64,000 nt of DNA from Verrucomicrobiales bacterium (GTDB lineage Bacteria > Verrucomicrobiota > Verrucomicrobiia > Verrucomicrobiales > DEV007). Positions 1 to 64,000 of this stretch are shown piece by piece (positions within the stretch are counted from its first letter, which is position 1; every line of letters starts with the position of its first letter). Where the stretch lies: NCBI GenBank assembly GCA_029213265.1, contig JARGNG010000016.1, forward strand, positions 39,295 to 103,294. Reading direction: 5' to 3'. The translations under genes were made by a program, and so were the position numbers. The notes under the pieces are model-generated. The model was not told the origin of the DNA, did not search any database, and saw only the letters and a list, made by a program, of their open reading frames with translations.

Positions 1-5
1 GATTC

Positions 6-29
6 GGGTCGGGACGAAAGTCCCGGCCC
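6..29. terminator. Stem-loop just beyond the stop codon of the first gene
   Basis: GGGTCGGGAC-GAAA-GTCCCGGCCC, 10-bp stem with one G-T pair; no U-tract visible on the minus strand within the window. Confidence 0.4.
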
Positions 30-30
30 T

Positions 31-1053
31 TTACTTTTTCCCGATAAACGTGTCGTAGGCCTTCGCGACTCCAGCTTCTTCGGTGTTTCCTTTGTGGAAG
101 ATCGTGCGGTATCGAAAGGTAATCGAATCTCCGTTTTTGATGGTGTAATCACCGGCGCCCTTTTCGGTGTCTTTTTCAAAATTCCCCTGGCCGAAAGGGT
201 TCGCGGTGAAGAGTCCGTAGTGACGGGCGTGCCACCAGGTCGGGTGGCGCAGATTTTCGGGGTGATCGAAGATCGCGATCCCGGCGGAATTCCCGGCCCG
301 GTCGACGCCGAAATAGTCGACCCACTTGGCGCGTTTTCCCCAGGCGGGTTTGTCCTTGTCTCCTTCACTGTTGACGATGTGTCCTTTGGCATGTTCCCCC
401 TCGAGACGAAGGGTTGGAATCGTGCGGATAGACCAGGCGCCTTCTTTGTCATCGTGAATCGTGACATCGCCGGCGTCGGCAATCAGTTTGATCATGGCGT
501 CAACGACGAGGGATCCCTCCTTTGTGTAGAAGAGCCGAAACTCGCGCTCGTCCGACATGATTCGTCGGTTGGTTCCATCCAGGGCGAGCCACTCCGATTT
601 TGTTTTGAAAAGAATATCCGTGCCGGACATCGTGACGCCCTTCATGCCCATGTGGCGGATCGAGCCGAACGTCTTGTCCTTTTTCTTCTCGTCCCCGGAA
701 AAGTGCCAGAAATCGAGCCCGTTCACATTACCCAGTCCATACCACATACCGCGGTGATGGATGTGGTCCTGCTCCTCATCCTCGAAGCCGTCTTTCATGG
801 GCCAGTGGCGGGTCATGTTTTCCCCGGTCGGTCCAATAACGGGATAGAAGAAGGGTTTCCCTTCCTCGACACCGGCGTGGTAACTGGTGACGTGCTGTTC
901 TCCGTAGAAAATCTGGATGGGATCCGATCCGCGAATGGACCAGCCGTCACCGGAATTGCCGATGATCTGTCCGGATAACGGACTTGTGGTTAAAAGCAGC
1001 AAAAGGGCGGCGGAGAAAAGAAAAGAGATCGATTTCATGGGAATGGACTTCAC
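31..1053 (-). CDS. Secreted DUF6807 ('PmoA-family') protein
   Basis: Signal peptide; KPFFYPV, DHIHHRGMW and HPENLRHPTWWHARHYGLFTANPF motifs typical of this family. Confidence 0.75.
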   Translation of the reverse strand: MKSIPMKSISFLFSAALLLLLTTSPLSGQIIGNSGDGWSIRGSDPIQIFYGEQHVTSYHAGVEEGKPFFYPVIGPTGENMTRHWPMKDGFEDEEQDHIHHRGMWYGLGNVNGLDFWHFSGDEKKKDKTFGSIRHMGMKGVTMSGTDILFKTKSEWLALDGTNRRIMSDEREFRLFYTKEGSLVVDAMIKLIADAGDVTIHDDKEGAWSIRTIPTLRLEGEHAKGHIVNSEGDKDKPAWGKRAKWVDYFGVDRAGNSAGIAIFDHPENLRHPTWWHARHYGLFTANPFGQGNFEKDTEKGAGDYTIKNGDSITFRYRTIFHKGNTEEAGVAKAYDTFIGKK

Positions 1054-1110
1054 GTAGCTGCGACTATCTCAACTCTTGCCGACAGCGGCAAGCGCCGATA
1101 CGATACGTTT

Positions 1111-2028
1111 ATGAGTCATTTTTCTCCGGTCGCGAAAGGGCGACGCCAATTTCTGAAGCTTTCCTCTGCCGGTCTCGGGCTTGCCCCCTTTCTCCGGGAG
1201 CCGGTCCAGGCCGCTTCGAATGCTCGCTTCGAATACTGCACCTTTACGAAGCCACTTCAGCACCTGAGCTATGGGGAAATGGCTGAGACCATCGCCGGCC
1301 TTGGATTTGACGGGATCGAAGGTCCGGTTCGTCCCGGTGGTCATGTCCTGCCTGAAAAGGTGGAAGAAGATCTCCCGAAGATGGTGGAGGCATTAAAAGC
1401 GAACGGTCTGAACCTGACCCTGATGACCTCCGGCATCAATGAAGTGAACGATGAGCAGCATACCGAGACGGTCCTGCGAACTGCGGCGCAGCTCGGGGTG
1501 AAGCGCTTTCGAATGGGATACTACAAATATGATCTGAAAAAGCCGATTGCCCCGCAACTCGATGAAATCCGCCCGAAATTGAAGGACCTCATCTCGTTGA
1601 CCAACGAACTCGGAATCAAGCCGGTTTATCAGAATCATTCCGGGAAAAATTACTTTGGCGGGCCGATCTGGGATCTGGCTGAAGTCTTTGATGACTACAA
1701 GCCGGAGGAAGTGGGAATCGCATTCGACATTGGCCACGCGACGGTGGAGGGAGCCAAAGCCTGGCCGCTCAACTTTGCCCGGGTGCAGCCCTACATCGAC
1801 ACGGTTTATGTGAAAGAGCCGGCCTGGCAGAACAACGAACTGAGCTGGGGCCCCGTAGGGGAGGGCGCTGTCGACAAAGCCTTCTTCGAAACTCTCAAGG
1901 CAAGCCCCTTCTCAGGTCCGGTCAGTCTTCATGTTGAGTATCTGGGCCACAAGGATCCCGAAATCGTTCCTGCGGTTCTCAAGGCAATTGAGAAAGATTT
2001 CGCGACCTTGAAATCACTTTTGTCGTAG
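1111..2028 (+). CDS. Sugar phosphate isomerase/epimerase (xylose-isomerase-like TIM barrel) with Tat signal
   Basis: RRQFLK Tat motif; GFDGIE, YQNHSG, FDIGH and SLHVEY motifs. Confidence 0.8.
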   Translation: MSHFSPVAKGRRQFLKLSSAGLGLAPFLREPVQAASNARFEYCTFTKPLQHLSYGEMAETIAGLGFDGIEGPVRPGGHVLPEKVEEDLPKMVEALKANGLNLTLMTSGINEVNDEQHTETVLRTAAQLGVKRFRMGYYKYDLKKPIAPQLDEIRPKLKDLISLTNELGIKPVYQNHSGKNYFGGPIWDLAEVFDDYKPEEVGIAFDIGHATVEGAKAWPLNFARVQPYIDTVYVKEPAWQNNELSWGPVGEGAVDKAFFETLKASPFSGPVSLHVEYLGHKDPEIVPAVLKAIEKDFATLKSLLS

Positions 2029-2037
2029 GGTGTAGCC

Positions 2038-3375
2038 ATGTTTGATACCCGGGACAAACCCCTGATGGTGGAGCGCGCCTTTCTGATCGGCGCGTACTTT
2101 GATCGCGGCGATGAGGAAGAGGCGCAAAGTCTGCTCGATGAGTTGGCCGAGCTCGTCACGACTCTCGGCATCTCGATCGTTGCGAAGAAATGTGTCTTCA
2201 TCAGGACCAGGAATAAGCGATACCTGACCGGAAGTGGAAAGGCGGAGGAACTGATCGAGGAAGCCAAGTTACTGGATTCCGACTGCATCGTTTTCGACAA
2301 CGAGATGTCACCATCGCAGCAGCGGACCTGGGAGACAGAGGGGGACATCACGGTGATTGATCGGGAGGAAGTGATTCTCGATATTTTCCGGATGCGGGCC
2401 CAGACGAAGGAGGCCCGCCTCCAGGTCGAACTCGCACGCATGCAGTATTCCCTTCCCCGTCTCGCGAGAATGTGGTCTCACCTCGACCGTCAGGGCGGAG
2501 GAGGCGGCGGCGGCGGAAAAGGCGCAGCACGGGGAGAAGGGGAGCAGCAGATTGAGGTGGACCGTCGTCTTGCCCGCAAGCGAATCGACCGGATCAAGAC
2601 CGAGTTGGAGGATGTGCGTCGCAACAGGGAGACGCAGCGAAAGCAGCGTTCCGATGAGGGGGTATGTCAGGCCTCGATTGTAGGCTACACCAATGCCGGA
2701 AAGAGTTCGCTGCTCAACGCGCTTGCCGGCTCGGAGGTGCTTGCCGAGGACAAGCTTTTCGCGACACTCGATCCGACGACCCGCCGCGTCGAGTTGCCGG
2801 ACGGGCAGCCCTTGCTGATGACCGATACAGTCGGGTTTGTTCGCAATCTTCCCCACCGTTTGGTGGAGGCGTTTAAGGCAACTTTGGAAGAAGCCATTCT
2901 CGCCGACTTCCTCGTCCACGTGCTCGATGCCAGTTCTCCGGAAGTCTTTACTTTTTTCGAGACGACCGTGTCAGTGCTGGAGGAACTGGGGGCGAATGAC
3001 AAACCCACCATTCTTGTCCTGAACAAGATGGACCTTGTCGAAGACGACGAGGAGCGAATTCAGGAGCTCAAGGCAAAGTTTACGGGCAAGGTCGTTTTTC
3101 TTTCTGTTTTCACCGGGAGAGGAATGGAGAAACTGATCGAGGAGCTCTGCGATATGATGGTGGACCGGGTTGCCCGTATGAATCTCCGGATTCCCCAGGC
3201 GCGTCAGGACCTGGTTGCCCTACTTCACCGGGACGCAAAGATTTTGTCGACAGAATACGAAGGGAACGATGTGCTGCTCACATCCATTATTCCCCACACT
3301 CTTCGGCACAAGGTGGAAGAATTCGAAGAGGGGGCGTCGCCACGGGAAGGGAAGAAGGCCGAAACGAGATTCTAG
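2038..3375 (+). CDS. hflX: GTPase HflX
   Basis: GYTNAGKSSL, LFATLDPTTRR, TDTVGF, NKMD motifs. Confidence 0.97.
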   Translation: MFDTRDKPLMVERAFLIGAYFDRGDEEEAQSLLDELAELVTTLGISIVAKKCVFIRTRNKRYLTGSGKAEELIEEAKLLDSDCIVFDNEMSPSQQRTWETEGDITVIDREEVILDIFRMRAQTKEARLQVELARMQYSLPRLARMWSHLDRQGGGGGGGGKGAARGEGEQQIEVDRRLARKRIDRIKTELEDVRRNRETQRKQRSDEGVCQASIVGYTNAGKSSLLNALAGSEVLAEDKLFATLDPTTRRVELPDGQPLLMTDTVGFVRNLPHRLVEAFKATLEEAILADFLVHVLDASSPEVFTFFETTVSVLEELGANDKPTILVLNKMDLVEDDEERIQELKAKFTGKVVFLSVFTGRGMEKLIEELCDMMVDRVARMNLRIPQARQDLVALLHRDAKILSTEYEGNDVLLTSIIPHTLRHKVEEFEEGASPREGKKAETRF

Positions 3376-5030
3376 ACGGCCTCTTCGGAACGGTGCAGTT
3401 GAGGCGGCGCAAATTGAACCGGTCCCAGAGGAACGACTGAGATGTTCGGCTCGGAAGCTTTCGAGAGAGGGCTCTGAAATTCCTGACTCAGAACCACACC
3501 GGACAAATTGGCATGGCAGGATTCCACGGCCTGCTTCATTTTGCGAAGATGTGAAACCTTGTGGGTGTGGTAGGACGTTACGAGAACGACATGGTCGGCG
3601 AATGCTGAAATGGCGCCTGCGTCGGAGAACTGATGGATCGAAGGGGCCGTCACGAGAACGTAATCAAACCTTCCTTTCATTTCCCAGAAGAGATCATCCA
3701 TCCTCTTCCCGTTGACGAGCGCACTGGGATCTCTCGGGAGAGGGCCGCTCGGCATGAGCCAGAGATTTTTCACCCGGGTTTTGACGACGGTCTCTTCAAT
3801 TCTCATCTCGCCACTGAGAAAATCAGCGAGTCCCGGATGCCTCGCGGCTTCAAAATGAAGATGCAACCTGGGATCACGGAAGTTACCATCGATGACGAGA
3901 ATGTTGTGACCGGAGTCGGCAATCACCGCGGCCGTTTGCGCAACGACTTCGTCGCAATGGGACTCGTCGCCGCTGGGTAAAAACAAGAGTACTGCTGAGT
4001 CGGCCGCAGGAAGTCGATGGAGTTTGTTTCGCAGGTCGCGATAGGGTTCGATCCATTCCTCTTTTGCACTGTTCGTCCTCAGAAGAGGAAAACCGACAGG
4101 AGCAAAGGCCATGAGTTGCAGGTCGAGTTGACTGGAGAGATCCGAGGCGATTTCAATGGGAGATTTTCCGATCGAAATCAACAGCGTCGTTGCGCAGCCA
4201 ATCAGCAAACCGAAGGCACCATAGAGAAGCATGCGCAGAGCGCGCGGATCGAGTTGGGTTGCATTCTCGGGAACGGAGAGTTTTAGAATCGAAGTTCCGC
4301 TTGAGACATTTTGCAGGTCGACGAGGGCGAGTTGATGCCTTGCCTCAAGCGAGCGTATCAGATGGGTCTCACTGACCAGCCGACTCCTCAGATCCTGGAC
4401 TTCCCCACCTTCGGAGGAGGGCGCCGGGTTCGTGGTTTCGCTCAACTCAACGAGGCGCTGTTCAATGTCGCGCTTATTTTCCCGACGAAGGCGAAGTTCC
4501 GCTTCGAGATTCCGGACTTTCTGTTCCTCCATGGAACGAACTCTCTTCTCCTCCATGGAATGAAAGGACTCGGCGACCGCGTTGGCGAGGGAAGAGGAAC
4601 CCTCCGATGTGATATCTTTCGCCCGGATCGTGATCATTCCGGAATTCGGATCCGGATGTATCTCGAGTTGATTGCGGAGGAGGTGCAAAGTCTCGGCGCG
4701 GCTCGATTGGTGCCAGCGGTTCATCAGGTCGCAAGCTCCCACGACTTCGAGAAGTAGCTTTCCGCTTTTCATGGAGGATTCAGCCCGATGAATTGCGCTG
4801 AGAGCGGTAGGGCGGACTTCGGAGGAGGAGCGAAGGACAGGGGATGGATTCGCCACGCTTGAAACCACGACTTCCGATGTCGATTCGTAGACACCGGGCT
4901 TCTTCCAGGTCATCCAGGCCCCGACCAGAAAAACCAAAGAACCAATCAACAATGCAATCGGCCATCTCGATCGGAGCGTGATTTTGACATCACCCCAACC
5001 ATACTCAGCCGTATTTTGATTGGATATCAT
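3372..5030 (-). CDS. Wzc/CapB-like polysaccharide co-polymerase with degenerate BY-kinase domain
   Basis: Two TM segments flank a coiled-coil region; EPYRDLRNKL, LVIDGNFRDP and GLADFLSG resemble BY-kinase; start placed at ATG 5030. Confidence 0.75.
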   Translation of the reverse strand: MISNQNTAEYGWGDVKITLRSRWPIALLIGSLVFLVGAWMTWKKPGVYESTSEVVVSSVANPSPVLRSSSEVRPTALSAIHRAESSMKSGKLLLEVVGACDLMNRWHQSSRAETLHLLRNQLEIHPDPNSGMITIRAKDITSEGSSSLANAVAESFHSMEEKRVRSMEEQKVRNLEAELRLRRENKRDIEQRLVELSETTNPAPSSEGGEVQDLRSRLVSETHLIRSLEARHQLALVDLQNVSSGTSILKLSVPENATQLDPRALRMLLYGAFGLLIGCATTLLISIGKSPIEIASDLSSQLDLQLMAFAPVGFPLLRTNSAKEEWIEPYRDLRNKLHRLPAADSAVLLFLPSGDESHCDEVVAQTAAVIADSGHNILVIDGNFRDPRLHLHFEAARHPGLADFLSGEMRIEETVVKTRVKNLWLMPSGPLPRDPSALVNGKRMDDLFWEMKGRFDYVLVTAPSIHQFSDAGAISAFADHVVLVTSYHTHKVSHLRKMKQAVESCHANLSGVVLSQEFQSPLSKASEPNISVVPLGPVQFAPPQLHRSEEAV

Positions 5031-5136
5031 AGAAATCAGAATATCTGGATATTTAAGATATACAAACAAATAATCCGATTTTATGCGAATTTCCAAACCT
5101 CGGGAAATCACCCCTATGCAGACCCTTCAACCGCTC

Positions 5137-7110
5137 TCAGTTCATTCCTTCGAGCTCCGCGATCTCTTTTCGGAACCCGCTGCTCAAAATCGGGAAGCGA
5201 CACCATGTTTTCGGATCGAGGTTCTTGTCGTCGACATGAAACCCGGGCGCATAGCGTTCGCGCTTCCATTGATTCCGGCTCCAGAGGCGGAAGAATTTGA
5301 TCACCCAGAGTTTGAGCTGCTCACGATCGTAGCTGTCATGGGATTCGCACATCCGCTCCCAAACTTCGGCAGGAAGCTTCTTATCCCGAATCGCCAGTTT
5401 CTCGATCGCGTCGAGCACAGGATAGGGCATCAGGTCTGACTCGTCTGTTTGCTTGTCCTCGCTGGGGCGAAGTTCCGCAGTCGGAGCCTGGACGTTGATG
5501 ACGCTCAAGGCAGAGATGGGAGGAATGTCAGGTTTACAACCGGTCGTTTCGAGCCATCTCAGCCATTCCCGGAGAAACGCTTTATCAATTCCGGAAATCG
5601 GGCAGAGGCCACCGCTGGTGTCTCCGTCCATTGTCGCGTAGCCAACCGCGGCTTCGGAGCGATTGCTTGTTGAGAGGAGTAATGCGTTTTTGATGTTGGT
5701 GAGCATCCAGATTCCGGGGGAGCGAACTCGGGCCTGAATGTTTTGCAGAGCAATGTCGTCGCTTTCCCATGCCAGGTCGCGTCCGATCCCTTTCTCGATC
5801 ATGGCACGATATCCCTGGACCAGTTCATCGACGTCCCATTCCTGATATTCAGCCCCGATCGCCTTCGCGACCGTCTCAGCGGCGTTGCGTGTCGTCTCCG
5901 AGCTGTTCCTCGTTGCTTGATAGACACAGGTCAGAAGACGCTCCGTAATGTCCTGTTCTCCGAAAGAGATATGTCCCAGTTTTTTACGAAAAGCTTTCTC
6001 ACCGAGGTCTTCGATGCCAAGATCGATCATCAGTCGTACGAGAACGGCCGTGGCAGCGGAATCGGCGCCTCCACTCAGGGAAACCACAAAACCTCCCGAG
6101 TAGCTCTTGCGAAGGTAGTCGAAAAGACCCAGGGCAATGACGCGGGAAAATTCCTCTTCCTTCGTTTCTTCGCCGATCGCAGCTTCGCTTCTACCGGTTT
6201 GTACGGGTCCGTTCCATTCGGGAGTGTATTCGACATGGATGGTCAATCCGTCGGGCTCACCCACGATGGGTCGATGGCTCACTTGCCGGGCCTGGTGCAG
6301 CCGGGTCAAATTGAGGTCGATCGTAGCTGCCGTAAGAACGTGGTCGTGATAGGAAAATCTCCGTCCCTCTGCAAGGTAGTCTCCCCCGCAGGCGATCACC
6401 GTTCCACCATCGTAGATGATTCGCCCCGCTTCGTTGCCGAGTAGATTGGCATACACATAGCCACAGGCAAAAGCCCGTGATCCTTCCAGAACAAACCGCT
6501 CGCGAACGCTTTGTTTTCCGAAGGCGAAATGGCTCGCGCTGGGATTGAAAATCAAATCGACTCCCCGGCGGGCGAGTCGGGTTCCGGGGCGATCGGCGAC
6601 CCAGGCATCCTCGCAGACTTCAAAACCGAGCCGGACTCCCCCGATCGAAAAAACCAAATCCCCCAGTGGGAGCTTTTTCCCGGAGATGTCGATCTCCTCC
6701 ACCTGGCCTACCGGCCATGGTTTGAACCAGCGGGGCTCGTAGTGCAGTCCGTCTCCGGCCAGGTTCTGTTTCGCGACAAAGCCGACAATCTCCTTGTCCA
6801 CGATCAGGGCGACCGCATTGTAAACGGAACTTTCAAACCAGAGGGGAAGTCCGACCGCGACGACAATGCCTTTGCATTCCATCGCCAGTTCTTTGAGGGC
6901 GGTAACAGCGCGCTCGCCCACTTCAGGCGCCAGGAACATGTCTTCGCATCCATATCCGGTCAGAGAAAGTTCCGGGAGGCAGAGAAAGCCCACGCCTTCT
7001 TCCCGGGCTTCCTCGATTGCCGCTACGGCACGACGGAAGTTTCCCTCCCAGTCGAGAGGGATCTGGTTCAGACAGGCTGCTCCGGCGACAACACGATTCA
7101 TAGGAGACAA
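5137..7110 (-). CDS. nadE: Glutamine-dependent NAD+ synthetase
   Basis: N-terminal nitrilase domain (LPELSLTGY, EVCED) plus SGGADS and NIQARVR synthetase motifs. Confidence 0.95.
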   Translation of the reverse strand: MSPMNRVVAGAACLNQIPLDWEGNFRRAVAAIEEAREEGVGFLCLPELSLTGYGCEDMFLAPEVGERAVTALKELAMECKGIVVAVGLPLWFESSVYNAVALIVDKEIVGFVAKQNLAGDGLHYEPRWFKPWPVGQVEEIDISGKKLPLGDLVFSIGGVRLGFEVCEDAWVADRPGTRLARRGVDLIFNPSASHFAFGKQSVRERFVLEGSRAFACGYVYANLLGNEAGRIIYDGGTVIACGGDYLAEGRRFSYHDHVLTAATIDLNLTRLHQARQVSHRPIVGEPDGLTIHVEYTPEWNGPVQTGRSEAAIGEETKEEEFSRVIALGLFDYLRKSYSGGFVVSLSGGADSAATAVLVRLMIDLGIEDLGEKAFRKKLGHISFGEQDITERLLTCVYQATRNSSETTRNAAETVAKAIGAEYQEWDVDELVQGYRAMIEKGIGRDLAWESDDIALQNIQARVRSPGIWMLTNIKNALLLSTSNRSEAAVGYATMDGDTSGGLCPISGIDKAFLREWLRWLETTGCKPDIPPISALSVINVQAPTAELRPSEDKQTDESDLMPYPVLDAIEKLAIRDKKLPAEVWERMCESHDSYDREQLKLWVIKFFRLWSRNQWKRERYAPGFHVDDKNLDPKTWCRFPILSSGFRKEIAELEGMN

Positions 7111-7165
7111 TACGTCAGCCCGACAGATTTAAAACTAATTCGGATGAGAACTGCGACCGATCAAT

Positions 7166-8737
7166 TCAGTGCGGGTACTGTCTCGGGTAGGGGAACAGAA
7201 ACAGCGGATGGCCGTTTCTCGTGCCCCGGCGCTCATAGAAAATCAATCCGGACAGGATCGAGCCGATGAGCCCGTTTCCTGCAGGTTCGGCGATCGGCTC
7301 ATTGTCATCGTCGAGTAGCTTTGTGGCGAGCTTTTCGAGGTTGGAGTTTTCAGCGAGCCATTCCTTCCCTGCTTCGGTCGACCAGTAGGAGTGGTCTCTG
7401 CAAAGATGAGAGGGAATTGAATTGAGGATTTCCGTGAAGTTTTGCCTCGCATCGGGATAGCCTGGTGCGCGTGCATCCAACTGCCGATAGTTTGCCTTTT
7501 GTCGCCAATTTCCCGTGAAGTAGAGGCGTCCCTGCTCCTTCCCGAGAAACTCGGAGCGGGCTTCAAGAAGATGCGTTTTTGTCCGGAGAACCTGCGCTGG
7601 TCCGGCGTAGCTATAGATCCAGTCCCGATGGCTATCCGTCTTCTCCGTGAGAAACGGCACGAGACTCTTTCCATCCATCTCGGGCTGTGCTTCGGGACGA
7701 ATTCCCCCGATTTCAAGCAGGGTGGGGGCGATGTCAGAATAGTCAGTCAGTTCCAGGGTCTTTCCGCGAGCCGCAACTCCGGGGCCTGACAGGACAAAAG
7801 GAACGCGGACGCCACTCTCGATTCCGCGGTTCTTCGCGATTCTGGCTGTTCCATTGTCAGATCCGAAGATGAACCAAGTGTTTTCATAGATACCGAGATC
7901 CTTTGTTTTCTCGACCATTCTTCCGACAAGTAAATCGAGGTATTCCACCATTTCGCGAAAGCGAACTTCGTCAGACGTGTTTTCACCTGAGTTCGGAGTT
8001 CTGGCGATCGGACCGTGGACAAGCACGGTCGGCCAGTAGGCGACGAAAGGAGTGTTCTCCTTCGTTTTCCGATCCATGAAATCGAGGAGGAAGTCACATC
8101 GGGCGTCGGGTCCATAGACATCCGGCCCTGTTCCGTAGTATTCGCCGTTTCGGATCATAGGCGAATTCCAGTAGCGGTCTTCTCCCGCGTCTTTGTTGCG
8201 GAGTCCGGCGGCAACCGGATCGGTGCCGAGAATCGTTTTGATTCTCCCCGTGTTTTCCCAAAGACAGTATTCATCAAATCCTACCTCTCGCGACCAGGGA
8301 TTGCTGCGATTGCAATGCCATTTTCCGGCAATCGCGGTGGCATAACCGGCTTCTCCGAGAAGTTTGGCCCAACTCGTGTGTCGCTGAAAAAGCACCCTTC
8401 GGGACTCAAATGCCCAGATCTTATTGGAGAACGCTCCCGTCGTGTTCGCGTAGGTTCCTGTCATCAACAGCGCTCGCGAAGGACCGCACGACGCGGGCGC
8501 AAAGCAGGTTTCAAATTGGACTCCGGTCTTCGCAATTCGGTCAATATGGGGAGTAGGGACAGCGCCATTCTCTCCGTAGCACGAGAACGAACCGGGACTG
8601 ATGTCATCAGCCAGAATAAAAATAATATTCGGCTTTTTTGGAGGGGTCGGCGCTCGTTCGAGACCCCGGGAAAGCGTCGGGGCGAGGCAGAGTAAAGGGA
8701 GGAGGGTGCGGAAGCTCCGGGAAAGAAAAGTTCTCAT
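7166..8737 (-). CDS. Sulfatase (formylglycine-dependent)
   Basis: PNIIFILADD, CGPSRALLMTG (CxPxR), GKWH, SDNG; signal peptide. Confidence 0.9.
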   Translation of the reverse strand: MRTFLSRSFRTLLPLLCLAPTLSRGLERAPTPPKKPNIIFILADDISPGSFSCYGENGAVPTPHIDRIAKTGVQFETCFAPASCGPSRALLMTGTYANTTGAFSNKIWAFESRRVLFQRHTSWAKLLGEAGYATAIAGKWHCNRSNPWSREVGFDEYCLWENTGRIKTILGTDPVAAGLRNKDAGEDRYWNSPMIRNGEYYGTGPDVYGPDARCDFLLDFMDRKTKENTPFVAYWPTVLVHGPIARTPNSGENTSDEVRFREMVEYLDLLVGRMVEKTKDLGIYENTWFIFGSDNGTARIAKNRGIESGVRVPFVLSGPGVAARGKTLELTDYSDIAPTLLEIGGIRPEAQPEMDGKSLVPFLTEKTDSHRDWIYSYAGPAQVLRTKTHLLEARSEFLGKEQGRLYFTGNWRQKANYRQLDARAPGYPDARQNFTEILNSIPSHLCRDHSYWSTEAGKEWLAENSNLEKLATKLLDDDNEPIAEPAGNGLIGSILSGLIFYERRGTRNGHPLFLFPYPRQYPH

Positions 8738-8896
8738 ATTACGGCCAACTAGATATTTAATATAACTTAAATATATAAAGTATCAAAATTATATCAATCC
8801 TTCCTATTTTAAAACTTTTCCCCGGGAGGCGGAGTGGCTCTGGCGAAAATGGTGTCCTCTGGTTGCTGTTCTGTCCGGCGCGGTTTACTCATCCCC

Positions 8897-9937
8897 ATGG
8901 CTGACCTCTACCCGCTTGTGCGAAAGATTCTGTTTTCCCTCGATGCAGAAACGGCTCATCACGCCACTCTTACCGGGATGAAAGTGGCCGATGGGCTGGG
9001 CGTTCTTGGCTGCCTGACCGGACGGTGTAAGTCAGGCTACGACTCCGAATCTGCGGTCGAGGTGATGGGGTTGACCTTTCCGAACCGGGTCGGTCTTGCT
9101 GCAGGGCTGGATAAGAAAGGGGAAGCCGTTTCTGCGTTTGGAAGCCTCGGATTCGGCCACGTTGAAATCGGAACGGTCACTCCGCGTCCGCAACCGGGAA
9201 ATGAAAAGCCGCGTCTATTTCGCCTGAAGCAGCACGAGGCCATTATCAACCGAATGGGATTCAACAATCCCGGAATCGAAGGGATGCTGGAAAACCTGAC
9301 TCGATCCCGAAAGGGGTTTTCTGGTGTTCTGGGAATCAATATCGGAAAAAATTTCGATACACCGAATGAGGATTTTCTCGACGACTACCTGGCCTGTTTC
9401 GAGGGCGTCTACGGGCAGGCCGACTACATCACGGCGAACTTGTCTTCTCCCAATACGAAGGGGCTTCGGGACCTGCAAAGCGCCGACACTTGCTGCACCT
9501 TGATCGAGCGATTGCAGGAGAAGCGGGCGGAAATCCAGGACAGTCATGGAGGAAAAAAGGTCCCGATCGTCATCAAGATTGCCCCCGATCTTGCGGACGA
9601 TGCCATCAAAGCTCTCGCTGCAGTCTTCAGTGAAACCGGTGTCGATGGAGTGATCACAACCAACACAACGATCGAACGGGACGCTGTCGCCGGTCATCCA
9701 CGGGCCGAAGAGGCCGGTGGATTGAGTGGTGCTCCCTTGACGGAACACTCGACGCAGATCCTCGCTTTGTTGCGGTCTGAAATGGAGGATTCTATCCCGA
9801 TTATCGGATCGGGCGGGGTGATGTCTGCCGCTGATGCCAGGGCGAAGTTCGATGCCGGGGCTGCGCTGGTGCAAGTCTACACCGGACTGGTTTACCACGG
9901 ACCCGCGCTGGTTCGGGAAATTGCGGAGATGGATTGA
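8897..9937 (+). CDS. pyrD: Dihydroorotate dehydrogenase (quinone, class 2)
   Basis: GLAAGLDK, EIGTVTPRPQPGN, INRMGFNN, NLSSPNT, GGLSG. Confidence 0.96.
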   Translation: MADLYPLVRKILFSLDAETAHHATLTGMKVADGLGVLGCLTGRCKSGYDSESAVEVMGLTFPNRVGLAAGLDKKGEAVSAFGSLGFGHVEIGTVTPRPQPGNEKPRLFRLKQHEAIINRMGFNNPGIEGMLENLTRSRKGFSGVLGINIGKNFDTPNEDFLDDYLACFEGVYGQADYITANLSSPNTKGLRDLQSADTCCTLIERLQEKRAEIQDSHGGKKVPIVIKIAPDLADDAIKALAAVFSETGVDGVITTNTTIERDAVAGHPRAEEAGGLSGAPLTEHSTQILALLRSEMEDSIPIIGSGGVMSAADARAKFDAGAALVQVYTGLVYHGPALVREIAEMD

Positions 9938-9945
9938 GCAAAGCG

Positions 9946-9969
9946 GTTTCGACGTACGTCGGTCGAAAC
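9946..9969. terminator. Hairpin between convergent genes
   Basis: GTTTCGAC-N8-GTCGAAAC immediately after the pyrD stop. Confidence 0.35.
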
Positions 9970-10029
9970 AGACCATCACTGAACGCCCTGTGAAGATTCC
10001 TTTCGTAAAAGGAGAGAGGAATCAAGTTC

Positions 10030-10446
10030 TCAATACGGATCTTCGACAAAGGATTTCAACTCCATCCGAAGAAGCTCGGGAGAACTGTCTTTCGAGACCG
10101 TCATGACCCGGTTTTGGGAGTAGAGAAGAAAGGAAACTCCGTCTTCGAGTACTGTGTCGACCACGTGCATTCTCGACATCCGGTTCAGAATTGAATGGGC
10201 GAAGAATAGTTGATCGCCATCGAGTCGTATCACTTTGGAAACGACGAGTTTGTAAAGAGGCAGGAACAATTGCCAACTCGCGAGAACGAGAAAGGCTGCG
10301 GTTTGGAGCGCCGATTGATCGCCGACTGGAAATCTTCCGCGAAACGAAAGGTAGAGGCAGTGGACTCCCAGGATCGAGACGATGGATACCCAAATCAGGT
10401 AGCTTCGTCTTTCCCTCCCTTCCACCCGGAGAGAAAATTCCTTCAC
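10030..10446 (-). CDS. Hypothetical small membrane protein
   Basis: Two hydrophobic segments; fills the gap downstream of accD; GTG start assumed. Confidence 0.4.
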   Translation of the reverse strand: MKEFSLRVEGRERRSYLIWVSIVSILGVHCLYLSFRGRFPVGDQSALQTAAFLVLASWQLFLPLYKLVVSKVIRLDGDQLFFAHSILNRMSRMHVVDTVLEDGVSFLLYSQNRVMTVSKDSSPELLRMELKSFVEDPY

Positions 10447-10465
10447 GCCTTCCTCTCTCGAAACT

Positions 10466-11311
10466 CTATGCGGACTTCTTCTGAGGCAGCATAAAGCCCA
10501 GCAAATCACCAATGCGCTCGCGCATTGCTGAGCGGTCGACGATCATGTCGATCAAGCCGTGCTCCAGGAGAAATTCCGCAGTCTGGAATCCGGGAGGCAG
10601 ATTCTGGTGGGTTGTCTCTTTGATGACACGCGGTCCGGCAAAACCGATCATGCAGTTCGGCTCGGCCATGTTGATGTCACCGAGCGTCGCAAAACTGGCG
10701 GTAACTCCACCTGTCGTCGGGTGTGTCAAAACCGAGATGAAAGGCAAACCTGCTTCATGATGGCGGGCCAGAGCACCGCTCGTCTTCGCCATCTGCATGA
10801 GGCTGTAAATTCCTTCGTGCATACGGGCACCACCGGAAGCGCTGACGATGATGGCCCCACGCCCTTCATCAGTGGCCACTTCGATCGAACGGGTCAGTTT
10901 CTCGCCGACTGCAGAACCCATACTGGCTCCGAGAAAGCGAAAATCCATGACTCCCAGCGTGACGGGGTGGCTCTGGATCAAGCCACGCCCTGTGAGAACC
11001 GCATCCTTCAATCCGGTCTTCTTCTGGTAATTCTTCACCTTGTCCATGTATCCCTTGAATCCAAGTGCATCGACGGACTCAAGTGTCGGATCGAGCTCTT
11101 CGAAGGAATCCGGATCGAGAAGCATATCGACACGCTCCTGGGACGTCAGGGTAAAGTGATGATCGCACTTCGTGCAGACACGATGACGCTGCTTCAACGT
11201 GATTTCGTCAATGATCGCGCCGCAGGACGGGCATTTGTTCCACAGGCCTTCCGGCATGTCGAATTTCTTTTTCCCGAGCGATTTGATCGAGCGCTTTTTA
11301 AAGATTCCCAT
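10466..11311 (-). CDS. accD: Acetyl-CoA carboxylase carboxyltransferase beta subunit
   Basis: CPSC/CTKC zinc finger, GASMGS, SGGARMHEG, PTTGGVTASF. Confidence 0.97.
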   Translation of the reverse strand: MGIFKKRSIKSLGKKKFDMPEGLWNKCPSCGAIIDEITLKQRHRVCTKCDHHFTLTSQERVDMLLDPDSFEELDPTLESVDALGFKGYMDKVKNYQKKTGLKDAVLTGRGLIQSHPVTLGVMDFRFLGASMGSAVGEKLTRSIEVATDEGRGAIIVSASGGARMHEGIYSLMQMAKTSGALARHHEAGLPFISVLTHPTTGGVTASFATLGDINMAEPNCMIGFAGPRVIKETTHQNLPPGFQTAEFLLEHGLIDMIVDRSAMRERIGDLLGFMLPQKKSA

Positions 11312-11444
11312 AGCAAAAATTAAGATGGGTGAAGGTTGTGTGCGTGTTCTCTTTCAGGCGAGGATTTCGCCTTTCAGAGTCTCCACTATGGCGAAAATCA
11401 GCATAATCTCAACCCTTTTCCCGTTCGATTCCCAACCGGTGCCA

Positions 11445-12218
11445 TCAGCCCCGCATGACCGAAATTGCGGCGACGGAATCCAGTTCGAAGGAGCGTCGCA
11501 GGGTCGAGGCACATTCGGAAACGGTTGTGCCTGTGGTGATTACATCATCGACGATGAGAATTCCAATCCCGTCGCCATCCGGTAGCCGAACGGATCGTTT
11601 CAATTCGTAGGCTCCAACGGCGTTGCGAAGACGGTCCTTACGATCCAGTTGGGCCTGCCGAACGGTGTGTTTGATCCGTTTCAGGGAGGGAAACAGTTTC
11701 AGCTCCGGCCTTTCCTGATCAGGCGTTCCACTGCGCCGAATAAATTCCAATGCCAGCTCACGGGACTGGTTGAATCCTCTTTCGCGAAGTCGCCTGGGAT
11801 GGAGGGGCACCGGCACCACAAGCCAGGTTTCCACTTCGTGGAGCCGGGGATCGGACCAGACCCGTTCCAGCAGTGTCCCCATGAGACGGGCGAGTGGAAG
11901 TTGCTTTCCATATTTGAAAGCATGCATCAACTCCCGCGCCATCCCGCTGCTGCGGTAGGCGCTCACGGCAAAGTCCATCGCCAGTTCCCTGCCTCCGCAA
12001 TTCACGCAGCCGAAGTTGCCCGGCATCTTTGTCTCGTAGCTTTGCCCGCAAATCTGACAGTAGTCATCACCGATGGGCGTCAAAGCTTCTTCGCACCCTT
12101 CGCAAAGAAACGGAAGTTTCAGTTGGCGATCCGTGGAAAGTGGCGCTTCGCAGGATCCACAGACGGGTGGGTAGACCCACCCTTTTGCAGATTGAATCGT
12201 TCGGCGAAAGCGAGTCAT
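11445..12218 (-). CDS. comF: ComF family protein (double zinc ribbon + PRTase)
   Basis: Four CxxC pairs, VPVPLHPRRLRERGFNQS, IVDDVITTGTT; start uncertain. Confidence 0.88.
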   Translation of the reverse strand: MTRFRRTIQSAKGWVYPPVCGSCEAPLSTDRQLKLPFLCEGCEEALTPIGDDYCQICGQSYETKMPGNFGCVNCGGRELAMDFAVSAYRSSGMARELMHAFKYGKQLPLARLMGTLLERVWSDPRLHEVETWLVVPVPLHPRRLRERGFNQSRELALEFIRRSGTPDQERPELKLFPSLKRIKHTVRQAQLDRKDRLRNAVGAYELKRSVRLPDGDGIGILIVDDVITTGTTVSECASTLRRSFELDSVAAISVMRG

Positions 12219-13207
12219 TCCCCGGAGGAGGCAAATGGATCTTTGTATCGATTGCGAAGCCAAAGCCAGAGAGCCAGGCCCGTCAGAAGCACGACGAGGC
12301 AGGAAACGGCACCAACGCGGAGCGAGTCTCCCAACCAGGGCATCATTTCCTCCCGCTCAAATGCCCGCGTCGTCAGCGAGCTGAGCAGTTTCACTCCGAA
12401 GACCCATCCGGCATGCAGCCCGATTCCGAGCCAGAGCGATCCGGTTTTCATTCTCGTGTAACCAAGGACGAGTCCGATTGCAAAGAGCACCGCGAATTCC
12501 GCCGCGAGGAAAACCGGGTCGGCGAACTGGGAAAAGAAATGTTCAAAAATGCGGCCGACAAACCAGAAGCCCGTTCCGGCAGTCACTTCCGGAATTTCGA
12601 GATGACGGGGTGCGTTGAAAAAATGGATCACCGCGAAAAAGACTGCGATCACGAGGAACAGCACTCGTGGTTTCAGGACCCTGGCGAGGACGGCCTGGAG
12701 CGCTCCGCGAAAAACAAATTCCTCGAGAAATCCGACCGCCAATCCCGTGCCAAGGGCGGAGAGGGCAACTTCGAAGATCGCTTTCCCGGGATCACGCGAA
12801 TCGTACCAGCCTTGCGTCACATAAAACCAACCGAGGAGAAGAAGCGAAACGGCGGCCGCCAGAAATCCGATTAGAAGATGCCGCCATCTCTGTGGATTTT
12901 GTTTGAGGCCAAGAAATTCTGCCATCGAGGGGCGCTTCGCTTTGTCCCGGTTCATCCACTTGAGTGTCGGGGCGATCAGGAGAAGCGCGGAAACCAGCAC
13001 CGCGCGATTGAAGTAGCGGGAGAAGCGGGCGCGTTCGAGTGATCCATGGATGCTGTCGAGAAACCCTCCCTCGAGCCAGCCCTGGGCAACGACGTGTTTT
13101 CCTCCCCAGTAGAGCAAGGGGGAAAGGATTGCCGAGAGGATTACGGTCCCGAAGAGAAAGACGAGGATTTTCCAGAATCCCGATTGAAAGAAGGAGGCCT
13201 TTGCCAT
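12215..13207 (-). CDS. CPBP (CAAX/Abi) family intramembrane metalloprotease
   Basis: Multi-TM; LEEFVFRG, FAVIHF, IGLHAGW motifs. Confidence 0.88.
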   Translation of the reverse strand: MAKASFFQSGFWKILVFLFGTVILSAILSPLLYWGGKHVVAQGWLEGGFLDSIHGSLERARFSRYFNRAVLVSALLLIAPTLKWMNRDKAKRPSMAEFLGLKQNPQRWRHLLIGFLAAAVSLLLLGWFYVTQGWYDSRDPGKAIFEVALSALGTGLAVGFLEEFVFRGALQAVLARVLKPRVLFLVIAVFFAVIHFFNAPRHLEIPEVTAGTGFWFVGRIFEHFFSQFADPVFLAAEFAVLFAIGLVLGYTRMKTGSLWLGIGLHAGWVFGVKLLSSLTTRAFEREEMMPWLGDSLRVGAVSCLVVLLTGLALWLWLRNRYKDPFASSGE

Positions 13208-13416
13208 GCCAGCGTGATACGCGAAATCGGGAAAGAATGCAATGCCGCCTCGCTCCGAAAGTAGGCAGGCATGTCCTCCTCCTTCGGCGGCCGAAGCTGT
13301 CGAATCCACGGCACTGATTCGAAAATCCAATCTTAGAAAGAAAGCAGGCACATCCAGGGGATCCTTTTTCCCGAAAAAAATCTCGTCGGATCTACGGTTC
13401 GGGTCGATGGTTTTGC

Positions 13417-14112
13417 GTGACTGAAAATCCTTCTACCACTATCGCCGTTGAATCGGCTGTCGAAGCCCACGAGATTGTTCGCAATTTTGAAGTCGGCGAC
13501 AGTCGGATCGAAGTCCTGAAGAGCGTTTCGCTGGATGTGAAGAGGGGCGAGAAACTCTTCCTGGTGGGACCTTCGGGAGCGGGGAAGACTTCGCTCCTCT
13601 ACACCCTTGCCGGGCTGGAAAAACCAAACAGCGGCGATGTGCTGATCGATGGGCGATCGCTCTATCGACTCAGTCGAAGAGAGCAGGCAAGAGTTCGGAA
13701 TACAACGATGGGCTACGTCTTTCAAAGCTTCTTCCTGATGCCCGAGCTAACCGCGCTGGAGAACGTGCTCGTCCCGGCGATGATACGGGGAAGCAAAGCG
13801 AAGGATCGCGCGCATGAGCTGCTCGATCGGGTCGGACTGTCGGCCCGCCTCCATCATCTTCCCAACGAGCTTTCCGGAGGTGAACAACAGCGTGTCGCAA
13901 TTGCCCGCTCCCTCATCAACGATCCCAAAATTTTGTTCGCCGACGAACCGACCGGCAATCTCGACACCAAGACGGGCATCGCAGTGATGGATTTGCTGAT
14001 GGAACTGATCGAAGAAAACGAGCGAACGCTTCTCGTGGTGACGCATGATAAGAGCCTCGCTGAGCTCGGCGACCGCAAGGTAACTCTCGTCGATGGTGTC
14101 ATTGTCGATTAA
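13417..14112 (+). CDS. ABC transporter ATP-binding protein (LolD/MacB-like)
   Basis: GPSGAGKT, LSGGEQQRVAIAR, ADEPTGNLD. Confidence 0.9.
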   Translation: MTENPSTTIAVESAVEAHEIVRNFEVGDSRIEVLKSVSLDVKRGEKLFLVGPSGAGKTSLLYTLAGLEKPNSGDVLIDGRSLYRLSRREQARVRNTTMGYVFQSFFLMPELTALENVLVPAMIRGSKAKDRAHELLDRVGLSARLHHLPNELSGGEQQRVAIARSLINDPKILFADEPTGNLDTKTGIAVMDLLMELIEENERTLLVVTHDKSLAELGDRKVTLVDGVIVD

Positions 14113-14149
14113 CTCTTCCTCTTTCGATAAGCGGGACACCAAACAGGGT

Positions 14150-15820
14150 ATGATGAGGCACCGAACAGGGTTGAGTCTTCTGGCCCTCGGGCTCCTTGCC
14201 TTTTCTCCGCTGCGACTGGAGGCGCACCCGGCTCACGCCAAGCCGGTGAACTATCCTTACGTAGTCGGTTTCGAGCGTTTTCACAGCAGCCTCGACGACG
14301 ATGAGTATCTCGCCGGGGGCGGCATGATTCTTCTGAACGAACTGAATTGCGTAGCCTGCCACGAACCGCCGCGGGCACTGAAATCTCAATTTGCCGGAGT
14401 CGAAGCAACCAACCTGGAGGGAACTGCGACCAGGCTGGGCCATCTTGATCTCGAAATCATGGTTCGGAACCCCCGCTTTGTGAAACGGGATACGAATATG
14501 CCGAGTTTCTTTGCGGGCCCGGACCGGGATCTCGCCGAAGTGGAGGCGTTGAAGCAATATCTTTCCACCTTCACCTACGAAGTCCCGCCGTATCCCGTGG
14601 GCGATATCGAGGCGGGGAGGGCGCTATATCACCGCATTGGCTGCGCGGCCTGCCACGCTCCCGAGGTTGGGTATCGGCCTCCGGGAATTCCGGAGAATGC
14701 CGAGATCGAAATGGCCGGCCTGCCAAGCGTGCCGATGAATCTGGCTGATCTCTACGACCTCAATACGATGACGCATTTTCTGCTGACTCCGAACGAGCAC
14801 CGGCCTTCCGGACGGATGCCGGATTTCCAGTTGTCATTGGGGGATGCGTCAAACCTGGCTGCGTATTTGAAAGCCGGGCCCGACCTCGTTCTTCCGGAAA
14901 ACCTGAGCCAGGCACTTACCGGAGACACTCCCTTTGCGAAAGATCCTGCGCTCGCAAAGCAGGGGGAGGTGCTCTTTCAAAAGAAAAACTGCACCGCCTG
15001 TCACACGGTTCCCGGCCGCAAAAACAGCCGAACCTTGCATCGGGCAACGGCTCTGGAAAAACTCCCCGCTGAGTCCACCGGAGGATGTCTTTCCGAGCGC
15101 CCCGTCGGGAACGGAATTCCTTTTTACGGTCTCGACGAAGTGCAGAAGCGGGCGATCCGCGCCGCGCTCCAGCGGCTTGATTCCCGAAAGCGCCTCGAGC
15201 TTGCCGCGGAGGTAGACTGGCGAATGAAGCGTCTGAACTGCTACGCCTGTCACGAGCGCGGCGGAGTTGGAGGCGCCGAAACCGCGCGGGAAGTATATTT
15301 TGGTTTTGAAACGGAAAAAGCGATTGAACTGGGGCGGTGGGGCAATCTCCCACCCATTCTCGACGACGTCGGTGCCAAGCTCACCGAAGACTGGCTCAAG
15401 CGCGTGCTCCACGGGGAGAAGGGCGGAGGGTCGGTTCGTCCGTATCAGTCCGCCCGAATGCCGGTGTATCTTGCTGACAAAGTGAAATCCTTTCCTGCTG
15501 CCTTCCGCAAGTTTGATCTGCAGCCCAAAGAGAAACCGGACTCGCAAGCTTCGGCGAAACGGGGGAAAGAACTTTTCGGAGCTTCCGGGAAAAACTGTGT
15601 GCAATGCCATTCTCCCGGTCCGGCGGAGCATCGGGAACTGCCGGGGATCGATTTGTCGACCGCGCCGAAGCGTCTCTATTTTTCCTGGTTCCAGTCCGCG
15701 GTGACGAATCCGCTGGAAACGCTCCACGGCGCGCCCATGCCGGATGTGTTTGAAGGCGGGCCGACTGATCCGGCTGATGTAGGGTCTATCTGGAAGTATC
15801 TGGAATCAATCGGGAAGTAG
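14150..15820 (+). CDS. Secreted multiheme c-type cytochrome (5 CxxCH)
   Basis: Signal peptide; CVACH, CAACH, CTACH, CYACH, CVQCH; RMP motifs. Confidence 0.85.
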   Translation: MMRHRTGLSLLALGLLAFSPLRLEAHPAHAKPVNYPYVVGFERFHSSLDDDEYLAGGGMILLNELNCVACHEPPRALKSQFAGVEATNLEGTATRLGHLDLEIMVRNPRFVKRDTNMPSFFAGPDRDLAEVEALKQYLSTFTYEVPPYPVGDIEAGRALYHRIGCAACHAPEVGYRPPGIPENAEIEMAGLPSVPMNLADLYDLNTMTHFLLTPNEHRPSGRMPDFQLSLGDASNLAAYLKAGPDLVLPENLSQALTGDTPFAKDPALAKQGEVLFQKKNCTACHTVPGRKNSRTLHRATALEKLPAESTGGCLSERPVGNGIPFYGLDEVQKRAIRAALQRLDSRKRLELAAEVDWRMKRLNCYACHERGGVGGAETAREVYFGFETEKAIELGRWGNLPPILDDVGAKLTEDWLKRVLHGEKGGGSVRPYQSARMPVYLADKVKSFPAAFRKFDLQPKEKPDSQASAKRGKELFGASGKNCVQCHSPGPAEHRELPGIDLSTAPKRLYFSWFQSAVTNPLETLHGAPMPDVFEGGPTDPADVGSIWKYLESIGK

Positions 15821-15924
15821 GTGCTCGTCGCGTAGAGGAAGTCGTAAGACTCCTTTCCGAACGCTTACGGGTGTTCGGAAAACGGACGCATCCCGGAACA
15901 GGCAATCGCCCGAACGATTTCCAC

Positions 15925-16431
15925 CTATTCCGAATTCGGCAGCTCGCCGTCGTATTCAGGAAAGAGAGCGCGGTATTTTTTCCCGACACCGCGAAGCTCG
16001 ATGGGTTCGACTTTGGAATTCGGAGACCAGATCGGGACCTTGGCCCGGAAAACCCCACAGATAAGCACAGCGATAACGCCGAAGACGATTGGGGAAAGAC
16101 TCCCCGAGAAGGTGCCGACTCCGATCATGACGATACCAAGTGCGAGTATCGAATAGGTAAGCGCGAGGGCGACATAGTAGCCTTCGAGGTGCTGCTTGCA
16201 GAGACCTACTTCTTCGCGGAGTTGGCCCCCGAACCAGGTCAACGGATTCCACGGGTTCCGAAGCGCTTTGTTGATATCCTTTTTCGTGGGCTTCCCGCAA
16301 CAGATACAAAGATCATCGGGAAGGGCCGCGCTGGTGGCGGCGAAGAGGATTCCGTTCTTTCGAAAAACGGGAGGGTAGAGAGAGGGATCTTCGCGATCCT
16401 CCGGAGGTACAGGGGGTAGTGGTGTAGTCAT
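15925..16431 (-). CDS. Hypothetical membrane protein
   Basis: CICCG motif followed by two TM helices. Confidence 0.6.
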   Translation of the reverse strand: MTTPLPPVPPEDREDPSLYPPVFRKNGILFAATSAALPDDLCICCGKPTKKDINKALRNPWNPLTWFGGQLREEVGLCKQHLEGYYVALALTYSILALGIVMIGVGTFSGSLSPIVFGVIAVLICGVFRAKVPIWSPNSKVEPIELRGVGKKYRALFPEYDGELPNSE

Positions 16432-16560
16432 GAGTAAGTGATTCCTATACTAGGAACGACTCAGTCGTGACGATATTATAAAGATGTAAGTATTTTGTAA
16501 GGTGTTGAGAGTATACGGCTTACACGGTGTGGAGATATAAGTGTGGAAAAATGGGTAGAA

Positions 16561-17031
16561 CTACCCACTAAAGCCGTTGTCTGGAATGAGGGAGCCGCGC
16601 TCTCCGTCGGCTGCCTCCGTTGCGAGCACGTCGCAGCGTTCATTCATGTCGTGTCCGGCGTGGCCTTTGACCCACTGCCAATGGATTTCATGTCCCTCGG
16701 CTGCGGCTTCGAGGCGTTTCCAGAGATCGATATTTTTGACCTCGGATTTGTCCTTTTTCCGCCATCCCTTTTTCTTCCAGCCTTCGACCCATCCCTTGGT
16801 CTGGGCATCGACGAGGTAGCGGGAGTCGGAGAATACGGTGACCCGGCAGGGCTCTTTGAGCAGTTCCAGTCCCGCAACGGCGGCGAGAATCTCCATGCGA
16901 TTGTTCGTAGTCGTTTGAAACCCCTGCGCCAGTTCTCGGGTGTGCGCCCCGTATCGGACGACCGTCCCGTAGCCGCCCGGTCCGGGATTACCGCGGGAGG
17001 AGCCGTCGGTATAGATTTCTACGTGCTTCAT
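16561..17031 (-). CDS. rnhA: Ribonuclease HI
   Basis: [35 protein letters not shown]; start at ATG 17031. Confidence 0.96.
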
Positions 17032-18056
17032 GGGGTCAGTTTTTCCCGGGTGATTTCCGCAATCGCCGCGATGTCCTTCTTTTCGAGCAGTCGATCTTTT
17101 GCCGCAAACGCGTCGCGAAGGTCGCGTCGCTCCGGAAACATTTTGTCCTTCAGTTCCCGAACCGGGAGAATGTGGGAGTCTCTCCAGATAAGGGCCTCCG
17201 GTCTCCAGGGGCCCACCATTTTGGGATCCGACCAGGTGTGAATCGAGAGAACCCGGTCTGAGATCGCGGCGGCGAGATGCATCGGACCGCTGTCGACACT
17301 GATACTCCAGGCGGCTTTTCTCAAAAGGTGTATCAGCTGTGGCAAAGTGGTTTGATTGAGCAGATTCAGAACATTTTCGGGCCACTCATGATTCGCTTCG
17401 TCGCCGGCGACACCCACGAGCCAGACCGGGTGGGGCGCGACCTGCTCACAAAGTTCGGAGACTTCGACAGGGGAGAGAGATTTTCCTCTTCCACGGGAGA
17501 AGGGATGCAGGAGAAGCGGCCTTTCCTGAAATTCCTCCGGTATCGCGACCGGGTCGCCCGAAGGCAGTGGAAATTCCACGGGACTGGTTTCGATTCCCAG
17601 TGCTTCCACGAGCTGGCGATTTCGGTCCACGGCATGAGTCGTTTTCCAGTTCTGAACGCAGATCGCCTCGTGGTAGAGGCAAGGGGCTCCCTCCCGGGCA
17701 CTGGAAAAGCCGAATCTCCTTTTGGCTCCCGACAGCTTCCCGAGAAGGCTGCTTCTCAATAGTCCCTGGAAATCGAGGGCAAGATCGTAGTCCCTGCTCG
17801 CGAGCTGATTTTTAGCCCATTTCCCGGCCCTGAAGAGACCGCCGAGGCCTCTGAGTTCGCGTCTGGGAAAGGGAATGACGTGATTGAGAAACGAAACGCC
17901 CTCCAGCAGGGGGGACCACTCCGTGTTGACGAGCCAGTCGATCGTTGTTTCGGGAAAGGCCCGGTGAATGGCGGATACCGCGGGCAGGGTGTGAACAATA
18001 TCTCCGAGAGAACTCGGCTTGAGCACAAGAATTCTCTCGTTGCCTGACAGCTTCAC
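17028..18056 (-). CDS. Glycosyltransferase family 9 (LPS heptosyltransferase-like)
   Basis: [33 protein letters not shown]. Confidence 0.9.
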
Positions 18057-18058
18057 CT

Positions 18059-18781
18059 CTATTTCCCCAGTGAAAGGCGGTGGGCCAGCATTTCAGGAAG
18101 ACCTGCGTCGATGATTTTGTCCTGAGCCGTCTGGATATCATACTCAAGGCGGCGGATCGTGACCTCCTGATTCTCGACATCGTAAATCGCATAGGAGGAA
18201 CGCCAGTCCCCGTCGCGAGGCTGGCCCGTGCTTCCCACGTTGATGAAATACTTTCGACCCATTTCCAATTGCACCGACATTTCTTCGAGAGGCTCGACAC
18301 TGTCGCCTTTCGAATAAATCCGGGGGGTATGAGTGTGTCCGTAAAAACAGAGCTGAGTAAACTGGTAACTGAAGCTCGCCATCGCATCGAACTTGTTCGT
18401 GACGTAGGTCCAGCCGCCGGGTGTATCGAGCGTCGCATGAACAATGGTGAAGTCACGGACCTGACGAACCAGTTTCAAGTTTCCAAGAAACTCGCATTCG
18501 TCCTCGTTGAGCTGTTCCCGGGTCCATTCCATCGCGTGGCGGGCGAGCGGATTGAGACCTTCGAGTGAGGTATGGAGAATCGCTTCTTCGTCGTGGTTTC
18601 CCTTTACGACGGGACAGCCCATCTCGCGGATGATGGCAAGACACCGGTTGGGGTCCGCTGCGTAGCCCACAATATCGCCCACGCAGACATGGTCGGTGCA
18701 GCCCATTTCCGCTGCATCTGCCAACACGGCCTCGAACGCTTCGAGGTTGGCGTGGATGTCTCCGAAAATGGCGTATTTCAT
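18059..18781 (-). CDS. Metallophosphoesterase (YfcE/calcineurin-like)
   Basis: GDIHAN, GDIVGY, GNHD, GHTH, NVGSTGQPRDG. Confidence 0.92.
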   Translation of the reverse strand: MKYAIFGDIHANLEAFEAVLADAAEMGCTDHVCVGDIVGYAADPNRCLAIIREMGCPVVKGNHDEEAILHTSLEGLNPLARHAMEWTREQLNEDECEFLGNLKLVRQVRDFTIVHATLDTPGGWTYVTNKFDAMASFSYQFTQLCFYGHTHTPRIYSKGDSVEPLEEMSVQLEMGRKYFINVGSTGQPRDGDWRSSYAIYDVENQEVTIRRLEYDIQTAQDKIIDAGLPEMLAHRLSLGK

Positions 18782-18868
18782 CAAACGATAGGGAGTGGGG
18801 AAAACGGGAAAATGGGGGGAACCCCCGAACAAAGCATAGATACAGTTTTTCGCAACGCAACGGAAAGG

Positions 18869-19717
18869 CTAAGGGAGATTTATGCCTCCTTCTTGCAGGG
18901 GGCTTTCTTTCCCGTTCCGCTGGCTTCGTCCGCCGGGAAGATTGGGATAGGGATCCGGAATTCTCAGGGCAAACGGAATGCCGAGCTTCTTTTCCATCTC
19001 CTTGATCCAGAAAATCAGGCTGGGAAGTCGGTTTTGCTCGTTCACCCGATAGAGTTTGATGAGATGTTCATAGGCTTCCCGCTCTTTTCCGGGGCATTGG
19101 GCGAGGAAGTAGCCGTGGAAACGTTTCGCATAGGGAGGAGCGTCGGACAGGCCAATCATTTCCCCGTAGACCCGCGCCGTCTCACAGTTGTCCTTCAACT
19201 TTTCCCGATAGACTTCGGCCAACTGCTGGCGGATGACGGAAGAGTCCGGATTGTTGTCGATTCCCTCTTCGGCGAGTTCGATCGCGGAAATTGCGTATTC
19301 GTGAAAGCGCCGGTTTCGCTCAAACTCGGGGATGGAATCGTCGTTCTGCATGTTTGCGGTGGCGTTGATTCCGATGTGCCAGACGACGTCTCTCCAGTGA
19401 TTTTCATCACCAGGCTCGAGGCTTGTGATGATCCGGTAGGTCTGGCGCAGTTCCTCCCACTGCTTGAGTGTAAAGTGATCAAACGCCTGGAGAACGAGGT
19501 AGGAGCTCACGAGCGTCCGGAGACCCCCGAGAGTGCCCATCAGCGCGGATTGGCTCATTTGTTGAATTGCGCTTTGGGCCGGAGGAGGGAGCAGCAACTC
19601 GTCTGCGACCATCCGGGTTCTGATCCGCTCTTCGAAGGGAGTCCGGACGAGGCCGAAGAGGGCAAGGCACGCGAGAATCAGGATCCACCGTGGAGTTTTC
19701 TGGAGCAGTGCTTTCAC
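18869..19717 (-). CDS. Hypothetical membrane-anchored helical (TPR-like) protein in ABC operon
   Basis: N-terminal TM segment, helical pattern; 3 bp downstream of the permease. Confidence 0.65.
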   Translation of the reverse strand: MKALLQKTPRWILILACLALFGLVRTPFEERIRTRMVADELLLPPPAQSAIQQMSQSALMGTLGGLRTLVSSYLVLQAFDHFTLKQWEELRQTYRIITSLEPGDENHWRDVVWHIGINATANMQNDDSIPEFERNRRFHEYAISAIELAEEGIDNNPDSSVIRQQLAEVYREKLKDNCETARVYGEMIGLSDAPPYAKRFHGYFLAQCPGKEREAYEHLIKLYRVNEQNRLPSLIFWIKEMEKKLGIPFALRIPDPYPNLPGGRSQRNGKESPLQEGGINLP

Positions 19718-19720
19718 GGA

Positions 19721-20629
19721 TCAGAATTCCTTATCTACGAAGGTGAGCAGGGAAAGAAAGAGAAACACGATGAGATATCCGAGAGTCACCCCGGTAATCT
19801 GCCAGATGACGAGGGGAGCGAAGGCGGCTCCCTGGACAATTCCTTCGCTGAAGGAAAAGAGCTGAAAGTTCGGGATGACGATTTTGAACAGCTTCAGAAC
19901 AAGCTGCACCGCGACACTGTTGTCGGTCTCCGCCAACCAGAAATTGGTCGCCATGGTATGGGCGTGTCCAACGAGAAAGACGAGAATACTGATGATAATC
20001 GTGAAGAGGGAGCTCGAGGCAAAGGTGGAGAGCAAAATCGTCACCGAGGCGACGACGGCGGCTTTGAGAAAGGAAGCATAGGCGGCGACGGCAAGTTCGA
20101 GGCGGAATCCGTTTTTCTGGATCAGGGCAACGGCAGCTTCGACTTCTTCTTTCGGTCTGCCCGGGCTCTGTTCTCCGGCGATGAAGCCAATTTGCTGCCA
20201 GAGGATCATGATCGAACAAACGACAAACATCACGCCGAGCGAGATGGCGATCACGACGAGGACACCCCCGAGTTTTCCAAGCAGATATTCGATCCGGCGG
20301 ACCGGCTTGGAGAGAATTGTGTAGAGCGTGCGATCTTCGATGTCCCGGGGGATGAGCAGTGCCGTGGCAACGATCGCAAACAGCCAGGCGAAGAGGTCGA
20401 TCGCACCGAAGGAAACCTTTTTCAGCGTCGACAGGGCCTGGGCCGGTGAGGAGGCGAACGTAACATTGCCCACAGCAAGAAGGAGAAGGGCGAACGCGAG
20501 GAGAAAGTAGAAAGTCTTCATCCGAACGAGCTGCGTCACCGTGCTCATCGTGATGGTCCAGACGCGAACGGGCGAAAAGTAGGGAACCTTTCTGCCGGGG
20601 GCCTGCAGGGTGGTGGATTCTTCGCTCAT
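19721..20629 (-). CDS. ABC-2 type transporter permease
   Basis: About 6 TM; DIEDRTLYTILSKPVRRIEYLLGK motif. Confidence 0.88.
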   Translation of the reverse strand: MSEESTTLQAPGRKVPYFSPVRVWTITMSTVTQLVRMKTFYFLLAFALLLLAVGNVTFASSPAQALSTLKKVSFGAIDLFAWLFAIVATALLIPRDIEDRTLYTILSKPVRRIEYLLGKLGGVLVVIAISLGVMFVVCSIMILWQQIGFIAGEQSPGRPKEEVEAAVALIQKNGFRLELAVAAYASFLKAAVVASVTILLSTFASSSLFTIIISILVFLVGHAHTMATNFWLAETDNSVAVQLVLKLFKIVIPNFQLFSFSEGIVQGAAFAPLVIWQITGVTLGYLIVFLFLSLLTFVDKEF

Positions 20630-21492
20630 GAGTTTTCCTCCTTCTGATTCCGGGATGCGATCTGGATAAAGAGGCGCTCCAGGGTGGTTCGGGGATGGCC
20701 CTGCTCGATCACCTCGGCCGAGCCATCAGCCTTGACCAACTCGTTTATCTTGGCGAGGAGCTCAGGAGAGGCATTTTCCAGGGTCATGGCGGTCTGGGAT
20801 TCGATTTGAATGAGTTCATCGAGCCGACCCTCCCGCCTCATTCGACCTCGAAAAATAATTCCGACCCGATCACAGACTTCCTGCACTTGCTCGAGAAGAT
20901 GGGAGCAAAGAAAAACGGTGTAGCCGTCCTCTTTCAGCTTCAAAATGAGATCCCGTATCTGGCGGGAACCGACCGGATCAACCCCTGCCGTCGGTTCATC
21001 GAGGATGACGAGACGCGGGTTCTGAATGAGGCTCTGGGCCAGCCCGATGCGTTGCAACATGCCCTTGGAATACCCGCCGAGGCGTCGCTTCGCCGCGTCC
21101 TCCAGGTCGACCATTTTCAGCAGCTCAGCGATGCGGTCTTTCAGCTCCGAGCCGCGCAGGCCGCAGAGCTTCCCATAGAATTTGAGCGTTTCCGCGCCGG
21201 AGAGATGCTTGTAGAAATAGGGGTTTTCGGGAAGGAACCCAATTTCGTTTCGTGCGCGGAGATCTCCACTGTCGAGTCCGAAGACTTTGACTGAACCTTT
21301 GCTCGCGGCCATCAGGCCGAGCACGACCTTCATCGTCGTAGACTTACCGGACCCGTTGGGGCCGATCAGACCGTAGACCTCACCGGCCTTGACATTGAAG
21401 GAGAGGTTGTCGACGGCCACGACATAATTCTTCCCCATCCCGGTGCGAAACACCTTGGTGAGATGGCTGACTTCCACGGCATTCTCGCTCAT
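20626..21492 (-). CDS. ABC transporter ATP-binding protein
   Basis: GPNGSGKST, YSKGMLQRIGLAQ, LDEPTAG. Confidence 0.92.
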   Translation of the reverse strand: MSENAVEVSHLTKVFRTGMGKNYVVAVDNLSFNVKAGEVYGLIGPNGSGKSTTMKVVLGLMAASKGSVKVFGLDSGDLRARNEIGFLPENPYFYKHLSGAETLKFYGKLCGLRGSELKDRIAELLKMVDLEDAAKRRLGGYSKGMLQRIGLAQSLIQNPRLVILDEPTAGVDPVGSRQIRDLILKLKEDGYTVFLCSHLLEQVQEVCDRVGIIFRGRMRREGRLDELIQIESQTAMTLENASPELLAKINELVKADGSAEVIEQGHPRTTLERLFIQIASRNQKEENS

Positions 21493-21495
21493 TCT

Positions 21496-21768
21496 TCAGT
21501 CTAAAATCGAAAATCCTCTTACGTTTTCCAAAAGCGGCACGGAACGTTCTTCCTGTTCCTGAATGTGGTGTCCGAGGGGGCTGTCGTGTAATTCCTGGAT
21601 GAACTCGTCGAGTTCCTCCGCTTCCCCCATGAGCTGCAGCTCGACCCGGCCGTCGGGCAGGTTTTTGACCCAACCGAGCACATCGAAGCCTTTGGCGAGC
21701 TGCTTCGTGGAGTAGCGAAATCCGACTCCCTGCACTCGTCCGGCGAATAAATACTGCCGCGCTGTCAT
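21496..21768 (-). CDS. acyP: Acylphosphatase
   Basis: GRVQGVGFRY, GWVKNLPDGRVE. Confidence 0.93.
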   Translation of the reverse strand: MTARQYLFAGRVQGVGFRYSTKQLAKGFDVLGWVKNLPDGRVELQLMGEAEELDEFIQELHDSPLGHHIQEQEERSVPLLENVRGFSILD

Positions 21769-21920
21769 TCCCTATCATAAGGCAGGAAAAAGACTTCCCG
21801 CCAGCGGAAAGAGCCAAGAAACGGTTGCAGTCCGTCGCTCGTGCGTAACGATGGCGGAAACGAAATGAGCGGGATGGCTTGCCAAGTGGGGCCGATTCGG
21901 ATCATTCTCCCCCTTCGCAC

Positions 21921-22724
21921 ATGAAAGCCTACCTCGACCTGCTCGAACATGTTCTTAGCAACGGCACGAAGCGTGACGACCGAACCGGTACAGGGACAAT
22001 CAGTGTTTTTGGTGCCCAGGCGCGGTTTGATCTGCGGGAAAGTTTTCCCTGTCTCACTACGAAAAAGCTGCACCTTCGCTCGATCATTCACGAATTGCTC
22101 TGGTTCCTGAACGGGGACACCAATATCAAGTATCTGAACGACAACGGCGTTTCGATCTGGGACGAGTGGGCCGACGAGAACGGTGATCTTGGTCCTGTTT
22201 ATGGAAAGCAATGGCGATCCTGGGCGGTGGGGAACAGTGGAGAAACGATTGATCAGCTCGCCCGTGTTGTTGACTCGATCCGGAATAATCCGACGAGCCG
22301 GCGCCACATTGTCAGTGCCTGGAATCCTGCCGACGTCGAACAAATGGCGCTGCCTCCCTGCCACACCATGTTCCAGTTTTACGTCGACACGACTCGAAAT
22401 GAATTGAGCTGCCAGCTATATCAGCGAAGTGCCGATCTTTTTCTGGGGGTTCCGTTCAACATCGCCTCCTACGCCTTGCTCACGATGATGATGGCGCAGG
22501 TGTGCGATCTCAAGCCGGGTGATTTTGTTCACACCTTTGGCGATTTGCACCTGTATCAGAACCACCTCGACCAAACCCGCGAACAGCTCTCCCGTGAGCC
22601 GCGACCGCTTCCGCAAATGAAGATCAATCCCGAAATCAAAGAGATCGACGGATTCTGCTACGAGGATTTTGAATTGGTGGGGTACGATCCTCATCCAGCG
22701 ATCAAAGCCCCGATCGCCGTATGA
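21921..22724 (+). CDS. thyA: Thymidylate synthase
   Basis: [28 protein letters not shown]. Confidence 0.97.
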
Positions 22725-23203
22725 GCCGCCCCGTTCTGAAAGCAGTCGTCGCGATGGCGTCGAACCGCGTCATCGGAAAAGATGGCGATCTACCCTGGCG
22801 TTTGTCCGAGGATCTGAAGTGGTTTAAAAAAATGACACTGGGCCATCCCATTGTGATGGGCAGAAAGACAATGGAGTCCCTGCGCGGGCCATTGCCGAAG
22901 CGGAGGAATATTGTCATTTCGAGAAATGCGGAACGCCTTCCCGGTGGGTTTGAGCTGGTTCGCAGTTGCGAAGACGCGTTGGAGCTTTTGCAGGACGAGG
23001 AGATCGTCTCCATTATCGGTGGAGCGCAAATCTATCGGGAGATGATCCCGAAATGTGATGAAGTTCTCCTGAGCTACGTGTTCCATCCCTACGAAGGAGA
23101 TACCGAGTTACCCGAATTCGAGGCGAATTTCGAAATGAAGGAAGTGCTTTATCGGGATGAGGACTTCGAGCTGCGGAGATACGTGGCGAAGTTGAGGAGT
23201 TGA
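22721..23203 (+). CDS. folA: Dihydrofolate reductase
   Basis: [31 protein letters not shown]; overlaps thyA stop (ATGA). Confidence 0.95.
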
Positions 23204-23222
23204 GGAGTTGAGGAGTTGAGGA
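23191..23222 (+). repeat. Octamer tandem repeat (GTTGAGGA)x4
   Basis: Four perfect copies overlapping the folA stop codon. Confidence 0.9.
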
Positions 23223-23228
23223 GTGCCG

Positions 23229-23317
23229 CAACCCCAACGGGGTTGTGGAATTCAGCCCCGGGTTCTGGAACCCGGGGAAGTCAGTCGTCCATCTTGAACA
23301 ACCCCAACGGGGTTGTG
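23229..23317 (+). repeat. Left REP-like arm (palindrome - palindrome - palindrome)
   Basis: CAACCCCAACGGGGTTG at 23229 and 23299 with CCCCGGGTTC-TG-GAACCCGGGG between. Confidence 0.85.
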
Positions 23318-23356
23318 TACAATGCACGCCCGAACATCCAATCGCTTTCTTCTCCC

Positions 23357-23812
23357 ATGCCGCAATCTCTCGCACGGATTTTAATCCATACTGTCTTTTC
23401 CACCAAAAACCGGGAATCCGTGTTTCTGGATTCGGCCTTTCGTTCCGAGGCGCATGCCTACCTGGGTGGAGTGGTAAAAACGCTTGGTTGCGTCCCCATT
23501 CAAATCGGTGGAACTGCGGATCATGTCCATCTCTTCACGACCCTATCCCGGACAATCACCATTGCCGAGTTGGTGAAGGAAACAAAGCGCGTTTCGACCA
23601 ATTGGATTCAGGAGCAAGGTTCCGGAACGAAGTCCTTCCATTGGCAGGCCGGTTATGGAGCATTTTCCGTTTCGGAATCCAATTGCAGGGCGGTCGTTTC
23701 CTACATTGAGAATCAGGAAGAGCATCATCGAACCGTTACCTTCCAGGAGGAGTATCGGATGTTTTGTCGAAAACATGGGGTGGAAATCGACGAGCGGTTT
23801 GTTTGGGATTGA
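23357..23812 (+). mobile_element. tnpA: IS200/IS605-family HUH (Y1) transposase, REP-associated (RAYT-like) architecture
   Basis: HTVFSTKNR, DHVHL (HUH), WQAGYGAFSVS, YIENQEEHH. Confidence 0.9.
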
Positions 23813-23834
23813 CGGGTCCCGGCGGTCGGGAGTC

Positions 23835-23923
23835 CACAACCCCTTTGGGGTTCAGGATTGGAAACGGCATTTTCCCCGGGGTTCCGGAACCCCGGGCTGA
23901 AGTACAGAATCCCTTTGGGATTC
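23835..23923 (-). repeat. Right REP-like arm, inverted copy of the left arm
   Basis: AACCCC-TTT-GGGGTT, CCCGGGGTTC-CG-GAACCCCGGG, GAATCCC-TTT-GGGATTC; reverse complement aligns with 23229-23317. Confidence 0.85.
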
Positions 23924-23947
23924 GTTCCCGGGTGTTCGAGTGGAATC

Positions 23948-24031
23948 CCAAAACCCAAAACCCAAGATCCAAGATCCAAGATCCAAAACCCAAGATCCAA
24001 TATCCAAGATCCAATATCCAAGATCCAAGAT
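23948..24031 (+). repeat. Heptamer tandem repeat, 12 units (CCAAGAT, variants CCAAAAC and CCAATAT)
   Basis: Read directly from sequence. Confidence 0.9.
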
Positions 24032-24081
24032 CCCGGCCGCCGCGCGGAATATCCCGGCCGCCGCCCGAAAGAGGCCAAACG

Positions 24082-26448
24082 CTACCCTCCCAGACTTTGC
24101 ACCAACTGTTGTAGCTGCTGATTCTCCGGCTGCACTTTCAGCGCCTCTCTCGCATAAAAAAGAGCTTTCTCTGTTTTCCCGGCGTCTCTGAGAATCGCAG
24201 AAAGACCGGCCAGATACTCCACATTGTAGCGATCGAGTTCGTGCGCTTTTTCGAGATACGGCAGGGCCTCTTCAAAGCGCCCCGTTGAGTTCAGAGCGAC
24301 CCCGTAGAAGTAGTGCGTCTGCGCATGACGGGGCATCAGCTCCGTTGCCTGTCGCAGCTCTTCGATCCCTTCATCGTAGCGTTTCATCCGAATCAGAAAG
24401 CGGGCGAGCGCATCGCGGGCAAGTCCTTGATTCTCCGGAAGCATGGCGGCCTCGACCGCATCCCGGAATACCTCCTCCGCCTCTTTCGGCTTATTCTGGT
24501 CGTAGAGCAATTCAGCGAGATTGACGCGGGCAGGGACGAACTCGGGTTCCACTTTCGCGGCAGTCCGATAGGTTGCCTCGGCTTTTTCGAGATCCCCTAG
24601 GTCGGTGTAGAAAAGGGCGAGGTCCATGTGGCCGGCCGCCCGGTCGAAGATGGCCGACTGCCGATCATACAGATCCTCCGCCGCCCGATCAAAGGAAGCG
24701 AGTCCGGCTTCATCGAGTTGACTGCGTAAGGGGGCAACGGCACGTGCTGCGGTCGCGCGAACCGATTTGACCGGATCATCGAGCAGGGGGATCGCAGCGC
24801 GACGTTGGGTCACTGGGTAGACCAGCAACGCACTCAATCCTTCCGCCCTGACTACGGGATCCGGATCCTCGAGGCTGCGAAGAATGGCGCCAACGGATTC
24901 TGGTGTGGGTGCCTGCTGACCTACGGTTTCCACGGCCGCGGCTCGAACAATCCACGGCCTGTCGGGATCGTTGGCAAGAGCAATGAGCCGGTCCATTGAA
25001 CCTGGCTGGCCTGCTCTGGCAGCGGCGAGAATTTCCCCGAAGTGAGCGTTGCGTGGCCCGGCACCCCACCAGTTCTTGAAATGCTCGACGGCCCAGTCCT
25101 GTGACTGGTCTTCGTGGCATTGGGTGCAGGCGTCGGGCGCTCCGATTTCCCTGGCGAGGTCGGGACGCGGAATGCGTATGCTGTGATCGCGGCGATCATC
25201 AATTCCCATGTAGGGTTGCTCCGGCATGTGACATTCGACACAGCTTGCCCCGGTGCTATCCATCGGGTGAAAATGGTGGGCGGGGGTGTTCAATTCGCCC
25301 TGGTGGCACTGGAGGCAGAGCGCATTCCCGGGAAGCTTGAGCTTCATGGAATGAGGATTGTGGCAATCCGAACAGCGAACCCCTGCGTGAAACATTTTGC
25401 TCTGCACATAGGATCCGTAGACATAGACCTCCTCATCGATTTGACCATCGTGATGATAGAGGCGGTCACTGATCACCGAAGGAAGGTGCGTGTCGTGAAA
25501 GCTTTGCCCGGCGGTGTAGTCGGGTTCCATCAGCTGACGGTGGGAATGACAACGGGCACAGGTTTCCACCTGGACATCGGATTGAATCGGCACGGTTCGT
25601 TTCGGCAGGTTGGTCTCTGGATCGATCACCCAGCCGCCTTCTTCCGGTTCCTTGAGAGTGACGACCAGGCCTTTGGACTTCACGTATTCCTTCAGTGCAG
25701 AAAAGTCGCTTTCGGGGGTGGTTCCCGCTTTGGCTGCCTTGTCGGCTTCGGCCCACTTGACGTGCTCCGAGCCGGGGCCGTGGCAGGCTTCGCAGGTCAC
25801 GTTCATGTCCGTCCAGGTCGTATTGTAGGTGAGTGTGTCAGGGTCGAAATTCTTTTTCAGATTTGTTGAGTGACAATCGGCACACATGTAATTCCAGTTG
25901 AAGTGGCGCCGGCTCCAGTGCAGCAAGTCGTCTGCAGGAACTGCCTCATCCGGGTAGAGATGATACCAGCGCTGTCCGCCTTCTTCTTCGGGCCGCGAAT
26001 CCCAGCAAACCTGCAGGGCCTGATACTTTCCTCCATCAAAAGGGATCAGGTATTGCTGTAGAGGGTAGTGACCGAAGGTGTATTCGATCTTCATATCGCG
26101 ATACTCGCCGGATTCGTCCTGAGCATGGATCCAGTATTCCCCGCCCTTTCGGAAAAAGCGGAACTTCTGTCCGAAATGGTCAAACTCAGCATCGTCGAAA
26201 TTGCCGAGGACAAATTCCTCCGTTGCCGGATTCATCGCGAGATGGTGGTCGCTCTGGAGCCAGTCCCGGTATTGTTCATCGTGACAGGACGTGCAGTTCT
26301 TCAGGCCCACGTATTCGACACCCGGAATGTCATGATAGGGCGAGTAGTCGGCGTCGGTGGTCACATCGGATTCTTTTTTTCCGGGACCGCAGGAGACCGA
26401 CAAGATCGTCAGGCCGGCGAGAAGAAGAATTGGAAAATAGCGAAGCAT
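24082..26448 (-). CDS. Octaheme c-type cytochrome with HEAT and TPR repeats (lipoprotein-like signal)
   Basis: 8 CxxCH (CTSCH, CADCH, CEACH, CARCH, CSDCH, CLQCH, CVECH, CTQCH); C-terminal HEAT/TPR; LSVSC lipobox-like. Confidence 0.88.
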   Translation of the reverse strand: MLRYFPILLLAGLTILSVSCGPGKKESDVTTDADYSPYHDIPGVEYVGLKNCTSCHDEQYRDWLQSDHHLAMNPATEEFVLGNFDDAEFDHFGQKFRFFRKGGEYWIHAQDESGEYRDMKIEYTFGHYPLQQYLIPFDGGKYQALQVCWDSRPEEEGGQRWYHLYPDEAVPADDLLHWSRRHFNWNYMCADCHSTNLKKNFDPDTLTYNTTWTDMNVTCEACHGPGSEHVKWAEADKAAKAGTTPESDFSALKEYVKSKGLVVTLKEPEEGGWVIDPETNLPKRTVPIQSDVQVETCARCHSHRQLMEPDYTAGQSFHDTHLPSVISDRLYHHDGQIDEEVYVYGSYVQSKMFHAGVRCSDCHNPHSMKLKLPGNALCLQCHQGELNTPAHHFHPMDSTGASCVECHMPEQPYMGIDDRRDHSIRIPRPDLAREIGAPDACTQCHEDQSQDWAVEHFKNWWGAGPRNAHFGEILAAARAGQPGSMDRLIALANDPDRPWIVRAAAVETVGQQAPTPESVGAILRSLEDPDPVVRAEGLSALLVYPVTQRRAAIPLLDDPVKSVRATAARAVAPLRSQLDEAGLASFDRAAEDLYDRQSAIFDRAAGHMDLALFYTDLGDLEKAEATYRTAAKVEPEFVPARVNLAELLYDQNKPKEAEEVFRDAVEAAMLPENQGLARDALARFLIRMKRYDEGIEELRQATELMPRHAQTHYFYGVALNSTGRFEEALPYLEKAHELDRYNVEYLAGLSAILRDAGKTEKALFYAREALKVQPENQQLQQLVQSLGG

Positions 26449-26538
26449 GAATCGGTGAATGGGTAGGAGGATACGACGGGAAAAAGGGGGAAGCGACTAC
26501 TCAACCCTGTTGAATGCCGGACTAAACCCTGTTTACTC

Positions 26539-27573
26539 ATGGGAACCATGCCGGATCTACGCGTTTTTCTCCAACAGACTTTTGAGAAATCGGGCGGACT
26601 TATGCCGTTCGAAAATTTCATGGCGATGGCTCTTTACGATCCGAATTTCGGATACTACGCCACCGCGATTGAGGATGTGGGCGGTGACCGGGGCGATTTC
26701 GCCACCTCGGCAACCTTATCGAGGGGGCTTGGGCAAACGTTCGCAAAATGGATTCAGGACGAGCGTGATCACCACGAATGGGACGGTCCCGTTTCCGTGA
26801 TCGAGGTGGGAGCAGGGAACGGTGCTCTTGCCGCGGAAATTCTGCGCTCGTTTGGATGGTGGAAGCGTCGGCATATTAAATATCACATTGTAGAAGTCTC
26901 GGAACCGCTTCGCAGAAAGCAGCAGATCGCTTTGAATTCCTTTTCTGTCACCTGGCACAAAGGAATTGCCGGTGCGCTGGAGGAAACGGGAGGGAAGGCG
27001 ATCGTCTTTTCCAATGAGCTGGTCGATGCGTTCCCCGCCAAGTGGCTGAGTTGGAGTGCGACGGAGTCGCGTTGGCACGAGGTGTTTGTCTCCTTTGATC
27101 CGCTCTCGGGAATCAGTGAAACCTTTCGGTCTCTCCCCAGGTTCTTTCCGGAAGAAAATTATTCCGCGCTGGCATTGGAGAACCCCGAGCCCGGGCAGCG
27201 AGTGGAAATCCAACCGATCTACCAGGCGTGGCTCGCCAACCTGGCTCAGCATCTCGATTCCGGATCCCTGCTTACGATCGATTACGGCGGCAGTGCGAAA
27301 GAGATCTATGATCGTCGTCCCGGCGGCAGTCTGCGGGGATACTTTCGGCAGGAGCGAATCGAGGGACCGGGCATCTACCAGCGATTCGGGAAGCAGGATC
27401 TGACGGTGGATGTCAATTTTGACGACCTCAGAGAGTGGGGGGAAGAGTTCGAGTTGGAGAACGTATCCCTCGAGTCGCAGGCGAGTTTCCTGCAGCGCCA
27501 TGGCCAGGGCGATGACCCCATGGCGGGCGACGGTGTCGGAGAGGCGTTTCGGGTTTTGCATCAACGGAAATAA
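26539..27573 (+). CDS. SAM-dependent methyltransferase, NDUFAF7/MidA family
   Basis: FMAMALYDPNFGYY, GDFATS, EVGAGNG, SNELVDAFP, IDYG, DLTVDVNF. Confidence 0.88.
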   Translation: MGTMPDLRVFLQQTFEKSGGLMPFENFMAMALYDPNFGYYATAIEDVGGDRGDFATSATLSRGLGQTFAKWIQDERDHHEWDGPVSVIEVGAGNGALAAEILRSFGWWKRRHIKYHIVEVSEPLRRKQQIALNSFSVTWHKGIAGALEETGGKAIVFSNELVDAFPAKWLSWSATESRWHEVFVSFDPLSGISETFRSLPRFFPEENYSALALENPEPGQRVEIQPIYQAWLANLAQHLDSGSLLTIDYGGSAKEIYDRRPGGSLRGYFRQERIEGPGIYQRFGKQDLTVDVNFDDLREWGEEFELENVSLESQASFLQRHGQGDDPMAGDGVGEAFRVLHQRK

Positions 27574-27652
27574 GCTCTGTCCTCCGGCTGGCAAATTGCC
27601 TTCAAGATTGCCACTGGACAGCCCCTTGATCGAAACTACTTTATGGGCACGG

Positions 27653-27724
27653 ATGAAATCTACGACACGACGCACCGAACTTTCTGCTCTCCTGCTCTCT
27701 CTTGAGCTGGTGCTACTGGGCTAG
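27653..27724 (+). CDS. Leucine-rich leader peptide (23 aa, 8 Leu) upstream of leuA
   Basis: MKSTTRRTELSALLLSLELVLLG*; ends 98 nt before leuA. Confidence 0.75.
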   Translation: MKSTTRRTELSALLLSLELVLLG

Positions 27725-27768
27725 TCTGCCCTGTTCGTGTTCCTTTTCCCAACTCCCGAAACTCTTTG

Positions 27769-27796
27769 CAGCGGGGGAATTGTGTCCCGCCGTTTT
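27769..27796 (+). terminator. Attenuator terminator of the leuA leader
   Basis: CAGCGGGG-GAATTGTG-TCCCGCCG then TTTT; upstream TCCCG can pair with CGGGG as antiterminator. Confidence 0.6.
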
Positions 27797-27821
27797 CCCC
27801 ATTTTTTAAAACCCAACTGAT

Positions 27822-29525
27822 ATGAAACCTGAATCCATCCAAAAGTACCGACCGTTTCCCGTGGTCGAGCTGCCGGACCGCCAATGGCCGGACCGGACGA
27901 TCACGCATGCCCCGATCTGGTGCAGCGTCGACCTTCGCGACGGAAACCAGGCGCTACCGGTTCCGATGAGCGTGGAGGAAAAGATCCGCCTTTTCGATCA
28001 GTTGGTCCGCATTGGATTCAAGCAGATCGAAGTGGGCTTTCCTTCCGCCGCCGATACCGAGTTCAATTTTCTGCGAGCCCTCGTCGATCAGAATTTGATT
28101 CCCGATGACGTCACCATCCAGGTGCTGGTGCAGGCGCGCGAACATTTGATCCGCCGGACTTTTGAGAGTCTCGCCGGTGTGAAGAAGGCAATCGTTCATC
28201 TCTACAATTCCACCTCGCCTTTGCAGCGACGGGTTACGTTCAGTGATGCCTCGCAGGAGAAGATCAAGCAGATCGCGGTCGACGGAGCGAAGCTGATCCG
28301 GGAGCTTGTCCCTACGGTTCCGGATACAGAGATCTCCCTGCAATATTCGCCGGAGAGTTTTTCGGACACCGAGCTCGACTACGCGGTGGAAGTCTGCAAC
28401 GCAGTGTCGGCTGTCTGGGAGCCGACACCGGACAAAAAGATCATTTTGAATCTTCCCGCGACGGTCGAATGGTCGACACCGAATGTGCACGCGGACCAGA
28501 TCGAGTGGTTTTGCCGTCACGTCGACAATCGCGAGAACTCGATCATCAGTCTGCATACGCACAACGACCGGGGCACCGGCACGGCTGCGACGGAGTTGGG
28601 TTTGCTTGCAGGAGCGGACCGGGTTGAGGGAACCTTGTTCGGAAACGGAGAGCGAACCGGCAACCTTGATCTGGTCATTGTCGCGTTGAACATGAGCAGC
28701 CACGGGATCGAAACGGGGCTCGACTTTTCCGACTTGTCATCAATCCGGCAAGTGTATGAAGAAGTGACTCGTTTAACCGTTCCCGAGCGTCAGCCCTATG
28801 CCGGTGAACTGGTTTTTACCGCCTTTTCGGGAAGTCATCAGGATGCCATCAAGAAAGGCTTTGATCGTCGCGCCCGCGATGTGGAGGAGTCGGGCGATCC
28901 CAATTACGCGTGGGGCGTCCCCTACCTGACAATCGATCCACAGGATATCGGCCGCAGCTATGAGGCCATCATTCGCATCAACAGCCAGAGCGGAAAGGGC
29001 GGCGTCGCCTACGTGCTCGATCGGGAGCATGGTTTTGATCTCCCCAAGACGATGCATCCCCAGGTCGGGAAATATATTTATGACCGTGCCGACGCCGAGG
29101 GCCGCGAGCTGAGCAACGAAGAGATTGGCGATTTCTTTCACGAGCAGTTTGTGAACATCGAGTCCCCCATGAGCCTGACGGAATTTGAACTCGACCACAC
29201 CGGAATGGCGCGGGGTGAGGTGGTCTGCCACGCCACCGTAAAGATTGGAGAGGATACCATCCGGGGAACCGGAAAGGGAAACGGACCGATCAATGCATTT
29301 GTGCACCTGCTGGAGGAATCGGGCCAGAAAGACTTTAAAGTGACCGACTACCGGAGCCAGGCGCTGCGGGGAGGGTCGGATGCCGACTCGGCTGCGTATG
29401 TGCAAATTCAGGATGAAAAATCCGGAATCCTTCTCTGGGGGTGTGGAATCGATCCGTCGATCGAGATGGCCGGATTGAAGGCGCTGATCTGCGCCTGGAA
29501 CCTGCTTCGGAATTCGAAAGCATGA
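27822..29525 (+). CDS. leuA: 2-isopropylmalate synthase
   Basis: WCSVDLRDGNQAL, LHTHNDRG, FGNGERTGN, AFSGSHQDAI. Confidence 0.97.
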   Translation: MKPESIQKYRPFPVVELPDRQWPDRTITHAPIWCSVDLRDGNQALPVPMSVEEKIRLFDQLVRIGFKQIEVGFPSAADTEFNFLRALVDQNLIPDDVTIQVLVQAREHLIRRTFESLAGVKKAIVHLYNSTSPLQRRVTFSDASQEKIKQIAVDGAKLIRELVPTVPDTEISLQYSPESFSDTELDYAVEVCNAVSAVWEPTPDKKIILNLPATVEWSTPNVHADQIEWFCRHVDNRENSIISLHTHNDRGTGTAATELGLLAGADRVEGTLFGNGERTGNLDLVIVALNMSSHGIETGLDFSDLSSIRQVYEEVTRLTVPERQPYAGELVFTAFSGSHQDAIKKGFDRRARDVEESGDPNYAWGVPYLTIDPQDIGRSYEAIIRINSQSGKGGVAYVLDREHGFDLPKTMHPQVGKYIYDRADAEGRELSNEEIGDFFHEQFVNIESPMSLTEFELDHTGMARGEVVCHATVKIGEDTIRGTGKGNGPINAFVHLLEESGQKDFKVTDYRSQALRGGSDADSAAYVQIQDEKSGILLWGCGIDPSIEMAGLKALICAWNLLRNSKA

Positions 29526-30187
29526 GCGCTCAAACAGCGATTCTCTTTGATCTCGACGGCACCTTGCTGGACACCCTTCAGGATCTTGCCGACTCTGGGA
29601 ATGAGGTGTTGTCCGCCCGCGGATTTCCGCCGCATCCGGTGGATGCATACCGGACGTTCATCGGGAACGGAATGGTCAATCTGGTCCGTGATATTTTTCC
29701 GAAGGAACATCGACCGGAGGAGGGCGCCGGGACCGAGGCCGTCCTTGCTGAGTACCGGGAGGCCTACGGACGAAACTGGCAGAACACGACAAGCTTGTTT
29801 CCCGGAATCACCGGGCTTCTCGATGAATTGAAAGTGAAGCAGATTCCCATCGGAGTGCTTTCCAACAAGGCCCACGACTTCACGCTCAAGTGTGTCGAGG
29901 CGTTTCTCAGTGACTGGGAATGGGACATCGTTCTCGGTGCCCGTGAGGGAGTTCTGAAGAAGCCCGATCCTGCCGGCGCCATCGAAGCTGCCGGGGCGGT
30001 CGGGATCGCTCCGGCGGATTGCTGGTTCATCGGAGATTCCGATGTGGATATGTTTACCGCAGTGAATGCCGGGATGCGCGCCGTGGGCGTGAGTTGGGGA
30101 TTCCGACCCGTGGAGGAATTGCGGGAGGCGGGTGCGGAGCTGATTTTGCAAGAACCGGCGGACCTTCTCACTTTCCTGAGAGAGTGA
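29522..30187 (+). CDS. HAD-family hydrolase (phosphoglycolate phosphatase-like)
   Basis: FDLDGTLLDT, KKPDP, IGDSDVD. Confidence 0.9.
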   Translation: MSAQTAILFDLDGTLLDTLQDLADSGNEVLSARGFPPHPVDAYRTFIGNGMVNLVRDIFPKEHRPEEGAGTEAVLAEYREAYGRNWQNTTSLFPGITGLLDELKVKQIPIGVLSNKAHDFTLKCVEAFLSDWEWDIVLGAREGVLKKPDPAGAIEAAGAVGIAPADCWFIGDSDVDMFTAVNAGMRAVGVSWGFRPVEELREAGAELILQEPADLLTFLRE

Positions 30188-30283
30188 TCAGAGAAGATGG
30201 GCGGATTCCCGGGTATTCTTTGAGCGTGTCGGGTGCCGGGTGTTTTTCCTTCTGGAAACGCATCTCCCCCTTTGCTGCAATTA

Positions 30284-31684
30284 TTATCGTGGATCGCCGG
30301 TATTTGTTTTCTGTGGCTGGGGATTCATCTCTGGAAGGATCAGAGACTTGTCTTCCATTTCGGGAGCGATGTTATCGAGGCGTTCGGTTTCGGGAACAAT
30401 CGCCTCATCGGGGAGAAGTTCTTCGATCGGGCGGGTGAATTTTTTTCGTTTCGTTTTCTTCAACAGGGGAGCCGCTTCTTCTTCGAAGACTCTGGCAATT
30501 GCCTTCTTGCGGCTCTCGGAACTCGTGGGATACAACCCGGGACGGAGGTCTTCTTTCAGAGGGATAATCCAGCCGGGAATTTCAAAGAATCCGTAGGAAG
30601 CTTGTGCAAGATCAACCTCTGGATCAATGAGAAGTTGAAACGGGCGGCCGTTCAAACTGGCAATCGCTACGGCACGGATTTCGACGCCGCTGAGATTCAT
30701 GTCCTTGAATGTGTTATCCAGGGCATGGGCATACTGGAGGATCATGTGGGGATTCTTTACCATCTTAACCACGTGCGATTTTCCAATTTTCGGCGCTCGT
30801 CCGCTTTTCTCCAACACGGTTTCCGCTTCTGGTGGGTTGAAGAAAAATTTAAGATAGGCGTCTTTGTCCCTGAGCATCATCCGCCAGGCGTAATAATGTC
30901 CGACTTCTGACCAACTGGGATCGCCACCGTAGCGCAAGGATCGAAAAGGGAGCAGGCAGTGAATCGTAAGGTAGGCGATTATAAACACGGTGACTCCGAC
31001 GGAGGCCAGGCGAGCATTTCCCGTCCCTTTCTCAGTAGCCAACAAGCTTCTCTTTTTTCGGTTCGCTGGACGTTCCTGTTTTCTGTCTTGCAGCTTCTCC
31101 AGGAGTGGTCTTGGCCAGTGCGGCTGAAAGAAAAGGATAAGCAGACCGATGCCTATGAAGGGAAACAGGCCGATCTTGAAGAGAGCGTTGTTTGAAATAT
31201 GAAAACACACGACGGCGATTGCAGCAGGCCAGAACGTCTTTCGATAGAGTAGGAGGAAGCCAATGCAAAAATCGAATACCATTCCTCCGTAGCTCATGCA
31301 CCAGATAAACCATTCCTCATGCAAAACCTGAGGAAACCAGGAGAAGGGGGGCTTGATCGCATCGGGTTGTTTGTTCTTCATCCAGTGGCGTATGGGCTCC
31401 CCCTGGAGCCAGTCGCCCTGCAGTTTTGCAACCCCGCCAAAAAAGTAGACGATCACTACCTGTGCCCGCAGGATGAATAGATGCCAGTAGGGGATTAGGG
31501 GATTTACCTCCTGTCCTTTTCGAGTTCGCCACCAGCTTCGCACGCTAAAGCATTGATCTGCCGCAGTAAGGCTCAAAAGGAATGCAAGGAGCGAAGTGAG
31601 ATAGAAATGGTTGTTGAAATACATCTTATCGATCAGGAAAAGATGTGTGTAGAGGATGGCGAAAACCGTATTGAAGAACCTTCT
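30284..31684 (-). pseudogene. HTTM-domain (vitamin K-dependent carboxylase-like) membrane protein, 5'-truncated
   Basis: LIDKMYFNNHFYL, YFFGGVAKLQGDWL, FHISNNALFKIGLFP, YAWRMMLRDK; family-like sequence stops near 31684 with no start or N-terminal part. Confidence 0.7.
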
Positions 31685-34195
31685 TCCAAAAGCATTAGCA
31701 GTGCGATTGATGCGTCCTACGAATTGCCGTGGATGACGCGGATCATCACCGGGTTTGATTCGGGAGCGAACGAGAGAGAGGGACGGTTTGATATTTTCTT
31801 TCCGGTATTCAGCAAGGAGAACACCCTTTTCTTCCTTTACCCCCGGGTGGGATGGGCAAGTGACTCAGATGGTGCGATCAGCCTCGGGGCCGGTGCGCGA
31901 ACGTACCTTCCGGAGATGGATGCTATTCTCGGATTGAACCTATTCTACGATAACTACGAGAGTCAGTTCGGAAATCGATTCAGCCAGTTGGGAATCGGAT
32001 CGGAATTTTTGACCGAGAATTTCGATTTCCGCTTTAACTATTATCTTCCGGAAGGCGGGCAACGCGAGGCGCGGAATATCAATGTAGCAAACTCGTTCAC
32101 CGCAAATCAAACCTCTTTCGGAACCCCTTTTGCGAACCAAAACAGCATTTTTCAGCGTCGGACAGTTCGTACTCAGGCTGGATCTTTGAATCAACTGTTC
32201 CGCAGCACGGAAGAGGCGATGAGCGGATTGGATACCGAGGCGGGATTTAGGGTGCCCTACATGGAAGATTTGGTTCCCGGCGAGATTCGCGTTTATGGTG
32301 GTCTCTATTCCTTCGATAATCCGTTTGGAGGTGACCTTGAGGGGGGGAAGGCCCGGGCTGAATGGCGCCTTTCGCAGAAGCTTGCATTGGAAACGGCGTG
32401 GTATGAAGACGCGGAGGTGCTGGGCGACAACTGGACGTTCGGATTCCGCCTGAGTCTTCCGATTGAAGACGGGCCGAACGGTCTTCGCGAAACCTTTGCC
32501 GGGATCTTTCAGGATAAGCAGCCGACTCGGCGCCGTCCTACCTACGGGGCGATTGGAAGCCAGGTTTTTGCAAGCTCCAGTAGCAGTGTGATAGACCGGA
32601 TGACGGAAGAGATCAATCGAACGCACCGGGTTCTTACCAGTGAAAGCGAATTCAAAGAAGATGTTGCGGCTCGTCAACTTGTTCTCGGAGACGTTACGAG
32701 GCGATCCCGAGTGCAGGAGGTCCACGACGATATCGTGTTTGTTCAAAACGAAACGGGAAAAGCGACGGCTGCTCCTGCCGAGGGAACCTCAGAGAATCCT
32801 GTCGATACCATTCAGGAAGGAGTTGATCTGGCATCCACGCAGTTTGGCGAGAACGGGCAGGTAATTGTGAATGGAGATTTCGGAGACTATGCCGAAGATG
32901 TGACTGTCGATCAGAACAGTGTCAAAATTTGGGGAGGGAAGCTTGGGATTCCAGTCAATGGGGGTAAGCGATTCACCTTTGGTTCCGCGAGACCGAATCT
33001 GGATGGAACCTTCGCATTCGACGGGGTTGCTTCCGCACGTGTCAGTGGATTCCACATTTCGAACGACAGTAGCTCTGCCGGAATTGAAGTTACCGACGTG
33101 AAGTCGCTAGTCATTACCGACAATGAAATTACCGAAACCGACGGAGGAGTTGAGATTGATTTCAGTGATGGTGGATTTGATATGACATTCACCATCGACA
33201 ACAATTTTATCCACGAGAACGACGGGGAAGGGATTTATTTTGAGCCTTCTGGAGACGATGAAACCATCACGGGTGTCATCAGTAATAATACGATATCAGA
33301 TAACGACGAAGGCTTTTACGCCTATGTTGAGGACTATGATGTAAACGCCACTTTCTCGGTATTCGGAAACACGTTTTCAGGAAATAGCGTAGGAGTTTAT
33401 CTTGAAGGGTATGACATGGATGAAGCGAATCAGACCGTGAAGCTTGACGTCCGGGACAATACCTTCATCGATCAGAGTGATACCGCGGTCTACGTGAACT
33501 ACGGGGATGCTGACAATGACGGCTCCTTCGATGTGGATGTAACGATGGAAGTTGTAGGAAACACCTTCATGGGGAATGACTATGATGTTTATTTCGACGT
33601 TGGATCCGACAGTAGTGGCGACGACACGAGCTACACCTGGAATGTTGATGTGATTGGGAATTCCTTCTCTGACACAGGATCGGATTCGGTCTGGATCGGG
33701 ATTTCCGATGACTACGATGGAAGCGACATCGCCACGGAGTGGAACATTGATGTCAGCAAAAACAGCTTCGAAACGGTCGGGAATACTGCGATCACCGTCG
33801 ATATAACGGATGGAGAGTATGACGACTTTGAAGTGTATTTGAGTATCACGGACAACTCGATTTCAGATGCAGGTCAAGATGGTATCAATGTGGAAATCAC
33901 TGACACCGATGGCGCATCAAATGCCGTAATCGAAGCAGTCGTAGCCGGGAATTCTATCCTGAATGTATCAGACACGGGAATTGATATTCTTTTTGGTGAT
34001 GTGGAAGACAGTTCCCTCATCTTCGGAGGTAATTTGGTCGATGGAGCCGCTTTCGGGATCGAAATCGATGGGTATGACACAGCAATTGACGATGGGGTAT
34101 TCGGAAATAATCTCGTAAGCGATACCGATGATGGAGATTTCAGCATCAATGATGTGGATGGAACCGTTCTCATCAATGGCTCGGAAGAGCCGTAG
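31673..34195 (+). CDS. Inverse-autotransporter beta-barrel + acidic right-handed beta-helix passenger; signal peptide missing
   Basis: LGAGARTY, ILGLNLFYD, QLGIGSEF, FRFNYYLP, AMSGLDTEAG, GGKARAEWR barrel motifs; repeated I.DN/I.GN beta-helix units. Confidence 0.75.
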   Translation, partial: EEPSSKSISSAIDASYELPWMTRIITGFDSGANEREGRFDIFFPVFSKENTLFFLYPRVGWASDSDGAISLGAGARTYLPEMDAILGLNLFYDNYESQFGNRFSQLGIGSEFLTENFDFRFNYYLPEGGQREARNINVANSFTANQTSFGTPFANQNSIFQRRTVRTQAGSLNQLFRSTEEAMSGLDTEAGFRVPYMEDLVPGEIRVYGGLYSFDNPFGGDLEGGKARAEWRLSQKLALETAWYEDAEVLGDNWTFGFRLSLPIEDGPNGLRETFAGIFQDKQPTRRRPTYGAIGSQVFASSSSSVIDRMTEEINRTHRVLTSESEFKEDVAARQLVLGDVTRRSRVQEVHDDIVFVQNETGKATAAPAEGTSENPVDTIQEGVDLASTQFGENGQVIVNGDFGDYAEDVTVDQNSVKIWGGKLGIPVNGGKRFTFGSARPNLDGTFAFDGVASARVSGFHISNDSSSAGIEVTDVKSLVITDNEITETDGGVEIDFSDGGFDMTFTIDNNFIHENDGEGIYFEPSGDDETITGVISNNTISDNDEGFYAYVEDYDVNATFSVFGNTFSGNSVGVYLEGYDMDEANQTVKLDVRDNTFIDQSDTAVYVNYGDADNDGSFDVDVTMEVVGNTFMGNDYDVYFDVGSDSSGDDTSYTWNVDVIGNSFSDTGSDSVWIGISDDYDGSDIATEWNIDVSKNSFETVGNTAITVDITDGEYDDFEVYLSITDNSISDAGQDGINVEITDTDGASNAVIEAVVAGNSILNVSDTGIDILFGDVEDSSLIFGGNLVDGAAFGIEIDGYDTAIDDGVFGNNLVSDTDDGDFSINDVDGTVLINGSEEP

Positions 34196-34234
34196 ATCCT
34201 GACCTCAATCTTTGGGATAGCATCTTCGTCATGG

Positions 34235-35146
34235 ATGAGTAGGCTTCAAGGTATGCCGTCCCTCTTTCTCCGCCTTCTGTGGATTCAGACAATCTTGATA
34301 CTATTTTCTCCGGCGGATGCGTCGGCGGAAAAATCTTTCCAATTGGTCGAATGGAAGGATGAATTGTTCCAAATTCCTAAGGTCCTCGAATCGAGACACG
34401 AGGGAGACTTCCTCATTCTCGACTATCGCTCGGCGCGGGACATCAACGGTCGGGATGCGGTCCCGGAGAAGCAGGCGCTGCCGGAGCGGGTCTTCCTCGA
34501 AATCAATTCGCAGCAGCAGGATACCAGGCTGAAAACGAAGTCCGGAGTGATCAAGCATTTCGCGGTGGGAAAAACCGAGGGAGCTTCGATTATTGTCATC
34601 TACCTGCACGGCAAAGGGGGAAGCCGGGACCAGGGTGTCGACGATGGGACTTTTGGCGGCAATTTTAACCGCATTAAGAATCTGGCGGTTCGGAGCGGCG
34701 GCCTCTATCTCTCTCCGGACATCGCCAGCTTTACAGGGCGGGGCGCCCGGCAGATTCATGCGATGCTGATGCACTATGCGGCGCAATCGCCGAATGCAAA
34801 AATCATTCTGTCCTGTGGCTCGGCCGGCGGGCGGATTTGTTATCAGCTGGCCCGAAAGGAAGATCTTGTTCCGCGGCTGGGCGGGATCGTATTTCTCGGT
34901 TCCTTTCCGGATAGTCCCTTTATCGGATCCGATGCCTGGAAAGCGCGGGTTCCCATCTACATCGGTCACGGGAGTCGGGACTGGGTTTCCTACCTTTCCA
35001 AAATGGAAGCGCTCTACCTGCAGATCCGGGAGCGGAGTCCGGGCTATCCGATCAAGTTTGAGCGCTTCGAAAGCGGCACCCACGGCACCCCGATCCGTAT
35101 GATCGACTGGCGAAAAACGATCAACTGGATGCTCTCTGTGAATTGA
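34235..35146 (+). CDS. Secreted alpha/beta hydrolase-fold protein
   Basis: YLHGKGGS, SCGSAGG nucleophile elbow, IGHGSRD, GTHG. Confidence 0.75.
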   Translation: MSRLQGMPSLFLRLLWIQTILILFSPADASAEKSFQLVEWKDELFQIPKVLESRHEGDFLILDYRSARDINGRDAVPEKQALPERVFLEINSQQQDTRLKTKSGVIKHFAVGKTEGASIIVIYLHGKGGSRDQGVDDGTFGGNFNRIKNLAVRSGGLYLSPDIASFTGRGARQIHAMLMHYAAQSPNAKIILSCGSAGGRICYQLARKEDLVPRLGGIVFLGSFPDSPFIGSDAWKARVPIYIGHGSRDWVSYLSKMEALYLQIRERSPGYPIKFERFESGTHGTPIRMIDWRKTINWMLSVN

Positions 35147-35190
35147 CAGATCGAAAATTCCCCCGGATACATGAACCCTGCCTTCACCCC

Positions 35191-36000
35191 ATGAAACCCG
35201 GATCTCCGCTTTGCAAAGCCCTTCTTCTGATTCTCGTCCCCCTGATGGTGGGGACGGGGCAAAGCTTTGCCGTGACCATCGCGGGCCGCGAAATTTCCCG
35301 CGCCAATTACCGGGAGATTCAGCGGGATCGGTACTACCGCCGCACCGAAAAAACATTCAATACGGTTTTTTACAAAAAGCATTTCCAGCCGGAAGAGGGG
35401 GAGTTCGATCTGCTCGCCTACCTGGTCAAGATGGCGAAGATCTACGAGGTGCCTCCCGCGGCGGTTCTCGGGGGGATTATGGGGGAGCATTCCATGAACC
35501 AGCGGGGGACCTTCAAGCAGGCCGGCGAATCAGGGATTAATCTAATCGGGAAAAAATTTGGTAAGTCCGGCGAAGACGTCGTGAACAAATTGAACCTGAA
35601 GTTTCGGGGAGCGAACGGGGAGGCGTCCTTCGGTCCCGGGCAGATTCAGCCCTTTATTGCTTCGGCGATGGAGGCGGAGATCAAGAGGATTCGACCCGAC
35701 GCGGAGGAGGACGAAGTCGACAAATACAATTGGAAAGGCGCGATCAACATCATCTGCGCCTACATGAACTATGCCGCGAACTGGTATGAGAAGGAGGGAT
35801 TCGAGGTCCGAAATGACACTCCGCTTATGGTGACCCTGTTCAATATCGGCGAAACGGGTAGGAGCTTTGAAAAACGGGCTGCGGAAACCAAAGCGCTCGT
35901 CGACAAGGGGGAGCGCGACGGGCCCTGGCTGAACTACTTCGGATTCTGGGTCCTGAGAAATCAGAAGACACTCGAAGCGAAAATTGCGAGCGCGCCCTGA
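35191..36000 (+). CDS. DUF1402-like secreted protein (lysozyme-like motifs)
   Basis: Signal peptide; AKIYEVPPAAVLGGIMGEHSMN, SFGPGQI, TLFNIGE. Confidence 0.6.
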   Translation: MKPGSPLCKALLLILVPLMVGTGQSFAVTIAGREISRANYREIQRDRYYRRTEKTFNTVFYKKHFQPEEGEFDLLAYLVKMAKIYEVPPAAVLGGIMGEHSMNQRGTFKQAGESGINLIGKKFGKSGEDVVNKLNLKFRGANGEASFGPGQIQPFIASAMEAEIKRIRPDAEEDEVDKYNWKGAINIICAYMNYAANWYEKEGFEVRNDTPLMVTLFNIGETGRSFEKRAAETKALVDKGERDGPWLNYFGFWVLRNQKTLEAKIASAP

Positions 36001-36001
36001 C

Positions 36002-36799
36002 TCAAATTTCTACCATCGCCGGCACTGCGTTCCTGAGAAGAGAATGCAATTCTGAAGCGGCTCTGTTTCCGACTTCGATCACCTCTTCGTGATTCAGGGG
36101 CTGTCCGGAAAGTCCGGCCCCGTAGTTGGTGAGGCAGGAGAGGGCGACCACCCGCATTCCGAGAGCACGCGCCTGAATCGCTTCCGGAACGGTGGACATA
36201 CCCACGGCGTCGGCGCCGAGTGTTCGCAACATGCGGACTTCTGCGGGGGTTTCGTATTCAGGACCGTTGACCCAGGCGTAGACCCCTTCGCTCAATTTGG
36301 GAGTGCCTGCTTCTGCCGCTTCCGCTTTCAGCAGTTCGCGCAATTCGCGGGAGTAGACCTCGCTTTGGTCGATGAATTGGGAGGATCCGGTCAGGGGGGA
36401 CAGTCGGGCGAGATTGAGATGATCGGTCAACAACATCCAGCGGCCCGGTTTAAAATTGCCATTCACAATACCCGCTGCGTTGGTGAGAAGAACGGTCCGG
36501 ATTCCAAGCTGATGAAAGAGACGGATCGTGGAGGCGACCTCCTTTGCGGTCCAGCCTTCGTAGACGTGCACGCGGCCCTGGGCGATTGCGACCTCGACAC
36601 CTCCCAGGGTTCCAATGTGAAGCCTTCCCGCGTGACCTTCCACTCCACTGGCCGGAAGACGTTCGATTTCGTCGTTGTCCACGGAAACTGGACTCTCAAG
36701 GGCGTCGACAAAACCGCCCAGCCCCGATCCAAGCACGAGGCCGATCTGTGGCTTCGCTTTTCGGATCGATTCCGGAAGGGTGAACTCGGAGAAACTCAT
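36002..36799 (-). CDS. Purine nucleoside phosphorylase (PunA/XapA type)
   Basis: VLGSGLG, GHAGRL, QGRVHVYEG, GPEYETPAE, GMSTVPE. Confidence 0.93.
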   Translation of the reverse strand: MSFSEFTLPESIRKAKPQIGLVLGSGLGGFVDALESPVSVDNDEIERLPASGVEGHAGRLHIGTLGGVEVAIAQGRVHVYEGWTAKEVASTIRLFHQLGIRTVLLTNAAGIVNGNFKPGRWMLLTDHLNLARLSPLTGSSQFIDQSEVYSRELRELLKAEAAEAGTPKLSEGVYAWVNGPEYETPAEVRMLRTLGADAVGMSTVPEAIQARALGMRVVALSCLTNYGAGLSGQPLNHEEVIEVGNRAASELHSLLRNAVPAMVEI

Positions 36800-36803
36800 G
36801 CTG

Positions 36804-37736
36804 TCAGGATGGCCGGTTTTTGACCGCATCGCAAATTTCTTGATGCAACGATTCCAGTTCCGGGGTTTCGACGCCCGCTTCCCGGGCGCGACGAAGTGGC
36901 TCTCCCCAGATCGCCTCGACTTCGACCGCACTTCCCGCTTCAAAGTCGACCAGGCTGGAGGGCCGGTAGGGGCACATTTGGGCTGTGCCCTCAATATTGG
37001 CCTCGGCAAATGATGGATCGATTACCTGCTTGTAGGCGGCTGCCGCATCGATGATTTCCTGCATCAATGTGCGCGTGCGTTGGAGAAGATGAGGGTTTTT
37101 CAAAATCTGCTGCGTATCGATTCCGCCGCCGGCGATGGAGAGTCCGTTGAAAGGGATATTCCAAATCAGTTTTCTCCATCGTGCCAAACCAATATCGGGA
37201 AGCCTTCGGAAATCCAGTCCCGCTCCGGTGAAAAGATCAACGACAGCGGAGATGCGATTCGTTTCCGTGAATTCACCCATTTCCACTTTGCCGTGGGCCA
37301 GATGATGAATCACTCCCGGCTCACCACGGTTGATGCAAACAAAACAAAGTCCTCCGAGAATCGGGTTCCGAGGAAACAGAGTGTGCAGAAATTCCTCATT
37401 TCCCATCCCGTTTTGAAGCGTCAGAAGAATCGTGTCTGCTTTCAATAGCGGTGTCACCAGTTCTTCGATGAGATGATTCGAGGTCGCTTTCAAAGCAAGG
37501 ATCACCAAATCGACCGGACCGATATTCGTGGTCGAAGCGAAAGCGGACACCGGGTTCAGCACGAAGTCTCCGTCGACGCTCTTTACCGCAAGTCCTGTCT
37601 TTTGAACTGCTTCCAGATCACGCCGCATCAGAAAGGCGACGTCGTGGTGCAGAGCCAGCCTGGCACCGTAGTAGCCACCGACAGAGCCGGCTCCGACCAC
37701 GGCAATTTTTCTGATCTGGTTCTCCGAATCCTCCAT
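36804..37736 (-). CDS. panE: 2-dehydropantoate 2-reductase
   Basis: GAGSVGGYYG, LQNGMG, WRKLIWNIPFN, SSLVD...EVEAI. Confidence 0.88.
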   Translation of the reverse strand: MEDSENQIRKIAVVGAGSVGGYYGARLALHHDVAFLMRRDLEAVQKTGLAVKSVDGDFVLNPVSAFASTTNIGPVDLVILALKATSNHLIEELVTPLLKADTILLTLQNGMGNEEFLHTLFPRNPILGGLCFVCINRGEPGVIHHLAHGKVEMGEFTETNRISAVVDLFTGAGLDFRRLPDIGLARWRKLIWNIPFNGLSIAGGGIDTQQILKNPHLLQRTRTLMQEIIDAAAAYKQVIDPSFAEANIEGTAQMCPYRPSSLVDFEAGSAVEVEAIWGEPLRRAREAGVETPELESLHQEICDAVKNRPS

Positions 37737-37778
37737 CTGTTCCGTTGATACGATTTTCGACTCTGCTGCGCAACCTTC

Positions 37779-38540
37779 TTGACGAATCCTGAACAGCTCC
37801 TTGAGTGGGGCATGTCGATTGCCCGAGAGCTATTAGCTGCCACTGACGAACTGGTTACGAGCCTGCAGGGCCTGTCCTTCGCGGAACCGGTTGCCTACAC
37901 CTACAATCCTTTGGAATACGCCAGGCAGTCGCATGAGCTGTATCTGACCCGGTTTGGAGATTCCAAAAAGCGCGCGCTCATGATGGGAATGAATCCCGGT
38001 CCCTGGGGCATGGCTCAAACGGGGGTTCCCTTCGGAGAAATTCCTGCGGTCCGTGACTGGATGGGGATCTCCGCCCCGGTCAATAGACCGGATCCCGAAC
38101 ATCCCAAGCGACCGATCGTAGGGTTTGACTGCGAGAAGTCAGAGGTGAGCGGGCGTCGGCTTTGGGGGCTCTTTTCAGAAACCTATCCGAAGGCGGAGGA
38201 TTTCTTTCAGGCTCACTATGTCGTGAACTACTGCCCGCTCGTCTGGATGGAGGAGTCAGGGCGCAACCGGACTCCGGATAAATTGCCGAAAGCGGAAATG
38301 GAGCCCGTTTCGGCTGCCTGCGATCAATACGTGCAGCGCCACCTGGAGCTGTTGGAACCCGAGTTTGTCATCGGGGTGGGAGCCTTCGCGGAAACCTGCT
38401 TAAAACGGGTTTCTGAAGCGGCAGGGCTGCAACCCGAGATCGGGCGAATTCTTCATCCCAGTCCCGCCAGCCCCGCCGCGAACCGCGACTGGGCCGGAAC
38501 AGCGGCGAAGCAACTGCGCGAAATCGGTCTGTGGGAGTAG
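37779..38540 (+). CDS. SMUG1-type uracil-DNA glycosylase
   Basis: YNPLEYA, GMNPGPWGMAQTGVPFG, SEVSGRRLW, LHPSPASP. Confidence 0.92.
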   Translation: MTNPEQLLEWGMSIARELLAATDELVTSLQGLSFAEPVAYTYNPLEYARQSHELYLTRFGDSKKRALMMGMNPGPWGMAQTGVPFGEIPAVRDWMGISAPVNRPDPEHPKRPIVGFDCEKSEVSGRRLWGLFSETYPKAEDFFQAHYVVNYCPLVWMEESGRNRTPDKLPKAEMEPVSAACDQYVQRHLELLEPEFVIGVGAFAETCLKRVSEAAGLQPEIGRILHPSPASPAANRDWAGTAAKQLREIGLWE

Positions 38541-38568
38541 ACGGGGCTATGATATCGTTGCGGTCCCT

Positions 38569-39528
38569 TTGATCAAAAAGATGCCTGCCGATTCCCACAT
38601 TCTCCGTCGAGCCAGCTGGCTGTCCTTCTGGATTGGAGGATTCATGCTCGTGCTGAAATGCGCGGCCTGGTGGATGACCCGCTCCAGTGCGATCCTCAGT
38701 GATGCAGCGGAGTCGATTGTCCATGTAGCGGCCGTGGCCTTTGTCGTTTACAGCCTGCGCCTTTCCCAAAAACCTCCGGATCAGGACCACCCCTACGGCC
38801 ACGCCAAGATTTCCTTTTTCTCCGCCGGTTTTGAAGGCGGCCTGATTTCCATCGCGGGAGTTTTCATCCTTGTCCAGGCGATCCAGCAATGGATCTCCGG
38901 CATCGCACCTCACGATCTCGGTTCCGGAAGCCTGCTCGTAGCGATCGCGCTCGTGATCAACGCCTGGCTCGGTTGGTACTTGGTTCGCCTGGGCAAAAGG
39001 CATGATTCACTCATTCTCGAGGCAAATGGAAACCATGTCCTCGTCGATGCCTGGACCAGTCTCGGGATTCTCGTGGGATTGCTTCTCACCTGGCTGGCCG
39101 GTTGGCCCTGGCTGGATCCCCTCTGCGCCATCCTCGTTTCCATTCATATTCTCCGGAATGGAATCGGTCTGCTCTGGCGAAGCGCCAACGGATTGATGGA
39201 CCGGGCCGATCCGGAAATTCAGAAGTCTCTTATGGAGGTCCTCGATCGCGAAACGGAAAAATCCGGAATCTCCTGGCACCAACTCCGGCAACGACATCTC
39301 GGAGACGGGCACTGGGTGGACTTTCACCTGGTCTTTGAGGATGAAACCACGGTCCGGGATGCGCATGAAGTGGCATCGAGGATCGAGCAAGAGGTCCGCG
39401 ACGAGTTGGGAGCATCTACGGTTGTGACCAGTCATCTCGAACCTGCGGATGATCATGAGCGGATTCATGGGCATGCCCCCGGTGAGCCCGTCCCGGATCC
39501 GCTCAGTGGCCGCCCCCTCCCTGATTGA
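38569..39528 (+). CDS. Cation diffusion facilitator (FieF-like) transporter
   Basis: SDAAESIVH, HPYGHAK, ANGNHVLVD, AHEVAS. Confidence 0.92.
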   Translation: MIKKMPADSHILRRASWLSFWIGGFMLVLKCAAWWMTRSSAILSDAAESIVHVAAVAFVVYSLRLSQKPPDQDHPYGHAKISFFSAGFEGGLISIAGVFILVQAIQQWISGIAPHDLGSGSLLVAIALVINAWLGWYLVRLGKRHDSLILEANGNHVLVDAWTSLGILVGLLLTWLAGWPWLDPLCAILVSIHILRNGIGLLWRSANGLMDRADPEIQKSLMEVLDRETEKSGISWHQLRQRHLGDGHWVDFHLVFEDETTVRDAHEVASRIEQEVRDELGASTVVTSHLEPADDHERIHGHAPGEPVPDPLSGRPLPD

Positions 39529-39541
39529 TTCAATCAGTTCA

Positions 39542-39589
39542 CTATAGTAATGGATCGGAGCTTGACTTTACTATAGAGTAGTGTAAGGT
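39542..39589 (+). promoter_or_regulatory. Sigma70-like promoter overlapped by a 9-bp inverted repeat
   Basis: TTGACT (39562-67), N16, TAAGGT (39584-89); CTATAGTAA (39542-50) / TTACTATAG (39568-76) brackets the -35. Confidence 0.55.
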
Positions 39590-39609
39590 CCCCGGAGAAA
39601 AATATTCAA

Positions 39610-39819
39610 ATGGTAATACGTAGTAACAGATTTATGCAGACATCGACATCTGGTCGGTGGGAGGGCCATCGTGCCCCCATGCAACTTCTCTATCTCCGTA
39701 GTCAGTTGAATCATAGGGACCCAAATCCTGAGGATTGTTTGATTGGTAAGGAGCTGAACGCTGATTTTGGAGCGTTTTCCGACACCGGGAAGAACGAAGG
39801 GAGGGCCAGGTTTACGTAG
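39610..39819 (+). CDS. Small ORF (69 aa), possible leader of the RNA locus
   Basis: Lies between the promoter and a terminator; no recognisable family. Confidence 0.35.
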   Translation: MVIRSNRFMQTSTSGRWEGHRAPMQLLYLRSQLNHRDPNPEDCLIGKELNADFGAFSDTGKNEGRARFT

Positions 39820-39848
39820 TGAATTCGTAACAGAATTCCATGGTCGTG

Positions 39849-39879
39849 AACCCGCTCTCCGAAAGGAAGCGGGTTTTTT
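39849..39879 (+). terminator. Intrinsic terminator/attenuator ahead of the RNA array
   Basis: AACCCGCT-CTCC-GAAA-GGA-AGCGGGTT followed by TTTT. Confidence 0.8.
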
Positions 39880-39959
39880 GTTGTGTAACCCATTGAAAAT
39901 CAATGGAAAGTAGGGGCTGGAACAGGGCTGCGATACGAAAAAGAAGAACAAAAATATGA

Positions 39960-40466
39960 AAAGCCCGCCGCCAGGTGAGACTGACGACGGGCCGATGAAA
40001 GCGAAGGATCAATGGGATTGATCGCTTGCTCACGCAAGAGAAACGATAGCGTTCTATTTCAATCGGTCAAGTAAAGCAGGGCTGGTTGCCTGCTCGCCGG
40101 ACAGTTGTGTCCGGTAGTAACGAACTTCGCCTTCTATGAAAACTTTATGTAGTAAAATCTGAAGGCTTTTTGGGAGATGTGCCTGCGAAACATCGAAACG
40201 TCCGCCGGGAAAGCCTGCGGCTGTCTCACTGGAGAGGCAACGGTGTTCGTTCTTTATATGGGATGAAAATGACCGCGCAGGCTCCAGTTGAGACTGTTTG
40301 AGTCGTCCAGTGGAATTCACTGGCGACATGGTTCCGTTTTCGCTCCGGTCGCCGGAAGAGACTTAAAAGAAAAGCAGGTCTAGTCCCCTGTGGCAATCCG
40401 CCGGAAGTTGAGATGGAATTCCAGACTCTCAAAACGGCCTGAATGCGTTTTCATTTTCATCCCCAT
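39960..40466 (+). ncRNA. Large multi-domain structured RNA candidate (GOLLD-like by recollection)
   Basis: More than 10 local hairpins plus long-range helices 40119-125/40245-251, 40260-272/40451-463 (13 bp perfect) and 40334-340/40431-437. Confidence 0.65.
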
Positions 40467-40469
40467 TGC

Positions 40470-40543
40470 ATGTCGTAGCACCAGAAGTGCAGGGCAGTCT
40501 CCAAAACTGTCGCGGCCCGGGGCAGCACCGGGGCGGCTTGCCA
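40470..40543 (+). tRNA. tRNA-Trp(CCA)-like, non-canonical T-loop
   Basis: Acceptor ATGTCGT/GCGGCTT, G73, encoded CCA; anticodon loop CT-CCA-AA; T arm CCCGG-GGCAGCA-CCGGG. Confidence 0.7.
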
Positions 40544-40570
40544 TTTCTTCTCGCGGTTTTACCGCGGTAG

Positions 40571-40630
40571 AAAGTGGAAAGGTGAAAGGTTCCAATCGGA
40601 TTGGAACAGTTTTTCACTTTCCCACTTTTT
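40571..40630 (+). terminator. Long imperfect hairpin plus T-run after tRNA-Trp
   Basis: AAAGTGG/CCACTTT, GTGAAA/TTTCAC, GTTCCAA/TTGGAAC stacked stems, then T-run. Confidence 0.5.
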
Positions 40631-40748
40631 AGATGTAGCTCCGGCTATGCCGGAAGCTCGATGAAGTCGAGACGAATGAAACGGCGGTTCATCCGGGGGA
40701 GCAGCGAATCCGCCGCCTCCGGCCGGTAGGAGCATTTCGAAATCCTTT

Positions 40749-40822
40749 ACCAGTCTAGCTGAGACAGATTAGCGTGTCGTTGAAGGCGATGAGAGGTCGG
40801 TGCAATTCCGACGGCTGGTGCC
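40749..40822 (+). tRNA. tRNA-Phe(GAA)-like, non-canonical T-loop
   Basis: Acceptor ACCAGTC/GGCTGGT; D stem GCTG/TAGC; loop TT-GAA-GG; T arm GTCGG-TGCAATT-CCGAC; 3' G-CC. Confidence 0.65.
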
Positions 40823-40832
40823 TTTGAGCGAT

Positions 40833-40964
40833 ATCCCCGTGGTGTAAGAGAAGCATAACGTTCTGCGCGCCGTGCGTAACGAGACTGATTGCTCTCTGAG
40901 CAACCCGAAGGGCAGCATTGCAGTCAAGGTGTCGGATCAGGTGCAAATCCTGGCATGGATACCA
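40833..40964 (+). tRNA. tRNA-like gene with a 58-nt structured insertion in the anticodon loop
   Basis: Acceptor ATCCCCG/CATGGAT (2 mismatches), A73-CCA; D arm GTGT/GCAT; AC stem ACGTT/GGTGT around a 65-nt loop CT...AA; T arm TCAGG-TGCAAAT-CCTGG. Confidence 0.55.
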
Positions 40965-40971
40965 TCTCAAT

Positions 40972-41046
40972 TCCTCTGAAGCATTTACAGTGATGCACCG
41001 GCCTTTTAATCCGGTGAAGAAGGGGCAGTACCTTCCGGGGGAACCA
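40972..41046 (+). tRNA. tRNA-Lys(TTT)-like, non-canonical T-loop
   Basis: Acceptor TCCTCTG/CGGGGGA, A73-CCA; D stem GCAT/ATGC; loop CT-TTT-AA; T arm GAAGG-GGCAGTA-CCTTC. Confidence 0.7.
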
Positions 41047-41179
41047 ATTTTCAGGACCTGAAGAAATACGGCGGACTCGTCGCGTAGGCAATTTGCGCGG
41101 CCCGCTTAGAAAGTCGATTTCAGGCATTCAACACTCAACTTTGAACGTGCATCTCTGAACGGTGCACGTTCTCCAGATC

Positions 41180-41254
41180 CCAGTCGTGGTGTAATCAGCA
41201 GCATTCTACCCTGTGAAGGTAGCGGAGCGGGTGCAAATCCCGTCGACCGGACCA
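41180..41254 (+). tRNA. tRNA-His(GTG)-like, lacking G-1/C73
   Basis: Acceptor CCAGTCG/CGACCGG, A73-CCA; CTACC-CT-GTG-AA-GGTAG; T arm GCGGG-TGCAAAT-CCCGT. Confidence 0.72.
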
Positions 41255-41302
41255 TCTTACAAACTCTTTTCCAGAAGGGAGGCATAGAGTTCCTTCGTCC
41301 TC

Positions 41303-41325
41303 ATAACGGTCTTAAGGTAGCGAAA
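41303..41325 (+). other. 23-nt 23S rRNA-like segment (E. coli 1916-1938, one mismatch)
   Basis: ATAACGGTCTTAAGGTAGCGAAA versus conserved ATAACGGTCCTAAGGTAGCGAAA. Confidence 0.8.
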
Positions 41326-41464
41326 ATCGAGCGGTCGATTCAGCGATCAAGCCCTCGAGACGATGAAATTTCTCGAACAGGCATTCGTGCCTTCGTTCGG
41401 GAGATCGAGTCGATTTCTTTGTAGCCATACCCTCCGGAATCCACCTTCGGATTTCGGATTGATA

Positions 41465-41519
41465 GGAAAGGAGGTGGTGGGCCGGCGCATGAGTGCCGGC
41501 CCGTTCCCTTCCTTTTTCC
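41465..41519 (+). promoter_or_regulatory. Long hairpin sequestering a 10-nt Shine-Dalgarno and an ATG
   Basis: GGAAAGGAGG...GGGCCGGC-GCATGAGT-GCCGGCCC...CCCTTCCTTTTTCC. Confidence 0.45.
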
Positions 41520-41595
41520 TCAAAAAAAACTCGTTTACAAACTGTTACGAAATTCAATTTTGAACTAAAACCAAACCAACTCATCTTATATCACC

Positions 41596-42183
41596 ATGAG
41601 CGCTTCGATCTTGCATCAGAATATCGTTCTGGTTCTCAACCGGAACTGGCAGGCGATCAATACGAGAACCCCTGCCGAAGCTTTCTGCCAAATGGCGACC
41701 GATACCGCGACTGCGCTCGATATCCAGGGCACGGACTTTATGGTCCCCACGAAGTGGAATGACTGGCAGAAGCTGGAAGTCCGCGAGGGCGATGCCAGCA
41801 TCGGGACGGCGCATGGACGAATCCGTGTTCCGACCGTAATTGTTGTCGCCAACTTTGCCAAGGTGCCGAAGAAGCGGCCTAAGTTCAATTCCCGAAATAT
41901 CTGGGAACGCGATGGCGGACGGTGCCAATACACGGGACGGAATCTTCGTCCCGGCGAAGGCAACATCGACCATGTCCTGCCGCGCTCGCGCGGCGGAGAC
42001 ACTACCTGGGAAAACTGTGTTCTTGCCGCTCGCGAGGTGAATTCGCGCAAAGCTGACAAGACTCCGGAAGAAGCGGGCTTGCGATTGCGGAAGGCCCCGA
42101 GGACTCCGCCGGAACTCCCTGTCACGATGTTGCTGCGAAACGTGCACGATATCTCTGACTGGGACCCGTTCCTTCCCGGGTAG
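41596..42183 (+). CDS. HNH endonuclease (McrA/HNH_5-like, tRNA-array type)
   Basis: VLVLNRNWQAI, RVPTVIV, NIWERDGGRCQYTG, IDHVLPRSRGGDTTWENCV, NSRKADKTPEEAG. Confidence 0.9.
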   Translation: MSASILHQNIVLVLNRNWQAINTRTPAEAFCQMATDTATALDIQGTDFMVPTKWNDWQKLEVREGDASIGTAHGRIRVPTVIVVANFAKVPKKRPKFNSRNIWERDGGRCQYTGRNLRPGEGNIDHVLPRSRGGDTTWENCVLAAREVNSRKADKTPEEAGLRLRKAPRTPPELPVTMLLRNVHDISDWDPFLPG

Positions 42184-42342
42184 GCTGTAGCCGGCCCCGG
42201 CGAGGCCGGAAGGACGTAAATGAGTTCCCTCAGCACTCCTTCCCGGCTCGAAGATCCGGGCAACGACTCTGTGCGGAAACACTTTCACTGTCGCGCGGTC
42301 TCGAAGGGCGTCCCGTAGAGATCCCGCTTCTTGGCAGGAAAA

Positions 42343-42414
42343 CACAAGGTAGCTCACTGGTAGACCCTCAGACTGATACTCTGATTGTAGCCGGTTCGAT
42401 TCCGGCCCTGGTTT
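42343..42414 (+). tRNA. Degenerate tRNA-Ile(GAT)-like (pseudo-tRNA)
   Basis: TCAGA-CT-GAT-AC-TCTGA; canonical T arm GCCGG-TTCGATT-CCGGC; mismatched acceptor and D stems; no CCA. Confidence 0.55.
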
Positions 42415-42433
42415 GGAAAACCCGAAAACAAAC

Positions 42434-42604
42434 GACCCGCTCCTTTTGCCAGCCATCAGCCGACTTTTTCGAAAGCCCGGCAGCTGCAAGGCAGCTTTGC
42501 GAATCAACTCACTCGCGCCACCCCGGAGGATTCCCGAATTCCGAGGCGTGTCGATGACAGTTCGGTTCCCGCTGTGGAGCAGTGATGGCGGAAGGCAGCG
42601 GGTC
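42434..42604 (+). ncRNA. ~170-nt structured RNA candidate closed by a long bulged terminal helix
   Basis: GACCCGCT/AGCGGGTC, CCTTTT/GGAAGG with a single bulged C, GCCATCA/TGATGGC; inner AGCTGC-AAG-GCAGCT. Confidence 0.45.
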
Positions 42605-42687
42605 CTCTCCTTCTTGAAAGAACGAACACCGTTTCCCCTCCCGCTATTCTTCCAAAATTGTATTTTTGTTAGAAATGAAAAAGAAAA

Positions 42688-43467
42688 ATGGAAACTGTAA
42701 TCACCATCGCAACCATCGTTGCGGCAATCGCCCTCTGGGCGGCTTCTGTGAAGCTGGTGAACGACTACGTCGAAACCGTAACGATCTGGGACTACCAGAC
42801 CGGGCTCCACTTCAAGAACGGGTGCTATCTCGAATCTCTTGAGGCGGGAAAGCATCGTCTCTGGGGGCGCGGACATTCCGTGATTGTCTTCGATCAACGT
42901 GCTTTCGAACTGGTGGTTCAGAGACAGGAACTGATCACGAGCGACAGCGCGACCGTGAAGCTGACCGCCGTTACCCAGTGGAAAATCGCTGATGCCCTGA
43001 AGTTTCATCTCGGAGTCGATAACGCCCACCAGGCGCTTTACACGCTGGTGCAACTGGCAATGCGTCGGGTTATCGGTGGCCTCGATCTCGATGCGGTGAT
43101 CGAACAGAAAGCGGACTTCGGGAAAACGCTTCTCAAGGAAGTGAAGGGGGACGCGTTCGAAGAACTCGGAATCGGGGTGGGCCGAATTGAAATTCGCGAT
43201 GTGATGCTGAGCGGAGAGCTGAAAAGTTCCTACGCCGGAGTGATCACAGCTCGTAAAGAGGCTCAGGCCCAGCAGGAGCGTGCTCGCGGTGACGCGGCGG
43301 CTCTGCGAACCTTCGCCAACGCGGCTCGAGTCTACGAAAACAACCCGGAGCTCTTCCGCCTGCGTTACCTCGAAACGCTGAAGGAGGCAGGGACCGGATA
43401 CGGAAAGCAGCTCATCATCGGAGTTCCTGAGGAACTGATGGGGCTGGTGAAGAAATCAAACGAATAA
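42688..43467 (+). CDS. Slipin / SPFH (Band 7) domain protein
   Basis: N-terminal TM; LEAGKHRLW, QELITSDSATVKL, IRDVMLSG, AAALRTFANAARVYENNPELFRLRYLETL. Confidence 0.88.
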   Translation: METVITIATIVAAIALWAASVKLVNDYVETVTIWDYQTGLHFKNGCYLESLEAGKHRLWGRGHSVIVFDQRAFELVVQRQELITSDSATVKLTAVTQWKIADALKFHLGVDNAHQALYTLVQLAMRRVIGGLDLDAVIEQKADFGKTLLKEVKGDAFEELGIGVGRIEIRDVMLSGELKSSYAGVITARKEAQAQQERARGDAAALRTFANAARVYENNPELFRLRYLETLKEAGTGYGKQLIIGVPEELMGLVKKSNE

Positions 43468-43474
43468 CCAAAAG

Positions 43475-43502
43475 GGGGTGCGCCCACGAAAGGGCGCACC
43501 TC
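43475..43502 (+). terminator. Terminator hairpin after slipin
   Basis: GGGGTGCGCCC-ACGAAA-GGGCGCACCTC. Confidence 0.7.
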
Positions 43503-43804
43503 TTGCCTTAAACCAGACATGATAGCGAAAAACGATCCCCGGCGGGAGGCCCGTCGCAATCGTGCGTGGCTCCGAAAGGAACGGGACAAAAAGTTGCGAG
43601 GCTTAATCTTCGAGCAGCGGCGCCTCCATCGTGCGATGTGGAATGCTCCGGTCGTGCCTTTTTCCTTTGCGTCGAAAGAGGCAGATTGGCCGCCTGCCAT
43701 CTCACAAAGCAGCCGCAGGCTCCTGCAAAGATTCCCCTTCTTTCCTGCTTTCTTCCCCGGAACAACCGCCGTCGGTGAGGCAGCGGCCGGAGTCTGCCCT
43801 GAGG

Positions 43805-44809
43805 TCAATAGGATCCGACCTGCTCCTCGATATTCTTCCGGGCCCAGGCGACGCATCCGAGGACGCCGGCATCATCTTCCAGTTCAGCCGCAACGATTTC
43901 GTAGGTGCCGTGATAGGCGGGAAGGGTTCGCTCCCTTGCTGACTCGCGAACGGTGCTGACGTAGAGTTCGGGCATTGCCTCAACGAGCCCGCCACCGAGC
44001 ACGATTTTGTCGGGGGAGAGAAGGTGGACGATCGTGGCAACGCCACAGCCTAACAAGGTCGCCGCGCGAATGATAATGTTTTCGATTTCGATGTCTCCCG
44101 CTTCGACAGCAGCGGCGAGTTTTCCGCTGGTGATATTGGACATGTCCGTCCCGCAGGACTTGAGAAGATTCGGGGCCTGTCCCCGATAGGCCGCGCGGGC
44201 CGCCTCCGACGCGATTTTCAAGCGGGAGCACTCCAGCTCGAGGGTGCTTCCGTTTTCCCCGTGTCCCGAGGTTTCCGGATACAGCGGGATGTGCCCGAGT
44301 TCCATGCAGGAAAGGTTCGCTCCCTGGAGGAGGCGGCCATCGATCACGGCTCCGGCTCCGATTCCCGTTCCGGGAAAGATTCCGACAGCACACCGGGCAT
44401 CGCGCGCTGCTCCTTCGTGAAACTCCGCGTAGACGCCGGCATCGACGTCGTTGCAGATGACGACCCGGCAGTCAAATGCGTGGCCGAGATGCTCTTCAAC
44501 GTGGACATTTTCCCATCCGAGGTTGGGGGCTTCCACGAGCACGCCGGTCGTTGGATTGATCGGGCCCGGGCAGCCGACCCCGATTCCCATGACCTGGTCT
44601 GCGGTGGCACCGGCATCTTCAAGCGCTTCTTCAATGACGGTGACCATGCGGGAAAGCCCGGCCATGGAGCCCTTGTTGCCCCGCGTTTTCTGCTTGGCCC
44701 GGCCCAGCGTCTGGTAGTCGTCATTAAAGACTTTCGCGAGCATCTTGGTGCCGCCAAGGTCAAACCCTACCCAAACCTTGCCCGGATAATGTTTCTTCTT
44801 TTTGCTCAT
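43805..44809 (-). CDS. ROK family sugar kinase (glucokinase-like)
   Basis: GFDLGGTK, NDVDAG, GTGIGAG, ELGH, LGGGL. Confidence 0.9.
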   Translation of the reverse strand: MSKKKKHYPGKVWVGFDLGGTKMLAKVFNDDYQTLGRAKQKTRGNKGSMAGLSRMVTVIEEALEDAGATADQVMGIGVGCPGPINPTTGVLVEAPNLGWENVHVEEHLGHAFDCRVVICNDVDAGVYAEFHEGAARDARCAVGIFPGTGIGAGAVIDGRLLQGANLSCMELGHIPLYPETSGHGENGSTLELECSRLKIASEAARAAYRGQAPNLLKSCGTDMSNITSGKLAAAVEAGDIEIENIIIRAATLLGCGVATIVHLLSPDKIVLGGGLVEAMPELYVSTVRESARERTLPAYHGTYEIVAAELEDDAGVLGCVAWARKNIEEQVGSY

Positions 44810-45969
44810 GCAATCAGTTGCTCCGCTTTGCGCCGCGCTTCGAGGTCGGCGTCGATGATTTCTTCCAGAGTCGGTTTCAGAATGGGAGTGTGCGACTGCA
44901 TCGTTTCAGAAACCGTTTCCCAGATTTTCGGAAAGGGAATGGACTCCCGCAGGAAGGCGCTCACCGCGACTTCGTTGGCCGCGTTCATTACCGCGGGTAG
45001 CGTGCCGCCGGCTCGCCCGGCTTCTTTTGCCAATGTCAGGGCAGGGAAGTCGTCCCAGCGGGGGGCTTCGAAATCCAATCGGGCGAGTTCGGCAAAGTCC
45101 AGTGGGGGCAGCGTGTTCGGGACCCGTTCCGGGTAGGTGACCGCATACTGAATCGGGAAACACATATCCGTCGTGCTGAGCTGAGCAAGGATCGAGCTGT
45201 CGATGAATTCGACCATGCTGTGGACGATGCTCTGGGGATGAACGATCACATCTACGCGATCCATTTCGATGTCGAAGAGCCAGCGGGCTTCGATCATTTC
45301 CAATCCCTTGTTAAAGAGCGTCGCGGAATCAATTGAGATTTTCTGGCCCATTTCCCAGGTGGGATGCTTCAGTGCCTGTGCCTTCGTCACATGAGCGAGT
45401 TGTTCGGAGGGGAGTTGGCGAAATGGCCCTCCCGAAGCGGTGAGGATGAGACGGGAAACATCGCTCGGAGAACGGTCCTCGAGACACTGGAAAATCGCAT
45501 TGTGTTCCGAGTCGACCGGAAGAACGCGAACGCCCTTTTCGCGTGCCGCAGTCATGACGGCTTCTCCGGCCATGACGAGGATTTCCTTGCTTGCGACGGC
45601 AATGTCTTTCCCGGCCTCGATCGCAGCGAGGGCGGGACGAAGTCCGGCGACACCTACAATGGCGATGAGAACAAGATCCGCCTCCGGCATTGTTGCGAGC
45701 TCGATGAGGCCTTCCTCCCCTGTGTGAATAGCAACATCCGTCGATACTTGGGAAACGAGCTGATCCAACCCTGTTGGGTCGTAGAGGCAACCCTGTTTGA
45801 CGTCGAATTCCGCGATTTGTCCGGCCAGTGAATCAACACTGCGATTGGCGGCCAGTCCGACGACCTCCATGCGTTCCGGAATATCGCGAGCTACCTTTAA
45901 ACTGCTTTCGCCGATGGATCCGGTGGATCCTAACACGACTACTTTTTTGGGGCGCGGATCTTCGGACAT
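44806..45969 (-). CDS. dxr: 1-deoxy-D-xylulose-5-phosphate reductoisomerase
   Basis: LGSTGSIG, LPVDSEHNAI, HPTWEMGQKISIDSATLFNK, NAANE. Confidence 0.97.
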   Translation of the reverse strand: MSEDPRPKKVVVLGSTGSIGESSLKVARDIPERMEVVGLAANRSVDSLAGQIAEFDVKQGCLYDPTGLDQLVSQVSTDVAIHTGEEGLIELATMPEADLVLIAIVGVAGLRPALAAIEAGKDIAVASKEILVMAGEAVMTAAREKGVRVLPVDSEHNAIFQCLEDRSPSDVSRLILTASGGPFRQLPSEQLAHVTKAQALKHPTWEMGQKISIDSATLFNKGLEMIEARWLFDIEMDRVDVIVHPQSIVHSMVEFIDSSILAQLSTTDMCFPIQYAVTYPERVPNTLPPLDFAELARLDFEAPRWDDFPALTLAKEAGRAGGTLPAVMNAANEVAVSAFLRESIPFPKIWETVSETMQSHTPILKPTLEEIIDADLEARRKAEQLIA

Positions 45970-45975
45970 TGGTGA

Positions 45976-46926
45976 CTAGCTGAAGATCAGTAGGTAGATA
46001 TAAAAGAGCGGTGCGGTGAAGAGTACGGAGTCGATCAAGTCAAGAAAGCCGCCAATGCCGGGCATGAGATTGCTGCTGTCCTTCACCTCGAGGCTTCGCT
46101 TGAGAATCGATTCGGCGAGATCCCCGAGAACGGCTACGAGGGCGAGGAGCACTGCCAACACGGCCGCATGGATCGGGGTGATGATGGGAATTTGATCCCC
46201 CATCGCGAAGTAGAGGGTGAAACTTCCCGCGACCGCAAAGAAGATCGCGCCGCCAAAACCCTGCCACGTCTTTCCGGGACTGACGTGGGGGACCATCTTG
46301 TCGCGGCCGATCAATGAGCCGACAAGATAGGCTCCCATGTCGGTGAGCTTGGTCACTGCGATGAGATAAATGACGTAGAAAGGAGCCGACGGATCTCCGA
46401 CTGCGTTCGTGAGCGGCAGCATGAAGATCTTCGGCACAAAGGCAAAGAGCAGGACACAGTAGATGAAGCCGAAAATGGTCGCTGCGATCTCATCGAGAGT
46501 CTGAAATCCCTCGAGAGGAAAGCGGAGGCGTTCGAGCACGACAAGCGTCACGAGAAGGGCCACGGCGAGTCCGTCGAGATTCACCAGCCACTTCGCTTCA
46601 AACCCCCACATTGGGGCGAACAGAAAAATGATATAGGCGACGCTGACCCCGTAGGTTTGCCAGCGAAATCGCCGGAAGCCCCGTATGGGAAAGAGTCGGA
46701 AGTATTCGATCAGGGCGCCGATCGCGAGAACGGCATAGAGCACTGAGAACATCCAGCCCTGGGAATATGAGAAGGCGACAGCAACGATGGCGATCAGGAA
46801 AACCGTGCTGATAAGCCGGTTTTTGAAGGCACGGCGTTTCGCGGAACCGGCACTGTCAGCCGACGAAGCAGCAGCAGGCGGGTCGGCCGGGGATTCTGTG
46901 GAGTCGGCGGCGGGTTCTTCGGGCAT
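45976..46926 (-). CDS. cdsA: Phosphatidate cytidylyltransferase
   Basis: TDMGAY, SPGKTWQG, GDLAESILKR, KDSSNLMPGIGGFLDLIDS. Confidence 0.93.
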   Translation of the reverse strand: MPEEPAADSTESPADPPAAASSADSAGSAKRRAFKNRLISTVFLIAIVAVAFSYSQGWMFSVLYAVLAIGALIEYFRLFPIRGFRRFRWQTYGVSVAYIIFLFAPMWGFEAKWLVNLDGLAVALLVTLVVLERLRFPLEGFQTLDEIAATIFGFIYCVLLFAFVPKIFMLPLTNAVGDPSAPFYVIYLIAVTKLTDMGAYLVGSLIGRDKMVPHVSPGKTWQGFGGAIFFAVAGSFTLYFAMGDQIPIITPIHAAVLAVLLALVAVLGDLAESILKRSLEVKDSSNLMPGIGGFLDLIDSVLFTAPLFYIYLLIFS

Positions 46927-47081
46927 TACGCTCGGGTGGTGTCGCCCATGAAACAGGCAGGCCCGCTGATTGGCAATGAATAATTCACTCGATTTGTGGC
47001 CCTGTGAGAAATTTGATTCGCTACAAACCGGCACGGCGAAACAGTTGCGCAATCCGGCATGATAACCGATTACTCCCTATT

Positions 47082-48620
47082 ATGGCGAAGAAACCAGTTG
47101 TATTGATCATTCGTGACGGATGGGGAGATAACCCCGGAGGCCCCGAGGAGGCCGAGAAAGTGGGTGATTGCCCGCGGCTCGCGAACACTCCATTCACTGA
47201 CCAGATGCATGCCAAATATCCGGTCGCGCACCTGAGTTGCAGCGGATTGGACGTGGGTCTGCCGGAAGGGCAAATGGGGAATTCGGAAGTGGGGCACTTG
47301 AATCTCGGTGCGGGCCGGGTTGTGTATCAGGATTTTACGAGGATCAACAAAACGATTGAAGACAACGAACTGGCTTCGATTCCTCAGTTGAAGGAGGCGT
47401 TTGAAAAAGCTTCCTCCACCCGACTTCATTTGCTGGGATTGGTTTCGGACGGGGGCGTGCACAGTCACCAGGATCATCTCTGTGCTCTCGCGGCTGCGGC
47501 GAAGGCGGCAGGGGTGGGCGATATCATGGTCCACGCGATCACGGATGGACGCGACACTTCGCCGACCGGGGGAAAGGATTACCTCGGATATTGCGAAGAC
47601 AAACTGGCCGAGTCCGGTGCGAAAATCGTGACGGTCATCGGGCGCTACTATGCGATGGATCGTGACAAGCGATGGGATCGCTCCAAGCTGGCCTGGGATG
47701 CGATTGTTCATGGAAAAGGGGAGGCAAAAGAAATTCTCGCTTCCGAGGCCGTGGCGGAGCAATACACCGACCATGTGACCGACGAATTCATGAATCCGAT
47801 GGTCTTTGACGCAGTGGATGAGCAGCGGGTTCGTGACGGAGATGTCGTGCTCTTTTTTAACTTCCGCGCGGATCGTGCCCGACAGTTGAGCGTCGCGTTT
47901 CTCAACGAAGATTTTGACGGATTTGATCGGGGAGAGTGGCCGAAGGTGAGTTACTACACCATGACCGAATACGACGAAACCTATGGTTGTCCCGTCATTT
48001 TCGGTCCCGAGGAATTGACGAATACGCTCGGTGAGGTGGTTGCGAGAGCGGGCATGACTCAGTTGCGAATTGCCGAGACGGAAAAGTATCCGCACGTCTC
48101 CTTTTTCTTCAATGGAGGTGTTGAGCTGGAAAATGAGGGGGAAGACCGCCAGATGCTGCAATCGCCGCAGGATGTCGCGACGTACGATGAGAAGCCGGAG
48201 ATGTCAGCCGAGGAGGTCACACAAACGATTCTCGACCGCATCGAGAACTACGACATGGCGATCATCAACTACGCGAACCCTGACATGGTGGGCCACACCG
48301 GCGATGTGCCTGCAGCGATCAAGGCGGTGGAATGTGTCGATGATTGCGTTCGGCGCGTCGTCGAAAAAGTACTTTCGCTCGGAGGAAAACTCCTCATCAC
48401 CGCCGACCACGGAAATTGCGAAGTGATGATCAATCCGGATGGTTCACCGCAGACCGCACACACCACCAATCTGGTTCATCTGATTTATGTGGGTGATGAC
48501 GCGGGCGAGGTCACTCTCCAGAGCGGGAAGCTGGCCGACATTGCTCCGACGATTCTGAGCCTGTTAGGCCTGGAACAGCCGGAGGAGATGACAGGAGAGG
48601 TGCTCCTGTCACCGAAGTAA
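47082..48620 (+). CDS. gpmI: 2,3-bisphosphoglycerate-independent phosphoglycerate mutase
   Basis: LIIRDGWG, GQMGNSEVGH, GRYYAMDRD, AETEKYPHV, NPDMVGHTG, TADHGN. Confidence 0.97.
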   Translation: MAKKPVVLIIRDGWGDNPGGPEEAEKVGDCPRLANTPFTDQMHAKYPVAHLSCSGLDVGLPEGQMGNSEVGHLNLGAGRVVYQDFTRINKTIEDNELASIPQLKEAFEKASSTRLHLLGLVSDGGVHSHQDHLCALAAAAKAAGVGDIMVHAITDGRDTSPTGGKDYLGYCEDKLAESGAKIVTVIGRYYAMDRDKRWDRSKLAWDAIVHGKGEAKEILASEAVAEQYTDHVTDEFMNPMVFDAVDEQRVRDGDVVLFFNFRADRARQLSVAFLNEDFDGFDRGEWPKVSYYTMTEYDETYGCPVIFGPEELTNTLGEVVARAGMTQLRIAETEKYPHVSFFFNGGVELENEGEDRQMLQSPQDVATYDEKPEMSAEEVTQTILDRIENYDMAIINYANPDMVGHTGDVPAAIKAVECVDDCVRRVVEKVLSLGGKLLITADHGNCEVMINPDGSPQTAHTTNLVHLIYVGDDAGEVTLQSGKLADIAPTILSLLGLEQPEEMTGEVLLSPK

Positions 48621-48632
48621 TCGGCGTTTACG

Positions 48633-50117
48633 TTACAAATCCTTCTCCGTCGGAGGGAATCGTTTCCGGCCTGCGCTGTCGACGGGCTGGCCGTTGCGGA
48701 GGCTCCACCATTCCCCGGCACGCTCTTCCTCGAAGTGCGGGTTGGGGATGGGCATCCGGGCGATGACCCGATTCTGCCAGCGCTGCAGTTTGCCTTTGAG
48801 ATCGGCAACGCGGCCTTTTTTCTCTTCGGAAAGATCATTCTTCTCCCCGATGTCTTCGGCAAGGTGGTAGAGCTCCATTTCTCCCGTGTTGTCGAGATAT
48901 TGAAGAAGTTTCCATTCGCCTTCTCGAATGGCAGCAGCAGGGCGGTGATGGTGATAGTGGGGGTAATGAAAATGAATCGCGCTTCGCTTGAGGGCTGTCG
49001 TTTCATCCTGCAGCACCGGTAGGAGGCTGAGCCCGTCGATGGTCTGGTTCTCAGGAAGTTTGCCTCCACCCAGTTCGACAAAGGTCGGATAGAAATCATA
49101 GCTGATCGCGACCGTCGAGGTCACGCTGCCGGGTTTTACGAGGGGAGGGTATTTCACAATGAGGGGAACCCGAATGCCGCCCTCGTAGAGCTGCCCTTTT
49201 TCGCCGCGGAGAGGGGCGTTGCTGGTGACGTTGTCGTCGGCCTCGGGGGTGTAGTCATAACGCCGGTAGAGTCCTCCGTTGTCAGAGGAGAAAGCGATCA
49301 TGGTGTTTTTGGTGAGCCCGGCCTTTTCGACGGCGGCAAGGATGCGACCGACGAGATCATCGAGTTCCTCGGTCATGGCCGCATAGACGGGGTGGGGGAG
49401 GTCACGGCCCATCTCTTTTGCTTTCTTTTCATACTTCGCGACGAGATCGGAACGGGACGTGAGGGGGATATGAACCGCGTAGGGGGACACCATCAGAAAG
49501 AAGGTCTTCTCTTTGTTTTCGCCGATGTAGTTTTCGGCGAGTTCGGCTTCGAAGTCAGTTCGGAACTGGTCGGGTCGGGGCTTGATGTCGGTGGCCCCGT
49601 GCTGAATGCGGAACTTTCCGGGGAGAAAAGGACCGCCGACCACGGCGCTCCAGTCATAGCCCTGCTGTTCCGGTTGGAATTCGGGGCCATTGCCGAGATG
49701 CCATTTCCCAATGTATCCGGTGGTGTAATCAGCCCCTTTGAGGGATTCAGCAACGGTTACGACATCGAGAGGAAGGGACATCGTCGTCAGCGGGGTTTGA
49801 ACCCGCTCAAAGGGCCGCCAGTGACCCGGAATGTGAGCGGTGATTCCGATTCGGGCCTGATTCTGGCCGGACTGCACGGCGCAGCGGGTCGGGGAACAAA
49901 CCGCGCCCGCAGCATAGAAATCGGTGAATCGCATCCCGTCCTTCGCCAGTTGATCGAGGTTCGGGGTCTCGATGAAATCATTGCCATAGGGGCCGATATC
50001 CGCCCAGCCGAGGTCGTCGGCCATGATGTAAATGATGTTCGGCTTTTCAGCGTGGGCAGAAGGAGCGAGCCAGAGCAGCGCGGCTGCGAAGAAAATAGGG
50101 AAGGTGGAAAATTTCAT
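48633..50117 (-). CDS. Sulfatase (N-acetylgalactosamine-6-sulfatase-like)
   Basis: PNIIYIMADDLG, CSPTRCAV (CxPxR), GKWHLG, SDNGG, EGGIRVP. Confidence 0.92.
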   Translation of the reverse strand: MKFSTFPIFFAAALLWLAPSAHAEKPNIIYIMADDLGWADIGPYGNDFIETPNLDQLAKDGMRFTDFYAAGAVCSPTRCAVQSGQNQARIGITAHIPGHWRPFERVQTPLTTMSLPLDVVTVAESLKGADYTTGYIGKWHLGNGPEFQPEQQGYDWSAVVGGPFLPGKFRIQHGATDIKPRPDQFRTDFEAELAENYIGENKEKTFFLMVSPYAVHIPLTSRSDLVAKYEKKAKEMGRDLPHPVYAAMTEELDDLVGRILAAVEKAGLTKNTMIAFSSDNGGLYRRYDYTPEADDNVTSNAPLRGEKGQLYEGGIRVPLIVKYPPLVKPGSVTSTVAISYDFYPTFVELGGGKLPENQTIDGLSLLPVLQDETTALKRSAIHFHYPHYHHHRPAAAIREGEWKLLQYLDNTGEMELYHLAEDIGEKNDLSEEKKGRVADLKGKLQRWQNRVIARMPIPNPHFEEERAGEWWSLRNGQPVDSAGRKRFPPTEKDL

Positions 50118-50225
50118 GGGAGTGGATAGTAAGGAACGCGGTTCTCGTCGTCGAGAGCGGGATCGGGGACTTTTTGAAAAAAAGTGTGAACAAACCGAAT
50201 CCAAACCGGTCTCTCATTCGTTCGC

Positions 50226-50708
50226 ATGAGGAACCATTTTCGAATGAACCATTTTTTGCTCTCGACGCTCACCGTGGGACTACTGCTTCTCCTTTTCGCC
50301 GTCGGCGATTCGTATGCAAGTGAACGGGAGAAAACTTCGGCGATGCGGCTCGGGAGAATGAAGGCGATGTCCTGTGCCGGTTGTCACGGTATGGACGGGA
50401 AAGGAATCGAGCGGAATGGGAAATGGGTAGCTCCCGCATACAGCGAATCTGCCATCCTCAGGGATGATCCGGAAAAGCTGGCTCTCATTATTTTGAAAGG
50501 AATTCGAAAAGAGAGCGAGCACTACTCCGGTGCGATGGGTGGAATGGAGACGGTCTACGACGATCGCAGCCTCGCTGCCGTAATGACCTGGGTACGCAAC
50601 CAATACGGAGGACAGGACGACCACATCACTGCCGATCAAGTCGCAGAGTGGAGAAAGAAGTTTTCCGATCACCAGGGGCCGGTCGCCCTCGGAGAGATCA
50701 CTGAGTAG
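50226..50708 (+). CDS. Monoheme cytochrome c
   Basis: Signal peptide; CAGCH; YSGAMGG, AAVMTWVRN. Confidence 0.85.
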   Translation: MRNHFRMNHFLLSTLTVGLLLLLFAVGDSYASEREKTSAMRLGRMKAMSCAGCHGMDGKGIERNGKWVAPAYSESAILRDDPEKLALIILKGIRKESEHYSGAMGGMETVYDDRSLAAVMTWVRNQYGGQDDHITADQVAEWRKKFSDHQGPVALGEITE

Positions 50709-50773
50709 CCTACCATAAACACGCCATCTGAATTTCAGGGAAAAATCCCGATCAAATCGTAACTGATTATTGA

Positions 50774-51244
50774 ATGAAAACTACCATCATCACTTCCACT
50801 CTCGCTCTTGTTGCTGTCGCTCTTTTCGGGGCACAGAATGCGCAGGCTCACTGTCAGGTTCCCTGCGGAATTTTTGCCGACCAGGCTGAATTCGAAAAGC
50901 TGCTGGAGGCGCAGACGACCATTGCCAAAGCAAACGTCGAAATGGCTAAGTTGCTGGAGGACAAGTCTCCTCTCGCGGTAAACCAGGCGACGCGCTGGAT
51001 CATGACGAAAGAAGATCACTGCGTAAAAGTCATGGAGTCGATCGCTCAATATTTCATGGCACAGCGGGTCAAGCCGGATGCAGAGAACTACGAGAAAGCT
51101 CTCGTTGCTGCGCACAACGTGATGCGTGCAGCGATGAAGGCGAAGCAGGACCCGTCCGCTGAAGTGGCAGAAGCGTTGAAGAGTTCCATCTTCGATCTGT
51201 ACCGTGCCTATGAGGGCAAAGAGCCTGACTTCCACAAGCACTGA
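50774..51244 (+). CDS. sodN: Nickel superoxide dismutase
   Basis: Signal ending AQA followed by Ni-hook HCQVPCGIF; NQATRWIMTKE.H. Confidence 0.9.
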   Translation: MKTTIITSTLALVAVALFGAQNAQAHCQVPCGIFADQAEFEKLLEAQTTIAKANVEMAKLLEDKSPLAVNQATRWIMTKEDHCVKVMESIAQYFMAQRVKPDAENYEKALVAAHNVMRAAMKAKQDPSAEVAEALKSSIFDLYRAYEGKEPDFHKH

Positions 51245-51297
51245 TCTGGTAGTCAGGCACGATGCCGTGGTTCTTGAGCCACTGTTTGATTTTGGAG

Positions 51298-51323
51298 AGG
51301 GACGACATTCTGTCGTCCCTTTT
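51298..51323. terminator. Terminator between convergent genes
   Basis: AGGGACGACA-TTC-TGTCGTCCCT then TTT. Confidence 0.7.
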
Positions 51324-51339
51324 TGTCTGGGCGAACGAG

Positions 51340-52821
51340 TTAGCTCAGAATCCCGTTGATCACCCTTGCCGGGTTCACTCCGGTCAGTTTCTGCTGCAGG
51401 CCCTGAAACGGAACTGCGAGATGCTTGTGATCAAATCCTAACAGGTGTAGAAGCGTGGCGTGCATGTCGGGGATGGAAACGGGGTTGAGTGCGGCACTGT
51501 AGCCGATCGGGTCGGTTTCCCCGTAGCTGGTTCCGCCTTTGACGCCTGCTCCCGCCATCCACATCGTGAAAGCCCCGGGATTGTGGTCGCGGCCTTTGAG
51601 TGCCATTTCCTGGCCACCGCGGTTTTCCCGCATCGGGGTGCGCCCGAATTCACCACCCCAAACGACGAGCGTGTCTTCCAGCATCCCGCGCTGTTTCAGA
51701 TCGGTGAGAAGGGCCGAGATCGGTTTGTCGATTTGCTTGCACTTGTCGAGGAAACCTCCATTGAGGGCCTCTGACTTGGACGCTCCGTGAGAGTCCCATC
51801 CCCAGTCGAACAGCTGAATGTAGCGGACGCCCTGCTCGGCAAGGCGCCGGGCGAGGAGGCAGTTATTGGCGAAACTTTCCCTGCCGGGCTGGGTGCCATA
51901 CATTTCGTGAATGCCTGCCGGCTCGTCGTCGATGCTCATCACATCGGGAACGGCGGTCTGCATCCGGTAAGCCATCTCATACTGCGCAATTCTCGTCAGC
52001 GTTTCCGGATCGCCGAATTCTTCGTGCGTCTTCTGATTGAGTCGTTTCAGAGCGTCCAGTGCGGTCCGTCGAATTTCGCGGGAGTTTCCGGCGGGGTTGG
52101 AGACATTCAGAACCGGATCACCGACGGAGCGGCACTGCACTCCCTGGTAGACGGAGGGGAGAAAGCCGGCACTCCAGAGCGCTTTGCCGACGCGGGGGAG
52201 GCGGCCACCTGACAAAAGCACCATGAACCCGGGGAGGTCCGCGTTTTCCGTTCCCATTCCCCAGGTCACCCAGGATCCGGCCGACGGATATCCCATCTGG
52301 GCATGGCCGGTGTGAACCATGAGCTGGGCCGGGCCGTGATTAAACTGGTCCGTGTGCATGGTCTTGATCATACAGAGGTCGTCGGCGTGATCGGCAAGAT
52401 GGGGAAGAAGTTCAGAGATCCACGTTCCGGAATTTCCATGCTGCGAAAATTTGGCCTGGGGACCCATCATGTTGGGCGTTCCCTGGATGAAGGCGAAGCG
52501 TTTGCCCTCGAGGAATTCCTGCGGGCAGGGCTTGCCATCGAGCTTCTCCAGTTCCGGCTTGTAGTCAAAGAGCTCGAGCTGGCTCGGGGCTCCGATCATG
52601 TGGAGAAAAATGACCCGCTTCGCTTTCGGGTTGATGTGAGGCTGCAGCGCGCTGAGAGGATTGTCAGGAGCGTGCTCCGGCTTTCCCGCGGCGGCTCCGG
52701 CGAACTGATTGGCGAGAAAGAAGCTGCCCAAACCCGTGGTGCAGGTTTGCAGGAACTGTCGACGCGTGTCCGCTTCGAGGGATTGCTTTCGCAGTTCTGT
52801 CAGGATGGTTTCCGGTTGCAT
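51340..52821 (-). CDS. DUF1501 protein (Tat-exported, sulfatase-like)
   Basis: RRQFL, FLHMIGAPSQLELFDYKP, GWDSHG, WGGEFGRTP, GRDH. Confidence 0.9.
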   Translation of the reverse strand: MQPETILTELRKQSLEADTRRQFLQTCTTGLGSFFLANQFAGAAAGKPEHAPDNPLSALQPHINPKAKRVIFLHMIGAPSQLELFDYKPELEKLDGKPCPQEFLEGKRFAFIQGTPNMMGPQAKFSQHGNSGTWISELLPHLADHADDLCMIKTMHTDQFNHGPAQLMVHTGHAQMGYPSAGSWVTWGMGTENADLPGFMVLLSGGRLPRVGKALWSAGFLPSVYQGVQCRSVGDPVLNVSNPAGNSREIRRTALDALKRLNQKTHEEFGDPETLTRIAQYEMAYRMQTAVPDVMSIDDEPAGIHEMYGTQPGRESFANNCLLARRLAEQGVRYIQLFDWGWDSHGASKSEALNGGFLDKCKQIDKPISALLTDLKQRGMLEDTLVVWGGEFGRTPMRENRGGQEMALKGRDHNPGAFTMWMAGAGVKGGTSYGETDPIGYSAALNPVSIPDMHATLLHLLGFDHKHLAVPFQGLQQKLTGVNPARVINGILS

Positions 52822-52849
52822 CAGGGAAGAAGGGGAGCTTGGGAGATCT

Positions 52850-55750
52850 CTATTTCGTGAGGACTTCGTCCAGGTTGAGAATAACCTGGGCGACGATGGT
52901 GTAGGCGGCTCCATCAGGTGAGCCGGCCATGCCTTTCATCAATTCGGGCCGGGACTGGTATTGCGCTTGAAGCTTGTCGAAAAGTCCGACCAGTTCGTCG
53001 AGACGATCCTGCGAAGGCTGGCGGGCGGTGGCGATGCGGACACCGGCTGCAATCTTTTCTGCGACGCTTCCATCGGTCTCGTATTTCATGCGGCGGGCGA
53101 GCCCCTGCGCGGCCTCGGCGTAGGCTTCATCGTTCAGCATCGTGAGCGCCTGGAGCGGCGTGTTCGAAACGAGGCGGCGGGGCGTGCAGAACTCCCTGGA
53201 AGGCGCGTCGAAGGTGGCAAAGGAGGGAAAGGGAATGCTTCGCTTGGTGTAGGTATACAAGGCCCGTCGATATCGATCTTCCCCTCCGGGCGGCGGAGTC
53301 TCCCATTTGTCTCCCCCCTGAAACGGTTTCCATACCCCGCCGGGGATTGGTGGATGGACCGGTGCTCCCCCCACTTTCTCCGTGAGAAGGCCTCCAATGG
53401 CGAGCGCCTGATCGCGGAGGACCTCGGCGGAGAGACGACCGCGAGGTCCGCGGGCTAGGAGTCGATTCTTTGGATCGAGTGCGACCAGTTCGGCGGAGGC
53501 GTGCGCCTGTTGCTGGTAGGTGGAGGAGGAAACGATTTCCCGAATGATCGCTTTCATGCTCCACGCGTTGTCCTTCTGAAACCGAATTGCGAGATGGTCG
53601 AGGAGGGCCGGGTGGCTCGGCTTTTCACCGGAGGAACCGAAGTCCTCCAACGTGGCAACCAGCCCGGTGCCGAAAAGACGTTCCCAGACGCGGTTCACAA
53701 AGACCCGTGAGGTAAGTGGGTTTTCGTCCGAGACCCACCACTTCGCCATGTCGAGTCGGGTCGCCCTTTCCCCTGCGGAGAGAGAAGGCAGGCTGTCGGG
53801 GACTCCCACAGACACGGCCTTGTCCTTTTCGAGAAAGTTGCCGCGTGCGAATATGTGAGTGGGTCGGGAGATGGATTGAGGTCGCTCCGCCATGACCGGA
53901 ATCGAGGTCGAGGGGATTGCGTTCCGCTCCTTGATCGCCGCTGCGAGATCACTGCGCTTTTGGGCCCGCCCCGGATCGTTGCCGAAAGCGGTCAGAGTTT
54001 CGTCGACGCTCGTTTCGAGAAAGCCTCTTTGCACCACGAGAGGAAAGGAGCCCAGAAGAAATCCCTTGTTGGAAATTCGAATCTTCAGCTTCTTCCCTGC
54101 GACGTCGATAGGCTGCTTCGGAATCATCACGATCTCGCGGGTGTGATGGATTCGCGTCCAGGCTTCAAATCCTTTGCCGTTCGCGCCGATGAGTGTATTC
54201 GGCTCATTGGGAAGATAAGGTACGTCGGCAATGGAAACGGAAAAGTCGACCTTGGTTTCCTTCCCGTCGGCAGTGGCGACATCCGCGGTGAAGTCGCTGA
54301 TTTCAAATCCCCATTCCGAGTCCTTCAGTGCTTTGTCAGGATCTTTCGGAAGGATGGTCAGCCGGATTCCTGTGACCGGCCTCGCACTGGCAGGGAAGTC
54401 GGAATAAAGCCGGTAAATCGGGCCCCGTTGCACGGTTCCTACTGTTTGAAACTGATGCTGGCCATCAACCGTCTTGGTCTCGAGTTTCGTGTTGTTGCTG
54501 CTGGATGCGTGATGCAGAGGAAGGGCGCTCCATTTTGCTGCGGTGGCGGTCTTCCGGCCTTCCTTCCAGATCTCGTTTTGCAGAGTCCTTATTTTTTGAT
54601 CAAGGTCGCGTGCAGCGGTGTATTGCTTCGGATCATTCGGGACCCGGAGCACAGGTTCATCGTTGCTGAGATCACTGTCGGCGGTGTTGTTGAAAAAGGC
54701 GAGAAACTCGTAGTATTCCGGATGGCGAAAGGCTTCGTAGGGATGGTCGTGGCACTGGACGCAGCCGAAGGTCATCGCACCCCAGGTTTGCCAGGTGGTG
54801 TTGACCCGATCGATCACCGCTTCGGTTCGGAATTCTTCATCGTCGGTTCCGCCCTCGTTGTTGGTCTGCGTATTGCGATGAGCGGCCGTTGCGATGAGAT
54901 CGTCCATCGTCGGACCGGGGAGTAGATCGCCCGCCAGTTGGCGGATCGTGAACTGATCGAAAGGCATGTCTTCGTTGAAGGCGGAAATGACCCAGTCGCG
55001 ATAGGGCCAGATCGTTCTCTTGCCGTCCTGCCCCAGCCCCCGTGAATCGGCGTAGCGAACGAGGTCGAGCCACATCGTGGCCCACTTTTCCCCGAAGGCG
55101 GGGCGGGAAAGGAGATCTTCGATGACGTTTTGAGTGGCCTTCGTGCGGTCCGTTGCACAGGCGGCCTCGAATGCTTCCATTTCTTCCAAGGTTGGAGGAA
55201 CTCCCGTAAGGTCGAGGGTGAGCCTGCGAAGGAGACGACCAGGCTCTGCGGGTGGAGACGGCTGAAGGTCTTCTTTCTCGAGTCGGGCCCGCACAAAGTG
55301 ATCGATATCATTTCCACCGGCGGCTTTTTCTGCGACGACGGGGATTTCCGGCTGGGTGGGTTTCTCGAAGGACCAGTGCCCTGACCAGGGGGCTCCCTGC
55401 GCGATCCACTTCCGGATCAGCTCGATTTCCCGGTCGCTCAGTCCCTCAGGGTGCTCGTCGGCAGGCGGCATCCGGTCGGAGTCGTCATCGGGAAGAGTAA
55501 GGCGAAAGAGCATCTCCGAGGCTTCGGTATCACCGGGTTTTACGACTGGATTGCCGGTGTCGCCCTCGAAATTGATGACCTGCTCCTCGTAGACGAAAGA
55601 GACGCCGCCGGCTTGCTTGACCCCACCATGGCAGCCGGTGCATTTCGAATTCAGGATCGGGCGAATGTCGCGGGCAAAGCTGACCGTTTCCTCTCCCCGT
55701 AGAGAGAGCATCGGTGTTGCCAGAGTCAAAAGCAGAAGTGCAAATCGCAT
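52850..55750 (-). CDS. Planctomycete cytochrome c / DUF1549 / DUF1553 (PSCyt1-PSCyt2-PSD1) protein
   Basis: CTGCHG, HWSFEKP, RRLTLDLTG, GCVQCHDH, SNTPLQALTMLN. Confidence 0.92.
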   Translation of the reverse strand: MRFALLLLTLATPMLSLRGEETVSFARDIRPILNSKCTGCHGGVKQAGGVSFVYEEQVINFEGDTGNPVVKPGDTEASEMLFRLTLPDDDSDRMPPADEHPEGLSDREIELIRKWIAQGAPWSGHWSFEKPTQPEIPVVAEKAAGGNDIDHFVRARLEKEDLQPSPPAEPGRLLRRLTLDLTGVPPTLEEMEAFEAACATDRTKATQNVIEDLLSRPAFGEKWATMWLDLVRYADSRGLGQDGKRTIWPYRDWVISAFNEDMPFDQFTIRQLAGDLLPGPTMDDLIATAAHRNTQTNNEGGTDDEEFRTEAVIDRVNTTWQTWGAMTFGCVQCHDHPYEAFRHPEYYEFLAFFNNTADSDLSNDEPVLRVPNDPKQYTAARDLDQKIRTLQNEIWKEGRKTATAAKWSALPLHHASSSNNTKLETKTVDGQHQFQTVGTVQRGPIYRLYSDFPASARPVTGIRLTILPKDPDKALKDSEWGFEISDFTADVATADGKETKVDFSVSIADVPYLPNEPNTLIGANGKGFEAWTRIHHTREIVMIPKQPIDVAGKKLKIRISNKGFLLGSFPLVVQRGFLETSVDETLTAFGNDPGRAQKRSDLAAAIKERNAIPSTSIPVMAERPQSISRPTHIFARGNFLEKDKAVSVGVPDSLPSLSAGERATRLDMAKWWVSDENPLTSRVFVNRVWERLFGTGLVATLEDFGSSGEKPSHPALLDHLAIRFQKDNAWSMKAIIREIVSSSTYQQQAHASAELVALDPKNRLLARGPRGRLSAEVLRDQALAIGGLLTEKVGGAPVHPPIPGGVWKPFQGGDKWETPPPGGEDRYRRALYTYTKRSIPFPSFATFDAPSREFCTPRRLVSNTPLQALTMLNDEAYAEAAQGLARRMKYETDGSVAEKIAAGVRIATARQPSQDRLDELVGLFDKLQAQYQSRPELMKGMAGSPDGAAYTIVAQVILNLDEVLTK

Positions 55751-55837
55751 CAGGATAAGGTAACGATTGCGGAGCCTAACCCTATCCGCGTATTTCCGGG
55801 AAGAAATCTCCGCAAGCCTATCTGGCGTCTCCTCTTT

Positions 55838-57118
55838 ATGAAAGTCCCCGGCATCCTCATTCTAGTCACCCTCGCGCAGTTGGGGCAGGCTCAGACCCGG
55901 TTGAAATACGCTCCCGCGCCGCCGGACAATCCTCTGAAGGGATTTGTTCCCTATGTTGAAATTGATCAAAGGGAGCGTTTTCCCCATAGCATGGAGTTTC
56001 ATTACTTTCCAATGCGGGACCTCATGAAAGGCTACGATGAATTCGACTGGTCGCCAGTGGAGGAAAAACTGGAGATCTGCCGCAGTCGTGGCTGCCAGAT
56101 GACCTTCCGCGTCATGATGGAGTACCCGGGCAAGCCCAATAGCGTTCCCCGGTTTCTGATCGAGGACGGGGTGAAAATCACAAATTGGAATCGCGAGGCT
56201 GCTGACGGAGGCGTCTGCCACACTCCCGACTATGAGGACCCGAAGTTGCGAAAAGCCCTTTCGAATTTCATCGCCGCTTTCGGAAAGAAATATGACGGTG
56301 ATCCCCGAATCGGATACCTGAGCGCCGGGTTGCTCGGGTCGTGGGGCGAATGGCACACGCACCCCCGTGGAGATCTCTGGGCATCCAGGGAAACGCAGGA
56401 GATCGTCCTCGACGAATTTGAGAAAGCCTTTTCCAACACTCCGATCCTGTTGCGCTACCCGGCGAAGGAGGGGCATTGGGATCAGGCGCCCAATGCACAC
56501 CGCCGCTTCGGGTATCACGATGATTCCTTCAACTGGGCCACCCTGGAGACCGGACGCGAGGAAGACAGCTGGTTTTTCATCCCTCTCCTGAAAAATGCCG
56601 GGGCGTTGGAGAAATGGAAGACGCAACCGATTGCGGGCGAACTGCGGCCGGAGCTTTGGAAAACGAGTTTCACCCCGGAGCGCCATCCTCAGGACCAGGG
56701 ATTTGACGAGAGTGTCCGGGCGACTCACGTAACGTGGCTGCTCGATACGGGACTGTTCTCCCGTCGGTATGAACTTTCGGAGGAGAGAAAGCAGGAGGCA
56801 ATTCTGGCAGCGCAAAAAATGGGCTACGAGTTTCACATCGCGAGTTGGCAAAAAGTAGACGGAAGGATCGAAATCGTGGTGGAGAATCGCGGCGTCGCGC
56901 CTTTCTATCATGACTGGCCGGTCGAACTGGTATGCGAAGCTCAAGAGGTCGCGACCTTCGATCTTCGGGGCATTCTTCCCGGGGAGGCAAAAACCTGGAA
57001 GGCATCAGTCGATGCCGATGGCCCGTTTCAACTGCGGGTTCCCAATCCGATGGAGGGTGGAAGGCCGCTTCGCTTTGCCAACAAAGAGCAGGGAGCTGAG
57101 TGGCTCGTGTTGCCTTGA
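55838..57118 (+). CDS. DUF4832 / glycoside-hydrolase-like secreted protein
   Basis: DNPLKGF, GLLGSWGEWH, GYHDDSF, NRGVAPFY. Confidence 0.75.
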   Translation: MKVPGILILVTLAQLGQAQTRLKYAPAPPDNPLKGFVPYVEIDQRERFPHSMEFHYFPMRDLMKGYDEFDWSPVEEKLEICRSRGCQMTFRVMMEYPGKPNSVPRFLIEDGVKITNWNREAADGGVCHTPDYEDPKLRKALSNFIAAFGKKYDGDPRIGYLSAGLLGSWGEWHTHPRGDLWASRETQEIVLDEFEKAFSNTPILLRYPAKEGHWDQAPNAHRRFGYHDDSFNWATLETGREEDSWFFIPLLKNAGALEKWKTQPIAGELRPELWKTSFTPERHPQDQGFDESVRATHVTWLLDTGLFSRRYELSEERKQEAILAAQKMGYEFHIASWQKVDGRIEIVVENRGVAPFYHDWPVELVCEAQEVATFDLRGILPGEAKTWKASVDADGPFQLRVPNPMEGGRPLRFANKEQGAEWLVLP

Positions 57119-57230
57119 TGGGAGAGGATTTGAAAGGCGGTATCAAGGCGCCGAACTCCAGAGGAAATCTAGTTTCCGACCTACGCGAAGCCGTTAGCGG
57201 TATTCGACCGGAACTCTGGCATCTTTTCTT

Positions 57231-58673
57231 GTGATGAGCCAATTGTTCTCCAGCCCTTCCTGTTCCGGACCTGTCGGTCGGCGCAGTTTCCTTCAAATGG
57301 GTGGCCTTAGCGTCGCCGGACTTGGATTGAGCGATCTTCTTCGCTATGAAGCGGAGGCTTCGATTCGTGAATCCAGTCACATTCCCAATGATCATTCCGT
57401 GATCTTCATCTGGTTGCCGGGTGGGATGCCGCATATGGAGACCTACGACATGAAGCCGGATGCTCCGGCTGAATACCGGGGAGTCTTTAATCCAATCAAG
57501 ACCAACGTGCCGGGAATCGAAGTTTGTGAACTGCTCCCGATGCACGCAAAGATCGCTGACAAGTTCACGATTGTCCGGTCATTGCATCACGAATTTTCCG
57601 ACCATGGAGGAGCGCACAAGCGCATGATGACGGGTCGCCCGCCCAAGGTTCCTACGGGAACCGTCAACGACGCACCTGCCGTTTCGAGCATTGTAAAAAA
57701 GGTTTTCGGCAAAAATGCGACCGGCGATTCGGGAATGCCTCCGTGTGTTGCTGCCGTCGACTCCGGGCGCCATGCGGTTGATACCTTTGCGATGGGCCCT
57801 GCCTATCTCGGCGCCTCGAATTCTCCCTTTGTTGTGGCAGGGGATCCGAGTTCTCCTGATTTCAAGGTTCAGAACATTGGAGTGAAAGACGAGATGCAGA
57901 CCCGTCTCGATGATCGTCTTGCCATGCTCAATGGCATGGATCGCCTCCGTCGGGATGTCGACAAGAGCGGCATCATGGATGCGATGGATTCCTTCAATCA
58001 GCAGGCCATGGAAATGCTGACGAGTGATCAGGTTCGCGATGCGTTTGATCTGACAAAAGAAAAGGACGGCACACGCGAACGATATGGCAATCATGCCTAT
58101 GGCCAGCGTGCCCTGATGGCCCGGCGCCTTGTCGAGGCCGGCAGCCGGTTTGTCACCGTTGTTTGGGAGAACCCCACTCCGGGGAAAACGATTCCCGTCA
58201 ACTGCGCTTCGAACTGGGATTCCCACGCCGTGAACTGCGACATTTTTGCAGACTGCCGGTGGAGAATGCCAAACTACGATCAGGCGCTGACGGCTTTGAT
58301 TGAAGATGTCTACGCGCGCGGACTCGATGAAAAGACGATGGTCGTTGTCGCGAGTGACTTCGGGCACACTCCCAAGATCAATCCGCAGCGCGGAAACAAG
58401 TCGAAGGTCATTCAGCCGGGACGTGATCACTGGCCCAAGGCCATGTCCGTTCTCGTTTCCGGCGGAAATGCTCCGATGGGGCAGGTCATCGGAGCGACCA
58501 ATTCGAAAGGGGAGCATCCCGTCGAGCGGGTCATGACTCCGAACGATCTCTGGGCGACGGTCTATCGTCATCTCGGTGTCGACTACAACGACTATCTCAA
58601 GAATCTCGAAGGCCTCCCGATGCAGATTCTCCCGTTTGGGAAACCGATCGAAGAACTTGCCCCGATGGCGTAG
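57231..58673 (+). CDS. DUF1501 protein
   Basis: RRSFLQ, WLPGGMPHMETYDMKP, WDSH, SDFGHTP, GRDHWP. Confidence 0.9.
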   Translation: MMSQLFSSPSCSGPVGRRSFLQMGGLSVAGLGLSDLLRYEAEASIRESSHIPNDHSVIFIWLPGGMPHMETYDMKPDAPAEYRGVFNPIKTNVPGIEVCELLPMHAKIADKFTIVRSLHHEFSDHGGAHKRMMTGRPPKVPTGTVNDAPAVSSIVKKVFGKNATGDSGMPPCVAAVDSGRHAVDTFAMGPAYLGASNSPFVVAGDPSSPDFKVQNIGVKDEMQTRLDDRLAMLNGMDRLRRDVDKSGIMDAMDSFNQQAMEMLTSDQVRDAFDLTKEKDGTRERYGNHAYGQRALMARRLVEAGSRFVTVVWENPTPGKTIPVNCASNWDSHAVNCDIFADCRWRMPNYDQALTALIEDVYARGLDEKTMVVVASDFGHTPKINPQRGNKSKVIQPGRDHWPKAMSVLVSGGNAPMGQVIGATNSKGEHPVERVMTPNDLWATVYRHLGVDYNDYLKNLEGLPMQILPFGKPIEELAPMA

Positions 58674-58698
58674 CCGCAACCGTCCGATTGCCGATTCC

Positions 58699-61203
58699 AT
58701 GAATTTCACGAAGCGCAAACAGGGTTGGGTCCTGCACCTGACCCTGTTGAGTCTTGTCTCCGGGAGCCTTCTCGGAAGTGAGCTTCGCATTCATTCCGGT
58801 TCCGGCGGTGGCTCGGTGAATTTGTTCGGCGCCGATGATCGCAGCCAGGTGATCGTATCGGATTCCGGAGGTCGCGATGTGACGAGGGAAGTGCAATTTC
58901 AGATCGAGCCGGCCGGCCTGGCGACGATTGACCGAACCGGATTCCTGGTTCCGAAAAAGGATGGCTCAGGCACTCTCACGGCAACGATGACAGGAGAGAC
59001 CCCGGTCGCGGTGAAACTGCCCCTCAAGATACAAAGCTTTTCCCATCCCCGCCCGGTGAGTTTTGCGAACGACGTCGTTCCCGTCTTTACCCGGCAGCAT
59101 TGCAATGCCGGTGCCTGCCATGCCAAGAGTGGTGGGCAGAACGGTTTCCGCCTTTCCCTGCTCGGATACGAGCCGATGAGCGACTACGAGAATATCGTGA
59201 ACTATTCACGCGGACGACGCGTGAGCCCGTCGGCGCCGGAGAGCAGTTTCTTTTTGATGAAGGCGACTGGGGATATCCCCCATGAAGGCGGAGCCCGTCT
59301 CGACAAGGAATCGTTGGAGTATCAGAAAATCGTCCGCTGGATCGAAAGCGGCCTTGCCTATCGTCCGGAGAATGATCCCGACGTCGAGAGGATCAAGGTT
59401 TTCCCCCGGGACCTTGTCACAAAGCCCAGCGCGAAACAGCAGCTCGCGGTGACCGCCTACTACAGTGACGGCACGAGTCGCGATGTGACCCGCCTCGTGC
59501 AATACGAATCCAATCTCCCGGGTATGGCAGAAGCCGGCGAAACCGGTTTGATCTCGATGGGAGAAAAGAACGGCAGCACGGCCGTGCTGGTTCGCTTTCA
59601 GGAGCATATCGACACCTGCACGGTTCGTATTCCACTGGGTGCGGTAGTCCCCCATCTCCCGGTGCCGAAGAATTATGTCGACGAGCACATTTTCAGTCAG
59701 CTCAGCGTGATGGGGTTGCCTCCGTCCGGGGGGATCGATGACAATACCTTTCTGCGACGGGTCACTCTTGATATCGCGGGACGCATACCGACGATCGAAG
59801 AGACGCAGGCGTTTCTTGACTCCAAGGAACCTGAAAAGCGCGCCAAAAAGATCGATGAGCTTCTCGCGAGTCCGGACTATGCCGATCATTTTGCAGGGAA
59901 GTGGGCCGGGATTCTGCGAAACAAAGTGGATCGGGGCCGGGATTGGGTTGCGCGTGACTCCCACGCCTTTCATGCCTGGATTCGAACGAGCCTGAACGAG
60001 AACAAGCCCTATGATCAATTTGCTTCCGAGCTCATTCTCGCGAGTGGAAAGGCCTACGAAAATCCGGCCGTGAGTTGGTACCGCGTCGTGAAGGATACCA
60101 AGGAGCGCATGGAAAACGTGGCGCAGGTCTTTCTCGGAATCCGAATGCAGTGTGCGCAGTGCCACCATCATCCCTATGAGCAGTGGAGCCAGAATGACTA
60201 CTTTGCTTTCACGGCCTTCTTCTCGACGATCGAGGAAAAGAAGATTTCTAAACTGCCCGAGGACAGTATCTACTTTCACAACCGTAAGCAGGCCCAGATG
60301 AAGCACCCGCTCACGGAGGAGTGGCTCAAACCGCAACTGTTGGGGGCAGCGGAGCCGGTCGATATTCCGGAGACCCGTGATCCTCGGTTTGAACTCTCCG
60401 CCTGGATGCGATCCGAAGAGAATCCCTACTTTGCCCGCATGTTGGCGAACCGCTATTGGAAGCATTTTTTCAGCCGCGGTCTGGTGGAGCCGGAGGATGA
60501 TATTCGTCCGACCAATCCGGCGACTCACCCCGAGTTGCTGGAGGAAATGGCCCGCCAGTTCGTCGACAACGGCTTCGATCTGAAGCAGCTCATTCGCGAT
60601 ATCTGCAACAGCCAAACCTATCAGTTCAGTTCCGAGCCGAATCAGAAGAATGCAGCGGATGAACAAAACTACGCGCGCTACTACCCGAAGCGGATGAGTG
60701 CTGAGATTCTGCTCGATTCAGTGAACGATGTAACAGGGGCCGCGAATACATTCAGCCGACAGCCTCTTGGGGTTCGTGCGGTGGCCCTGCCCAATGAAAA
60801 GGGAACGAGCGAGTCCGAGTTTCTCACGATGTTCGGAAGGCCGGCGATGGATACCGCCTGCGAATGCGAGCGGGTAGGGGAGGCCAACCTTGGTCAGAGC
60901 CTACACCTGTTGAACTCCGAAAAAATCCAGGCCAAGTTGACCGCTTCGACGGGACGGGCCGCGCTGCTGGCGAAGGACAAAGAGCGGAGCGACGAGGAGC
61001 GGGTCGCCGAGCTGTATCTTCACGGGCTCAGCCGGAAACCGGTTGGCGGGGAACTGAGCATCGCACTGAATCACCTGAAGAAAAAACGGGATCAGTCTGC
61101 CGCTGATCCCAAGGCCTATCCGTTGGATCAGGCAGAAAAGGAAGCGTTTGAAGACATCGTCTGGGTATTGCTCAACACGAAGGAGTTTATGTTTGTCCGG
61201 TAG
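58699..61203 (+). CDS. DUF1549/DUF1553 protein with Ig-like domains
   Basis: CNAGACH, FLRRVTLDIAG, CAQCHHHP, CECER, QSLHLLN. Confidence 0.9.
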   Translation: MNFTKRKQGWVLHLTLLSLVSGSLLGSELRIHSGSGGGSVNLFGADDRSQVIVSDSGGRDVTREVQFQIEPAGLATIDRTGFLVPKKDGSGTLTATMTGETPVAVKLPLKIQSFSHPRPVSFANDVVPVFTRQHCNAGACHAKSGGQNGFRLSLLGYEPMSDYENIVNYSRGRRVSPSAPESSFFLMKATGDIPHEGGARLDKESLEYQKIVRWIESGLAYRPENDPDVERIKVFPRDLVTKPSAKQQLAVTAYYSDGTSRDVTRLVQYESNLPGMAEAGETGLISMGEKNGSTAVLVRFQEHIDTCTVRIPLGAVVPHLPVPKNYVDEHIFSQLSVMGLPPSGGIDDNTFLRRVTLDIAGRIPTIEETQAFLDSKEPEKRAKKIDELLASPDYADHFAGKWAGILRNKVDRGRDWVARDSHAFHAWIRTSLNENKPYDQFASELILASGKAYENPAVSWYRVVKDTKERMENVAQVFLGIRMQCAQCHHHPYEQWSQNDYFAFTAFFSTIEEKKISKLPEDSIYFHNRKQAQMKHPLTEEWLKPQLLGAAEPVDIPETRDPRFELSAWMRSEENPYFARMLANRYWKHFFSRGLVEPEDDIRPTNPATHPELLEEMARQFVDNGFDLKQLIRDICNSQTYQFSSEPNQKNAADEQNYARYYPKRMSAEILLDSVNDVTGAANTFSRQPLGVRAVALPNEKGTSESEFLTMFGRPAMDTACECERVGEANLGQSLHLLNSEKIQAKLTASTGRAALLAKDKERSDEERVAELYLHGLSRKPVGGELSIALNHLKKKRDQSAADPKAYPLDQAEKEAFEDIVWVLLNTKEFMFVR

Positions 61204-61225
61204 AAGGAATGTCCCTCCAACCAAA

Positions 61226-63745
61226 ATGAAACTGCATTTCTCCTGTCTTCTTCTGTTTGCCGCGAGCCTCGCTGTTCCGGCCTACTCGTTCATGCCGAAC
61301 CCCGATATGCTCTCGGTTTCCCCGGCAGTGGCGAAGGCAGGGGAGACGGTCGAGGTGACGATTTCAGGGAAGAACATCGACGAAGTGGATTTGCTGCGCT
61401 TCACCCATCCAAAGATCGTGGGTAAACCGGTCCTGCTTCCGGCAGATGAGTTTCACCCCGAGCCGCGCCCGGTTAAAAACAAGTTCTCGGTGACGATTCC
61501 TGCCGATGTGAAGCCCGGCGTCTATGAGGTTCGCTCCCGTGGATACTTCGGACTTTCGACGGCACGCCCGTTTCTCGTTCTGCCGAAAGAATCTTCCGAG
61601 ATCGTGGAGGAAGGGGATCATTCTTCGCTGGAGACAGCGATGGACCTGGCGCTCGACGCGGGCATTCTCGGAACGCTCGATACCGGGAAGTTCGACTGGT
61701 ATCGATTTCCGGCCAAAAAGGGACAGCGGATTCTCGTTCATCTCTCGGCCGAGCAACTCGACTCAAGAGCGGATACACTCCTTGCCGTTTGCAGTGCCGA
61801 TGGACGCGAACTGGAGAGCAGTCGCCATCACCTTGGGCGTGACCCCTTTGTCGATTTTACGGCTCCGGCTGACGGGAACTACTGTGTCTCCCTGACCGAT
61901 TCACTTTACAAGGGAGGGAAGGAATATTTCTACCACCTGCGTGTCAGTGAGCGACCCCACGTTGATTTCGTATTTCCTCCGGCGGGAGAACCGGGAACGA
62001 CGAGGAGCTTCACCTTTTTCGGTCGCAATCTTCCCGGAGGATCGCTCGGAGTAGACTGGAAATGGAAGGGCAAACCGCTCGAAACCGTGGAGAAACAGGT
62101 CGCAGTTCCGGGCGAGGTGAGTACGCACCCGGATTTTGATCCTGCGATTCCGCGCCAGGGAATTCTTCCCGCGTTCAAAGAGGGCGTCGATGGTTCCAAC
62201 CAGGTGAAGATCGGTTTCGCGACGGCACCTGTGACCCTGGAGGATCGGGCTGCCGAAGATCAGAAAGTCCCGGTTCCGACCGAAGTGGCAGGCCGTTTCG
62301 ATGAGCCCGGAGATACGGATACGTTTCGGATTCAGGCAAAAAAGGGGCAAACGCTCTGGCTCGAAGTCGTCTCCCATCGACTCGGTGTGGTGGCGGACCC
62401 GTTCGTGATGGTGGAAAAAGTGATCAAGGATGAAAAGGGCACCGAGACATTTACCAAGGTCGGAGAGAACGACGATCTCGAGAGCTTTTACGGGCGCGAC
62501 AGTTTCGATGACCTCAATGCAGACTCGCTCGATCCGGCGATGAGTTTTACGGCCGATGTCGATGGGGAGTATCGGGTCACCTTGATCAATCAGAGTGCCG
62601 GCGGGAGTCCTGCTCACCGCTATCGTCTTGCGATCCGGGAAGCGCAGCATGGATTCCAGATCCTCATTGGAACGGAGCTCACCAAGACGATCAACAACGA
62701 CGCCTTTCCCGCGGCTCCCCTGCTTCGAAAGGGGGGCTCGATGGTTTACCGGGTGTTTGCTTTCCGGAACGATGGTTTCGACGGAGATATTCAGGTGACT
62801 GCGAAAGGTCTCCCGCCGGGAGTGACCGTAGAACCTCTCATTCTGAGCGGCCTTTCCCGGGAAGGGTTTCTCACCCTCTGGTCGGCTCCGGATGTCAAAC
62901 CGTGGAGCGGTCCGATCGATATTGTGGGAACTGCGAAAGTGGGTGATGCAGAAAAGACTTCGATCGCGCGCCCGGCTTCCATCCTCTGGGGCACTCGCGT
63001 TTTTGGAAACGCCAATCAGATCCGCTCGCGGCTGGACATGGAAACCGTTCTTTCCGTGATCGATTCGGAAACGGAGCCGACCCGGATCAGTGTGAAAGGC
63101 GAAACGACCTTGGAGGTCGTCGAGGGCGGAACACTCGAGATTCCGATTCAATTGACCGAGACCGGGAAGAGAACCGGCAATCTTCAGATCGATGTTCACG
63201 GATTTCCCGGTTTGCATCGGAGTCCTCCGCAGGTGGCAATCGCGGAGAAGGACAAAGAGGGCGTCTTAAAATTTCCCTTCGTGAAGTCCGGAAATTTTGG
63301 GCTGTCTCCCGGCATCTACCAGTTCGTGCTTCGTGGGGTTGGCAATCGGAAGTATGAGCGCAATCTGCAGGCCGTTCAGAGAACCGCGCGAGAGCACAAG
63401 CGACTCAAAACCCTCTACGAGGAGTATCCGAACCGGGTGGCAGCGGCAAAGGCAGAGCAGGCCTTGGCGGAGAAAGAACTGGCCGCGGCGAAGCAGAAAG
63501 AAGCCGCCGCAGCCGATGATCAGGCCCGAGCGGCCTTGAAGGGGGATACAGCTGCCGCAGAAAAGAGAGCGAAGGACGTTGCGGCTGCCGTGAAAGCCGG
63601 GGAGGCGGCACTCGCCAAGCTGAAGGCGGCCACCGATGCGGCCGCGAAGGAATCCTCAGCCGCTGCGAGCGCGGCGAAAGAAAAGAGCAATCAGTTCGCG
63701 ACCTTCTCGCAGCCAATCACGGTGGTGGTGAAGGAGAAGGAGTGA
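61226..63745 (+). CDS. PPC (pre-peptidase C-terminal) domain protein of DUF1501 clusters, with Ala/Lys coiled-coil tail
   Basis: DWYRFPAKKGQ, DTFRIQAKKGQ, DPFVDFTAPADG. Confidence 0.8.
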   Translation: MKLHFSCLLLFAASLAVPAYSFMPNPDMLSVSPAVAKAGETVEVTISGKNIDEVDLLRFTHPKIVGKPVLLPADEFHPEPRPVKNKFSVTIPADVKPGVYEVRSRGYFGLSTARPFLVLPKESSEIVEEGDHSSLETAMDLALDAGILGTLDTGKFDWYRFPAKKGQRILVHLSAEQLDSRADTLLAVCSADGRELESSRHHLGRDPFVDFTAPADGNYCVSLTDSLYKGGKEYFYHLRVSERPHVDFVFPPAGEPGTTRSFTFFGRNLPGGSLGVDWKWKGKPLETVEKQVAVPGEVSTHPDFDPAIPRQGILPAFKEGVDGSNQVKIGFATAPVTLEDRAAEDQKVPVPTEVAGRFDEPGDTDTFRIQAKKGQTLWLEVVSHRLGVVADPFVMVEKVIKDEKGTETFTKVGENDDLESFYGRDSFDDLNADSLDPAMSFTADVDGEYRVTLINQSAGGSPAHRYRLAIREAQHGFQILIGTELTKTINNDAFPAAPLLRKGGSMVYRVFAFRNDGFDGDIQVTAKGLPPGVTVEPLILSGLSREGFLTLWSAPDVKPWSGPIDIVGTAKVGDAEKTSIARPASILWGTRVFGNANQIRSRLDMETVLSVIDSETEPTRISVKGETTLEVVEGGTLEIPIQLTETGKRTGNLQIDVHGFPGLHRSPPQVAIAEKDKEGVLKFPFVKSGNFGLSPGIYQFVLRGVGNRKYERNLQAVQRTAREHKRLKTLYEEYPNRVAAAKAEQALAEKELAAAKQKEAAAADDQARAALKGDTAAAEKRAKDVAAAVKAGEAALAKLKAATDAAAKESSAAASAAKEKSNQFATFSQPITVVVKEKE

Positions 63746-63761
63746 TCCTTGATTGCCGTAG

Positions 63762-63781
63762 CGAAAGTCGTGAGACTTTCG
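63762..63781. terminator. Hairpin between convergent genes
   Basis: CGAAAGTC-GTGA-GACTTTCG. Confidence 0.5.
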
Positions 63782-63819
63782 AATGCGCTTTCGCCAGCGG
63801 GAAAAACTTACGTTTTCCT

Positions 63820-63999
63820 CTACTCTTTCACGACCATGCCCACGTCGCTTTCCGGCGACTCGAAGGCCTTGACCAGTTTCTTTGTCTTCACGTCCCAGAC
63901 GCGGAGCACACTGTCCTGACCTCCTGCAATGATCAAAGCTCCATCGCGAGTGACTTCTGCCGTATGCAGAAAAGTGTCGCCGGCATCAGGAAGGGGGGC
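63820..63999 (-). CDS. C-terminal fragment of a WD40-repeat protein (continues beyond window)
   Basis: Manual translation ...FLHTAEVTRDGALIIAGGQDSVLRVWDVKTKKLVKAFESP...*. Confidence 0.75.
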   Translation of the reverse strand, partial: APLPDAGDTFLHTAEVTRDGALIIAGGQDSVLRVWDVKTKKLVKAFESPESDVGMVVKE

Positions 64000-64000
64000 G

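Follow-up and report, generated by a model that had tools for sequence, protein, structure and literature searches.

The 64,000-nucleotide stretch of Verrucomicrobiales DNA that we analysed (hereafter the window) contains a worn-down copy of an operon that is spread patchily over the Verrucomicrobiota. Across 117 loci of this phylum, we found the same operon-type order, in which a leader is followed by tRNA arrays on the same strand and then by genes for Ro60, RtcB, RNA ligase and an HNH protein (Pfam calls), with a 275-aa protein without known identity also among the post-array genes. On the balance of our analysis, the locus in the window is probably a reduced and partly decayed form of a conditionally expressed operon that combines reserve tRNAs or decoys with RNA repair.

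Gene content of the locus and its relatives

The original prediction had described about 2 kb almost without coding sequence and six tRNA-like folds, and both descriptions hold. From the cation-efflux gene to the HNH gene (39529-41595, 2067 nt), there is no conserved protein gene apart from an ORF of 69 codons and the last 12 codons of Ro60, and five tRNA-like genes lie in these 2 kb, with one more past the HNH gene (Table 1). Infernal found three of the six, ARAGORN at a relaxed threshold found the Phe(GAA)-like gene, and homology identified the Trp(CCA)- and Arg-like genes. Beyond tRNA-like genes, we found no other Rfam family, and no GOLLD, ROOL or Y RNA; the proposed GOLLD-like large RNA and a Y-RNA-like reading of 42434-42604 are not supported.

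In homologous loci of the same genus and order, Ro60/TROVE, RtcB and RNA ligase genes lie between the tRNA array and HNH. Ten of the 12 residues of the window's Ro60 remnant are those of the Ro60 C-terminus in the same-genus genome G009. At the matching position upstream of HNH, the DNA shares 83% identity over 54 nt, and no TROVE gene was found in the window's genome. These neighbours, the remnant and the homology of HNH to the HNHs of tRNA arrays support the suggested link to translation stress and RNA repair. The predicted 23S rRNA-like 23-mer is real as well; it lies at the junction that the Ro60 deletion created, its flanks have no similarity to the 23S rRNA of relatives, and none of the related loci has it. 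Being confined to this genome and to a deletion scar, it does not bear out the idea of rRNA mimicry. The hairpins at 40568-40631, 40632-40748 and 41255-41385 are not conserved in related loci, nor is the terminator-like hairpin between array and HNH. The hairpin at 42291-42337 is kept, together with the tRNA-like gene behind it, in four same-genus loci, where the anticodon varies (GAU, CAU, UUC) and the rest of the gene is constant.

The HNH and slipin genes are real, as predicted. The HNH protein joins a conserved N-terminal domain, whose fold is not known, to a Cas9/IscB-type HNH domain with D125-H126, N140 and N149 intact, and a phrog_16726 match spans residues 4-173. Its identity across the genus and order is 55-89%, its N-terminal domain is invariant, and its position next to UDG/CDF is constant in the chromosome even where the array is missing. 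Slipin lies downstream of HNH in G009 (77% identity) and G015 (57%), and a 37%-identical SPFH gene stands between array and RtcB in locus L077. Between the last tRNA-like gene and slipin (42416-42687), we found only two conserved pieces: a short CUUUGCGAAUC..UCACUC box at ~42500-42525, seen when four loci of the genus were aligned by eye, and an inverted copy of the leader tail.

Table 1. Features of the locus, in window coordinates
Feature	Position	Strand	Details
Promoter of small upstream ORF	39535..39589	+	-35 TTGACT 39562-39567, 16-nt spacer, -10 TAAGGT 39584-39589
Small ORF, 69 codons	39610..39819	+	conserved C-terminus only: G-R-A-R-F-T-stop
Intrinsic terminator of small-ORF unit	39850..39882	+	ACCCGCUCUCC-GAAA-GGAAGCGGG, then U6
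Small RNA gene, ~85-95 nt	39950..40070	-	own promoter and terminator
Perfect palindrome, 18 bp	40097..40114		CCGGACA-GTTG-TGTCCGG, read from sequence
Array -10 box and leader RNA (module A)	40153..40258	+	-10 TAAAAT 40153-40158; leader ~40162-40258, 97 nt
Spacer, 207 nt, one long imperfect hairpin	40259..40465	+	closing stem 40260-40279 / 40444-40463 (inverted repeat I2)
tRNA-Trp(CCA)-like	40468..40544	+	homology to array tRNAs of relatives
tRNA-Phe(GAA)-like	40749..40822	+	ARAGORN, relaxed threshold; T-loop UGCAAUU
tRNA-Arg(GCG)-like, insert-bearing	40833..40964	+	homology to array tRNAs of relatives; T-loop UGCAAAU, CCA end
tRNA-Lys(UUU)-like	40972..41046	+	Infernal tRNA model 40972-41043, 29.7 bits; T-loop GGCAGUA, encoded CCA
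tRNA-His(GUG)-like	41180..41254	+	ARAGORN and Infernal (41180-41251), 49 bits
23S rRNA-like piece, 23 nt	41303..41325	+	22/23 vs 23S rRNA of relatives
Ro60/TROVE remnant	41386..41424	+	last 12 codons and stop, RAFVREIESISL-stop
Terminator-like hairpin	41476..41505	+	between array and HNH; consensus scan, 13 pairs
HNH nuclease, 195 aa	41596..42183	+	Pfam HNH_4 (E 4e-9), HNH, HNH_5
Conserved hairpin and tRNA-like gene	42291..42415	+	hairpin 42291-42337; tRNA-like 42342-42415
Inverted copy of leader P3 3' arm and tail	42617..42641	+	AAAGAACGAACACCGUUUCCCCUCC; 47-71 nt upstream of slipin start codon
SPFH/Band-7 (slipin-like), 259 aa	42688..43467	+	Pfam Band_7, E 3e-25
Hairpin 3' of slipin	43477-43500		follows slipin gene

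The leader RNA and the elements around it

What had been read as a single structured RNA of ~500 nt (39960-40466) is a composite of a small RNA gene, an 18-bp palindrome, the array promoter, the 97-nt leader and the 207-nt hairpin spacer, and the small RNA gene lies on the minus strand rather than, as had been stated for the whole locus, on the plus strand. The leader is a conserved, hitherto undescribed RNA of ~100 nt that heads the array. It contains three helices (P1, 40176-40180/40190-40194; P2, 40202-40205/40217-40220; P3, 40222-40227/40234-40239) and ends in a 3' tail, ACGGUGUUCGUUCUUU (40240-40255). Our motif pattern matched at least 119 stretches, 117 of them real, and these carry Verrucomicrobiota labels throughout, bar a few generic or mislabelled MAG titles. 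In an alignment of 110 leader sequences, 91% of cells were paired and double changes occurred in 132 cells versus 33 in shuffles, a value reached by 0 of 500 shuffles; eight of the nine P3 pairs had changes on both sides. The leader had no match in Rfam even at E<=10, and in most loci a -10-like box lies, by eye, 5-7 nt upstream of AGGCUU. Two results count against our preferred reading: compensatory changes were absent from long-range helices within the leader, and the window leader folded alone was no more stable than its shuffles (z -0.7). The spacer behind it folds at -90.1 kcal/mol (MFE; z -6.7, equalled by 0 of 200 shuffles), and long hairpins closed by other stem sequences also arise in the equivalent spacers of loci L095 (z -4.6) and L065 (z -3.1).

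A promoter, leader ORF and terminator had been proposed to bound the locus on its left. These elements are present and conserved in 13 loci, but they form a separate unit upstream of the array, which is served by a promoter-like -10 box and a leader of its own. A TTGAC-N17-TAnnnT arrangement is kept in 13 aligned loci, and the 16-nt imperfect inverted repeat that brackets the window's promoter (39535-39550 / 39568-39583, pair I4) shows no clear conservation in relatives. Counterpart ORFs of 50-84 codons share their end position in 13 loci, with unconserved bodies, and the last codons and stop of the small ORF lie on the 5' side of a helix (GGUUUACG, 39809-39816, with CGUGAACC, 39845-39852) in which two loci have a compensatory change, ACG/CGU to ACA/UGU. 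The terminator returned blastn matches of 75-97% identity over 33-85 nt in 15 related loci, with diverged flanks; eleven of the matches were at least 90% identical over 33-42 nt.

On the minus strand, the consensus scan placed the small RNA's promoter (TTGACC-16-TATCGT) at 40070 to 40043 and its terminator, a hairpin at 39993 to 39962, before a U run. Across 13 loci, the 143 cells of this hairpin comprised 129 Watson-Crick pairs and 14 that are C.A on the plus strand, equivalent to G.U on the minus strand, with no G.U cell on the plus strand. All 14 pairs were kept in 12 sequences, and 10 of these pairs had two-sided changes. The palindrome lies between the divergent small-RNA and array promoters and is a candidate operator; relatives have palindromes at the same position, e.g., TGTATCTAGATACA and GGACCACTA..TAGTTGTCC (by eye).

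A tRNA class with an altered elbow

The earlier observation of xGCA T-loops and D-loops without GG holds and generalises. Among 553 array tRNAs from the 117 loci searched, 446, falling in 89 loci, carry G55 (T-loop NGC); GG is absent from the D-loop in 432 of these 446 and present in 96 of the 97 array tRNAs with a UUC T-loop. The supernumerary tRNA genes of an array can number 16 or more, and ~80% of them belong to this non-canonical class, which combines G55 with an A-G-Y motif in the D-loop replacing G18G19 and an encoded CCA. The variant class looks maintained, because its members keep the 54/58 pair by a swap (U-A in 328, A-U in 58) and their acceptor stems are fully paired in 353 of 446. 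As controls, 33 of the 34 housekeeping tRNAs of the window genome are canonical, as are the array tRNAs of Nostoc, Methylibium and Mycolicibacterium.

Within the window, the Trp(CCA)-like gene (anticodon loop CUCCAAA, T-loop GGCAGCA, CCA end, one acceptor U.U mismatch) has homologues at 26 places in related arrays, with a cloverleaf conserved in the alignment, and 12 of 13 copies were missed by ARAGORN. The Phe(GAA)-like gene has homologues at 12 places. The Arg(GCG)-like gene carries an insert of ~60 nt after the anticodon; apart from this, it can be aligned over its full length with the tRNA-Arg(ACG) of L095, which has no interruption. Locus L101 has the same insert with a compensatory change in its hairpin (GCUC..GAGC to GCGC..GCGC). 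The Lys(UUU)-like gene is 91% identical to the copy in G009. The His(GUG)-like gene has T-loop UGCAAAU, an A3.C70 mismatch, an encoded CCA and no G-1, and the tRNA-like gene past HNH (Infernal 42343-42414, 42 bits) has a canonical UUCGAUU T-loop, anticodon GAU and two acceptor mismatches.

A probable reserve tRNA operon and its alternatives

The leader tail recurs, inverted, on the far side of the array. The window's copy is a 25-nt inverted repeat (I1), 92% complementary to 40231-40255, and in 13 loci the tail (16-25 bp) recurs in this inverted form, always 41-78 nt upstream of RtcB (7), HNH (5) or slipin (1). Lineage-specific changes appear in both tail and copy, their mismatches include U.G-compatible ones on the plus strand, and none of the 13 loci has a direct copy. 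Downstream sequence of at least 1.5 kb was analysed for 65 loci, in 31 of which a listed protein gene lay in reach; that only 13 of the 65 have the inverted copy within the 8 kb covered counts against our preferred reading.

The full operon consists, in this order, of a promoter, the ~100-nt leader, a tRNA array, optional Ro60, RtcB, RNA ligase and SPFH genes, and the conserved HNH gene. It most likely works like the long tRNA array (trn operon) of cyanobacteria, with conditionally expressed tRNAs or decoys, coupled to RNA repair and quality control, that support the cell during attacks on translation or on its normal tRNA pool. The altered elbow may let some factor, such as a T-loop/elbow-recognising tRNase, a modification enzyme, Ro60 or HNH itself, distinguish array from housekeeping tRNAs. 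A probable role of the leader is to control or organise the transcript: its tail may pair with the site upstream of the first gene past the bracketed segment and thereby enclose the array in a long-range stem, like the processing stalks of rRNA operons, along with Ro60, RtcB, ligase and SPFH genes in some loci and HNH in the window. As a point against such pairing, the complementarity could instead work at the level of DNA, serving recombination or the binding of a protein in two orientations. Our data show the layout of the locus, its conservation, the covariation and the linkage of the genes; induction by stress, the task of the variant tRNAs, tail-site pairing as RNA and the part played by HNH are inferred.

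The window array might instead be a dead relic of a horizontally acquired tRNA island that HNH, as a selfish homing endonuclease, helped to spread. We consider this unlikely, although several observations suit it: Ro60 is down to 12 codons with a 23S rDNA fragment in the deletion scar; only five or six array members are left, and the Trp-, insert-bearing Arg-, His- and Ile-like copies contain acceptor mismatches; G007, the closest relative, retains HNH but nothing of the array; and carriers are scattered (8 of 401 genomes when the phylum is sampled evenly). HNH may indeed have a selfish homing role, which the Anabaena study proposes for its own HNH (PMC8421152), and this counts against our reading. 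Against a relic stand the leader, tRNA class and gene order maintained over 117 loci with covariation and intact stems, the five upstream genes that retain CCA or CC ends and cloverleaves, and the identity and fixed position of HNH across the order, a vertical pattern and not that of a homing element. The window copy of the operon may nevertheless be only partly functional, because Ro60 is deleted, five or six tRNA-like genes are left and several have acceptor-stem mismatches, and it may be disappearing, because it is small and degenerate.

It is less probable still that a recombinase moves or flips the array and its genes, for on/off switching or cassette exchange, with tail and inverted copy serving as its recombination sites or as terminal inverted repeats. 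The exclusively inverted repeats around the array in 13 loci would fit, as would the large differences in array content between close relatives and the Methylacidiphilales, where the leader diverges exactly at the tail motif and continues into genes for a serine recombinase and two ParB-like proteins, an arrangement present several times per genome. A recombinase is absent from the window and most loci, however, and no flipped state is seen, because array tRNAs share the leader strand in 117 of 117 loci (at most two stray tRNAs each). The right-hand copy's fixed distance upstream of a start codon is also more what one would expect of a 5'-UTR element than of a transposon end, and the mismatches between the two copies, which include U.G-compatible ones on the plus strand, speak against a cassette too. 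We give very little credence to an ordinary cluster of normal isoacceptor genes with chance hairpins and plain spacer. Clusters of tRNA genes do occur in many bacteria, and the three Infernal-detected genes (Lys-like, His-like, post-HNH) exceed the Rfam tRNA gathering score, but these three are the lowest-scoring tRNAs of the genome, canonical tRNA-His (and Lys) genes exist elsewhere in it, their T- and D-loops differ from the housekeeping set in a manner shared by 446 tRNAs in 89 loci, and leader, minus-strand small RNA and tail/site repeat are conserved well beyond chance.

The reserve-operon reading draws on arrays in three other phyla. Over 84-94% of its length, the window HNH shares 28-33% identity with the HNHs that accompany arrays on plasmids of Nostoc, Methylibium and Mycolicibacterium and that neighbour 20-27 tRNA genes. 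In Anabaena, this HNH/tRNA-array arrangement is stress-induced by experiment: translation inhibitors induce the array, survival is aided, and HNH and rtcB are co-regulated (PMC8421152). The cyanobacterial operator motif is absent here, which counts against our reading. The Verrucomicrobiota operon resembles the stress-induced cyanobacterial tRNA arrays, and differs from them by its systematically altered elbow.

The locus and the operon type to which it belongs

Between the cation-efflux (CDF) gene and the HNH gene, the window contains 2067 nt without a conserved protein gene, and a further 504 nt of noncoding sequence separates HNH from an SPFH/Band-7 (slipin) gene (see table). Six tRNA-like folds had been predicted here and the count was right, with three recognized by ARAGORN and Rfam, one by relaxed ARAGORN, and two by homology to related arrays. 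Five of them lie within 40468-41254 and the sixth downstream of HNH, in a single orientation, forming an array of five to six genes that is short by the standards of 'L' arrays. The three genes scored by Rfam have the lowest tRNA scores in the genome, where the remaining tRNAs score 53 to 76 bits. Since the genome encodes a second tRNA-His(GUG), as well as a canonical tRNA-Lys(UUU) and tRNA-Phe(GAA), elsewhere, the window genes are supernumerary, a status that in this draft genome (93% complete) can be checked for some anticodons only.

Features of the locus, with strand and supporting observation
Feature	Coordinates	Strand	Observation
CDF gene	38569-39528		left border of the noncoding stretch
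Sigma-70-type promoter	TTGACT 39562-39567, TAAGGT 39584-39589	+	13 loci
Terminator	39850-39882	+	strongly conserved
Small RNA gene	39950-40070	-	convergent with small ORF, divergent from array promoter
Hairpin of small RNA gene	39962-39993	-	covariation, promoter and terminator
Perfect palindrome	40097-40114		between small RNA promoter and array promoter
Leader (module A)	40162-40258	+	100-nt block, conserved as head of related arrays
Upstream arm of inverted repeat	40231-40255		3' arm of P3 plus leader tail
Spacer hairpin	40259-40465		-90.1 kcal/mol, z -6.7
Trp(CCA)-like gene	40468-40544	+	homologues at 26 places in related arrays
Terminator-like hairpin	40568-40631		near-perfect, 64 nt, then UUUUU
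Phe(GAA)-like gene	40749-40822	+	relaxed ARAGORN
Arg-like gene	40833-40964	+	~60-nt insert 3' of anticodon; homologue in related locus L095 is an uninterrupted tRNA-Arg
tRNA-like gene	40972-41043	+	ARAGORN/Rfam, 29.7 bits
tRNA-like (His) gene	41180-41254	+	ARAGORN/Rfam, 49 bits
Ro60 remnant	41386-41421		encodes RAFVREIESISL-stop
HNH gene	41596-42183		
Hairpin	42291-42337		four same-genus loci
tRNA-like gene	42342-42415	+	ARAGORN/Rfam, 42 bits
Short box	~42500-42525		by eye, four loci
Inverted tail copy	42617-42641		downstream arm of inverted repeat
SPFH/Band-7 (slipin) gene	42688-43467		

ARAGORN was blind to 12 of 13 homologues of the Trp-like gene. The insert of the Arg-like gene is structured and kept across two genera, occurring also in the related locus L101 (oriented ~5275-5420) with a compensatory change in the insert hairpin. 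No ribozyme model matched it, and a group I intron was ruled out because the insert is too short. Directly 3' of the Trp-like gene, within the array, stands a hairpin that looks like an internal terminator and is partly conserved in L065 only. Searches with Rfam returned no family but tRNA in the window, both at gathering thresholds and at E<=10, and tRNA matches alone at gathering thresholds in 18 related loci; hammerhead, 6S, and T-box were ruled out on this basis, as were GOLLD and ROOL, the noncoding RNAs that adjoin tRNA genes, often in mobile contexts, and a Y RNA found no support. The GOLLD-like large RNA that had been proposed for the locus therefore falls away, its models being unmatched at either threshold.

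Comparison with related genomes places the window locus as a degenerate member of an operon type. Homologues of the HNH protein across the genus and order share 55-89% identity with it, and in many of their genomes a same-strand tRNA array precedes the gene. Between array and HNH, relatives carry Ro60 (TROVE plus vWA domains), RtcB, and an RNA ligase (PHA02142 OB fold plus RNA_ligase), Ro60 being found in related loci and RtcB in many of them. In the window, Ro60 is reduced to a 12-codon C-terminal remnant, identical at 10 of 12 positions to the last 12 residues of Ro60 in a same-genus genome (G009) and located at the same position upstream of HNH, and no TROVE match was found in the genome. 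The window contains no RtcB; one RtcB-family gene lies elsewhere in the genome (contig C80). Several of the window tRNA-like genes have acceptor mismatches, and G-1 is absent from the His-like gene. In the closest relative, whose HNH is 89% identical, the whole stretch between CDF and HNH is gone. A 23-mer resembling 23S rRNA (22/23 to the 23S rRNA of relatives) sits in the Ro60 deletion junction and occurs in no related locus; we take it to be captured filler DNA, and the suggestion that it mimics rRNA does not hold for a sequence confined to this genome.

The leader at the head of these arrays allowed us to follow the operon type more widely. Its pattern matched at least 119 stretches in a species-representative genome collection, and 117 of those listed were real; Verrucomicrobiota is the label of all but a few, whose MAG titles are generic or mistaken. 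Among the matches listed, the leader loci are spread over four orders (Verrucomicrobiales, Methylacidiphilales, Chthoniobacterales, and subdivision 3), and as many as 16 tRNAs that ARAGORN recognizes lie 3' of the leader on its own strand, counts per array that are low because ARAGORN undercounts the variant tRNAs. After the arrays, again among the matches listed, come Ro60, RtcB, RNA ligase, a 275-aa protein, and HNH; in subdivision 3 the leader motif stands immediately 5' of RtcB. Of 401 genomes sampled evenly from the phylum, 8 contained a match to a covariance model of the leader, in 6 of 185 genera, so the system is patchy, and this spread within the phylum is consistent with horizontal transfer. 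In the window's genus the UDG-CDF synteny of the locus is retained, and thus the locus has also been inherited vertically there.

Two further genes were seen inside related operons. The 275-aa protein, without a Pfam match, lies between the array and RtcB/Ro60 in L031 (at about -3027..-2200 relative to HNH, oriented), L085, L117, and L138. In L024, a gene for a putative Uma2-family endonuclease lies between Ro60 and HNH (-1070..-513 relative to HNH, oriented).

The leader RNA, its flanks, and the inverted copy of its tail

Covariation in the leader was counted on 110 distinct sequences (alignment A2). The 5-bp helix P1 shows one GC-to-AU double change in three sequences, the window among them, the 4-bp helix P2 is invariant, and P3 has changes on both sides at 8 of its 9 pairs. 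Cells were paired at 91%, versus 31-49% when the partners were slid, and double-change cells numbered 132 versus 33 in shuffles, with the observed values reached by 0 of 500 shuffles; these cell counts overstate independent events, as many of the 117 listed loci are close relatives. The loops, the junctions, and the 3' tail (ACGGUGUUCGUUCUUU) are almost invariant. Three candidate long-range helices involving the tail (ACACC:GGUGU, AACAUC:GGUGUU, and CGAAAC:GUUCG) were rejected for lack of compensatory change, their changes being one-sided and wobble-compatible only. Taken alone, the window leader has an ordinary fold stability (z -0.7). At most loci a -10-like box, identified by eye, lies 5-7 nt 5' of the conserved AGGCUU start.

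Seven loci (L068, L083, L099, L105, L130, L155, and L160) carry a Methylacidiphilales variant of the leader. It departs exactly at the tail, where GGAUAUUG replaces GGUGUUCG; a serine recombinase gene and two ParB-like genes come next, and each genome contains the arrangement several times. A mobile element may here be using the leader tail as its attachment site.

An additional unit stands ahead of the array in 13 loci of the window's clade. Downstream of its promoter is a small ORF of 50-84 codons, in which conservation is limited to a C-terminal GRARFT-stop and the stop codon falls within a helix. As a possible attenuator under leader-peptide control, the unit has its stop codon in the 5' arm of that helix, and the 3' arm has two C residues in common with the stem of the terminator, the competing pairing being weak. 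The terminator is separated from the array by a minus-strand gene, convergent with the ORF, and by a second promoter. The original prediction had joined the interval 39960-40466, leader included, into a single ornate RNA of about 500 nt, which in our analysis resolves into four separate elements on two strands. What decides against a single RNA is the hairpin at 39962-39993, whose non-Watson-Crick cells, read on the plus strand, are C.A in 14 of 143 and never G.U, placing part of the supposed RNA on the minus strand. All 14 pairs of this hairpin are kept in 12 sequences, with double changes at 10 of them, and on the minus strand it has a U run 3' and TTGACC-16-TATCGT 5', both of which a consensus scan found independently. 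We conclude that the hairpin belongs to a convergent minus-strand gene predicted to encode a small RNA of ~90 nt. This small RNA has a pyrimidine-rich single-stranded stretch (CCUUCGCUUUC) 5' of its terminator, and duplex prediction against candidate targets was uninformative. The 13-bp long-range helix that had also been noticed is real: the spacer between leader and array forms one long hairpin, and the equivalent spacers of two relatives are also long hairpins, with different closing-stem sequences.

The longest inverted repeat of the region links the leader tail to a site downstream of HNH, its 25-nt arms being 92% complementary and the downstream arm stopping 47 nt 5' of the slipin start codon. 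We searched 65 listed loci having at least 1.5 kb of downstream sequence with the 16-mer of their own tail, allowing up to 2 mismatches. An inverted copy was present in 13 of the 65, each time 41-78 nt upstream of RtcB (7), HNH (5), or slipin (1), and a direct copy in none. Lineage-specific variants are mirrored in tail and copy (the T variant of L081, GGUA in L085, A:U in the window), and in L141 the mirroring extends to 23 of 26 positions. The 11-nt core of the tail recurs elsewhere in the genome (contigs C66, C100, and C125) as often as expected by chance.

The tail and its copy may form a long-range RNA duplex that brackets the array, comparable to an rRNA processing stalk, or they may be a DNA site present in both orientations. 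Some of the tail/copy differences are U.G compatible on the plus strand. Whether as RNA duplex or as DNA site, the repeat would tie slipin, RtcB, and HNH to the leader. In five loci (L031, L032, L044, L045, and L067) a palindrome, TTGCCACTTGGCAA, lies ~35-45 nt 5' of the inverted tail copy and ahead of the HNH 5' UTR, where an internal transcript may have it as an operator or promoter element.

In the region 3' of HNH, four same-genus loci share a conserved hairpin and a tRNA-like gene whose T-loop is canonical. The body of this tRNA is kept among its aligned homologues (L022-L024) while the anticodon varies (GAU, CAU, UUC); in L021, a tRNA with anticodon AAC stands unaligned at the same position. 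Farther 3', only the short box and the inverted tail copy are conserved, and the reading of 42434-42604 as Y-RNA-like accordingly found no support. A slipin gene also lies 3' of HNH in two relatives, and a more distant SPFH gene lies inside the L077 operon.

The G55 class of array tRNAs

We parsed ARAGORN structures for 553 array tRNAs from the 117 listed loci. A T-loop of the form N-G-C, with G at position 55, was present in 446 of the 553 (81%), confirming and generalizing the xGCA T-loops remarked on in the window, and 432 of these 446 lack the GG of the D-loop. By contrast, GG is present in 96 of the 97 array tRNAs with a UUC T-loop. The D-loop motif A-G-Y occurs in 340/446 of the variant class versus 15/97 of the canonical class. 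Nearly all anticodons are represented among the variant tRNAs, of which 328 have U-A as the 54/58 pair and 58 the reversed A-U; acceptor stems of the class are fully paired in 353/446, and 364/446 have an encoded CCA end. The housekeeping tRNAs of this genome are canonical in 33 of 34 cases, and the arrays of Nostoc, Methylibium, and Mycolicibacterium consist of canonical tRNAs. The literature we searched yielded no description of a G55 tRNA class.

The elbow contacts between G18G19 and Psi55 are near-universal in tRNAs, and some contact-dependent-inhibition tRNases cleave the T-loop between positions 54 and 55. Given this cleavage site, an altered elbow could confer resistance to T-loop-cutting tRNases, a possibility that we regard as a lead.

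In a tblastn comparison, plasmid-borne HNH genes of Nostoc, Calothrix, Methylibium petroleiphilum, and Mycolicibacterium shared 28-33% identity with the window HNH along 84-94% of its length. In the three of these that we inspected, 20-27 tRNA genes adjoin. A large protein search returned close Verrucomicrobiota HNHs alone, named 'HNH endonuclease' or 'McrA', and PADLOC gave weak matches confined to the HNH domain, in Cas9 and PtuB models. The AlphaFold2 model of HNH, built from a 16-sequence alignment, was unusable (pLDDT 44.6).

A possible second tRNA system and its likeness to known systems

The observation behind the original prediction is largely real, and its reading, a module built around RNA that serves tRNA supply and the repair of RNA, was right in spirit; of its more specific parts, GOLLD, the rRNA mimic, and the single large RNA did not stand, and the Y RNA found no support. 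We tentatively raise a broader idea, which we think somewhat improbable as a whole: that Verrucomicrobiota possess a dedicated second tRNA system in which re-scaffolded arrays, a sensing leader, and tail/5'-UTR pairing are linked. In such a system, the arrays would encode the full range of anticodons on a re-engineered scaffold, with an A18/G55 elbow and encoded CCA. This scaffold might go unseen by elbow- or T-loop-directed tRNases and by modification enzymes, or it might be read specifically by Ro60 or HNH. The leader would sense a signal of translational stress or RNA damage and switch the arrays on, and its single-stranded tail would pair with the 5' UTRs of rtcB, HNH, and slipin, either bracketing the array for RNase III-type processing or tying repair-gene expression to array expression.

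Three parts merit further work: the leader motif, previously undescribed, the G55 tRNA class, and the complementarity between leader tail and UTRs. As a candidate sensor or regulator, the covarying leader would serve an operon of tRNA supply and RNA repair. A class that replaces the elbow contacts in almost all anticodon types could reveal cellular or hostile factors that read the elbow, and it could yield orthogonal tRNA scaffolds; standard tRNA finders undercount its genes. The complementarity, as far as sequence can indicate, would physically join the array to the RtcB, HNH, and SPFH genes, and the SPFH link is of particular interest because, to our knowledge, no part in RNA repair has been described for SPFH proteins.

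Long tRNA arrays occur widely and are little understood, and we know of functional data for the Anabaena array alone. In PCC 7120 (Santamaria-Gomez et al. 2021, PMC8421152), that array is silent, induced by translation inhibitors, and favours survival, and it is co-regulated with the adjoining HNH and rtcB. The tRNA array units on mycobacterial plasmids (Morgado & Vicente 2018, PMC5966550) appear to be of the same kind. Like these L-arrays, the Verrucomicrobiota arrays comprise many supernumerary tRNA genes in one orientation, are patchily distributed, are linked to a homologous two-domain HNH gene, and have rtcB-type RNA-repair genes nearby and protein genes embedded in the array. They differ in that 81% of their tRNAs, in the loci listed, have G55 without G18G19, whereas the three comparison arrays are canonical; in the conserved structured leader RNA at their head, which other arrays are not known to have; in the position of HNH, at the 3' end on the same strand rather than upstream; and in the integration of Ro60 and RNA ligase into the operon. 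The direct-repeat operator of Anabaena (TGTWNWWNW x2, over the -10 box and transcription start) is absent from the window at up to 1 mismatch, and it is a mark of the cyanobacterial regulon rather than of L-arrays generally.

RNA repair operons of the rsr-yrlBA-rtcBA type, as in Salmonella, combine Ro60, tRNA-mimicking Y RNAs, and RtcB. The related loci resemble operons of this kind (Chen et al. 2014, PMC4201824) in having Ro60 (TROVE-vWA) and RtcB beside tRNA-like RNAs, which have unusual features here too, and an SPFH gene close by. They differ in that the array RNAs are full cloverleaves, each with an anticodon arm and a CCA end, and come in dozens of anticodon types; the Y_RNA model of Rfam is unmatched in the window and 18 related loci, no Ro-binding stem came to notice, no RtcR-type regulator was seen, and the window is without Ro60 and RtcB.

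The inverted tail copy invites comparison with rRNA operons, in which RNase III cuts the duplex that leader and spacer form around 16S or 23S rRNA. As there, a 5' leader has 16-25 nt of complementarity to a site kilobases downstream in what appears to be the same transcription unit, so that stable-RNA genes would be bracketed. Unlike in rRNA stalks, it is the 5' UTR of a protein gene that contains the downstream site, and the bracket may hold protein genes (Ro60, HNH) together with the tRNAs.

Follow-up and report, generated by a model that had tools for sequence, protein, structure and literature searches.

An A18–G55 elbow in the tRNA-like genes of a small array upstream of an HNH gene in a Verrucomicrobiales bacterium

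Analysis of a 64,000-nucleotide stretch of DNA from a Verrucomicrobiales bacterium (hereafter the window) showed, both by direct reading and with a cloverleaf finder, that all five tRNA-like elements of a short block (40470-41254) carry G55-C56 in the T-loop and A18-G19 in the D-loop. We read the AG of each D-loop, which is followed in every case by exactly two bases, as A18-G19, and none of the five D-loops has a GG. The near-universal G18-G19 and T54-Ψ55-C56 are found in none of the five elements, with G19 and C56 being kept. The best explanation, to which we assign a probability of roughly 0.7, is that the block is a reduced and partly eroded copy of an L-array upstream of an HNH gene, and that its loops were inherited from a family of array tRNAs with an alternative elbow. 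The kind of array (L-array or tRNA array unit) is known, and what is apparently new is the co-varying A18-G55 elbow in place of G18-U55. G18 and U55 (as pseudouridine-55) count as near-invariant bases of cytoplasmic tRNAs, on which gene finders, modification maps and models of how the elbow is recognised are built. The original prediction, that the five T-loops are of the xGCA type with D-loops lacking GG and that an element outside the block keeps TTCGATT, was borne out on all of these points, the outside element also having ACTGGTA. As a chance control from the same genome, the host housekeeping tRNAs had GG/TTC in 29/29 parsed cases. The features of the locus are collected in Table 1.

Table 1. 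Positions of the array elements and their neighbours in the window
Feature	Position	Strand	Evidence and characteristics
Trp-like tRNA	40470..40543	+	Anticodon loop CTCCAAA; G73-CCA; T-loop GGCAGCA
tRNA-Phe(GAA)	40749..40822	+	Relaxed ARAGORN; T-loop TGCAATT; G73
Insert-bearing tRNA	40833..40964	+	Anticodon loop broken by ~58-nt insert; A73-CCA
tRNA-Lys(UUU)	40972..41046	+	Rfam tRNA, 29.7 bits; T-loop GGCAGTA (G54...G58); A73-CCA
His-like tRNA (GUG)	41180..41254	+	ARAGORN and Rfam, 49 bits; T-loop TGCAAAT; A73-CCA
Terminator-like hairpin	41476..41505	+	Consensus scan, 13-pair stem; between array and HNH gene
HNH endonuclease gene	41596..42183	+	Pfam HNH_4 and HNH; conserved partner of array
tRNA-like element (GAU)	42342..42415	+	ARAGORN and Rfam, 42 bits; canonical GG/TTCGATT elbow
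SPFH/Band 7 gene	42688..43467	+	Pfam Band_7; frequent downstream neighbour of HNH gene

Standard tRNA finders recovered only part of the block. With default settings ARAGORN reported in the window only the His-like gene, which is the sole G55 tRNA that it detects in the genome, and the GAU (Ile) element; relaxed settings added tRNA-Phe. The Rfam tRNA model (RF00005) scored the His-like, Ile and Lys elements above its gathering cut-off of 29 bits (scores in Table 1), and left the Phe, Trp-like and insert-bearing elements unmatched even with E values of up to 10. The latter two came to light through homology and covariation only. In fuller arrays, most of the alternative-elbow tRNAs exceed the Rfam cut-off, at 35–67 bits.

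The individual elements differ in their state of preservation. An anticodon loop of seven nucleotides with U33 and a purine at 37 is present in four of the five, and the fifth holds the insert. The Trp-like element has a compact D-arm, made up of a 1-nt linker, a 4-bp stem and the 5-nt loop CAGAA; tRNA-Pyl likewise combines a single-base linker ahead of the D-stem with a D-loop of 5 nt. tRNA-Phe, with the A18-G19 D-loop AGACAGAT, forms a cloverleaf without mismatch, and its 3' tail reads CCT, not CCA (GCCT end), the other four elements ending in NCCA. tRNA-Lys has the D-loop TTACAGTG and A8 together with U14. The His-like gene (D-loop AATCAGCA) has a C at position -1 and an A3.C70 mismatch. 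The pair G-1:C73, which is found in the C73 members of its family and in the tRNA-His of the host, is missing from it. The insert-bearing element has the T-loop TGCAAAT and the D-arm GTGT/AAGAGAA/GCAT, which matches that of the array Arg(ACG) tRNAs of two related loci (L027 and L028). Its window copy contains two acceptor mismatches, and a homologue that is 85% identical (L021) has a fully paired acceptor stem; the insert motif is present twice in another related locus (L071). At 58 nt the insert is too short for a group I intron, and a known ribozyme was excluded by an Rfam search, which returned no match.

Each of the five elements has homologues at 72–99% identity in arrays of other Verrucomicrobiota genomes, some of which have more than 20 tRNA genes, and homologues of several elements are found in viral contigs as well. 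The stems of these homologues covary strongly. In the Trp-like family (17 distinct homologues, many of them located 5' of detected tRNAs in their array), 96.2% of the alignment cells are paired, with compensatory change at 13/22 pairs. The corresponding values are 95.7% and 12/21 pairs for the Phe family (n=22), 98.2% and 17/21 pairs for the Lys family (n=44, 16 from viral contigs) and 97.2% and 14/21 pairs for the His family (n=34). For all four families, none of 500 shuffles gave cloverleaf covariation as high.

Next to the stems, the two changed bases of the elbow were compared across arrays. Throughout Verrucomicrobiota, homologous arrays upstream of the conserved HNH gene have the same loop design, which recurs in many contigs of phages, and many arrays are mixtures of canonical and alternative tRNAs. 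Among 1,236 distinct array tRNAs pooled, 611 were A18G19/G55C56, 499 were G18G19/U55C56 and 36 were discordant, although these class frequencies are biased because the cloverleaf finder accepts paired stems only and the patterns used to retrieve the viral loci included alternative-type motifs. The coupling between positions 18 and 55 is free of this bias: A18 was found with G55 in 611 array tRNAs and without it in a single one (AG/TC), the other 35 discordant cases being GG/GC, some of which arise because the D-loop contains another GG at a different place. Both concordant states were present in 40/51 anticodon families. A direct paired example is provided by the tRNA-Lys of Synechococcus phage BUCT-ZZ01, which has TAAGGTG and ATCGTTC where the alternative Lys has TAAAGTG and AGCGTTA. 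The proposal of a coordinated alternative elbow is thus strongly supported, as A18 and G55 switch together in 40 separate anticodon families, and comparison with homologues, the check that had been suggested for it, showed the T-loop changes to be conserved rather than random, with G19:C56 and G53:C61 kept.

These results bear on the alternative that the five genes are pseudogenes whose odd loops arose by random decay. Three of the five are missed by standard finders, the window copy contains mismatches and an insert, its His-like gene is without the HisRS identity pair, and the array is much shorter than those of its relatives and is accompanied by neither GOLLD RNA nor a Ro60 gene. However, G55-C56 and A18-G19 are invariant over hundreds of homologues whose stems show compensatory change, and decay would not yield one coupled change in 40 anticodon families; the loops are therefore not a product of decay. 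The local erosion of the window copy is real, yet separate from the origin of the loops. We consider this reading very improbable, and where the loops are concerned it is largely refuted.

The erosion itself is seen in the unpaired 2:71 of the Trp-like element, the only row of its alignment with this defect, in the acceptor mismatches and the 58-nt insert, and in the CCT of tRNA-Phe. In the window, Phe and Lys alone look fully intact, and the Trp-like, insert-bearing and His-like copies have defects. The window array comprises five genes in 0.8 kb, and homologous loci have up to 26, although the locus of one related non-MAG genome, Verrucomicrobiales bacterium BCK34 (L048), shows just four array tRNAs. 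A full array as defined by Tran et al. has at least 20 tRNA genes at a density of at least 2 per kb, and L-arrays reach 43 genes. The block is therefore a remnant of an L-array rather than a full member, a shrunken and in part eroded version of arrays that are much longer. As it holds a small, partly eroded copy, this window is of lower value on its own. The array is also supernumerary, with canonical His, Lys and Phe genes located elsewhere in the host genome.

How might such an elbow be held together? In the alternative elbow, G18 and U55 are replaced jointly by A18 and G55, with G19:C56, the outer stacking face, and G53:C61 retained. In the arrangement we propose, the T-loop fold would be kept, but as the type seen in riboswitches (YGNRA). 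A18 would intercalate between bases 57 and 58 and hydrogen-bond the sugar edge of G55, replacing the contact between G18 and pseudouridine-55. The 54:58 pair would thereby be free to be U:A, A:U, G:G or C:A. The alternative tRNAs would be unable to receive either pseudouridine-55 or Gm18.

T-loops of riboswitches follow YGNRA, and their intercalating adenosine, stacked between positions 4 and 5, bonds the sugar edge of the G at position 2; an rRNA T-loop of the GGAAG type also exists (bioRxiv 10.1101/2022.12.26.521914). The UGCRA and CGCRA loops found here fit YGNRA as do the T-loops of FMN and cobalamin riboswitches, and the partner base that switches along with G55 is likewise an adenosine. 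TGCAA, which conforms to the YGNRA consensus, is present in three window genes, and the GGCAG loops, found in the Trp-like gene and in tRNA-Lys, belong to the G...G class and are similar to the GGAAG class of rRNA. In contrast with the riboswitches, the motif here lies in a tRNA elbow in which C56 would still pair with G19. A subtype with A54...U58 (AGCGU or AGCAU) also occurs here and is absent from the classes named in bioRxiv 10.1101/2022.12.26.521914. On sequence and covariation, the YGNRA assignment with an intercalating adenosine appears to fit.

We then considered whether RNAs with this elbow look like working tRNAs. The alternative class spans 35 anticodons and 19 amino acids, with G53:C61 in 100%, U33 in 92% and a purine at 37 in 99% of its members. 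G3:U70 was found in 7/7 alternative Ala tRNAs compared with 1/374 others. The discriminator base obeys bacterial identity rules for most amino acids, the exceptions to the E. coli rules being Gly (A73) and Phe (often G73). Thus, as a family, the alternative-elbow tRNAs look chargeable and able to decode, and from these features we infer that they function in translation.

It has to be weighed against this that the alternative-elbow RNAs could be non-translational mimics of tRNA, serving as decoys or sponges that engage tRNA-binding proteins, as substrates for non-ribosomal aminoacyl transfer, or as ligands in the neighbouring Ro60/Y-RNA system. Altered elbows have a precedent in the non-proteinogenic tRNA-Gly of Staphylococcus, which has U18U19 or C18U19 (PMC4574755), and related loci contain a Ro60/TROVE gene and, in two cases, sub-threshold YrlA-like hits. 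Like the tRNAs described here, Staphylococcus tRNA-Gly and tRNA-Pyl are natural tRNAs without G18G19, but they are single specialised tRNAs in which G19:C56 is not kept, whereas here a whole isoacceptor set keeps it and switches positions 18 and 55 jointly. Near-complete isoacceptor sets, U33, R37, amino-acid-specific discriminators and G3:U70 exceed the needs of a mimic, and tRNAs of the related Anabaena array are charged, perhaps being active in translation (PMC8421152). A role as mimics is accordingly improbable.

A link between L-arrays and an HNH gene has been described before, Verrucomicrobia being among the phyla listed as having L-arrays, and in Anabaena 23/26 of the array tRNAs undergo aminoacylation in vivo (Santamaria-Gomez et al. 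2021, PMC8421152). Hallmarks of L-arrays are that they spread by horizontal transfer and that they are normally silent and are induced under translational stress. Similar to the locus studied here, the trn operon of Anabaena/Nostoc sp. PCC 7120 (plasmid delta) combines same-strand supernumerary tRNA genes, many of which encode CCA, with an HNH gene of the same family (all8564), although the HNH gene follows the array here and precedes it in cyanobacteria. The elbows differ, as 16/17 parsed Anabaena array tRNAs had the canonical GG/TTC, whereas ~75–80% of the tRNAs in Verrucomicrobiota arrays are A18/G55. With the exception of Leu, array tRNAs of Verrucomicrobiota and Anabaena were 51–76% identical, no better than the identity to host housekeeping tRNAs, and common descent of the two finds its support in just the short-arm Leu type and the HNH link. 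Array units of Mycobacterium also join a tRNA array to an HNH gene (Morgado and Vicente 2018, PMC5966550; Behra et al. 2019, PMC6582537), but the array of pCBMA213_1 has the canonical elbow in 26/26 parsed tRNAs, unlike the Verrucomicrobiota arrays.

The window HNH protein is homologous to those of the Nostoc and Mycolicibacterium array plasmids, the one beside the Anabaena trn operon being a distant homologue. It has 296 relatives at 60–89% identity across Verrucomicrobiota, with 89% in Verrucomicrobiales loci and 60–68% in other orders, a gradient that is compatible with long residence. At least three tRNA-like cloverleaves were detected in ~42/80 fetched HNH loci, nearly all upstream of the HNH gene and on the same strand. 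Close relatives either have or lack the array at one and the same UDG/CDF-HNH site. In phages, the best HNH relative (LR756511, 41% identity) had no cloverleaf within 12 kb. When 50,697 phage records were searched by blastn with the Lys gene, three weak matches were obtained, and U55 is canonical in the tRNA blocks of both Pseudomonas phage EM and Synechococcus phage BUCT-ZZ01, so that no cultured phage can be named for the alternative elbow.

Two further components are associated with related loci. A TROVE (Ro60) gene separates the array from the HNH gene in ~27/80 of them, recalling the bacterial Ro60 (Rsr)/Y RNA (YrlA) repair loci, and none was found in the genome studied here (assembly 93% complete). 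GOLLD RNA, which Mycobacterium units carry, has its like in relatives of the window, where a GOLLD-like RNA contains an embedded canonical tRNA (RF02032, 81–135 bits, E 1e-19 to 1e-35, below the cut-off of 150 bits). The window gave no match to GOLLD at the gathering threshold or at E up to 10, nor did the rest of the genome assembly, where the negative is weak as control genomes were likewise blank.

What the change of elbow achieves may be approached from the bases that were lost. G18 and U55, the latter a substrate of TruB, are both gone from the alternative tRNAs, and the host encodes TruB. An A18-G55 contact might allow folding and function without TruB, TrmA, TrmH, Dus or chaperoning by TruB, providing a fast-maturing pool in stress or infection. 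Besides the absence of both bases from tRNAs of a host that does encode TruB, this would be consistent with the replacement of U54 in ~37% of alternative T-loops, with D-loops that are poorer in U than those of canonical array tRNAs (1.27 compared with 2.07 U residues in the viral set, and 1.09 compared with 1.36 in the Verrucomicrobiota set), and with the CCA encoded by most alternative genes (255/381). However, canonical array members encode CCA equally often, and canonical tRNAs that lack modifications are also able to fold and work fairly well, which makes the gain uncertain. We regard independence from modification as rather unlikely to be the reason.

The rewired elbow could also hide accessory tRNAs from enzymes that read T-Ψ-C and G18, for example T-loop- or elbow-directed tRNA nucleases and toxins, such that translation continues on the spare set during an attack on the housekeeping tRNAs. 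The CdiA-CT toxin of Burkholderia pseudomallei E479, for one, cuts tRNA between T54 and pseudouridine-55. Exactly two near-universal bases have been removed and the features for the ribosome, RNase P and EF-Tu (G19:C56 and G53:C61) kept, alternative tRNAs are common in phage tRNA arrays, and the Ro60/TROVE gene adjoins arrays in relatives; a role of tRNA array units as putative anti-defence elements is under discussion (PMC12803027). On the other hand, no T-loop- or elbow-directed nuclease was identified in these loci or genomes, and the mixture of canonical and alternative tRNAs in many arrays is a poor fit to a blanket strategy. We hold escape from such enzymes to be possible but doubtful. 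With similar reserve, the A18-G55 elbow may define a second, self-contained class of working tRNAs, a complete accessory decoding set selected since the enzymes that read G18 and T-Ψ-C, such as tRNA-directed toxins, defence nucleases and modification or quality-control enzymes, cannot act on it. Its carriers would be mobile arrays and phages, and in Verrucomicrobiota it would be coupled to Ro60/Y-RNA and GOLLD, which is equally tentative.

We found no description of the A18/G55 elbow in the largely open-access literature searched on tRNA arrays, GOLLD RNA, T-loops and phage tRNAs. Several hundred tRNA genes that switch both bases and keep the other hallmarks would show that the elbow has a second viable solution, similar to the T-loops of riboswitches. 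They would offer natural tRNAs beyond the reach of TruB and TrmH modification with which the roles of these modifications and of the G18-Ψ55 contact could be probed, and could help to show whether evasion of tRNA-directed enzymes is what accessory and phage tRNA arrays are built for. If the reading as a second class of tRNAs is true, the arrays would provide a private tRNA pool for cells or phages under attack or translational stress. Default finders miss a share of these genes (3/5 here), and accessory tRNA sets are therefore under-annotated.

Finally, three features flank the array. The terminator-like hairpin is weak, because the number of such sites was not above that in shuffles. The tRNA-like element after the HNH gene has a poorly paired acceptor stem and had been taken for a decayed Ile copy. 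Instead, it is a positionally conserved tRNA-like element found right after the HNH gene in many relatives (e.g. L049, L051, L052, L069 and L071), in which the D and T arms are canonical, the acceptor stem is weak and the anticodon triplets vary. The SPFH/Band 7 gene adjoins the HNH gene in 29/80 loci.

The non-coding interval between a cation-efflux gene and an HNH endonuclease gene contains five tRNA-like genes (see the table). Their T-loops proved to be exactly the xGCA loops listed in the original prediction, and GG was absent from the D-loops in 5/5, as it had also claimed; each D-loop has AG followed by two bases, which may be read as A18–G19. The element 3′ of the HNH gene, outside the block, keeps a TTCGATT T-loop as described. 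ARAGORN at default settings detected only the His gene and this outside element in the window, with Lys added by the Rfam tRNA model (29.7 bits) and Phe by relaxed ARAGORN. As a control, GG and TTC were found in 29/29 parsed housekeeping tRNAs of the window's genome, in which canonical His, Lys and Phe genes are present elsewhere. One apparent housekeeping tRNA-Lys(UUU) there combines a D-loop lacking GG with a canonical T-loop, and may be a G18–A19 variant or a mis-parse.

Positions of the features discussed (L-numbers, fetched related loci; G000, the window's own genome)
Feature	Source	Positions	Strand	Details
Cation-efflux gene	window	38569-39528
Non-coding interval	window	39530-41595
Trp-like, anticodon loop CTCCAAA	window	40470-40543	+	D-loop CAGAA; T-loop GGCAGCA; 3′ end G-CCA
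Hairpin	window	40568-40631		64 nt
Phe (GAA)	window	40749-40822	+	D-loop AGACAGAT; T-loop TGCAATT; 3′ end G-CCT
Insert-bearing	window	40833-40964	+	D-loop AAGAGAA; T-loop TGCAAAT; 3′ end A-CCA
Insert	window	40866-40925
Lys (UUU)	window	40972-41046	+	D-loop TTACAGTG; T-loop GGCAGTA; 3′ end A-CCA
His-like (GUG)	window	41180-41254	+	D-loop AATCAGCA; T-loop TGCAAAT; 3′ end A-CCA
HNH endonuclease gene	window	41596-42183		Pfam HNH_4 + HNH
Post-HNH element	window	42342-42415		D-loop ACTGGTA
Post-HNH element	L052	8658-8731
Post-HNH element	L049	3718-3792
Trp-like member	L022	9149-9222
Trp-like member	L112	4992-5065
Insert	L021	2053-2184		insert-bearing stretch
Insert	L071	475-640		insert-bearing stretch, two copies
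GOLLD-like RNA	L002	376-875
GOLLD-like RNA	L007	499-994
GOLLD-like RNA	L011	466-961
GOLLD-like RNA	L008	1-473
GOLLD-like RNA	L005	2631-3088
Ro60/TROVE (Rsr-like) gene	L043	5012-6448		one of about 27 HNH loci
tRNA-Lys(UUU), apparent housekeeping	G000, contig C94	8012-8088		D-loop AATTGAAA; T-loop TTCAAGT

When 61 related genomes were searched at the DNA level, each window element proved to be conserved at 72–97% identity in larger arrays, which hold many more tRNA genes. The HNH protein search returned 296 relatives (60–89% identical) spread over Verrucomicrobiales, Chthoniobacterales, Limisphaerales and Kiritimatiellia, and approximately 42 of 80 fetched loci had at least three tRNA-like cloverleaves (up to 26) upstream of HNH, nearly all on the same strand as that gene. 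Four families were aligned, with homologues collected by sequence similarity alone. The proportion of paired cells was 97.2% (His), 96.2% (Trp-like), 98.2% (Lys) and 95.7% (Phe), with compensatory changes in 14/21, 13/22, 17/21 and 12/21 pairs respectively; in all four, 0/500 shuffles equalled the observed values, and slid controls were 20–50% paired. Were the odd loops those of pseudogenes, the T-loop changes should be random among homologues. They were not: C56 and G19 never varied, A18 and G55 hardly if at all, whereas the stem bases varied freely. Judged from these alignments, the odd loops of the array genes are evidently not a product of decay.

The coordination proposed for the alternative elbow was upheld in a wider set. 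Among 505 distinct Verrucomicrobiota array tRNAs, 394 had A18–G19 with G55–C56 (the alternative class), 65 had the canonical G18–G19 with U55–C56 and 15 were discordant, several of these being artefacts of the rule used to place position 18. When pooled with IMG/VR viral contigs (1,236 distinct genes), 611 were alternative, 499 canonical, 35 GG/GC and only 1 AG/TC, showing that A18 and G55 switch together. Both concordant states were present in 40/51 anticodon families; thus the association is not explained by relatedness within one family. Positions 54, 58 and 60 of the alternative class covary as U-A-U, A-U-A or G-G-A, and almost all canonical array members have U54–A58. Throughout the Lys family (alignment A3), A8 with U14 replaces the near-invariant U8:A14, a second tertiary covariation. 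Synechococcus phage BUCT-ZZ01 shares this swap in a Lys tRNA that has the canonical elbow and whose loops read TAAGGTG (D) and ATCGTTC (T); the alternative copies read TAAAGTG and AGCGTTA.

In canonical tRNA, G18 intercalates between positions 57 and 58 with one contact to pseudouridine-55, and the ribosome, RNase P and T-boxes make use of the exposed face that G19:C56 provides (PMC4810234). Riboswitch T-loops have the consensus YGNRA and an intercalating base that is almost always adenosine, bonded to the sugar edge of the position-2 G; further classes are CGNRA and the rRNA GGAAG (bioRxiv 10.1101/2022.12.26.521914). As the array T-loops read UGCRA, CGCRA or GGCRG, with A18, the alternative elbow would be a riboswitch-type contact transplanted into tRNA, leaving the G19:C56 face unchanged. 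The alternative class has lost U55 (the TruB site) and G18 (TrmH), and often lacks U54 (TrmA); the host genome encodes TruB. The two top-ranked readings are that selection may have favoured escape from enzymes that recognise the universal T-loop, or tRNAs that do not depend on modification.

As a family, the alternative-elbow tRNAs look like working tRNAs from their sequence features. G53:C61 is present in 100%, U33 in 92% and a purine at position 37 in 99%, and most exceed the Rfam tRNA cut-off. The Verrucomicrobiota set covers 35 anticodons for 19 amino acids. G3:U70 occurs in 7/7 alternative Ala tRNAs compared with 1/374 others, and the discriminator base follows bacterial rules (G in Asn, Asp and Gln; U in Cys; A in Ile, Leu, Lys, Pro, Tyr and Val), with Gly and Phe as exceptions.

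The window array is of a known type, the long accessory tRNA arrays, which Santamaria-Gomez et al. 2021 (PMC8421152) call L-arrays and for which Tran et al. (PMC4758250), as well as Morgado and Vicente, use the term tRNA array units. L-arrays have a linked HNH homing-type endonuclease gene, Verrucomicrobia are listed among their carriers, and that of Anabaena yields 23 charged tRNAs under translational stress (PMC8421152). The pairing of array and HNH gene is already known; no description of the coordinated A18/G55 elbow was found in the literature searched, including array papers and reviews. The window HNH protein is distantly homologous to those encoded next to the arrays of Nostoc PCC 7120 and Mycolicibacterium. 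However, the Mycolicibacterium elbows are fully canonical, as are 16/17 parsed Nostoc tRNAs, the remaining one being AG with GGCAGTA. Common to the Nostoc and present arrays are peculiar short-variable-arm Leu tRNAs, with D-loops CAATTGGCAGA and CAATTAGCAGA respectively. Their variable loop is 5–6 nt, not the bacterial long arm, in 47/47 alternative-elbow Leu tRNAs (among them those of L022, L026, L031 and L039) and likewise in Nostoc (L121, plasmid delta), and they keep a 3-bp D-stem and an 11-nt D-loop. In the housekeeping Leu genes of the host, the variable arm is long.

In relatives the module has further components. GOLLD-like RNAs lie inside related arrays, scoring 81–135 bits (E 1e-19 to 1e-35) where the Rfam cut-off is 150; at least 4/5 of them have an embedded tRNA whose elbow is of the canonical type (GG D-loop; U55). 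A Ro60/TROVE gene lies between array and HNH in about 27/80 loci, and an SPFH gene 3′ of HNH in 29/80. Next after the Ro60/TROVE gene there is often one for a conserved protein of 289 aa that matches no Pfam family, and sub-threshold YrlA (Y RNA-like) matches were seen in L003 and L010.

The window's array copy is a relic. In close relatives (L041, L057 and L062) the same UDG/CDF–HNH neighbourhood is present with the array wholly absent, and others carry 7 kb of array at that site. No GOLLD match was found in the window, and neither a GOLLD match nor a TROVE gene in the remainder of the genome assembly. Genes for Asp and Arg, which separate Lys from His in fuller arrays, are missing. Within the Trp-like family, 2:71 is unpaired in the window copy alone; the insert-bearing copy has two acceptor mismatches not seen in its L021 homologue; and the Phe gene ends in CCT, not CCA. 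Charging of the His-like tRNA by HisRS is doubtful because it has A73 and C at −1, whereas C73 family members and the host's own tRNA-His have G at −1. Judged by sequence, Phe and Lys are the only two of the five genes that seem fully intact. Between the Trp-like and Phe genes is a near-perfect hairpin, with spurious miRNA-model matches only in Rfam, at a site occupied in relatives by GOLLD and additional tRNA genes.

The Trp-like family is conserved, and many members sit 5′ of the tRNAs detected in the respective array. Its unusual, compact D-arm is joined to the acceptor stem by 0–1 linker base and consists of a 4-bp stem with a 5–6-nt loop CAGNN; some members have an A.A mismatch in the anticodon stem, together with a 9-nt loop. 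In linker and D-loop the family is similar to tRNA-Pyl. The ~58-nt anticodon-loop insert recurs as a small element with the motif CCGAGC..GCGAGAC.GAT, followed by a hairpin and ..TCAAC. Rfam gave no match to it, and it is shorter than a group I intron could be. The L071 tRNA gene that bears it has another copy inside its T-loop. Several relatives checked also have a tRNA-like element directly 3′ of the HNH stop. Its D- and T-arms are canonical (GG/TTCGA), its anticodon triplet varies and its acceptor stem is weak or missing; it could be an HNH mRNA processing signal or a homing-target remnant.

Follow-up and report, generated by a model that had tools for sequence, protein, structure and literature searches.

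A 23S rRNA-like core in a candidate Y-like RNA of Verrucomicrobiales tRNA arrays, and its truncated relic

A 23-nt copy of a 23S ribosomal RNA (rRNA) site in the genome of a Verrucomicrobiales bacterium is very probably what remains of a structured RNA of about 190 nt that was cut short by a deletion. Bacterial Y RNAs imitate tRNA. The intact relatives of the truncated RNA look like a sister RNA from the same loci, with the same Ro-type stem and a core of 28 nt identical to one of the best-conserved and functionally richest stretches of 23S, which would suggest that Ro/Y systems display copies of several translation RNAs. The window analysed here is the whole stretch of 64,000 nucleotides from contig JARGNG010000016.1; its own copy is a dead remnant, and the interest lies in the RNA family reached through it. 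We consider it on balance probable that the intact RNA is a Y RNA paralogue whose tRNA-like module has been replaced by an rRNA-like one, with the window copy as its relic.

The 23S-like word and the RNA family around it

The word ATAACGGTCTTAAGGTAGCGAAA lies at positions 41,303–41,325 of the window on the forward strand and equals 23S positions 1916–1938 (E. coli numbering) with C1925 changed to U. It occurs only once in the window with up to 3 mismatches allowed, against matches in 0 of 100 shuffles, and only once in the 5.87-Mb, 182-contig assembly with up to 2 mismatches allowed; hence the assembly holds no 23S gene of its own, and genes from 29 relatives' genomes served as the 23S reference. 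In these genes, from the same genus and the same order, the stretch reads ATAACGGTCCTAAGGTAGCGAAA, then TTCCTTGTCGGG; the tenth base of the word is C and the flanks are ...GGCCGTAACT and TTCCTTGTCGGGTAAG..., different from those in the window. The assignment to 1916–1938 with C1925U is therefore correct and the window's flanks are not rRNA, both of which the sequence-only reading had stated from the letters. Collinear similarity to 23S extends over 28 nt at most (in the window, 23 nt including 1 mismatch), and against 23S the flanks do no better than shuffled sequence, so we do not regard the element as a 23S gene or pseudogene fragment. Beyond tRNA–tRNA similarity, no other resemblance to 16S, 23S or 5S rRNA was found in the element or the arrays.

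Mis-joining of rRNA reads into the contig has in its favour that the window comes from a 182-contig metagenome bin without its own 23S gene. However, metagenome contigs from three runs in two studies (X1, X2 and X5), including one strain about 8% diverged (X5), have the same flanks, junction and T as the window, which excludes a chimera with rRNA reads, and seven other loci were assembled independently. An assembly artefact, named at the outset among the things that would undo the find, is thus practically impossible. One 23S fragment among the relatives (L008, on the 3.7-kb contig C1 of genome G006) has flanks unlike all other relatives' 23S and looks enterobacterial; it is probably contamination of the G006 bin, and the second match of that genome, on C104, is presumably its own 23S.

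The segment had been described as isolated, but it is part of a structured RNA of about 190 nt that is truncated in the window. A one-mismatch match in G028 led to the other homologues: seven further ones are found in G028, G315 and G088 of the window's genus, in G335, G338 and G345 of three other genera of the family, and on metagenome contig L135, which makes about eight loci, few and related, in one family of uncultured Verrucomicrobiales. The family model R1 scores 158–225 bits in G028, G315, G335, G088 and L135, 66 in G338 and 35 in G345, and the full element is about 180–200 nt long. A junction pattern search allowing 3 mismatches gave mostly chance matches in coding DNA, with G028, G315 and G335 the only real ones. 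The scan of genome contigs gave 5 loci and that of metagenomes 7, among which L135 alone was both new and real (L136 is the G028 contig again and five failed the model). No Rfam family matched the element, the 28-mer matched only true rRNA in phage and plasmid collections, where no element was found, and no 23S-like piece occurs in the cyanobacterial and mycobacterial HNH-linked arrays.

The question raised with the word, whether it recurs near tRNA arrays and HNH, slipin or TROVE genes, is thus answered by 7 other Verrucomicrobiales loci. With one exception the copies form one unit within a same-strand long tRNA array, upstream of a Ro60/TROVE–HNH–slipin block; the exception is the most diverged member, that of G345 (L102, 1501–1663), which lies between Ro and HNH, outside the array. 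ARAGORN finds 8–25 tRNA genes in the stretches around six copies, and the G338 element starts 1 nt after a tRNA-Lys and ends 9 nt before a tRNA-His. As one array unit, the element would be freed together with the tRNAs by tRNA processing.

The RNAalifold/Infernal structure has nine helices with 58 pairs. Paired cells amount to 91.8%, against 32–48% with the partners slid; double changes are seen at 26 of the pairs, and none of the observed measures was reached in 500 shuffles. These covariation and conservation statistics describe seven related sequences in an alignment fitted to the model. The ends of the intact members pair into a long bulged closing stem made up of helices 1 and 2, in which 9 of 17 pairs have changed on both sides, and the fold contains strand-specific G-U pairs. 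Between this closing stem and a GNRA-capped hairpin lies the core. In the elements of G028, G315 and L135 it is CGUAACUAUAACGGUCCUAAGGUAGCGA, identical to 23S 1909–1936 in 28 of 28 positions; G335 has 2 changes, G088 3, G338 a 2-nt gap and 3 changes, and G345 6. C1925 is invariant in all seven members other than the window's. In sense orientation the core copies the loop and 3' strand of H69 together with the linker that leads into H70. No other part of the RNA is as well conserved: identity to G028 is 79–100% in the core against 32–84% elsewhere. Pair by pair, core and rest compare as 100 with 66% (28/28 bases), 93 with 70% (26/28), 100 with 84%, 89 with 62% (25/28), 82 with 52% (23/28) and 79 with 32% (22/28); binomial P values run from 0.008 to 4e-7 for comparisons that are not phylogenetically independent. 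The lowest values, 22 of 28 core bases and 32% elsewhere, are those of G345.

The core itself has no fold supported by covariation: the RNAalifold hairpin through it (helix 3) shows 0 double changes. A ‘mini-H69’, in which UCGU/ACGG closes the authentic loop AACUAUA, is predicted to form the top 4 bp and 7-nt loop of H69, with pair probabilities of 0–0.69 that make it thermodynamically uncertain. Compared with the 23S H69/H70 linker (E. coli 1906–1938, the I-CeuI homing site), to which the best copies are identical at 1909–1936, the element lacks the lower H69 stem, the H70/H71 partner strands and any further rRNA similarity. Before the core stands UUCCUU, similar to the UUCCU of H70 at which MazF-mt6 cleaves; as a mimic of that site it was rejected, being part of the stem motif and varying among members (UUACUU, CUACUU).

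The window copy and its surroundings

In the window a cation-efflux gene ends at 39,528 and is followed by about 2 kb without convincing genes but with tRNA-like sequences. The features from there to the slipin gene are:

39,530–41,254, forward strand: decayed long tRNA array of the L-array type, upstream of the 23-mer, with block-by-block homology to the 16-tRNA array in G028
40,972–41,043, forward: weak tRNA-like match
41,180–41,254, forward: tRNA-His-like gene
41,266–41,338, forward: truncated Y-like RNA with the 23S core, of which the 5' ~75 of ~190 nt remain (model R1, 53 bits)
41,269–41,297, forward: 5' strand of the closing ‘cap’ stem, UUCCAGAAGGGAGGCAUAGAGUUCCUUCG (helices 1 and 2, 9 double-change pairs in intact members)
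41,296–41,325, forward: 23S-like core, from comparison with 23S and the family members
41,312, forward: T at the position of C1925 (C in the other seven members and in all relatives' 23S; T fixed in X1, X2 and X5)
41,325–41,340, forward: hairpin AAUCGA-GCGG-UCGAUU (helix 4, 2 pairs with double changes)
41,339–41,347, forward: proposed deletion junction, TTCAGCGAT, from a three-way comparison of the window, the G006 Ro gene and the G028 element
41,339–41,424, forward: frameshifted Ro60/TROVE remnant, the last 28 codons (aa 452–479) and stop (tblastn with the G006 Ro protein)
41,596–42,183, forward: HNH endonuclease, 195 aa (Pfam HNH_4/HNH), of a family linked to long tRNA arrays
42,342–42,415, forward: tRNA-like gene between HNH and slipin, position conserved in G006
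42,688–43,467, forward: slipin (SPFH/Band_7) gene, last conserved member of the Ro–HNH–slipin block

The window copy aligns convincingly with model R1 over the first ~80 model positions only. Its cap strand follows the family consensus ..GCAGUGAGG..N..(U/A)(A/C)CUUCG, and the partner strand (..CC-N4-UUCUC..) is deleted, so the closing stem of the intact members is not present here. The GAAGGGA/TTCCTTC pairing that had been drawn before the word corresponds to no helix of the intact family; its bases belong to the 5' strand of the closing stem and have their partners in the deleted 3' half. The AATCGA/TCGATT hairpin drawn after the word is real and conserved, with compensatory GCCGA/UCGGC in G088; its loop is GCGA (GNRA) in 6 of the 7 other members, and G338 has no such hairpin. 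Within the core, 41,296–41,298 equal 23S 1909–1911 and 41,303–41,325 equal 1916–1938. Positions 41,299–41,302 have diverged (CCUC, against AACU at 23S 1912–1915), and the copy lacks the loop bases A1912, A1913, C1914 and U1915 as well as C1925.

At the left edge of the Ro remnant stands the word TTCAGCGAT, which is common to the window and the 3' end of the Ro gene of G006. At this place the G028 element has TTCAGCGAC, with 8 of 9 bases identical (TTCAGCGA, then C):

Window: GGTCGA-TTCAGCGAT-CAAGCC
G006 Ro gene: GGCTGGC-TTCAGCGAT-AAAACC
G028 element: GATCGA-TTCAGCGAC-AGCGG

In G006, from the same genus, the homologous place is occupied by an intact TROVE/Ro60 gene (479 aa), after which come HNH, a tRNA-like gene and slipin. 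The window retains only the remnant of Ro, matched in two frames owing to a 1-nt loss, and no other Ro was found in its genome (tblastn with the G006 Ro; Pfam TROVE absent from G000). In sequence terms, the simplest reading is a single deletion with a TTCAGCGA repeat at either end: it removed 94% of the Ro gene, the rest of the array and the 3' ~110 nt of the RNA, whose remaining part is now joined to the final 28 Ro codons. In runs X1 and X2, relatives that co-occur still carry the undeleted Ro sequence (loose ends at 41,339). The T is present in the 8%-diverged strain of X5, so deletion and T are both old. Apart from the remnant, Ro is lost from the window's genome, and the HNH and slipin genes are intact.

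With the 3' half of the RNA and the Ro gene deleted, the window copy is a relic, and we are highly confident of this status and of the anatomy of the RNA. The copy would lack a Ro partner and presumably cannot fold like the family. Decay is the likely origin of C1925U, of the four altered bases in the H69 loop and of the change from GCGA to GCGG, and the losses are consistent with relaxed constraint after truncation. In a copy that a deletion has turned into a relic, the C/T difference should not be taken for an allele matched to the host: the other seven members have C, and T is confined to the broken copy. Downstream of the Ro remnant, 41,434–41,530 contains two hairpins, and a T-rich run comes after the second (GGGCCGGCGC..GCCGGCCC); they probably represent the former Ro terminator, at which the array transcript would now end, immediately ahead of HNH.

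Kinship with Y RNAs and long tRNA arrays

Model R1 also matches RNAs of 75–170 nt in 10 genomes, through the stem alone: only the first ~25 and last ~20 positions of the model align. On the 5' side these stem-sharing RNAs have a terminal 5–6-bp stem, GCAG(U/C)GAGG, a second short stem and (U/A)(A/C)CUUCG, and on the 3' side ...CC-N4-UUCUC and the stem; some enclose a T-arm and then a D-arm. Four of their loci (five places) coincide with Rfam YrlA matches with E values of about 2e-7 to 1e-3 and scores of 31–44 bits, below the Rfam gathering score of 69, and these YrlA-matching RNAs are found immediately upstream of Ro. The element and the YrlA-like RNAs beside Ro have the closing stem GCAGUGAGG…ACUUCG / UUCUC in common. 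In G335 (L094, 5621–6192), four Y-like RNAs of 125, ~124, 79 and 166 nt stand in tandem between array and Ro; three have the common closing stem around different interiors, and the fourth is an Rfam YrlA match (38 bits).

TROVE is present in all 14 other genomes with model-spanning matches, against 30 of 134 genomes of the family (hypergeometric P = 5e-11), and in 13 of the 14 it lies 0.3–6 kb away on the same contig, the TROVE of G338 being on another contig. The intact members themselves are 0.35–5.7 kb from TROVE on the same contig, again with different contigs in G338. The element is optional in this company: 7 of 30 Ro-bearing genomes have a copy.

This shared architecture, stem sequence and genomic company make the element akin to the local Y RNAs, with a different module, a kinship that we regard as probable from the sequences compared. 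Among the closest known systems are the YrlA-type Y RNAs (RF02553; PMC4201824). They likewise have a long bulged end stem around a variable RNA-imitating module, their genes also stand a few kb at most from Ro60/TROVE in a locus of the RNA-repair type, and the local YrlA-like forms have the stem sequence of the element. However, the module of the element is not tRNA-like: with neither a tRNA nor an Rfam YrlA match, and no T-arm/D-arm unit, it measures ~150 nt and consists of the 28-nt sense 23S copy and four other hairpins. The element also lies inside a tRNA array, and its closing stem has no GNCGAA(N)G, the motif that Chen et al. (2014, PMC4201824) put forward for the binding of Rsr. Given the missing tRNA-like module and motif, we name it a Y-like RNA and not a YrlA.

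The loci also have the make-up of L-arrays, that is, many same-strand tRNA genes with a linked HNH gene of a conserved family. The arrays of the relatives comprise at least 12 tRNA genes (16 in G028, 25 in G315), and the loci combine 12–25 or more such genes on one strand with homologous HNH and slipin genes and, in G028, RlaP. The window's own array is decayed, with 2 tRNAs called by ARAGORN and a third, weak one by Rfam, and no RtcB or TROVE gene was found between 30 and 53 kb in the window. Homologues of its HNH adjoin 19- and 27-tRNA arrays on Calothrix and Mycolicibacterium plasmids, and the protein belongs to the HNH family that PMC8421152, in its account of L-arrays, links to them. According to the same account, which counts Verrucomicrobia among the phyla with long tRNA arrays, inhibition of translation switches on the otherwise silent L-arrays with linked HNH, and the stimuli that do so also induce rtcB (Santamaria-Gomez et al. 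2021, PMC8421152); the Anabaena TrcR regulon, as summarized in PMC10272220, includes an L-array-linked HNH, slipin and rtcB. In the parts of these two papers that describe them, the published arrays hold tRNA genes and some protein genes and no rRNA-like or Y-like units, whereas here array and Ro/Y RNA locus are fused. The G028 locus runs from the array with the element through Y-like RNAs, TROVE, a 280-aa protein, HNH, a PhyH dioxygenase and slipin, in this order, to an RlaP nucleotidyltransferase. With its PhyH-type dioxygenase, RlaP and the 280-aa protein, which has no Pfam match, this Ro locus (L061, G028:C486, 5000–12000) is an extended RNA-repair-type operon. The family thus joins Ro/Y RNA loci, stress-induced long tRNA arrays and travelling HNH and slipin genes (plus RlaP in G028), whose descriptions have hitherto been separate.

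Possible functions of the 23S-like core

The sequence-only reading had cast the segment as an rRNA mimic or decoy beside tRNA mimics. The direction was right for the intact homologues, which have the conserved 28-nt core, the YrlA-like stem and Ro nearby, but not for the window copy, a truncated relic. In the mechanism that we find plausible for the intact copies, judged from their genes and predicted folds, RNase P and RNase Z would free the RNA from the transcript of the array, Ro would bind it through the closing stem, and the bound RNA would present the H69/H70 strand as a pseudo-substrate or decoy. The outcome could be a gating of Ro's access to 23S rRNA, or the titration of a factor (enzyme, toxin or drug) that reads the stretch. 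A precedent comes from Deinococcus, in which Rsr free of Y RNA matures 23S rRNA and the Y RNA blocks this (PMC4201824). In light of it, the most economical function would be that of a pseudo-substrate or gate for the dealings of Ro with 23S, or of a tether or decoy for a factor.

Mimicry of rRNA as the function is nevertheless a tentative proposal, and a new class of Y RNA, with an effector module that mimics the 23S H69 loop to H70 linker in place of a tRNA, is possible but doubtful. The literature yielded no description of a Y-type RNA with an rRNA-identical module, and nothing pertinent on H69/H70-specific toxins or rRNA-mimicking Y RNAs. If the proposal holds, the response to translational stress that involves tRNA arrays and RNA repair would include a Ro60 ribonucleoprotein that reads, gates or decoys a functional and universally conserved site on the large ribosomal subunit. 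We know of no factor that reads the 1909–1936 strand outside the ribosome, and the core offers a concrete bait sequence for such a partner. Ribosomal-protein leaders that mimic rRNA are also non-ribosomal RNAs that copy an rRNA site to bind its ligand. Unlike the element, they rely on structural mimicry with little sequence identity and sit in mRNA 5' UTRs, and to our knowledge no ribosomal protein binds 1909–1936 as a separate site.

Three other accounts of the core have to be weighed against a Ro-bound mimic. The stretch could act as DNA, either as an I-CeuI-like homing or cleavage site for the adjacent HNH or as a recombination site that mobilises the array, and the 23-mer had indeed been suggested as a target of the HNH nuclease ~270 nt downstream. 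An HNH gene is always in the locus, and the G028 stretch covers 26 of the 27 bases of what we take to be the I-CeuI site. However, Ro–HNH–slipin blocks without the element occur in G009, G035, G230 and G296, and the HNH family accompanies the cyanobacterial and mycobacterial tRNA arrays free of any 23S-like piece. Where both were mapped, element and HNH are elsewhere 0.16–5.5 kb apart (~0.16 kb in G345, ~2.9 kb in L135, ~3.6 kb in G335 and ~5.5 kb in G028), the 270 nt in the window being a by-product of the deletion. The stretch lies within an RNA fold with strand-specific G-U pairs, and the relatives' 23S genes are uninterrupted, with no intron at the site. In the loci compared, HNH thus occurs without the site, and in most intact ones the site lies far from HNH; the HNH-target idea is unsupported, and a DNA-level target appears very unlikely.

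Alternatively, Ro might play no part: the array RNA could titrate a ribosome-binding drug, a modifying enzyme or a toxin directed at the H69/H70 strand, much as extra array tRNAs may buffer stress that targets tRNA, and the closing stem would serve only stability or processing. The sense orientation, the universally conserved site, the standing of the core as the most conserved part and its place in a type of tRNA array induced by translation inhibitors all suit such a decoy. It leaves the strict co-occurrence with Ro and the YrlA-like stem unexplained, the full H69 stem is not reproduced, and no nuclease or toxin specific for 1909–1936 was found in the literature; we rate it as unlikely. A piece of rDNA pasted into a Y-like RNA gene, for example as repair filler, could also persist without a function of its own. 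Exact identity over 28 nt points to copying of rDNA and not to convergence, and the element is rare and optional. Yet the core is far better conserved than the rest, paired regions included, in 4 genera, and the divergent members differ from 23S, so that ongoing conversion by rDNA does not explain the conservation. Neutral capture is in our judgement improbable.

On transcription, a marine metatranscriptome contig (run X25) joins relatives of the units at 40,985–41,044 and 41,199–41,245 with a different spacer, a weak hint that a related array is transcribed; this one run covers only tRNA-like parts of a relative's array and not the element. The second of these units falls in the tRNA-His-like gene (41,180–41,254; 49 bits), which has the T-loop UGCAAAU instead of UUCGAAU, is 94% conserved in G028 and has homologues in L031, L094 and L095. 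The gene contains AAGGUAGCG, a 9-mer in common with the 23S core, probably by chance.
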